A DNA stretch of 64,000 nucleotides from Verrucomicrobiota bacterium (GTDB lineage Bacteria > Chlamydiota > Chlamydiia > Chlamydiales > JAEYWL01), in contig JAEYWL010000046.1 in assembly GCA_023428915.1 (NCBI GenBank), forward strand, positions 3 through 64,002. The letters run 5' to 3'. Position 1 is the stretch's first letter; the number at the start of each line of letters is the position of its first letter. The notes below the pieces were generated by a model, which saw nothing but the letters and a program-made list of their open reading frames with translations, made no database searches and was not told the DNA's origin. Below are positions 1-64,000 of this stretch, in pieces. Made by a program: the position numbers and the translations under genes.

Positions 1-85
1 TAAATATACATGGTCGAAAAATTTTGCGGAAAAGATGCAAAAAAGGGCAATTTTAGCGACTAAATGGGGTTTTGAAAGATGTCTA
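1..85. repeat. Window-truncated copy of foldback MITE-like repeat (family E)
   Basis: nt 15-85 equal the reverse complement of 12646-12716 with 2 mismatches. It ends in the terminal motif gttttgaaagatgtcta shared with 12759-12775 and 17932-17948. Confidence 0.7.
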
Positions 86-103
86 ATAGATAATTCCATT
101 ATA

Positions 104-1420
104 TTAATTCTGTGAAAATTGGCTAGCCAGGGTTTCGGCGGCGGCTACGCAGTCGTTGACGGCGACGCCAGTAAACGAATTACCCAAGATGCGCAGGCGG
201 TAATTTAAACGGGCCTCTTCTTCGGCCAATAATTTAAGCATTTTTTGATGCCCTATAACGTACTGTGGTATGGCATTTTTGACATAATTTTCAATTAAAC
301 ATTCAGGATTCTCAGTTATTCCAAGATGCTTAGCTAAGGTGTCGAGCGCTGTTTGCTTTGCATTATGAAGAACTTCTGGACGCAGCATGACAGTAAGCCT
401 TGTTTCGTGGGGGTGCTGGTTTTGCTGCGGGAAAGTAGAGGAGTCCCAAGTAACGCCCAAAGCTAGTTGTTTTTGATTAGAGGGGATTAAATACCCAAAA
501 CCGCGGAGAGCATACGCATGGGGATACCCGCAGCTGACAGTTGTTACTGAGCGGAAAGGCATGTGTTTCATGGGAGCTGCTAAGGGAGATTCAGGCAGTA
601 AGGCGGCTAAGCTATGGGCTGGCAAAGTGGAGATAAGGTAGTCGGACTTATATGAAGCATGTTGACAAACTGCTTCGCATTCATTAGTGCCGATTTGGAT
701 GCTTTCGACGCTGCAATTGTATACAAGCGAGTCTTGCAGCTTATTGGCCAGAGTCTTGGTTAAAGTAGATAATCCCTGGCGAAACGAGAAAAGAGCTCTT
801 GGATGTTTTTTGGGAGAGGCATTTTTTGCAGCCGCAATCAAACCCAGCAGTACGCTGCCTCGTTCTTTTTCCCATGCGGGCAAAGAGGGAAAGGCAGCAG
901 CAGCCGAAAGACGATCAGGGCGCCCTGCATAAATGCCCGAGACAAGCGGATCTATTAACGTATCGGTAATGAACTGGTTAAAGCGGCGCGTAGTGAACTG
1001 GGCAATGCTTTCTTCATGGCGAGGCGGCTTGCGGCGATCCACTAAATCCTGTACTAAACCGGGTATGGCAGGCCATAACCAAGGTTGGGCAAGCAGTCCG
1101 GCTGGCGATGAAGGCAGCTGCCGCAATTTTTCCCGGTACCAAAGGTAGCGGTTGCTTGCACAAGTATCGGCCCAGATTATTTCGTCTTGCAGTCCTAATT
1201 CACCAGCCAGCCTAAGCGTAGCTTCGCCTGCTCCGCTGGCTCGGCAACTGCGGGGGCCAAGTTCAAAAAGATATCCCTGTTTATTGATGGTTTGGATCCA
1301 GCCGCCTGGCTGCTGTTTTTTTTCCAATATAGTCAGTTCCAGGGAAGAACCGTAGGCATTCTTGAGAAACCAGGCTGTTGCAAGACCTGATATACCCGCT
1401 CCTAAAATAATTATTTTCAT
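104..1420 (-). CDS. hemY: Protoporphyrinogen/coproporphyrinogen III oxidase, FAD-dependent (HemY type)
   Basis: 438 aa. N-terminal dinucleotide-binding motif MKIIILGAGISGLATAW followed by EKKQQPGGW. Length and layout fit the HemY/amine-oxidase fold. Confidence 0.8.
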   Translation of the reverse strand: MKIIILGAGISGLATAWFLKNAYGSSLELTILEKKQQPGGWIQTINKQGYLFELGPRSCRASGAGEATLRLAGELGLQDEIIWADTCASNRYLWYREKLRQLPSSPAGLLAQPWLWPAIPGLVQDLVDRRKPPRHEESIAQFTTRRFNQFITDTLIDPLVSGIYAGRPDRLSAAAAFPSLPAWEKERGSVLLGLIAAAKNASPKKHPRALFSFRQGLSTLTKTLANKLQDSLVYNCSVESIQIGTNECEAVCQHASYKSDYLISTLPAHSLAALLPESPLAAPMKHMPFRSVTTVSCGYPHAYALRGFGYLIPSNQKQLALGVTWDSSTFPQQNQHPHETRLTVMLRPEVLHNAKQTALDTLAKHLGITENPECLIENYVKNAIPQYVIGHQKMLKLLAEEEARLNYRLRILGNSFTGVAVNDCVAAAETLASQFSQN

Positions 1421-1661
1421 CAGTTTAGCTTTTTGCTTGGAAATTTATGTTCACATTGGGTAATTCAATACTATACCAAACACATTAGAAACTTGGTTTT
1501 TGACTGCGGCGCCAGCTTATCAAATCCCCAAGTTTCGCATAGGTATCGGTATAACCTAAATTCGAGGTTATTACTGTTTATTTTTGCAAAAAACGAAAAA
1601 AGGCATAAAATAAAATTAACAAGATTTCTATTAGCACACACTTTTTCAGCGGGTAATTCAA

Positions 1662-4283
1662 ATGTTTGACAAATTTACCAATCGCGCCAAGCAGGTTATT
1701 AAATTAGCCAAAAAAGAGGCGCAGCGTCTTAACCACAACTACTTAGGTACAGAGCACGTACTGCTCGGCTTATTAAAGCTAGGCCAAGGGGTAGCTGTTA
1801 ATGTCTTGCGCAACCTGAATATTGATTTTGATATCGTGCGCAGCGAAGTGGAGAAGCTGGTGGGCTATGGGCCGGAGATCCTAGTTTACGGCGATCCTGC
1901 ATTGACTGGCAAGGTAAAAAAAGTGTTCGAATACGCCAATGAAGAGGCTGCTAATCTCAATCACAACTATGTCGGCACTGAGCACCTGCTGCTAGGTTTA
2001 TTGCGCCAAACAGATGGCGTAGCTGCCCAAGTGCTCGAAAATCTCAATGTCAATTTAAAAGAAGTTCGCAAAGAGGTCTTAAAAGAACTAGAAACTTTCA
2101 ATCTGCAGCTGCCTCCTATAGGCGGGCCGGCTCCAGGACAGCCGCCTAATCCAGGTTCAAGCGGCGGACAAGGCCCTGGCTCCTCCAAAGCTTACGATAA
2201 AGGAGCTAACTCAGCAGCCGATAAGATGCCTGCCCTGCGCGCTTATGGCCATGATCTAACCGATATGTGCCGCGAAAACAAAATGGATCCCGTGATTGGG
2301 CGTAAAGAAGAAGTGGAGCGCCTGATCCTGATTCTATGCCGCCGACGTAAAAATAACCCTGTACTCGTAGGGGAAGCAGGCGTCGGTAAAACAGCTATTG
2401 TCGAAGGCTTAGCCCAAGCTATTGTCAAAGGCGATGTGCCAGATAACTTGCGCAACAAGCGTTTGATCACTTTAGACCTAGCCTTGATGATTGCCGGCAC
2501 CAAATACCGCGGGCAGTTTGAAGAGCGCATTAAAGCGGTCATGGATGAGATTAAGAAAAACGGCAATATTTTACTGTTCATCGATGAGCTGCATACGATT
2601 GTAGGCGCAGGAGCTGCAGAAGGCGCCATCGATGCTTCCAATATTTTAAAGCCGGCGCTATCGCGCGGGGAAATCCAGTGCATTGGCGCTACGACTATAG
2701 ATGAGTACCGCAAGCATATTGAAAAAGACGCTGCTTTAGAGCGCCGTTTCCAAAAAATTATTGTGCAGCCCAACTCTGTATCTGAAACCATTGAAATTCT
2801 CGGCGGCTTAAAGCAGAAGTACGAAGAACACCACAAGTGTATCTACACGCCTTCAGCTTTAAGTGCTGCTGCCATTTTATCAGACCGCTATATTCATGGC
2901 CGTTTCCTGCCTGACAAGGCAATCGACCTCATTGACGAGGCCGGTGCGCAAAGCCGTATAGCTATGATGAACCAGCCTCTTGATATCACCCGTTATGAGC
3001 AAGAGATTGAGACAACCCGCTTGGCAAAAGAAGAAGCTATTGGCCACCAAGAGTATGAAAAAGCTGCTAAGTTGCGCGATAAAGAGAAAAAACTGCGCGA
3101 AGAGCTGCAGCAAAGCCGTGCGCAATGGGAAGTCAATCGCGAAGAGCATCAAGTGATTGTCGAAGATGAAGATGTCGCCAATGTGATCGCAAAAAATACA
3201 GGTATTCCACTCAGCCGCTTAACAGAAGGCGAGACCCAAAAAGTCTTGAAAATGGAAGAGGTTTTGCGCCAAACCATTATTGGGCAGGATGAAGCGGTAA
3301 AAACGATTGCCCGCGCTATACGCCGCAGCAAAGCCGATATTAAAGACCCTAATCGCCCAATTGGCGCTTTCTTGTTCCTGGGGCCAACTGGCGTGGGTAA
3401 AACGCTGCTGGCCAGACTGCTGGCTATCCATATGTTTGGCGGCGAAGATGCCTTAATTCAGGTCGATATGTCTGAATATATGGAGAAATTTGCGGTTAGC
3501 CGTATGACAGGTTCTCCTCCAGGCTATGTAGGCCATGAAGAAGGCGGGCAGCTGACAGAACGCGTTCGTCAGCGCCCATATTCGGTAGTGCTTTTCGATG
3601 AAATCGAAAAGGCGCATCCCGATGTCATGGACTTGCTGCTGCAGATCCTGGAAGAAGGGCGTTTGACTGACTCCTTCGGCCGCAAAATAGACTTCCGCAA
3701 CACGATCATCATCATGACCTCTAACCTCGGCGCAGACCTTATTAGAAGAAGCACAGAAGTGGGCTTCGGCGCTAAAGAGGGCTCGATGGATTATCCTGTT
3801 ATGAAGGAAAAAATCGAAGCTGCCGTGAAGAAACACTTCAAGCCGGAGTTTCTCAACCGTCTAAACGGTGTAATTATTTTCCATCCGCTCTCTAAAGAGA
3901 GTTTGGCGCAAGTTATTGATTTAGAAGTCAACAAACTGCAAAACAGACTGCAGAAGAGAGAGCTTTCCATTACATTGGATGAAAAAGCCAAAGAATTCCT
4001 GGTCGACAAAGGCTTCCAGCCGGAAATGGGTGCCAGACCTTTACGCCGCACCATTGAAGAATATTTGGAAGATCCAATTGCCGAGATTATCTTGTCTCAT
4101 CCGGATGAAGGGCGTAAGATCCTTGTTACCCTTGAAGGAGACCATCTGGAGTTTAAGGACCAGGAAGTGAAGAAGCGGATAAAGGATAAAGACCGGGAAA
4201 AGGAAAAACTCAAAAAAGTGACAACTCCCAGCTTCTCCGGCGACCGTCAAGAAGGCGAGCGTCAGCAAGAAGACAAAGAATAA
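1662..4283 (+). CDS. clpC: ATP-dependent Clp protease ATP-binding subunit ClpC
   Basis: Duplicated Clp_N repeats ([11 protein letters not shown] and [11 protein letters not shown]). Two Walker A loops ([15 protein letters not shown] and GPTGVGKT). UVR-like [15 protein letters not shown]. Gly/Pro-rich linker and a Lys/Glu-rich C-terminal tail. Confidence 0.95.
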
Positions 4284-4295
4284 TTCAGCAATTTG

Positions 4296-4325
4296 AAAGC
4301 GGCGATTTCTTCGCCGCTTTTTCTC
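4296..4325 (+). terminator. Rho-independent terminator after clpC
   Basis: Perfect 10-bp stem aaagcggcga/tcgccgcttt (4296-4305 and 4311-4320) with a 5-nt loop, followed by ttctcc. Confidence 0.75.
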
Positions 4326-4360
4326 CGGTTCGATTTATCTAACCCCTCCGATTAAAAAAC

Positions 4361-5248
4361 CTATTCAATGGTTTTTGTTTGCATCAACAAGTTGCGAAAA
4401 AGATCAACCGACCAGTCGGCGATTTGTGCATAATTAGTAACAAATGGCTGCATATCTGCTTTTGCAGAGGCAAAATCAATGCGTTCAATTTTATCGAGCA
4501 TGAGTTTTTCAAAACGATTTCTTGTTAAAGTTTCACCATTCTGAAGAGTGCCTGTTCGTTGCATGTGGATGGCTAGACGAGGTAGTGATAGAATAGTGTT
4601 TTGACGCACTAACCAGTACCAATCATACCAATCACGTCCCTTCACGCGTCCCTTCCATTCCCTGAAAAGGACTGCATGCATTTTCCCTGCAAATATATCT
4701 GTTAATACTACAGTGCGGATACCAACGCTAAAGGGTGTTAAAAGAAATCGCGTTTCGACATCATAAGCGGGTGCAGGATCTGTATCGACCTCTATCTTAA
4801 TTTTCAGCAACATCTCTGGGTGTAATCCATGCACAAGGTTTCTGGGAATTCCTATTTTCAAAAGTTCACCGAGTGTGTTTGTTTTGATAAAAGCAGAACG
4901 AATAGGTGTTTCCCAGCTTTTATCTTTTGTATCAATTTCCACAGAAAAGCCAAATGACATGAGTTCATTTCGAATGGCTTCATGGTATGGCTCTAGAGAA
5001 TATTTCGGATCCGGTGTAAGGAGTGTGAAATCAAGGTCTTCAGAAAAGCGGTCAAGTCCATAAAGAATGCGAAGTGTTGTGCCTCCATAGAACGCCGCAT
5101 GTTCAAAAAAACGGGCTCTCCAAAGGGCAATGAGTGCTAACTCTTGAAGAATTTCTTTTAACGCTCGTTCATATTGAGTTCGTGTCTCACACTTGTATCT
5201 TCGCAACATTGTTTCTAGGGCCGGATTCATTTTTTTCCCTTTAACCAT
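4361..5248 (-). CDS. abiEii: AbiEii/AbiGii-family nucleotidyltransferase toxin (type IV TA / abortive infection)
   Basis: 295 aa. Signature FYGGTTLRILYGLDRFSEDLDFTL is typical of DUF1814/AbiEii. Overlaps the upstream AbiEi gene by 22 nt. Confidence 0.85.
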   Translation of the reverse strand: MVKGKKMNPALETMLRRYKCETRTQYERALKEILQELALIALWRARFFEHAAFYGGTTLRILYGLDRFSEDLDFTLLTPDPKYSLEPYHEAIRNELMSFGFSVEIDTKDKSWETPIRSAFIKTNTLGELLKIGIPRNLVHGLHPEMLLKIKIEVDTDPAPAYDVETRFLLTPFSVGIRTVVLTDIFAGKMHAVLFREWKGRVKGRDWYDWYWLVRQNTILSLPRLAIHMQRTGTLQNGETLTRNRFEKLMLDKIERIDFASAKADMQPFVTNYAQIADWSVDLFRNLLMQTKTIE

Positions 5249-5868
5249 TCAATTATTAATTTTATTATCGGCGATCCTCCAGCCTTCAAGATTTCATTTA
5301 ACTTTCCAATTCGCATTCGACTGACTAATGCAGGATCAAGTCTAAGATCATCAAAAAACAGATCGACGAGTTCATTCAATGTTTCTGGCTGGTCATTGCG
5401 AAAATAAAGAAGATCGGCAAGTGCTTTTTCAGGTGTTGCGACCAATGCAGTTTCGTTATTTCTTATTGAAACCAGATTGAAGTTGACTTGGTAAAGTTTA
5501 GTAGGAAGATGAACATAACTAAATCTGCCAATTGGGGTATCGAAATTCCGAGCGCGTTTTGTAGACATGCTTGTGACCTCTGCAATGTATTCAGGAATTA
5601 ATCCATAATAAGCAAGAGCATATTCTCGTGAAATATAGGAGGGACCATAGATCTTATTTGCTAGGATTTCTTGACTGTATGGTCCCTTTCGATAATTAGC
5701 GCCAAACAAATATAACCCTTTCTTGACTCGGATTAAATCACCTTTTTTTAGAAGAGTAGTTAATTTGGCTCTAGGCGATTTGTAATCTCTAAGGCAATCC
5801 ATGACAAAAGTATAGTCAATTTCTTCGCCTTGAGATTTATTTCTGAGTTGAAACATTATGTTGGTCAT
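5227..5868 (-). CDS. abiEi: AbiEi-family antitoxin / transcriptional regulator
   Basis: 213 aa. N-terminal wHTH-like LLKKGDLIRVKKGLYLF is typical of AbiEi. Lies directly upstream of, and overlaps, the AbiEii gene. Confidence 0.85.
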   Translation of the reverse strand: MTNIMFQLRNKSQGEEIDYTFVMDCLRDYKSPRAKLTTLLKKGDLIRVKKGLYLFGANYRKGPYSQEILANKIYGPSYISREYALAYYGLIPEYIAEVTSMSTKRARNFDTPIGRFSYVHLPTKLYQVNFNLVSIRNNETALVATPEKALADLLYFRNDQPETLNELVDLFFDDLRLDPALVSRMRIGKLNEILKAGGSPIIKLIIEWLKGKK

Positions 5869-5878
5869 ATTTATTTGC

Positions 5879-5970
5879 CAGTATGTATGGATTTATCATA
5901 CATATCAGCAAGTTTATTGTATAGAATTATGACATATAATTTGTCAGTATGTATGGATTTATCATACATA
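5879..5970 (-). promoter_or_regulatory. Putative AbiEi operator pair in the abiE promoter
   Basis: Identical 26-bp direct repeats cagtatgtatggatttatcatacata at 5879-5904 and 5945-5970, 66 bp apart. Each contains the inverted repeat gtatgtatg / catacata(c). The first repeat is 11 bp upstream of the abiEi ATG. Confidence 0.55.
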
Positions 5971-6045
5971 CATGACAATATGTCGGTAAGCCTTTTCTCG
6001 TATATATATTAAAAAAATATATATTAAAAAAACTTTTTTCAATCT

Positions 6046-6098
6046 TTAGGCCTTGTAGGATAAGTCTCCCTTCGGTCGACTTATCCTACAAGGCCTAA
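6046..6098. repeat. Perfect 21-bp-stem hairpin (possible bidirectional terminator or insulator)
   Basis: ttaggccttgtaggataagtc (6046-6066) pairs perfectly with gacttatcctacaaggcctaa (6078-6098). The 11-nt loop contains ttcg. Confidence 0.6.
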
Positions 6099-6233
6099 AA
6101 GCAATCGGACATTAGTTTTTTTATTTTCTGAGCGCTTTAACGAAGAGTGTAATATGTTGTCGATTATAAAATTTAAACAATAATTATAATTTGTTTATAA
6201 TTTAATTATTGTTACTTAATTTAAGGTAGGAAT

Positions 6234-9200
6234 ATGGGTTATGCTCCTTCATTTTCTTCTTGGTCCTGGGTTGAAACACATACTGATCAGCAAGTGTTAG
6301 ATAAATTGCAAGCTGAGCCTTCATTCTTGATAAAATTAGAGGAGGGTACGCCAACTGCAAAACAGGCGGGCCGTTTGATTCTTATTCTCACGAAAATGCC
6401 CGCCAGCAGCGACACCGTAATACAAGAGCAATTCAATGGGCAAATAAAATTGCTTTTTAACTTTCTAGCGGGACAGAATCTAGTGCCGAAAGCACGTAAT
6501 GTAGATCGCGCTGAAGAAGGGAAATTAAAAGCAATCTTTAGGAGAATGCTGCCTGCGTCCGAGCTTGAGCGCGGCCTAAAACAAGCCATCCAGCATAATC
6601 AGCCGCAGCTAGCTTATGAAATTCTGAATTGCCTGGAGCGTATGGACGCTAACTTAAAAGGTCCGCATAATGAGCCTTTATTAGAGTGGGCTTTGATGCA
6701 AGGTGTTCCTGAACTGGCTGCTCTTATGCTTAAAAAAGGCCATCTGCCAAAGAAAGAAGTGTTCGATACCTTGCATTTAGCAGTACATGCCGATAAAACA
6801 GAGTTTTTTGGTAATGATCTTTTTGTTACTCAACTGCTTGAATCTTATAACGACCCCCGTCAGTTAATTCTTTTAGCTTTAACCATGAAGGAAGAAGGCA
6901 TGCAGCAGCGCCTTCTCGGGAAAATTGATAACTGGCAGGAACATCTAAATGATTGTAATTTTTTTCAAAAAATCCTGAAGCAAGGCCCTGGTGTCGCTGT
7001 CAAAATTATACAGGGATTAAAGACGATTCCAGAGCCAAATCGTGCTAATTTTATTACTGAAAATTTAAAAGGATTAACTTGTTTAGCTGCCTTGCACGTT
7101 TCTGCTTTGCAAGCTTTAAAAGAATTAGCTCCTCCGGATGAATTTAAAGAGGTCATCAAAAACCCTGAAACAGGCGTATTATTTTTTGCACGTGATACAG
7201 AGACCCTGGATTGTATTGCAAGCACTATCAGTAAAAGCGAATTTTTTAAATTGCTTTCATCTCCTTTACCTTCAATTTTAAGGCAAAATTTTGAATCCAT
7301 TCATTTTCATAAAGAAAACCTTTTTGATCAAGGAAGCAAAGTTTCTCTTAAAGCAGGATTGGCGTTGTTCGTTAGTGCTATGGCAGGTGCATCTTATAAT
7401 AGTATTAGCGATCCTAAAAATGAAAAATGGCCCGTAATAATGACAACACTTGCGGGGCTGGCAGGGGCAGCGACTATACTTTCCGCGCTAAGCGCTATGC
7501 TAATTTCAGGCATATTGCAATCCACGGAAGCATCAAAATATAAAAGTAAAGTAGCACTTATTCATGCTTCAGCCTTGCAAGTGCTTTTACTTTCTTTAAG
7601 ATTGGATCCCAAGCATTCCAAGTTACAAAGTTTTGTTGAGTATTTTCTGACACATTTTTCTGCTAGCGAACTGGCTAAATTAATGGAGACTCTGCCTTTT
7701 AATCCCTTTCTTGGCAGTTTAGATAAAGAATATCCTGAGTTTAAATTTTCCGAAGAAGATCTAATAAAAAATATTAAACTTTTAAAAAAATATTACACTA
7801 ATGAAGAAGTTGCAGATATTTTAAGTAAAAACTACTCACAATACTTTAAAAATACAATTCTTGATAGGAAAATTATTTTAAACATTGCCAGGGAACTGGG
7901 AGCACAATTTGTTGAAAGTTGGTTTACAAAAATCTTCGATCAAAACTTCAGGGAAATACGTAATTCAATTAATCTTAAACAAACCAAAATACTTTTTAAT
8001 TTAATGATTAAATACTTAGGAATGGAAAAAGTATTAAAATTTTTAGAGCCTTATTTAAGAGCATCTCCTTTTGAGGGTTATAATCTATATCTTATTGATA
8101 ATTTTATTTTTAATCTTCCAGCTATAACCCTTAAAGAATTATTCAAAGCAGAATCTAATACTCTTCTAAATGGCTATCTGATAAATCAATTAATAAAGGA
8201 GGAGTCAACAAGTTTTTTTGATTTTCTTAAAAACTTACCCTATGAAGAACGGGTAGAATTTATTTTAGAGCACAATATTTTCCATTTAATAGCCGAACAA
8301 AAAAGTCCTGCTTTCGCTGAAGCTTTATCTGCTTCCCCCAGCAAGCTATACAGCTATTTTGCGGAGCTCTTAAAGCATCCGGATAAGGCTGTTCAGAAAA
8401 ACAGCTGGCGGGCCGTGCTGTCTAAAGAGGTAAAGGGCAAAAATGTGTGTGCTCTTGCGCCTCCAAGTGTCTTGAATTTTTTTGCTAAAAAGCTTTCTGT
8501 AATCGAAATTTGTAAATTACTAGAAAAAGGTCCTTATAAATATAGAATAGAGCTGTTGTTCCTTATGTCTAAAAATGAAACTATTTTTAATAAAAATTCT
8601 GGTTTAGATATGCCAGTCTTTTTGCGGCAAAAAGATAAAAACGGAACAATCTTTCATCAACTTGTCGAATCTCCTAATAAAGGCGAATATATATTCAAAA
8701 CGATTTCAAAAAATCTATCCACGTCAGAAGTAAGAGAACTGCTAACAAAAAAAAATAGCGACTCGCTTACCGCTATTGACTCAATGTTATCTACGCATAA
8801 TAGAAAAATTTTAAGAAATATAAAAAAACATTATCCTGATGTAATTAAGGAGTATATTTCTGTCGACAATCCGCAGATTCTCCCTTTACTAAAAAATGAA
8901 ACAGATTATCAGTTGGTTAAATCTTTTGATTCTCGTTTTGCTTATTTAGAGCTGTTTTATGAAAATGGCATGTTACGCAAGACGTTTAAAGTGAAAAGTG
9001 AAAAGATAGAAAGCTGGCTTGTCCCTAGTTCAGAATTTGACCAATTGGCAAATATAGTGAAGAGTGAAGAGATAGAAAAGTGGCTTGTCCCTAGTTTTCC
9101 AAAATTTGCCCAATGGGCAAAAAAACAGAGCTTCGATGATGAGTCGACTAGTCTAAATTATTTGGCCAAAGCAAAAATAGACCCTTCTGAGTTTGTAAAA

Positions 9201-17996: not shown

Positions 17997-18698
17997 CTAG
18001 GCTCGTATAGGAATTTTCTGCTCCCACTCTTTAATAAACTCTAACAGCTTCAATTTGCTAGGTTTGCCCAATAAAAAATTAATAGCTTCCGGTTTGCTTG
18101 AAAGGTGGGCGATTTTTGCTAAAAGGTGCAAATGCTGCTTTTCATTGCAGGCAAAGAGGAAGAAAAGGGTATGTACCGGCACATCGTCTAAAGCCCCGTA
18201 AGAAATAGGAGTTTCTGGAAACGCCACAGCTACCATATTTTGGTGGCTATTAATGAGGTAATCGCGCGTGTGAGGCACTCCTATGCCAAAATTAAGGGCA
18301 GTCGGCGCCAGTTTTTCCCTTTCTAAAAGAAGCTCCGTCAGGTGGTCTGCGTCTAGATTCTTGCCTTGAGCTAAAGCCTTCATGCTGGTGCGGATCACTT
18401 CTTCTTTAGTGCTGCCTGAAACCTTGTAAAAGACTCCTCCTAGATTGATAGAGCGGTAGAGGCTGAATTGCTTGCTGCCGCCTGTAGCAGGCGGCTCTTG
18501 CTTGTCTTCCTCGTCGCTTTCCTCCTCTCCCTGTTTATTCAGGCGATTTTTCATCACCCATTCTTCGATTTCTTGAGGATTGAAACGGTATTGTTGATTT
18601 AACTTATAGGCAGGAATTTTGCCATCTGCCAACCAGCGGCGAATAGTTTTTTCAGATACATTCAACAATTCGGCAAGGTCTTTTATTTTTAAGTCCAT
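17997..18698 (-). CDS. ptsN: PTS EIIA(Ntr)-like protein with N-terminal excisionase/MerR-type HTH
   Basis: N-terminus MDLKIKDLAELLNVSEKTIRRWLADGKIPAYK is an HTH. The C-terminal EIIA-like domain carries GIGVPHTRD. This architecture is known in Chlamydia as ptsN_1. Confidence 0.8.
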   Translation of the reverse strand: MDLKIKDLAELLNVSEKTIRRWLADGKIPAYKLNQQYRFNPQEIEEWVMKNRLNKQGEEESDEEDKQEPPATGGSKQFSLYRSINLGGVFYKVSGSTKEEVIRTSMKALAQGKNLDADHLTELLLEREKLAPTALNFGIGVPHTRDYLINSHQNMVAVAFPETPISYGALDDVPVHTLFFLFACNEKQHLHLLAKIAHLSSKPEAINFLLGKPSKLKLLEFIKEWEQKIPIRA

Positions 18699-18713
18699 GG
18701 CAGCTACCTCAAG

Positions 18714-19163
18714 CTAAAAATCTTTAAGGAGAGTTATTACCTCTTCTGGAGAACGGGTTGAAAGAATTTTTTTTCGACGCTCTTCATCTTTTATCGCCAC
18801 AGTAAGAGCAGAGAGAATTTGTAAATACTCTGTTTGCTTATCATCGGGCCCGCCGATAAGAAGCACAAGTCTTACAGGGGCTCCGTCAAGGGCTTTCCAA
18901 TCAACTCCCTTGTCTAAAATGCCAATGGCAATAAAGAAATCATCATACCCGGCAAGTTTGGCGTGGGGAATAGCCACACCCATTCCAATGCCTGTTGTTA
19001 CAATTTTTTCCCGTTCATTGATCGCATTTTTGAAAATACGGGCATTGGGTATTTTTCCAGCCTTTTCCAAAAGAGCAACTAAAGCGTCAATGACCTCATT
19101 GTGCGTACGGACATTGAGAAAGGCTATCTGCTCAGGCAGTAAGTATTTAAATATTTTTACCAT
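18714..19163 (-). CDS. ptsN: PTS EIIA(Ntr)-type nitrogen regulatory protein
   Basis: 149 aa with the active-site His context GIGMGVAIPHAK. Confidence 0.8.
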   Translation of the reverse strand: MVKIFKYLLPEQIAFLNVRTHNEVIDALVALLEKAGKIPNARIFKNAINEREKIVTTGIGMGVAIPHAKLAGYDDFFIAIGILDKGVDWKALDGAPVRLVLLIGGPDDKQTEYLQILSALTVAIKDEERRKKILSTRSPEEVITLLKDF

Positions 19164-19188
19164 GTCCCCAAACGCAAGGGTTTATAAG

Positions 19189-19641
19189 TTAGTGGAAACC
19201 CGTGTGCCCAAAACCTCCAGCTCCCCTGGTTGTTTCTTCGAGCGATTCACATAGCTCAAAAGCGGCGGGGGTTACTTGTGCGACTACAAGTTGAGCAATG
19301 CGCATGCCGGATGTAATTTCAAAGGTTTGTTTACCGTGGTTGATGATAATAACGCCGAGCTCTCCGCGATAATCGGCATCTATAGTTCCCGGAGTGTTCA
19401 ATACAGTGATCTGGTGCTTTAAGGCTAAGCCGCTGCGCGGCCTGACCTGAATCTCATAACCTTCCGGAATGGCGAAGCGCAAGCCTGTTGGAACTAAGAC
19501 GCTGCAGCCCGGTTCAAGGAAAATTGATTCAGTAATATGCGCTTTGACATCAGCTCCGGAAGCGCCTAAAGAAGAATATTTCGGCAGTTTTTCGCTATCT
19601 TCTGCTATGGTGGGTATGATTAAAACTTCAGTTTTTTTCAT
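19189..19641 (-). CDS. dut: dUTP diphosphatase
   Basis: Motifs [27 protein letters not shown] and GGFGHTG. Confidence 0.93.
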
Positions 19642-19730
19642 AGGTATGCTTACTAAGAATTTGAAAAAATTTGTAGTTTAAGGTTTGCTAGCTAGGCAAT
19701 TAGTTAATGTGTAGCAATCTAGGCCTTAGT

Positions 19731-20681
19731 TTAATTTCCGTCAAATGAAGTTTTTCCTTTGCTCCGTTTTTTTCCAACGCCGTTTTCTTCTTTAGCGGCA
19801 TCGCCGTTTTCTAAAGTCCACTCTGGATCAAAGGAGCGGTTGTTGTTCATCAAAAACTGCAGCAGAAGACTGAGCTTGTTTTTTAGTTCAGGCCGTTTAA
19901 TGATGCAATCAATCATGCCATGTTTGAGCAAAAACTCTGACTCTTGGGCTCCGGGAGGCAGCTGATGGCCTATGGTCTGCTCAATCACGCGCGGACCGGC
20001 AAAGCCAATTAAGGCATCCGGCTCAGCTACAATGATATCTCCTAGAGAGGCAAACGAAGCTGTAATGCCGCCTAAAGTAGGATTGGTGAGGACGGAAATA
20101 TAAGGAAGACCTTTTTGCTGCAGGCGTGCTAAGGCGCTGGAAGTTTTGGCCATTTGCATTAGAGAAAAAATCGATTCCTGCATGCGCGCTCCGCCTGATG
20201 CGGTGACAATGATTACAGGCAGGTTGCTGTGCAGCGCATATTCAATCAGTAGTGTTAAGCGTTCGCCGACCACAGATCCCATTGAGCCGCCCATAAAATT
20301 GAAGTCCATGACGCCCAGGGCTGCAGGTATTTGATTAATGGTGCAAGTGCCGGTAATGACCGCCTCATTGCGTCCTGATTTTTCGCGTGCGCGCACCAAC
20401 CGCTCTTGATAAGATTCCGTGTCCGAAAATTGGAGCGGATCTTCGGGTTCAATATCGCCGGATATTTCTTCGAAGCTGCCTTCATCCGCCAGGCTGCGCA
20501 CACGTTCTTCAGCAGAAAGGCGGTAATGGTAATCGCATTTGGGGCAGCAGTTGGCATTCCGTTCTAGTTCGTTGGTGTGGATAAGTTCATTGCAATGGGT
20601 GCACTTTAACCAGCCGCTGAAGCCGTCTTTTTTAGTGGTTTGCACTTTGATTTTGGGTTTGTCCCGCGAGAATAATCCCAT
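19731..20681 (-). CDS. accD: Acetyl-CoA carboxylase carboxyltransferase beta subunit
   Basis: N-terminal Zn ribbon CTHCNELI...CCPKCDYHYR. Carboxyltransferase core GGSMGSVVGE ... SGGARMQE. Confidence 0.93.
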   Translation of the reverse strand: MGLFSRDKPKIKVQTTKKDGFSGWLKCTHCNELIHTNELERNANCCPKCDYHYRLSAEERVRSLADEGSFEEISGDIEPEDPLQFSDTESYQERLVRAREKSGRNEAVITGTCTINQIPAALGVMDFNFMGGSMGSVVGERLTLLIEYALHSNLPVIIVTASGGARMQESIFSLMQMAKTSSALARLQQKGLPYISVLTNPTLGGITASFASLGDIIVAEPDALIGFAGPRVIEQTIGHQLPPGAQESEFLLKHGMIDCIIKRPELKNKLSLLLQFLMNNNRSFDPEWTLENGDAAKEENGVGKKRSKGKTSFDGN

Positions 20682-20748
20682 ACGCTCACTTGTTCTATGT
20701 GGTTAATCCAGAAGTATTTTGAATTAAAAGCGAAATATTAGCAAGAAG

Positions 20749-20777
20749 GTTTGGCAGAGGGAAGTCCTCTGCCAAAC
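20749..20777 (-). terminator. Hairpin terminator downstream of sodA
   Basis: 12-bp perfect stem gtttggcagagg/cctctgccaaac with a 5-nt loop, 6 nt after the sodA stop. The minus-strand tail is moderately T-rich. Confidence 0.6.
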
Positions 20778-20782
20778 GCAAT

Positions 20783-21415
20783 TTAGGCTTTAGCGGCTGC
20801 TTTCAGGTTGCAGGCGGCCTCGAAGCGCTCATTTACGTTTTTCCAGTTGACGATGCCCCAAATAGCTTTTAGGTAATCAGCGCGCACATTTTTGTACTGC
20901 AAATAGTAAGCGTGTTCCCATACATCGATGCCGAGCAGCGGAACGGCTATTGTTAATGGATCCTGGTTGGCGCAGGTTGTAATGAATAAGCGCTTCTCTT
21001 TAGTGCAGAAGCCAAGCCAACCCCAGCCTGAGCCTTGGATGGCGCCAGTGGTGGCATTGAAAAGTTCGACAAATTGCTGAAAGCTGCCGTATTGTTTTTG
21101 GATCATTTCAGCCAGTTCGCCTGTCGGCTGTTCGCCGCCGCCTTCGCTTTTAGGTGCCAAATTAGTCCAGAAAATGGAATGGTTGATGTGGCCGCCGCCA
21201 TTAAATTTAATCGCGGATTGCAGGGCAATTTCTTTGGTCAAGTCGCAAAGATCATTTTTTTGAAGCTTTTCCAACTCTTCCTTGGCAGCATTTAGATTAT
21301 TTACATAAGCCTGATGGTGCTTATTGTAGTGCAGGTTCATAATTTCTGCGCTAATGACCGGTTCTAGTGCATCCAATGCATATGGCAGCTTAGGGAGTTG
21401 ATATTTTTGCGGCAT
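20783..21415 (-). CDS. sodA: Fe/Mn superoxide dismutase
   Basis: [32 protein letters not shown] and [13 protein letters not shown]. Confidence 0.95.
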
Positions 21416-21601
21416 ACTGCTCTCCTTATAGAGTAAAGTTTCATTAGCAATAACTTAGCATTATGCCCATTTTAATTGAAAGATGTGATAATATCGCGAA
21501 AAGCGACATGAATCTCTATTAGACTTCCCTCTCTTCTTCCAAAATATCCCAATTTAAATCATAGCTTGCGCTAAGATTTAGGGGCGCAACTTGGGTTTAA
21601 A

Positions 21602-22174
21602 TTAAGCAAGAAGCCTGTCTAAGAAATACTTATGGAGAACAGTTTCACCTAATAGTTCTGGATGGAAGGAACAGGCGAGATGGCGGCCCTGCTGAACGGC
21701 GACCGGCTCATCCTTATAGGAAGCCAGGATTTTTACTTCAGGGGCTGTTGCGCGAATTTTAGGCGCTCTGATGAATATGCCTTTCATAGTGCGGGGCCTT
21801 TTTTCTAGAAAGAGATCAACTTCTCCTATGAAGGATTCGATCTGCCGGCCGTAAGCATTCCGTTCGACTTGCAGATCAAGTAAGCCTAAAGGCTGCATGG
21901 GGTAATTCAGCACTTCTTTGGACATTAAGATTAAACCCGCGCAGGTTCCGAATAGGGGGTGCCGGGCGGCAAACTCCAGCAGTCCTTTTTTTAAGTTATT
22001 CGCCTCTATTTGCCTGAGCATAGTTGTGGACTCGCCGCCGGGAATGATGAGCCCGCTGCAGCGATTTAGATCAGCTGATGTGCGCACTTCGATAGCATGC
22101 GCTTTTAAAGTTTGCAGAGTGTGCATATGTTTGGCAAAGTCGCCCTGCAGGGCAAGTACGCCTATTGAAACCAT
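21602..22174 (-). CDS. pdxT: Pyridoxal 5-phosphate synthase glutaminase subunit PdxT
   Basis: GVLALQGDF, GGESTT and the FHPE tail. I prefer the ATG at 22174, which lies 1 nt after the pdxS stop, over the track start at 22207. Confidence 0.88.
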   Translation of the reverse strand: MVSIGVLALQGDFAKHMHTLQTLKAHAIEVRTSADLNRCSGLIIPGGESTTMLRQIEANNLKKGLLEFAARHPLFGTCAGLILMSKEVLNYPMQPLGLLDLQVERNAYGRQIESFIGEVDLFLEKRPRTMKGIFIRAPKIRATAPEVKILASYKDEPVAVQQGRHLACSFHPELLGETVLHKYFLDRLLA

Positions 22175-22175
22175 T

Positions 22176-23084
22176 TTACCAGCCGCGTTGCGAAAGATGT
22201 TCATCACGAGGCAAAAGATGGATATCCAGGCCTTTCATGGCATCCTGAAGACCTAAAGAGATTTTGGCTAAGACTTCAGGGTCATTGTAGTAAGTAACAG
22301 CTGCAACAATAGCTTTAGCGCGTGATGGAGGGTCTTCGGATTTAAAAATACCTGAGCCCACAAATACACTTTCAGCTCCCAATTGCATGAGCAGGGCAGC
22401 ATCTGCAGGTGTGGCTACACCGCCGGCTGCAAAATTAGGCACAGGCAAGCGTCCGAGTTTGGCTACCAGCTGTACTAAATGATAGGGTGCATTCAAGCGT
22501 TTTGCTTCACCCATTAATTGCGACTTTTCCAGGCTGGCTAGTAATTTAATTTCTCGGTTTACGGCGCGGATGTGCCTTACGGCCTCAACAATATTTCCTG
22601 AGCCGGCTTCCCCTTTTGTACGGATCATGGCAGCCCCTTCAGCTATTCTGCGCAAGGCTTCCCCCAAGTCTTTACAGCCGCATACAAAAGGAATGGTAAA
22701 TTTTTGCTTGTCGATATGATTTTCTTCGTCGGCAGGGGTCAAGACTTCGCTTTCATCTATAAAATCGACAAACAGGGCTTCTAAAATTTGCGCTTCGACA
22801 AAATGGCCAATGCGGCATTTAGCCATGACAGGGATGGAAACTGCCTCTTGAATCTTCTGAATGATTTCAGGGTTTGCCATGCGGGCCACTCCGCCTTCTG
22901 CACGGATATCTGCAGGAATCTTTTCCAAGGCCATGACAGCGGCTGCACCGGCATCTTCAGCTATTTTTGCCTGTTCTGGCGTGGTGACGTCCATGATGAC
23001 ACCGCCCTTAAGCATTTCCGCTAAGCCGACTTTTACTTCAAAAGACCCTTTTTCCGTGATGATTTCATCTCTGTCTTTAGCCAT
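22176..23084 (-). CDS. pdxS: Pyridoxal 5-phosphate synthase lyase subunit PdxS
   Basis: [42 protein letters not shown] and FVGSGIFKS. Confidence 0.95.
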
Positions 23085-23122
23085 TGCCTACTCCTGCAAA
23101 ATAAATAAGCTATATCAAGATT

Positions 23123-23875
23123 TTATAAATTAGAAAAGGGATTACCTGCTTGATTAAAGAGATTGCCTTGCTTACGCCTCTTTAGTTCAGCGCGGATTGA
23201 GTAAGTAAGGTCTTGATCAAAGTCCTTATGCGCAGCCCAGCGCAGATATTCCAATGGAATATCTTTAAAGGGGCGCCCTTTATGTTTGCCGAGCGGCATG
23301 GCTTTCATGAGAATTGGCCTAGAAAGCACTTCTTGCATATCCTTGAGAGATTTGTAACGCTTTGATAAGAAGCGGAAAACGTCGATATTGACAATTACAT
23401 CGCTCATAGCCCTATGAGCGCCTTCATCTTCGATATTAAAGTGCTGGCGCAAATGCTCCAAAGAGTTTACAGGGCTTTCACCATACAAGCGCGCTAAACG
23501 CAGGGTGTCTAATGTGGCGTTTCTTTTGATGTCGGCAGGTATGTTAGCTCGCTGCGCCGCTGAAACAATCATATCAATATCATAGCCAATGCCGTGCCCT
23601 ACTATCACATGCCTATCGATCATGCGCAATATTGCCGGAAGGATATCGGCCATTTTAGGTTTGCCCTTGACCATATCTTCAGTTATATGGTGAATGGCGA
23701 TAGATGTTTCAGAAATGGGGCATTCGGGATCGATTAGGGATTCAAACTGTTCTAGGATCTCTGTGGAATTGAAAGTGGCAACAGCAATTTCGCAAATGCG
23801 GTCATTATTCGGATCCAGGCCTGTAAATTCACAGTCCAGGCATACGAATATTTCGTTTTCTAAGTTTTTTTTCAT
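23123..23875 (-). CDS. DnaQ/epsilon-like 3-5 exonuclease with C-terminal DUF3820-like domain
   Basis: Exo motifs VCLDCEFTGLD, GHGIGYDIDM and HRAMSDV. C-terminal segment LGKHKGRPFKDIPLEYLRWA. Confidence 0.8.
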   Translation of the reverse strand: MKKNLENEIFVCLDCEFTGLDPNNDRICEIAVATFNSTEILEQFESLIDPECPISETSIAIHHITEDMVKGKPKMADILPAILRMIDRHVIVGHGIGYDIDMIVSAAQRANIPADIKRNATLDTLRLARLYGESPVNSLEHLRQHFNIEDEGAHRAMSDVIVNIDVFRFLSKRYKSLKDMQEVLSRPILMKAMPLGKHKGRPFKDIPLEYLRWAAHKDFDQDLTYSIRAELKRRKQGNLFNQAGNPFSNL

Positions 23876-24484
23876 CTATACTACTTTTTTAAGGAGGCCA
23901 ATAAGCTGCTGTCGGCCGATGTTTTTAGTTGAAGAGTAGAGGAGGCTCTCGTTGGGATCCAGTCCCAGCTGCATATTGATTTTTTGGCAATTGCGCTGGC
24001 TTTCCTGCTTAGAGACTTTGTCCACTTTTGTTAAAATAAGCTGCACCGGCTTTTGGTAATATTGCGCCCAGTTTAAAAGCTGCAGGTCTTCTTCGTTTGG
24101 CTCGCGGCGGATATCAAATAGCAATAATAATAAATGCAGCGTGGTGCGCTGGCTCAAGTAATTTTCGATCATAGGGCCCCATTCGCTGCGGATTTCAGTA
24201 GATACTTTGGCGTAGCCATAGCCGGGTAAATCGCAAAAGGCCAATAAGTCGTCGACAGTAAAAAAATTCAAGAGTTGGGTTTTACCGGGTGTTGAGGAGG
24301 TTTTAGCCATTCCTTTGACATTGAACAAATTGTTGATCAGGCTGGACTTGCCCACATTTGAACGGCCGGCCACGGCAACTTCAGGCAGCAATACGCCAGA
24401 ACTGTCATAAAGCTTAGGGTAGTCCTTTTGCTTTACAGCTGATTTTATGAATTTAGGCTGTTTGAACAACAATTTTTTTATCAT
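23876..24484 (-). CDS. engB: Ribosome biogenesis GTPase EngB/YihA
   Basis: G1 GRSNVGKSSLIN, G3 DLPGYGYA, G4 TKVDK. Confidence 0.9.
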   Translation of the reverse strand: MIKKLLFKQPKFIKSAVKQKDYPKLYDSSGVLLPEVAVAGRSNVGKSSLINNLFNVKGMAKTSSTPGKTQLLNFFTVDDLLAFCDLPGYGYAKVSTEIRSEWGPMIENYLSQRTTLHLLLLLFDIRREPNEEDLQLLNWAQYYQKPVQLILTKVDKVSKQESQRNCQKINMQLGLDPNESLLYSSTKNIGRQQLIGLLKKVV

Positions 24485-24492
24485 GACAACAC

Positions 24493-24948
24493 TTAGGTTT
24501 TAAATTCTACCCTAATGAGCCGGCTATCTTCCCCGCAATGGCTTATTGAGATTTCATAATGGGGGGTTGGTATAATGGCTTCTATTCGTTCAGACCATTC
24601 TATGCAGCAAATTCCATTGCTAAACAGGTATTCTTCAAAGCCCATAGCAAGAAACTCGTCCACCTCTCCTAGTCTATATAAATCAAAATGGTAGAGAGTT
24701 TTAGTGCCTTGGTAAATGTTTAAGTAATTAAAAGTAGGGCTGTTTACCTGTTCTTCAGGGATGTTTGCGGCTCCTGCAGCCAGGCCTTTAATAAAGGTAG
24801 TTTTTCCTGCTGCCAGATCGCCCTTAAAACAGATAATGGAGCCGCTTTTAACTTCTTGTCCTATTAAATAGGCGAGTTGCTTAGATTCTTCAGGCGAGTA
24901 AGTAGTATATTGTCTTATCACTGATCCTGTTCGTCTAGTTCGATCCAC
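24493..24948 (-). CDS. tsaE: tRNA t6A biosynthesis ATPase TsaE
   Basis: 151 aa. P-loop GDLAAGKTTFIKG, then YHFDLYRL. Confidence 0.85.
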   Translation of the reverse strand: MDRTRRTGSVIRQYTTYSPEESKQLAYLIGQEVKSGSIICFKGDLAAGKTTFIKGLAAGAANIPEEQVNSPTFNYLNIYQGTKTLYHFDLYRLGEVDEFLAMGFEEYLFSNGICCIEWSERIEAIIPTPHYEISISHCGEDSRLIRVEFKT

Positions 24949-25661
24949 TGTTCCACGTAGGGAATAAATACTTCAAACTCGGCTAAAGCCTCTACAAATG
25001 AGGAAATCTTATCTTCAGCCAATTGATTCTGAATAAAAGCTAAAAATTCCTCTTCGATTTGAAATCTGTTTTGATTTTGCACTTCGACCAAGGAAATCTC
25101 TTTTAAGTAATTCTTTTTAAAGTCGTCAATGACAGCCTGCTTACTGTTAAAAAGCTTGCCGCTGAGAGCTGATGAGTAAACTACTTTTGTGACCGGTTCT
25201 TTTTTAGGCTTATTTTCGTAATAACTTTTGATCACTTCAGGATCTTCAGAAACGTAAAAACGCTTTACGCGGAGTCCGCCGATTCTTTCAGTGTTCTCGG
25301 GACATTTAGATACCCAGTCATAAATAGCGTCTTGTGGATTGGGATGGGTGTTGTCGCCAAACACTTTACCCGTAAAAGGGCAAATGTAGATTTTCTTAGT
25401 CTGGTCATTTACGCTGAGATTGCTGAAACCGATTTTAATTTCTGTTTCGCGCCATAGCCGGTTTTCTTTTTCCAGCTGTCTGGTGGCATGCTCTTCGTTT
25501 TGATGGATCACTTTATCGGGCATGAGGATAACCGGCTCCAGCTTGAACTTCAGTTCAATAAACCGCAAATAAGTATTGATCAGTTCTGCATGTTTATTTT
25601 GCTGTAAAAATTCTTCAAGAGCGTGTTTTTGCTCATCATTTATGACAATTTTTGCCATCAA
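24918..25661 (-). CDS. Conserved hypothetical protein (247 aa)
   Basis: Long ORF co-oriented with and overlapping tsaE by 31 nt. No motif recognised. Confidence 0.5.
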   Translation of the reverse strand: MMAKIVINDEQKHALEEFLQQNKHAELINTYLRFIELKFKLEPVILMPDKVIHQNEEHATRQLEKENRLWRETEIKIGFSNLSVNDQTKKIYICPFTGKVFGDNTHPNPQDAIYDWVSKCPENTERIGGLRVKRFYVSEDPEVIKSYYENKPKKEPVTKVVYSSALSGKLFNSKQAVIDDFKKNYLKEISLVEVQNQNRFQIEEEFLAFIQNQLAEDKISSFVEALAEFEVFIPYVEQWIELDEQDQ

Positions 25662-25760
25662 AACCTCTTAAGGTTAAGGAATTCCTGTCCAGACATTATT
25701 TAACTGGGGCTAGTATAGCTTATAACTCATTGCTGCTCAAGAGATTTTTTAGAGGAGGGG

Positions 25761-28700
25761 TTAGGCTGCGTGAATATTGTTTTTTGGTATTGGGGGAGAA
25801 AGTTCCAAGTTTTCTTGGGCTATTTTTCTGCTTCTCGCATGTTTTAGTATTTCGGATATCGTTATTTGCTGGTCTGGTGGAGTGTGGCGGGTCAAATTAT
25901 TTAAAGGAATCAGTTTTGCTAACCCGCTTTCCGCCTGGGAAGGATTGCCGCCGATACGGCGTGCCAGGTAATATCGCGTTCCTTCTTTATCGAAGAGCGT
26001 TTCTTCAAGCTGTATTTCCAGGTTGAGCTGTTCTTTTGCTTTGGCAATTGCAGCTTGGGCAAGGGTTTCCCCTTTTTTAGTGGATCTTTCTGGAATTTGA
26101 GTGGATTTTACTTCAGATACCCATACGCGATTATCAGCTTCCAGGATTAATACAGCAGCTTGATGTATTTGCGGGGGAATGGGAGGTTCTATAAAGGGCG
26201 GCGCAAGCTCATCTGCCGCAGGGGGATTGCCTTCGCGCAAGGGGATGCCATGCAAGGTAATTTGCGAGCAGTCAAAGGCTTTGATAAAGGTAATTTCTGC
26301 CTCTGGGTCATTAATTTGAGATTCAAGTTCGGCTTTACGGGCAGCTTCAGCCTGTACAAGCGTGTTGCGATAATTGATGAGATAGTCCATGCGTTTGCAA
26401 ATCAGGTCTTTTTTTGCTTCAGGCCAAGGCAAAGCAGCTAGTTCATCGTAGTGCTCGGCAATCTCATTAATCTGCAGGATAATTTCATGATTTGAGATAT
26501 TCCCATATATTTTTGCCGCTTGAGGATGACTTATCGGATTGCGATAATGTTCAAGTTCAGATACTTCTGCCGTTGTAAACTGTAGATTTTTAGAATTATC
26601 AATGCGCCAAATCGTTCCAGCATTACTGATAATTACACCCTCCGGATTTGACATGCAAGAATTAGCAAGAAGACAGTCGAGTACAAAAAAAGACCTAAGT
26701 TCTCGCACAGGGAGATTGGTATTTTGCTTTATTAGTTGTTCTAAGGTATTTCCAAAGATATTTTGTAGTAATAAACGGGTGGGGAGAGGGGAGTTCTTTA
26801 CTTTAGGTAAAGAGCGGTCTCCATAAGAGACTTCTAAATCAGGCTCAGCATTAGCTATTGGTAAAGCGATGGGTATGCGGTGTGTGAGCATTTTTATGAT
26901 ATTTTCGAACATAGGTTTTATTTCTAAATAAAAATTCGCCAACTTTGAAAAGTTTTCTTTAGGCATAAGATCGTGAGTGGAAATTTGCTGGTATTTTTTA
27001 GCTTCTGGAACATGCCCGCCAAGTAGCCTGTATGCGTTATGTACTGTGAGCAACTGATCGATTTCTCCTTCATTCTCATAAGAATTAATGACAAAAAGCT
27101 CCCGATGGGTGCCTGCTACTTTTTTAGTTTTATATGAATGGATAATGGTAAGATTATCTAAATTTTCCGGAAAAATCGGTCCATTGCCAGGAAGAGGGGG
27201 TTCTAAATTCCAATGCTTTTCATGTAAAGTGGTGCTTACATAGATAAACTGGTCAATAGGGATAGAAAAAATCAACTCTTGTCCATCTACAGTTTCAATT
27301 AAACCTTCTTCCCGTAATACTTTAATCAAAGTGTTTTTCTCTATATTGTTATTAACTACAATGCTTGAAATGTATTCGCGAGGAATGCGATTTTTAACCA
27401 TAAACTCATTCATGGATCTTTCAAGCCTCAAGTCTGCAGAAGGGTTCAGTGCTAAAATGTTCACAAGTTCTTCTGCTCCCCGACGCCGTTTATATGAAGC
27501 TGCTGACTTAGTGCCAAACGTATCTTGTAAATAGCCATAGCCTCCCCGCTCGAGAATCTCGGGCTTATAGCAAATTGAAATGTCGCCATAATATGAGCTA
27601 GTGTGACACCATTGCGCTAACTGACTATGGGTAGCTAAACGGGTAAATACACAATCGCCGCCCCCGGATGAAAGATCTTCAACAGGAGAAGCTCCTGAAG
27701 TAACCCAGCCTCGTTCCAATCGGTCCTGTGTTGAAAGAGCCCCGTACTTTAGGATTTTTGCAATGGTCTTGCAATTTTGCAGAATACTATTTGTACCAAC
27801 ATGCTGATAAAGACCGACAACTCCTCTTTCACGCAATCGATCTGCCGCTCCATGTATAGCCCATACCGATTTTCCAGGATAAATTTCTTGCCTGTACATA
27901 AGCTCAGGGTGCGAATCAAAATAATAGTGAATTTTTTCAGTTAACCAGGGAGCTTCGATAAGAATAGCAGCTTTCAAGAGTTCCAGAGGAAGGTTAAAAA
28001 ACTTTGGGTCGTGGCTTAAACGGTATTCCATAGGAGGATCAAAATGGCGGATTAGTTGCAATAAGCGCATTTTTTCACGATCTTCATCTCTTTGTTCAGA
28101 AAGTAAAGGAGCCATTCCTAGAGCTGCTAGTAATGTTTGCATAGTTTTTGCAGCTTCATTTTCCGCTATATGTGGATCTAAAATTACTTGAACGCGGTTA
28201 TATTGACTGAGCACTTGCTGCAGTTCAGAAGGGGGTGCGGCTCCAATAATCACTCGACCTATGCCGCGGAAAACTATCTCATTTGCATAACCGCAATTAA
28301 AGAAACAGGTTTCACCATTCTCCTGATAAGAATAACCATCAGAAACCATCTTTATTTCAATACCCTCATGAAATTGGGCAAATGCATTAGCCAGGCTGTG
28401 AGGGGCTTGCCATAGTGCTTGGAGGGTGTGTTCGATTTCCCGTCTAGCTGGATGTGTTACTTTGAATGTGGCCGCCAGGATGCTTCCCTGTGCAGACTCC
28501 CTTCTGGTCATACATAGGGAGCCATTTTTTAAAATACCAGTATCTAAGTCCTGAATGTGCAGGCCGGCGCGTTGTTCTTCTGGTGTTAAAGTATTTAACT
28601 GCCCAATAAGATTTGCTATTCGGGGAGATGGAGGAATATGTGCGGCTAATGCCCTTGCCTGGCTGGCAGCCGTAATATCCCCTTTCTGCACATATAATTG

Positions 28701-45065: not shown

Positions 45066-46031
45066 TTAGCTTAAGATGGTTTTGCCGGGGGCGCCGGATT
45101 CTTCTTTGACATATTTGGGTACGGCATAGCCTGAAAGCTGGTTTGCCAGCTCTTTTACCAGCCTCTTGCCGGTTGCTTCCGGCACTTCAAAATGCGAAGC
45201 TCCTTGTACCCTATCCAGCTGGTGCAAATAATAGGGGAATATCCCGTGGTCAGCCAGGTTTTCGCAAAGTTCTTTTAAAACAGGCACAGAGTCGTTCACC
45301 CCTTTTAAAAGCACGGCCTGGTTCAACACTGGGATGCCGCGGGTTTGCAGTTGCTTTAGGCTGTACAGAATATCCTCATCCATTTCTTTGGGGTGGTTGC
45401 TGTGGATAATGAACCAGAACTGTTTGCGGCTGCGCTGGAGCATTTCTAAAAAGTGCTCATCAATCCTCTCGGGAATGCCAATGGGAAAACGGCTATGGAA
45501 GCGGATGCGCTTTATATGCGGGATTTTTTCCAAGGCTTTCAACAAATCGCCTAAAGCTCTATTTGAAAGTGAAAGCGGATCGCCGCCGCTTAAAATAATC
45601 TCCCTTAATGAGGTGTCATTGGCTATGGTCAAGAGCTCTTTGTCGAACGACTTATCTTGTATTTCATAGTCTAAATTTTGACGGAAACAATAGCGGCAGT
45701 GCATGGCGCAGGCACCTGTGGCGAGCACTAATGCGCGGCTTTCATATTTCTTGAGGTATTTCTTCTGCGGCCGGACTTTTTGATCGCCTACAGGGTCTTC
45801 TAAAAAGCCTGCTGCCTCTTTAGTTTCCTCAATAGTCGGTAAGAACTGCCTTAAGATGGGATCGGCTAAATTGCGCTTCTCAATTTTTTTGGCCAAACGC
45901 AGCGGGAGGTTTAAAGGGAATTTTGGTTTTGCCAAAATATGCATGCATTGTTCTGGAGATAGTTCCAGGTAATTGGCCAGCTTGTGCCAATGCGTAAAAT
46001 TTTGCCTAAGTATGCTTTTCCAGGTTTCCAT
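45066..46031 (-). CDS. epmB: EF-P beta-lysylation radical SAM enzyme EpmB (KamA family)
   Basis: 321 aa. Radical SAM cluster CAMHCRYCFR. Motif GGDPL. Confidence 0.85.
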   Translation of the reverse strand: METWKSILRQNFTHWHKLANYLELSPEQCMHILAKPKFPLNLPLRLAKKIEKRNLADPILRQFLPTIEETKEAAGFLEDPVGDQKVRPQKKYLKKYESRALVLATGACAMHCRYCFRQNLDYEIQDKSFDKELLTIANDTSLREIILSGGDPLSLSNRALGDLLKALEKIPHIKRIRFHSRFPIGIPERIDEHFLEMLQRSRKQFWFIIHSNHPKEMDEDILYSLKQLQTRGIPVLNQAVLLKGVNDSVPVLKELCENLADHGIFPYYLHQLDRVQGASHFEVPEATGKRLVKELANQLSGYAVPKYVKEESGAPGKTILS

Positions 46032-46033
46032 AA

Positions 46034-48040
46034 TTAAAATAGGGTAAGTTCCATTTGTTGGTATTTGCGCATCTGGTCGCGATGGTGGGCGGCATCTTCG
46101 TAGCGCATTTCTTTAGCTGCTTTTTTCATTTCTTTTTCGTGATGGCGCACCTTTTCTTCCACTTCAGATGGTGTCAGATACTCATGACGGCCTTCAGCGG
46201 CTCTGCTGGATTTTTCGTCGATAATAGGATAGGTTTCTGCAACGTTTTCCTCTTCATAGAGAAGTGTGATCTCTCTTTTCACTGTTTTGGGCGTGATGCC
46301 GTGCTCGCGATTGTATGCTTCCTGCATCAGGCGGCGCTGCTGGGTAATATTGACGGTATTTTTTATCGATTCGGTCATTTTGTCGGCATACATGATCACA
46401 CGCCCTTCAGCATTCCTTGCTGCCCGTCCGCAGGTCTGAATGAGGGAAGTCTGGCTGCGCAAGAAGCCTTCTTTGTCAGCATCGAGGATGGCTACCAAAG
46501 ACACTTCCGGGATGTCCAGACCTTCCCTCAATAAGTTAATGCCGACGAGCACGTCAAATTCGCCTTTGCGCAGATCGCTAATAATCTGCACCCTTTCGAT
46601 GGTATCGATATCCGAATGCAGGTATTTAGCTTTTACGTTCAATTCTAAAAGGTAAGTTGTGAGCTCTTCTGCAAGCCGTTTTGTTAAAGTAGTGACCAGG
46701 ACCCGCCCCCCTTTTTTGGCATGCTCATGGATTTCGGCCAAGCAATCATCCACCTGGCCTTCAGCCGGCCGGATCTCAATGATGGGGTCCAGCAAGCCTG
46801 TGGGGCGAATCAGCTGTTCGACAATTTCCCCTTCGGCTTCGGCTTTTTCCCAGTTGCCAGGTGTAGCGGAAACATAGATGACCTGGTTAATGCGTTCATA
46901 CGTTTCGTGGAATTGCAAAGGCCTGTTATCGTAGGCTGAGGGCAATCTGAAGCCGAAGTCGACTAAAGAAAGTTTGCGTGCCCTATCGCCATTGAACATG
47001 GCGTGGAGCTGCGGAATCGTTTGGTGTGATTCATCGATGATAAGCAAGTAATCATTGGGGAAATAGTCTAGCAGGCATGGCGGAGGGTCTCCCGGCTTCC
47101 GTTTGCTGAAATGGCGGGAGTAGTTCTCAATCCCTTTGCAAAAGCCGATTTCTTTGATCATCTCCAGGTCATGCATGGTGCGTTGCTGCAGCCGTTGCAT
47201 TTCTACCAGTTTGTTTTCCTTTTCGAAAAACTCCAGCCGTTCCTTTAATTCTGCGCGAATAGTTTGAATGGCGTCCAATCGGACTTCTTCAGGCGTAACG
47301 TGGTGCGAGCCGGGATAGATCGTGGCTTCTTCCATGCGGCGCCTGACTTTGCCGGTCAATGGGTCGATTTCACTGATCCTTTCCACTTCATCGCCGAAGA
47401 ACTCGACGCGTATGGCCAAGTCTTCTTCATAAGCGGGGAAGATCTCCAGAACGTCGCCCCGTACGCGAAAAGTGGAGCGGGCAAAGTCAATGTCATTGCG
47501 CTTATATTGCATCTCAATGAGATGGATGAGGATATCATCCCTTCGCCGGGTTTGGCCGGTTTTAAGCTGCAGGTTCATACCCCGGTAGTATTCCGGAGAG
47601 CCCAGACCGTAAATGCAAGACACTGAGGCTACAATGATTACATCCGACCGTTCAAGGAGCGAGCGTGTAGCACTCAGGCGCATCTTATCGATGCGGTCGT
47701 TAATGGCCATGTCCTTTTCGATATAGGTATCGGTACGGGCAATGTAGGCTTCCGGCTGGTAGTAATCGTAATAGGAAACGAAATACTCCACCGCATTTTC
47801 AGGAAAGAAGGATTTAAATTCTTGATAAAGTTGCGCAGCTAACGTCTTGTTGTGGGCAATAATTAAAGTCGGCAGCTGCACCCGCTCAATCACGTTGGCG
47901 ATCGTATAGGTTTTGCCTGAACCCGTTATGCCCAGCAGCACTTGCGATTTCTTCTTTTCTATTACGCCCTTGGTCAGTTTAGCAATAGCTGCCGGCTGAT
48001 CCCCGCAGGGCAGAAAATCTGTTGTTAGCTTGAATGACAA
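46034..48040 (-). CDS. uvrB: Excinuclease ABC subunit B
   Basis: [16 protein letters not shown], and a C-terminal UVR domain ([16 protein letters not shown]). Confidence 0.96.
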
Positions 48041-48050
48041 CTTGTTCTCC

Positions 48051-49112
48051 TTATTTTATCTGCGCCGCTTTTCTGTCACGGGCAATGCGTGAAATCTTAT
48101 TCCAGGCTCCGGCAAGCCCCATGGCGCTGCGTACTGCCTTCATAGTGTCATTGGCAAGATCATTCATGGCCAAGGTGCCTTCATAAATGACCTGTTCGAC
48201 ATAGCCTTTATCCGCCTCAAAGGCTTTACGCCTTTCGCGAATAGGGTCTAAAAAGCCATTGACAGCTATTGCCAATTTTTCCTTTACTTCAACATCGCCC
48301 ACAGTTCCTTCCCGATAGCGTGCTTTGAGGTCTGCTATTTCCTCTTTATTGGGATTAAACACATCGTGATAGATGAATACGGGATTGCCTTCTACTGTAC
48401 CTGGCTGATGGGCGTGAATGCGATTGGGGTCTGTATACATCCCTTTTATCTTCTTTTCCACGGCCTGTTTTTCATCTGAAAGGAAAATGGTATTATTGGC
48501 AGATTTGCTCATTTTTCCTTTGCCGTCTGTGCCGATCAAGCTAGCGACTTCGCTGTGCAGCATTTCGGGCATGGGGAATACTTCGCCATAGTATTGATTG
48601 AATCTGCGGACAATGTCCCTTGCAAGTTCGATATGGGCTTCATTATCTTTGCCTACCGGAACAACTGCAGCCCGGCTCAGCATAATGTCCGCTGTTTGCA
48701 GCACCGGATAGCCGATAAGGCCAAAGGGGACATTTTCAGGGTCCATATGGGCATTTCTGGCCATTTCCTTTAAACTGGGCAGGCCGGTAAGCCTGGTAAT
48801 GGAAACCAGCATTTCAAAAATGAGGTTTAACTCATAGACTTGAGGGACTCCGGATTGCAGGTAGATCAGGGTTTTAGACGGATCAATGCCGCAGGCCAGA
48901 TAGTCCAAGACCATGTCGTGCATGTGTTCGCGCAGGGCTAAGATGTCTGCTTTAAGAGGCTTTGTAGTTAGCATGTGCAAGTCTGCTATGAGCAGCGCGC
49001 AGTCGTACTTATCCTGCATCATTACCCGATTTTTTATAGAACCTACATAGTGCCCTATATGGAGTTTGCCGGTGGGCCGATCGCCTGTCAGCAGCCGTTT
49101 TTTTTCTGTCAT
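48051..49112 (-). CDS. trpS: Tryptophan--tRNA ligase
   Basis: [14 protein letters not shown] (HIGH) and GKMSKS. Confidence 0.92.
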
Positions 49113-49130
49113 GATAATTGCCTGTTTTCG

Positions 49131-50348
49131 TTAAGGGTTTGCAAATGGATTTAGCCAGCCAAGTTTATTTGCTATTTCAATTCCGATTAACATAATGGAA
49201 AATAGCATGGTGATTGCTAATGCCGGTTTGCCGCGTGGTGCTGTATACAAAGAGGGGTAGCAGTGGTGGTAGCGTCCGCGCCAGACCATTAAGGCAGGCA
49301 TAAATCCTAATAATATCACGACTCCAAAAGCCCCTGCATATTCCAAGGCGCCTAAAAAGGCGCGAGGGTCTGTTAAGGCAATGGCCAATGGTGGGATAAA
49401 GGTTAAACAGTAGAGCAGTGCTTTGCCCCCGGCGCTTTTCTTAATTTTAAAGCCGTCGGCTAAAAAGTCTAACAGGCTTAATGATACTCCCAGAAAAGAA
49501 GTGACAATGGCAAAAAAAGCAAATCCGCGCGCGGTCAGTGAAAGGCTGGGCGTAGATAAGGCGTCTGCCATTAATTCAGCTGCATTAACGCCCTGCAGGT
49601 AACCGGCAGTGATGCTATTGGCGCCTTCCAGAGGGATAATGCTTAGGGCATAAATTTCCCAAAGGGTATACACTGCCAGCGGGATCAGGCTGCCTGCAAA
49701 AATGACCAATATAAGCTGGCGTACATTCCTGTGCAGATAATTGGCAAGCGTTGGAATGATAATATGGAAGCCAAAAGAGGTGGCGACAACTGATATTCCC
49801 ACTGTGAGCAGCCTCCAATCAACATGCTGCAGCTTATCTGTTTGCATCGACGGGGTCAGCAGTACAAGCAACGTGCAATACGCAATGGCCAGGCCGATCA
49901 TAAGCACGCGGTTAATGTAGTCGACGGCTTGGGCTCCCTGGTAGACAAAAAAACCAAAAATGATGAGCAGCGGGATCGCTCCTACCCAATAGGGCGCACT
50001 CCAACCTGTAAGGGCTTGCAAGGTGTCAACAAAAATAGGAGTAGACCCTGCTATATACGCCGTTGTTAAGGCGTAGAGTAAAAAGAGATAGCTGACCCAG
50101 GCTGCCGCTTTGCCGAATATGCCTAAGGTGTGCTGGGCCATGCTGATCAAATTGGTGTCCTGGTCAAGCCATAAGGTAGCCTCTAAAAATAAAAAGGCGG
50201 TGTAGGTCATATATAACCAGTAAATCACGAATAGCGCTAATGAGGGGAGGAACCCCGACAAGCCGGTGCTGATAGGGAGCGCCAGCATTCCCGCCCCTGT
50301 TGCCGTGCCGGCAACCAGTAGAATGCCTCCAAGAGTTCGGTTTTTCAT
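49131..50348 (-). CDS. tyrP: Aromatic amino acid permease (TyrP/Mtr/TnaB family), copy 1
   Basis: 405 aa, about 11 TM. N-terminus GGILLVAGTATGAGMLALP is typical of the HAAAP family. Confidence 0.85.
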   Translation of the reverse strand: MKNRTLGGILLVAGTATGAGMLALPISTGLSGFLPSLALFVIYWLYMTYTAFLFLEATLWLDQDTNLISMAQHTLGIFGKAAAWVSYLFLLYALTTAYIAGSTPIFVDTLQALTGWSAPYWVGAIPLLIIFGFFVYQGAQAVDYINRVLMIGLAIAYCTLLVLLTPSMQTDKLQHVDWRLLTVGISVVATSFGFHIIIPTLANYLHRNVRQLILVIFAGSLIPLAVYTLWEIYALSIIPLEGANSITAGYLQGVNAAELMADALSTPSLSLTARGFAFFAIVTSFLGVSLSLLDFLADGFKIKKSAGGKALLYCLTFIPPLAIALTDPRAFLGALEYAGAFGVVILLGFMPALMVWRGRYHHCYPSLYTAPRGKPALAITMLFSIMLIGIEIANKLGWLNPFANP

Positions 50349-51566
50349 TTAGAGCCTCACCAGTTGCAGTTCTTGCAGAAGCTGCAGCATTACAATCCCT
50401 GCTGAAATCACTATGATAAGCAGCAGCATAGGCTTGCCGCCCGGGACAATAGGCTGGCTGGTTTCATGCAGGGTGTAGCGCGACTTCCATACCATTAGGG
50501 CCGGAAGGATGCCGAACAGGATAACCGCCCCAAAACCGCCTGCATAGTTCAAGGCAGTTAAGAAAATGCCGGGATAAGTAAAGGCGCAGATAAAGGGTGG
50601 AAGGAGCGCCATTGCGCATAAGGCAATTTTACCTGCAGGCGTTTTCTTGATGTGCAAGCCGTCCGCCAGGAAATCTACCAAACTCAAAGCCACAGCCAGG
50701 AAAGAAGTGACAATGGCAAAAAAGGCGAAATATTGTCCAATGGTCACAATCCAGGAGGCTCCAAGTGCCGATCTTAGGCTTTGCACCGCCATTTCCCCTT
50801 TATCCAGCGCGTCTAAAAAGCCATGGCTGGGAACAATACCCAAAACTAATGCTTCCCAGATCAGATAAATAAGCAAAGGTACTGCACTGCCGATAAGGAT
50901 GGTAAGCCGTAGTTTTCGTACATTGCGTTGCATGTAGCTGCAAAGGCTGGGAATGAGGTTGTGGTAGCCAAAAGAAATAATCATAGCGGGTATGGCCGCT
51001 ATTGAGTAAAGCCAGTTAGTGTGCAGCAATAATTCGGGTTTTACATAAGCAATGCCAAAGCCGACTAAAGCAAAGTAGGAAACGATCAAACCTGTCATAA
51101 GCAGGCGGTTGAGTTCGTCTACAGCTTTGGTGCCGAAAAATACAAACAAACCAAAAAGGAGGTTAAAAGCCAAACCGCCGATCCAGTTAGGAACGATCTT
51201 TCCGGTAAGGGCGGCAACGAAGTCAGTTACCAGTACGCCGCAACCGGCAGTATAGGCAACCATTAGGGAATAAAAAAGAAATAGGAAGCAAATCCAGCTG
51301 AAGGTTTGTCCGATGCGGCCAAGTGTTTTGCCGGTCATCGAGATGATGCTGACTTCTTCCTGGAAAAGCAGGTTTACTTCTAAGAGAAGCAAACCGGTTG
51401 CTGCCATAAATAACCAGCAAAGGACAAATAAAATTAAGGAAGGAATAAAGCCCGCTGCAGCGCTTAATACCGGCAAGCCGAGCATGCCTGCGCCGGTACA
51501 GCAACCAGCCACTAATAATATTCCGCCTAGAAGACTGCCTTCCTGGCGCGGGTGTTCACCGTTCAT
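50349..51566 (-). CDS. tyrP: Aromatic amino acid permease (TyrP/Mtr/TnaB family), copy 2
   Basis: Paralogue of the previous gene (GGILLVAGCCTGAGMLGLP). The ATG at 51566 with an upstream gagg RBS is preferred over the TTG at 51653. Confidence 0.85.
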   Translation of the reverse strand: MNGEHPRQEGSLLGGILLVAGCCTGAGMLGLPVLSAAAGFIPSLILFVLCWLFMAATGLLLLEVNLLFQEEVSIISMTGKTLGRIGQTFSWICFLFLFYSLMVAYTAGCGVLVTDFVAALTGKIVPNWIGGLAFNLLFGLFVFFGTKAVDELNRLLMTGLIVSYFALVGFGIAYVKPELLLHTNWLYSIAAIPAMIISFGYHNLIPSLCSYMQRNVRKLRLTILIGSAVPLLIYLIWEALVLGIVPSHGFLDALDKGEMAVQSLRSALGASWIVTIGQYFAFFAIVTSFLAVALSLVDFLADGLHIKKTPAGKIALCAMALLPPFICAFTYPGIFLTALNYAGGFGAVILFGILPALMVWKSRYTLHETSQPIVPGGKPMLLLIIVISAGIVMLQLLQELQLVRL

Positions 51567-51797
51567 AAAAGCCTCTAAAAAATCTGAGTAAATTGAAACA
51601 GGAGTATGCAGGGTGTGTGGATGATTGGCCTTAAGGCCAAAAGCAGCCGGCAAATGAACGGGGATAGAAGGATATGATATTACTTTTCATAGCCAGTTAT
51701 TCTAAAAGATCTAAAAAAAAGTTGCAATTAAAAAAAACTCAGTTGTTTAGGTATGATTGAACTGTTATAAGCAGGTCTTCGTGTAATGGTATGATAA

Positions 51798-51902
51798 GGC
51801 ACTTAAATGGACAAACGACAAAATCGACATTAATGACAAGCGACTGGCGCTGTCCATTAAGTCGTTAAGGTCCCTAATGTCGATAATGTCCATTTAAGCG
51901 CC
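51798..51902. repeat. REP-2 palindromic repeat, intact 105-bp copy
   Basis: Outer arms ggcacttaaatggac and gtccatttaagcgcc. GTC at 51852, 51861, 51870, 51879 and 51888 (9-bp period). Centre is ctggcgct. Confidence 0.8.
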
Positions 51903-51949
51903 TAATTTTAGACAATGGCTTGGATTACGATCGGCTAAAAGGTGATAGC

Positions 51950-53434
51950 ATGAATTATTTCCTCTCAATGGATCTAGGGCAAAAGCAGGGGTTAAGCCAA
52001 AAACAGAATCAGCTATTGATGATGCTTCCTCAAATGCGGCAGGCGATCTCTTTTTTACAGCTCCCGGTTATGGAATTATCGCCCTTAATCGAGGCAGAGC
52101 TCGAACACAATCCTGTTTTAGAATACATGGAAGATGACAGCGAAGAAGATGAGCAGCGGGAGGCCGGGGCTGAGCATGATGAGCCTGACGGGGATGCTTC
52201 TGCTAGTCAGGAGCTTGCAATTAGCGATGAAAATTTTGAAGTCTTGCGCCAACTCGATGAAGAATACCGCGATTTTTTCAATGAAAGCGGGCAAACCGTG
52301 ACTTCACGCACGCAGGAAGATGAAAAGAAACAGGCTTATTTAGAAAACTCTATTCCCGATTCACCCACCTTGTTTGCTTATTTAATGGAACAGGCCCAGG
52401 AAACTTTTGCTACTCAAGAGGAGCTAAAGGTTGCCGAAGCGATTATTGGCAATTTAGATGATAGAGGTTTTTTACAAACTCCCCTTGAAGAAATAGCTCT
52501 GACAAGCCAAACAAAGCTAAAAAATATTCAGGAAGTGCTGGCGGTAATTCAAACTTTTGAACCTCGTGGCATTGGGGCTAGCAGCTTGCAGGATTGCCTG
52601 ATGATCCAGTTGCGGCAGCAAAATAAAGAAGGCACGATTGCTTATCTGATTGTCGAGAAATATTTTGACGACCTGCTGCATAACCGCATCCCTACTATCC
52701 AACGCAATTTAAACTGTTCTTATGCCGATATTTGCGATGCAATTGAACAGCATATTGCTAAGTTGGACTTTCGCCCGGGAGCTCTGCTGCGTAATCAGGA
52801 GATACAAAGCATCATTCCCGATCTTATGATCAGGGCTGAAGAGGATAAATTATTTGTGGACATCAATGATGATTCGATGCCGTCATTGCGTTTAAATAGG
52901 CGCTATATGCGGATGCTGGAAGATGAGTCGCTGCCGGTAGAGACAAAAGACTATATAAAACAAAATATCCTTTCAGCTAAGTGGTTGATGCGCAATATTT
53001 ATCAAAGGAATGAGACGCTGCAGCGCATTGGCGAGCTGCTGGCAGACAAACAGAAGGATTTTCTGATTAATCCTGAGGGGCAATTGATCCCCATGACCAT
53101 GAAGTTTGTGGCGCAGGAACTGCAGCTGCACGAATCGACCATTGCAAGGGCTGTTTCTAACAAGTATATAGATACGCCCCGAGGCGTCCTGCCTCTGCGC
53201 TCTTTTTTCTCGACCACTTATGTCAGTGCGCAGGGCGAAGATATTTCGGCACAGACAGTTCTTGACGCTATTTCGCGAATTATTGAAGAAGAGGATAAAA
53301 AACATCCGCTTTCTGATGAGGCCATTTCAGCCAAGCTTAAAGAACAAGGGATTATTTGCGCCCGGCGTACAGTAGCCAAGCACAGGCAAGAGCTCAATCA
53401 GGGCAATGCCCTGCAACGCCGTAAGTATTCTTAA
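51950..53434 (+). CDS. rpoN: RNA polymerase sigma-54 factor
   Basis: N-terminal Gln-rich region I (QKQGLSQKQNQLLMMLPQMRQAI) and the RpoN box ARRTVAKHR. The ATG at 51950 is preceded by aaggtga. Confidence 0.92.
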   Translation: MNYFLSMDLGQKQGLSQKQNQLLMMLPQMRQAISFLQLPVMELSPLIEAELEHNPVLEYMEDDSEEDEQREAGAEHDEPDGDASASQELAISDENFEVLRQLDEEYRDFFNESGQTVTSRTQEDEKKQAYLENSIPDSPTLFAYLMEQAQETFATQEELKVAEAIIGNLDDRGFLQTPLEEIALTSQTKLKNIQEVLAVIQTFEPRGIGASSLQDCLMIQLRQQNKEGTIAYLIVEKYFDDLLHNRIPTIQRNLNCSYADICDAIEQHIAKLDFRPGALLRNQEIQSIIPDLMIRAEEDKLFVDINDDSMPSLRLNRRYMRMLEDESLPVETKDYIKQNILSAKWLMRNIYQRNETLQRIGELLADKQKDFLINPEGQLIPMTMKFVAQELQLHESTIARAVSNKYIDTPRGVLPLRSFFSTTYVSAQGEDISAQTVLDAISRIIEEEDKKHPLSDEAISAKLKEQGIICARRTVAKHRQELNQGNALQRRKYS

Positions 53435-54287
53435 GGTAAGATTCTTTAATGAGCTGCCAGCGCAATTCTTCCTGCCGGGAAGCATAATCGAGGATTTGGG
53501 TTGGCGTCATTTCGGCAAACAAATCGATTTCCCGGTCCGTTAATCTATAGATGCATGCTTTAGGCTGGTTGCTGATAGCCTGCAGTTGCTGCAAACAAGC
53601 ATTGAATTGCTTGTGGCGTTTGCCGAGGCGCCGCCAGGCATAAAGCACCATGCCTAGCGGGATCAGCTTAAGCCAAGCAGCCTTGCCAAGCAAAAGATAT
53701 TCCGGTGAAAAGAGCAAGAAGATATCCAATAGAAAAATGGTGAGCAGGACTAACAGGAAAATCATCGACTCTGCGGATGATTGTACAATGGGCCCAAAGT
53801 AGCGTTGAAATGGTGAAGAAGAAGTTTGGTAGGCTAGCAGCTCTTCATATTTTGGTTCCTGGAATTGCATGCGGCCTGCATGGGCTAATTCATGGGCTAT
53901 GAGTTCTGTCCGCTTATAAAGCCCAAAAAATAAGCTGTCAGAAGCAGCCAAGGCCTTGCGCAATTGCAGGATCGCCCCTGTTGGCGAGTCTTTGGTTTCC
54001 TGAAAAATCCAGGCGCAGCCGCCATGCCAATAAGATAGTTTGCTGTTGCTAAAATACAAAGGAATCCATCGGCAGCTGAAATCATATAGGCTGGCGGTTA
54101 AAGGGGCAGACTGCATAAGAATATTCTGGCTAAGCGATTCTACCTGATCAGCTTCCGGGAGAACACTCTTTATATGCTGGTGTAATTCACGGCAATATTC
54201 GCTGCGTTGTAAGAATTCCTCTTCCGATTCTCCAGGTCCTGGAATTAAACCAGACTGATTCAGAGCCAACAGCTTTCCCTTTTCCAT
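53394..54287 (-). CDS. Membrane protein with HExxH motif (putative metallopeptidase-like)
   Basis: LIAHELAHAGRMQF, then two C-terminal hydrophobic helices. Confidence 0.45.
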   Translation of the reverse strand: MEKGKLLALNQSGLIPGPGESEEEFLQRSEYCRELHQHIKSVLPEADQVESLSQNILMQSAPLTASLYDFSCRWIPLYFSNSKLSYWHGGCAWIFQETKDSPTGAILQLRKALAASDSLFFGLYKRTELIAHELAHAGRMQFQEPKYEELLAYQTSSSPFQRYFGPIVQSSAESMIFLLVLLTIFLLDIFLLFSPEYLLLGKAAWLKLIPLGMVLYAWRRLGKRHKQFNACLQQLQAISNQPKACIYRLTDREIDLFAEMTPTQILDYASRQEELRWQLIKESYLKNTYGVAGHCPD

Positions 54288-54328
54288 AATACCTGCTATA
54301 CTTACTAGCTAATAACCATAGGCTACTC

Positions 54329-55177
54329 ATGAAATATCAACTTAAAGAAAATATGCCCATTCTCGATGCGCTTGCTTTACTTTCTCCAGGGAGCTCGAAA
54401 ACCTCTCTCCGTTCTTGGATAAAAGAAGGGCGCGTGTATGTCGATGAACGGCTGGTGTCCAAGAATACTCTACTATTGCATGCCGGGCAAGTAGTTTCCC
54501 TGGGAGAAAAAAAGAAACGGGCGGAAGGCGGGTTGCAGATCCTTTATGAAGATAGCGATATTGTAGTTATAGATAAACCATCCGGGGTATTAAGTGTGGC
54601 TACAAATTTTGAAAAAGGCGAGACAGCTCACGCTTTTTTAAAACAACGCTACAAGCCTAATAAGGTATTTGTGGTTCATCGGCTCGACCAGGACACTTCC
54701 GGCGTGATGCTCTTCGCCCTTTCCGAAAATGCGTATTTACGCTTAAAACAGACTTTCGAAGAGCACAATATAGACCGGACATACATCGCAATTGTGCAAG
54801 GGGTTATGGAGGAATCTTCTGGGAGCTGGAGCAGCTATTTATATGAAGATGCCAACTATGTAGTGCATAGCACCCAAGATCCGGCGCGCGGCAAGTTGGC
54901 GATTACTCATTTTACAGTAACCGGCAAATCTAAAAGATTTATGCGCTTGCAATTGAATCTGGAAACTGGCAAAAAAAATCAAATCAGGGTGCATTGCCGC
55001 GATGCAGGCCACCCAATTGTTGGGGATATGAAATACGGGGCGGCTACAAATCCGATTAAAAGATTATGTTTGCATGCCCATTTGTTAGCCTTTAAACACC
55101 CCATCACAGGCAAGCTCATGCGCTTTACTTCGCCTGTGCCGGAAGCATTTAATCGCATGGTTCATGATTATGCATAA
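54329..55177 (+). CDS. RluA-family pseudouridine synthase with S4 domain
   Basis: S4-like N-terminus (SLRSWIKEGRVYVD). Catalytic HRLDQDTSG. KNQIRVH. Confidence 0.85.
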   Translation: MKYQLKENMPILDALALLSPGSSKTSLRSWIKEGRVYVDERLVSKNTLLLHAGQVVSLGEKKKRAEGGLQILYEDSDIVVIDKPSGVLSVATNFEKGETAHAFLKQRYKPNKVFVVHRLDQDTSGVMLFALSENAYLRLKQTFEEHNIDRTYIAIVQGVMEESSGSWSSYLYEDANYVVHSTQDPARGKLAITHFTVTGKSKRFMRLQLNLETGKKNQIRVHCRDAGHPIVGDMKYGAATNPIKRLCLHAHLLAFKHPITGKLMRFTSPVPEAFNRMVHDYA

Positions 55178-55625
55178 AAACCCTATTTGGCTTCTTCTAT
55201 TAGTTATAATTGCCGGCGCAACTGCCTGGTACGGCGGAAGAACTATGGTCCATGTTGTGCATTATGCACATTTAAAAGCATACACTGTTCCGCAGAGTAT
55301 TGACTGGTCTTTTCAAATTATTAACGACGATGAATATATTCCTGTAGCACACTATACCTATATAGTGGGGACAGATGAGTATCATGGGGAGGATAGCTAT
55401 AAAGGGGTATATGCCAGAAACCAATGGGGAGCTGATTTATTGTTAAAAGAACTGCAATCAAAAGAAGCGGTCATTTGGTACAACCCTAAAAATCCCGAAC
55501 ATTCAGCTTTAGAGAAAGTTTACCCTCTTAAAGAGCTCATGTACACGGTGGCGCTTTGCGGATTGCTCATTTATTTTATTGGATTGGGACTTTATGTCGG
55601 CAGACACAAAGAAACAGGGTCTTAG
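55164..55625 (+). CDS. DUF3592-like two-TM membrane protein
   Basis: TM - beta-rich domain - TM layout. 14-nt overlap with the rlu gene. Confidence 0.45.
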   Translation: MIMHKNPIWLLLLVIIAGATAWYGGRTMVHVVHYAHLKAYTVPQSIDWSFQIINDDEYIPVAHYTYIVGTDEYHGEDSYKGVYARNQWGADLLLKELQSKEAVIWYNPKNPEHSALEKVYPLKELMYTVALCGLLIYFIGLGLYVGRHKETGS

Positions 55626-55626
55626 C

Positions 55627-64000: not shown

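Follow-up and report, generated by a model that had tools for sequence, protein, structure and literature searches.

The locus at 51798-51902 raises the question of what kind of element has a palindrome with arms made of degenerate nonamers, where GAC recurs on the left and GTC on the right. The initial annotation of the window, i.e., of the whole 64,000-nt stretch of DNA that was analysed (C68:3-64002), regarded this as one of five copies or half-copies of a repeat atypical of REP or BIME sequences, and proposed either a multimeric protein-binding array or the relic of a codon-phased tripeptide repeat. We found that the repeats are gene-less, mobile, intergenic palindromes with a real 9-bp phase. 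Our main reading, to which we give a probability of about 60%, is that they are foldback-like and MITE-like non-autonomous transposons whose nonamers are candidate repeated recognition sites of a protein.

The window is part of a draft MAG (G000 among the compared genomes) of 2.68 Mb, with 131 contigs, 42.8% G+C and 91% completeness. Genes were called with an ORF heuristic, and ORFs of at least 100 aa make up 88.6% of the genome. The nearest relatives of the product of rpoN, the gene next to the 51798 copy, are ~52% identical and belong to MAGs labelled Waddliaceae and Parachlamydiaceae; to judge by this protein, the host is therefore an environmental chlamydia. No strain variants of the protein are on record, and the family of the source organism is represented in the collection by one other species genome.

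All coordinates of the initial annotation were correct when checked against the window sequence. GAC recurs every 9 bp in the left arms of the two copies near the end of the window (63811/820/829/838 and 63928/937/946/955/964), and so does GTC in the right arm of the 51798 copy (51852/861/870/879/888). The spacing had been described as strict on both arms. This is accurate for that right arm, whereas the left arm of the same copy has GAC at 51810/817/826/835/842, i.e., at spacings of 7, 9, 9 and 7. The centre is conserved as claimed (ctggcgct at 51845, ttggcgct at 63848). Autocorrelation gave a peak at lag 9 in all five pieces of the window (0.41-0.49, compared with 0.14-0.32 at lags 3-15). 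In the whole genome, four or more GAC at exact 9-bp spacing formed 66 runs and four or more GTC formed 81 (147 in total), against 0-2 runs of either at the control spacings of 7, 8, 10 and 11 bp. No other trinucleotide had period-9 runs behaving like those of GAC/GTC anywhere in the genome. Phased GTC arrays of at least three units numbered 121 genome-wide, mostly with 4-5 units, compared with 1-4 at neighbouring spacings.

The logo of the unit is GTC[C/G][A/T]T[A/T/G][A/G]N, with up to 93% of T at position 6. The consensus proposed before, ATTAAYGAC, is roughly its reverse complement. When copies were aligned, the number of units changed by whole units (gaps of 9 or 18 bp). The core columns were the best conserved among 51 older copies, an effect that is possibly in part an alignment artefact. 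The likeness of some units to a DnaA box (TTATGGACA vs TTATNCACA) was set aside, as it fits some units of this genome only and not those of other lineages. There was no match to Rfam 15 at the gathering score anywhere in the window.

A census of the genome with nhmmer retrieved 93 loci in 49 contigs, and the share of the window was exactly the five pieces previously listed. The periodicity persisted when all copies were aligned, and the family extends beyond the window. Contig ends hold 25 of the 93 loci. Hence, the repeat breaks the assembly, and the MAG is fragmented precisely at its copies. Table 1 gives the features of the window together with the young copies that were fully assembled elsewhere.

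Table 1. Elements of the window and fully assembled young copies of the same genome. Positions without a contig name are those of the window.
Feature	Position	Strand	Details
Half of split copy	35424..35480	-	Five GAC units, then GACTAAGCGCCA
Unrelated 248-bp palindromic element, in the loop of the split copy	35481..35728	.	
Other half of split copy	35729..35790	-	ATCACTTGTCG, then five GTC units
Complete older nonamer palindrome	51794..51906	.	Outer inverted repeat ATAAGGCACTTAAATGGACA / TGTCCATTTAAGCGCCTAAT
Older copy, right arm truncated	63789..63891	.	GAC 63811-63838, centre ttggcgct
Young-subfamily copy nested in the 63789 copy	63892..64000	+	Exits the window, to C68:64030
Fully assembled young copy with both flanks	C59:20249-20423		
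Fully assembled young copy with both flanks	C91:16873-17030		
Fully assembled young copy with both flanks	C110:15310-15466		

The complete older palindrome folds at -30.6 / -29.5 kcal/mol and lies in a divergent spacer, with a Trp/Tyr permease gene (50349-51653, minus) on one side and rpoN (51920/51950-53434, plus) on the other. The truncated copy starts 24 nt past a 126-aa ORF (63385-63765), on its downstream side, and its right arm stops at GTCCTTAA (63884-63891), where it is cut by the nested insertion. The nested copy begins with its terminal inverted repeat (GAGACAGTT-CATAAGTC), the first base of which is exactly 8 nt past the GTC core at 63884, and continues with AGATTTAGCTATATCAAAT and the left arm (GAC 63928-63964); after the centre, only the first part of the right arm is within the window. 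A Glu/Leu/Phe/Val dehydrogenase gene (34343-35422) has its stop codon directly before the 35424 half-copy. The 248-bp element in the loop of this split copy has inverted repeats of 49 nt (35496-35544 and 35676-35724), which hold GCATGTAG+CCACAGGCGTAAGCCTGTGG.

Elements measure ~90-175 bp, and the complete young copies (157-175 bp) are longer than the initial annotation had them. Terminal inverted repeats of ~35 bp, GAGACAGTTGCATAAGTC...GGCGCTTAAA, bracket the nonamer rows (also GAGACAGTTGCATAAGTCTGAnTnAGGCGCTTAAA), and a young copy is ordered as follows: GAGACAGTTGCATAAGTCTGAGTGAGGCGCTTAAA, GAC row, AAGCAATTGGCGCTTA, GTC row, GTCCATTTAAGCGCC..., inverted end. Each arm consists of 4-6 nonamers GTC[C/G]nTnnn (36-50 nt), and every row is bounded by the 8-mer GGCGCTTA/TAAGCGCC. 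Sequences starting with GAGACAGTTGCATAAGTC were found at both ends of the three complete copies and at ~30 half-assembled ends, and a diverged form was found on older copies. The 80 element ends share one consensus, (GAGAYRATTnC)TAAAGTCYGAATTAGGCGCTTAAATGGACAATGGAC, the terminal sequence also being given as GAGACARTTGCATAAGTC. Old and young copies are thus one family. The GAC row precedes the GTC row in 42 of the 47 close array pairs, whereas the requirement of a hairpin alone would permit both polarities. Copies have folding energies of -25 to -79 kcal/mol, and these energies showed no clear strand asymmetry (one strand was favoured in 24 copies, the other in 13). A few palindromes have nonamer rows without GGCGCTTA and without the terminal repeat (C61:20438, C21:34249, C55:35223, C43:21658).

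Other repeats of this genome share the surroundings of these elements. A further small palindrome (GGTGGACCCCAAAGTTTGGACAGAAATGAGTCTTATGAATGTCCTC...) lies inside nonamer elements at C129:5078 and C71:20676-20818. A second periodic family, with 23 loci that are all intergenic, is made of rows of up to ~30 GATCTT/AAGATC hexamers, which form inverted pairs on either side of a conserved core of 60-100 bp (e.g., C12:7098-7304, C37:9481-9766, C80:10411-10630). Its rows abut nonamer elements at C80 and C103.

The mobility of the nonamer elements is apparent in the three fully assembled young copies. They are flanked by 4-bp target duplications (CCAT, ATAA and TTAT), and excising the element with one duplicate rebuilds an uninterrupted older nonamer row. 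Target duplications and empty sites were demonstrated for the young subfamily only. The position of insertion is precise: in 28 of the 30 ends with readable flanks, G[AT]C lies exactly 8 nt outside the first G of the terminal repeat, which is the same as an insertion exactly 5 nt from the GAC/GTC core, on both sides. No other offset was seen inside the adjacent unit, and further cores of the flanks lie about one unit out, at offsets 15-18. Such a fixed offset places the insertion point midway through the 6 nt that separate two cores. Positions 63884-63892 of the window are one of these junctions, where the young copy truncated the older one. Hence, the elements transpose and thereby create nested or tandem clusters, e.g., the one at 63789-64000.

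We found neither the enzyme nor a larger relative with the same ends. This MAG yielded no transposase carrying these terminal repeats, which is weak evidence given its draft state. The solo ends in C1 and C55 have no adjacent transposase, no copy has an enzyme gene encoded next to it, and a self-BLAST of the genome revealed no multi-copy segment of at least 1 kb. In G196, the compared genome with most matches to the terminal repeat, there was no transposase with matching ends either, and the forward/reverse pairs listed there are 90-620 bp apart. A 4.5-kb pair in this genome (G196:C27) was considered as the parent insertion sequence and rejected, since it is actually two separate MITEs flanking ordinary genes. 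The scans of plasmids, phages, GTDB and JGI data did not reveal a parent insertion sequence.

The terminal repeat itself is multi-copy elsewhere. With at most two mismatches, GAGACAGTTGCATAAGTC had 179 matches in G196 and fewer in G275, G348, G075, G307 and G147, where it belongs to MITEs of 90-620 bp with varied interiors and duplications of 4-6 bp. The variants GAGACA[AG]TTGCATAAGTC lie within small nonamer palindromes, with the core exactly 8 nt outside each end (12 of 13 ends in G196 and one locus in G075, which belong to other families), whereas this register was found in none of 10 cases for the variants ...CCGTTGCATAACTC, ...GCAGAAGTC and ...GCAAAACTC. One clade within a broader MITE superfamily is therefore specialised on the nonamer core, and in the genome of the window the same clade also carries nonamer rows inside. 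Another MITE of ~150-180 bp, with ends GAGACAGTTGCAAAACTC, breaks contigs in G307 (60 matches, e.g., G307:C87:17753-17900) and G400 (41 matches), and is also present in G381 and G319. A 148-bp repeat of G307, G400 and G381, which we considered as an insertion sequence, turned out to be another MITE family.

Exact searches for the elements of the window came back empty. The pattern GGCGCTTAGTCYNTTAAGTCY had no match in 185,579 GTDB species genomes (the records of the window itself being left out), the end motif had none in JGI metagenomes, and the 175-bp element had no BLAST match among plasmids and phages. Hence, the GGCGCTTA-type family may be specific to the source species. The phased rows have a different distribution. 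We used the pattern GTCNNT(N3) x4, i.e., GTCNNTNNN x3 followed by GTCNNT, in 401 genomes sampled from the same order. It was present in 60 of them, with at least 10 matches in 35 and at least 30 in 26, and the reversed-pattern control had about 0 matches. The array-bearing genomes fall in about 7-10 families. Copy number varies from 0 to 158-240 inside one genus and from 0 to ~180 inside one family. One genus with genomes of ~1.0-1.2 Mb, presumably Chlamydia, had no match. There were 116 in a Waddliaceae MAG and 272 in a Parachlamydiaceae MAG. Five genomes from outside the order (four named as other phyla, one unclassified) had 0 matches each.

The 38 loci that we fetched from these genomes are palindromes of the form (N6-GAC)4-6, a loop of 8-30 nt, and (GTC-N6)4-5. 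Units are lineage-specific (GTCCTTTAT/GTCCCTTTG, GTCCATAAG/GTCCATATA, GTCGTTAAG, GTCGTTTGC, GTCCATGGT), and lineages have in common only the GTC[C/G]nT core and the 9-bp phase, while the remaining positions drift. The row module is much older and wider than the terminal-repeat family of this genome, nonamer palindromes that lack its terminal repeats being present in about 35 of the 401 genomes. In G163 each arm is a perfect tandem row of its own unit (GTCCATACT in one, GTCCATGTT in the other), and GTCCAT is all that the two have in common. G406 has four coexisting subfamilies, each with many near-identical copies, and one of its copies has unequal arms, with two and five units. Elements were again intergenic in the 400 kb of G200 that we inspected. 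Palindromes without terminal repeats offered neither a definable target duplication nor a precise boundary, because the unit ends in TA/AT and orthologous spacers are too diverged. One orthologous spacer of genus g49 differs between species: it holds a 5+5 nonamer palindrome in G200 and a decayed one in G216, is empty in G048 and G151, and contains unrelated palindromes in G184, G192, G256 and G208, some with arms of 6- or 8-bp units. The units in this spacer (L081-L088) include GAGACC/GTGTCC hexamer arms in G184, CGCAGAG-type units in G192, and AACGATAG octamers with GATCTT hexamers in G256, and G208 has a long REP-like palindrome. Beside a tRNA gene in G406 (L183, G406:C1:478700-479200), a nonamer palindrome is centred in a palindrome with arms of CAGAATA heptamer rows.

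The 93 loci of the source genome are all intergenic: 84 lie cleanly between ORFs and 9 touch just an ORF end. Among the 55 occupied spacers with both neighbours known, 27 were convergent, compared with 15% of all spacers (p=2e-9), and 4 were divergent, although divergent spacers hold 31% of the intergenic bases. The 51798 copy is among these few exceptions. Elements are thus mostly found at the 3' ends of genes, and many fill a convergent spacer, 10-40 nt from both stop codons. No gene was bracketed by arrays and no protein family recurred beside them. Purifying selection against insertions in promoters would explain this 3' bias, and so would a secondary role as terminator.

The latter could be taken further, with the elements being host cis-elements in the first place (two-way terminators, 3'-end mRNA stabilisers or rows for a nucleoid protein) and their spread being secondary. 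Their enrichment between convergent genes close to both stops would suit such elements, as would their long stems and the A-runs and T-runs that flank rows in family f3. REPs, too, generally follow genes and may function at the RNA level (PMC3733652). Yet, selection removing promoter insertions would produce the same 3' bias, and the stems of this genome are not consistently followed by a T-run. The orthologous spacer of genus g49 is empty in two species and has unrelated palindromes in others. The patchy copy number within single genera and families points to selfish spread rather than to a general host role, so that we find this explanation rather unlikely. The elements could also be REPIN-like single-stranded DNA hairpins that are moved in trans by a Y1 (HUH, RAYT/IS200-type) transposase, with the nonamer row as a long slippery stem. 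The initial annotation had suggested searching for a RAYT, and the genome does encode a 154-aa Y1 transposase (C127:22814-23158, PF01797 at 96 bits), with a second copy that is broken, so that there are two Y1 loci. PF01797 is also present in 24 of 25 array-rich genomes and in 12 of 29 array-free genomes of the same families (Fisher p about 2e-5), which, like the strong hairpins, would suit this explanation; the co-occurrence may simply mirror the general repeat load. The intact gene is, however, flanked by something else. In the region C127:22300-23700, it lies between direct repeats of ~120 bp, and just upstream of it is GCATGTAG+CCACAGGCGTGAGCCTGTGG, which forms a classical REP-type hairpin with a GTAG tag. 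Hence, the repeat that belongs to the RAYT is of another family. The 248-bp element in the window has the same hairpin (GCATGTAGCCACAGGCGTAAGCCTGTGG) inside its arms and looks like the REPIN-type repeat of this RAYT. In 12 array-rich genomes, none of the 20 Y1 genes was directly flanked by nonamer arrays, and we thus rejected a RAYT partnership, keeping the co-occurrence as no more than a lead. Moreover, G151 has seven Y1 matches and no arrays, the array-rich G098 (94% complete) has no Y1 gene, and the 4-bp target duplications of the young copies are absent from Y1 transposition. We consider a Y1 mover unlikely.

The palindromes without terminal repeats might themselves be immobile, arising by local slippage and palindrome-correcting template switches, so that only the bracketed copies move. 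Unit numbers that change in steps of 9 bp, unequal arms, rows in family f46 that are perfect tandem copies of one unit, and loops and unit orders that vary between G200 copies could all be produced locally, and neither a duplication nor an enzyme was found for these palindromes. Such processes would not arrive independently, at dozens of sites, at one and the same core, polarity and order of units, and the near-identical copies of the four G406 subfamilies lie at unrelated loci with common ends such as AATGGACAATGGTTAATGGAC. A local origin is therefore quite improbable. The relic of a codon-phased tripeptide repeat, i.e., decayed coding sequence, was the other proposal of the initial annotation, and here the data left little of it. 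The period equals three codons, and some lineages have one stop-free frame, reading Gly-X-Lys or Met-Asp-Leu. In G163, a 217-aa ORF (L031:1594-2247, G163:C8) runs into a perfect GTCCATGTT row, so that the protein ends in (GQH)8. Against this, all loci of the source genome are intergenic, the longest stop-free stretch in a copy is 47 codons (median 26), the open frame depends on the lineage, with TAA/TGA inside units here and in G001, and rows always come as inverted pairs. A 587-aa collagen-like protein gene of G200 (G200:C2:284963-286723, in L070) has half a nonamer row 75 bp past its stop, which we judged a coincidence: its repeat is another one (GPT/GPS) and the row is outside the gene, so that a collagen-like origin was rejected as well. 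We see hardly any chance for the coding relic.

The reading of the elements as foldback-like, MITE-like transposons with repeated recognition sites takes up the remaining proposal of the initial annotation, the protein-binding array. This is still a candidate on sequence evidence: core and phase are kept in the array-bearing families, polarity is fixed in 42 of 47 close pairs, and the register is fixed both in this genome and in G196. The core is conserved far beyond the family of this genome, and the transposition machinery reads it at single-nucleotide register. A transposon that enters at one fixed position of the unit suggests that the nonamer is probably a protein recognition site. Selection on hairpins (single-stranded DNA or RNA) is inseparable from selection on duplex sites, since arms are largely complementary, with the exception of G163, where they share only GTCCAT. 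The nonamer could then be one site for a DNA-binding protein, likeliest the transposase or a partner, that would read the hexamer core. The 9-bp phase would be the register of neighbouring protomers. The row might serve the same machinery twice, as the end-binding region of the element and as its landing pad, and it would lengthen or shorten by slippage in 9-bp steps. As a tentative and broader proposal, which we think less probable than the reading itself, these elements may belong to undescribed chlamydial tandem-array palindromes (the 9-bp class of this genome, and others with units of 6, 7 and 8 bp that share its genomic niche), each read by its own protein. The nonamer (GTCCAT/GTCSNT) would be the cis-site of a candidate transposition or DNA-binding system working in 9-bp steps, on which a MITE clade would have evolved homing at single-nucleotide register.

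Searches of the open-access literature on chlamydial MITEs, nonamer repeats and prokaryotic foldback elements revealed no description of this nonamer hairpin family. Assemblies of environmental chlamydiae are interrupted at such repeats, which are under-described for this reason. The data suggest that a 6-bp core at strict 9-bp phase is kept across much of the order while its surroundings drift. A transposon that reads this phase offers a handle, as a probe or in a target-site assay, toward a DNA-binding or transposition protein to which no annotation points. Should they also terminate transcription between convergent genes, the elements would matter for the annotation of operon ends in these genomes.

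Among known systems, the bacterial MITEs (Correia/NEMIS, Nezha, RPE-type) are similar in their small size of about 100-175 bp, lack of an ORF and tens of copies, and in having terminal inverted repeats, target-site duplications, an intergenic location and hairpins. The elements described here differ in that the search for a parent insertion sequence with matching ends was negative, in that their interior is a pair of inverted rows of 9-bp sub-repeats and not a deleted transposase region, and in that they insert into their own kind at a fixed register. IS1397 and ISKpn1 of enterobacteria are insertion sequences that home into REPs, and are thus also mobile elements using a dispersed palindrome as a specific target. 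In our case, a MITE with the ends GAGACA[AG]TTGCATAAGTC does the homing, its register is set on both sides by a GAC/GTC core 5 nt away, and in this genome the MITE also contains the target rows. The STRR sequences of heterocystous cyanobacteria are tandem heptamers in intergenic DNA. They resemble our rows as short units of fixed period that are dispersed between genes, but they have a period of 7 and not 9, lack obligatory inverted pairs of fixed polarity, and belong to another phylum.

REPs are palindromes of 20-40 bp with stems of 5-13 bp, tagged with GTAG or CGTC, and they flank their own RAYT genes; several families may occur per genome, they can be targets of other mobile elements, and their uneven abundance argues against a general host function (PMC3733652). 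The nonamer elements share with REP/REPIN-RAYT systems the extragenic palindromes, mostly downstream of genes, the uneven abundance between relatives and the coexistence of several families in one genome. Yet, as the initial annotation had recognised, they are not typical REP or BIME sequences: they have long phased-nonamer arms in larger elements, neither tag (GTAG, CGTC) appears in the consensus of their 80 ends (TAAAGTCYGAATTAGGCGCTTAAATGGAC), and it is a different repeat that flanks the RAYT gene. The closest design is that of the eukaryotic foldback-type transposons (Drosophila FB, Galileo), which have long inverted arms of short tandem sub-repeats in variable number (PMC3573991). Both have arms of sub-repeats, little or no central region and mostly non-autonomous copies, but the foldback transposons are eukaryotic, kilobase-sized and linked to transposases of the P or Mutator superfamily, so that we liken them in architecture only, with no homology implied. 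With the elements of this genome, the foldback design and self-targeted "safe-site" insertion would gain an example among prokaryotes.
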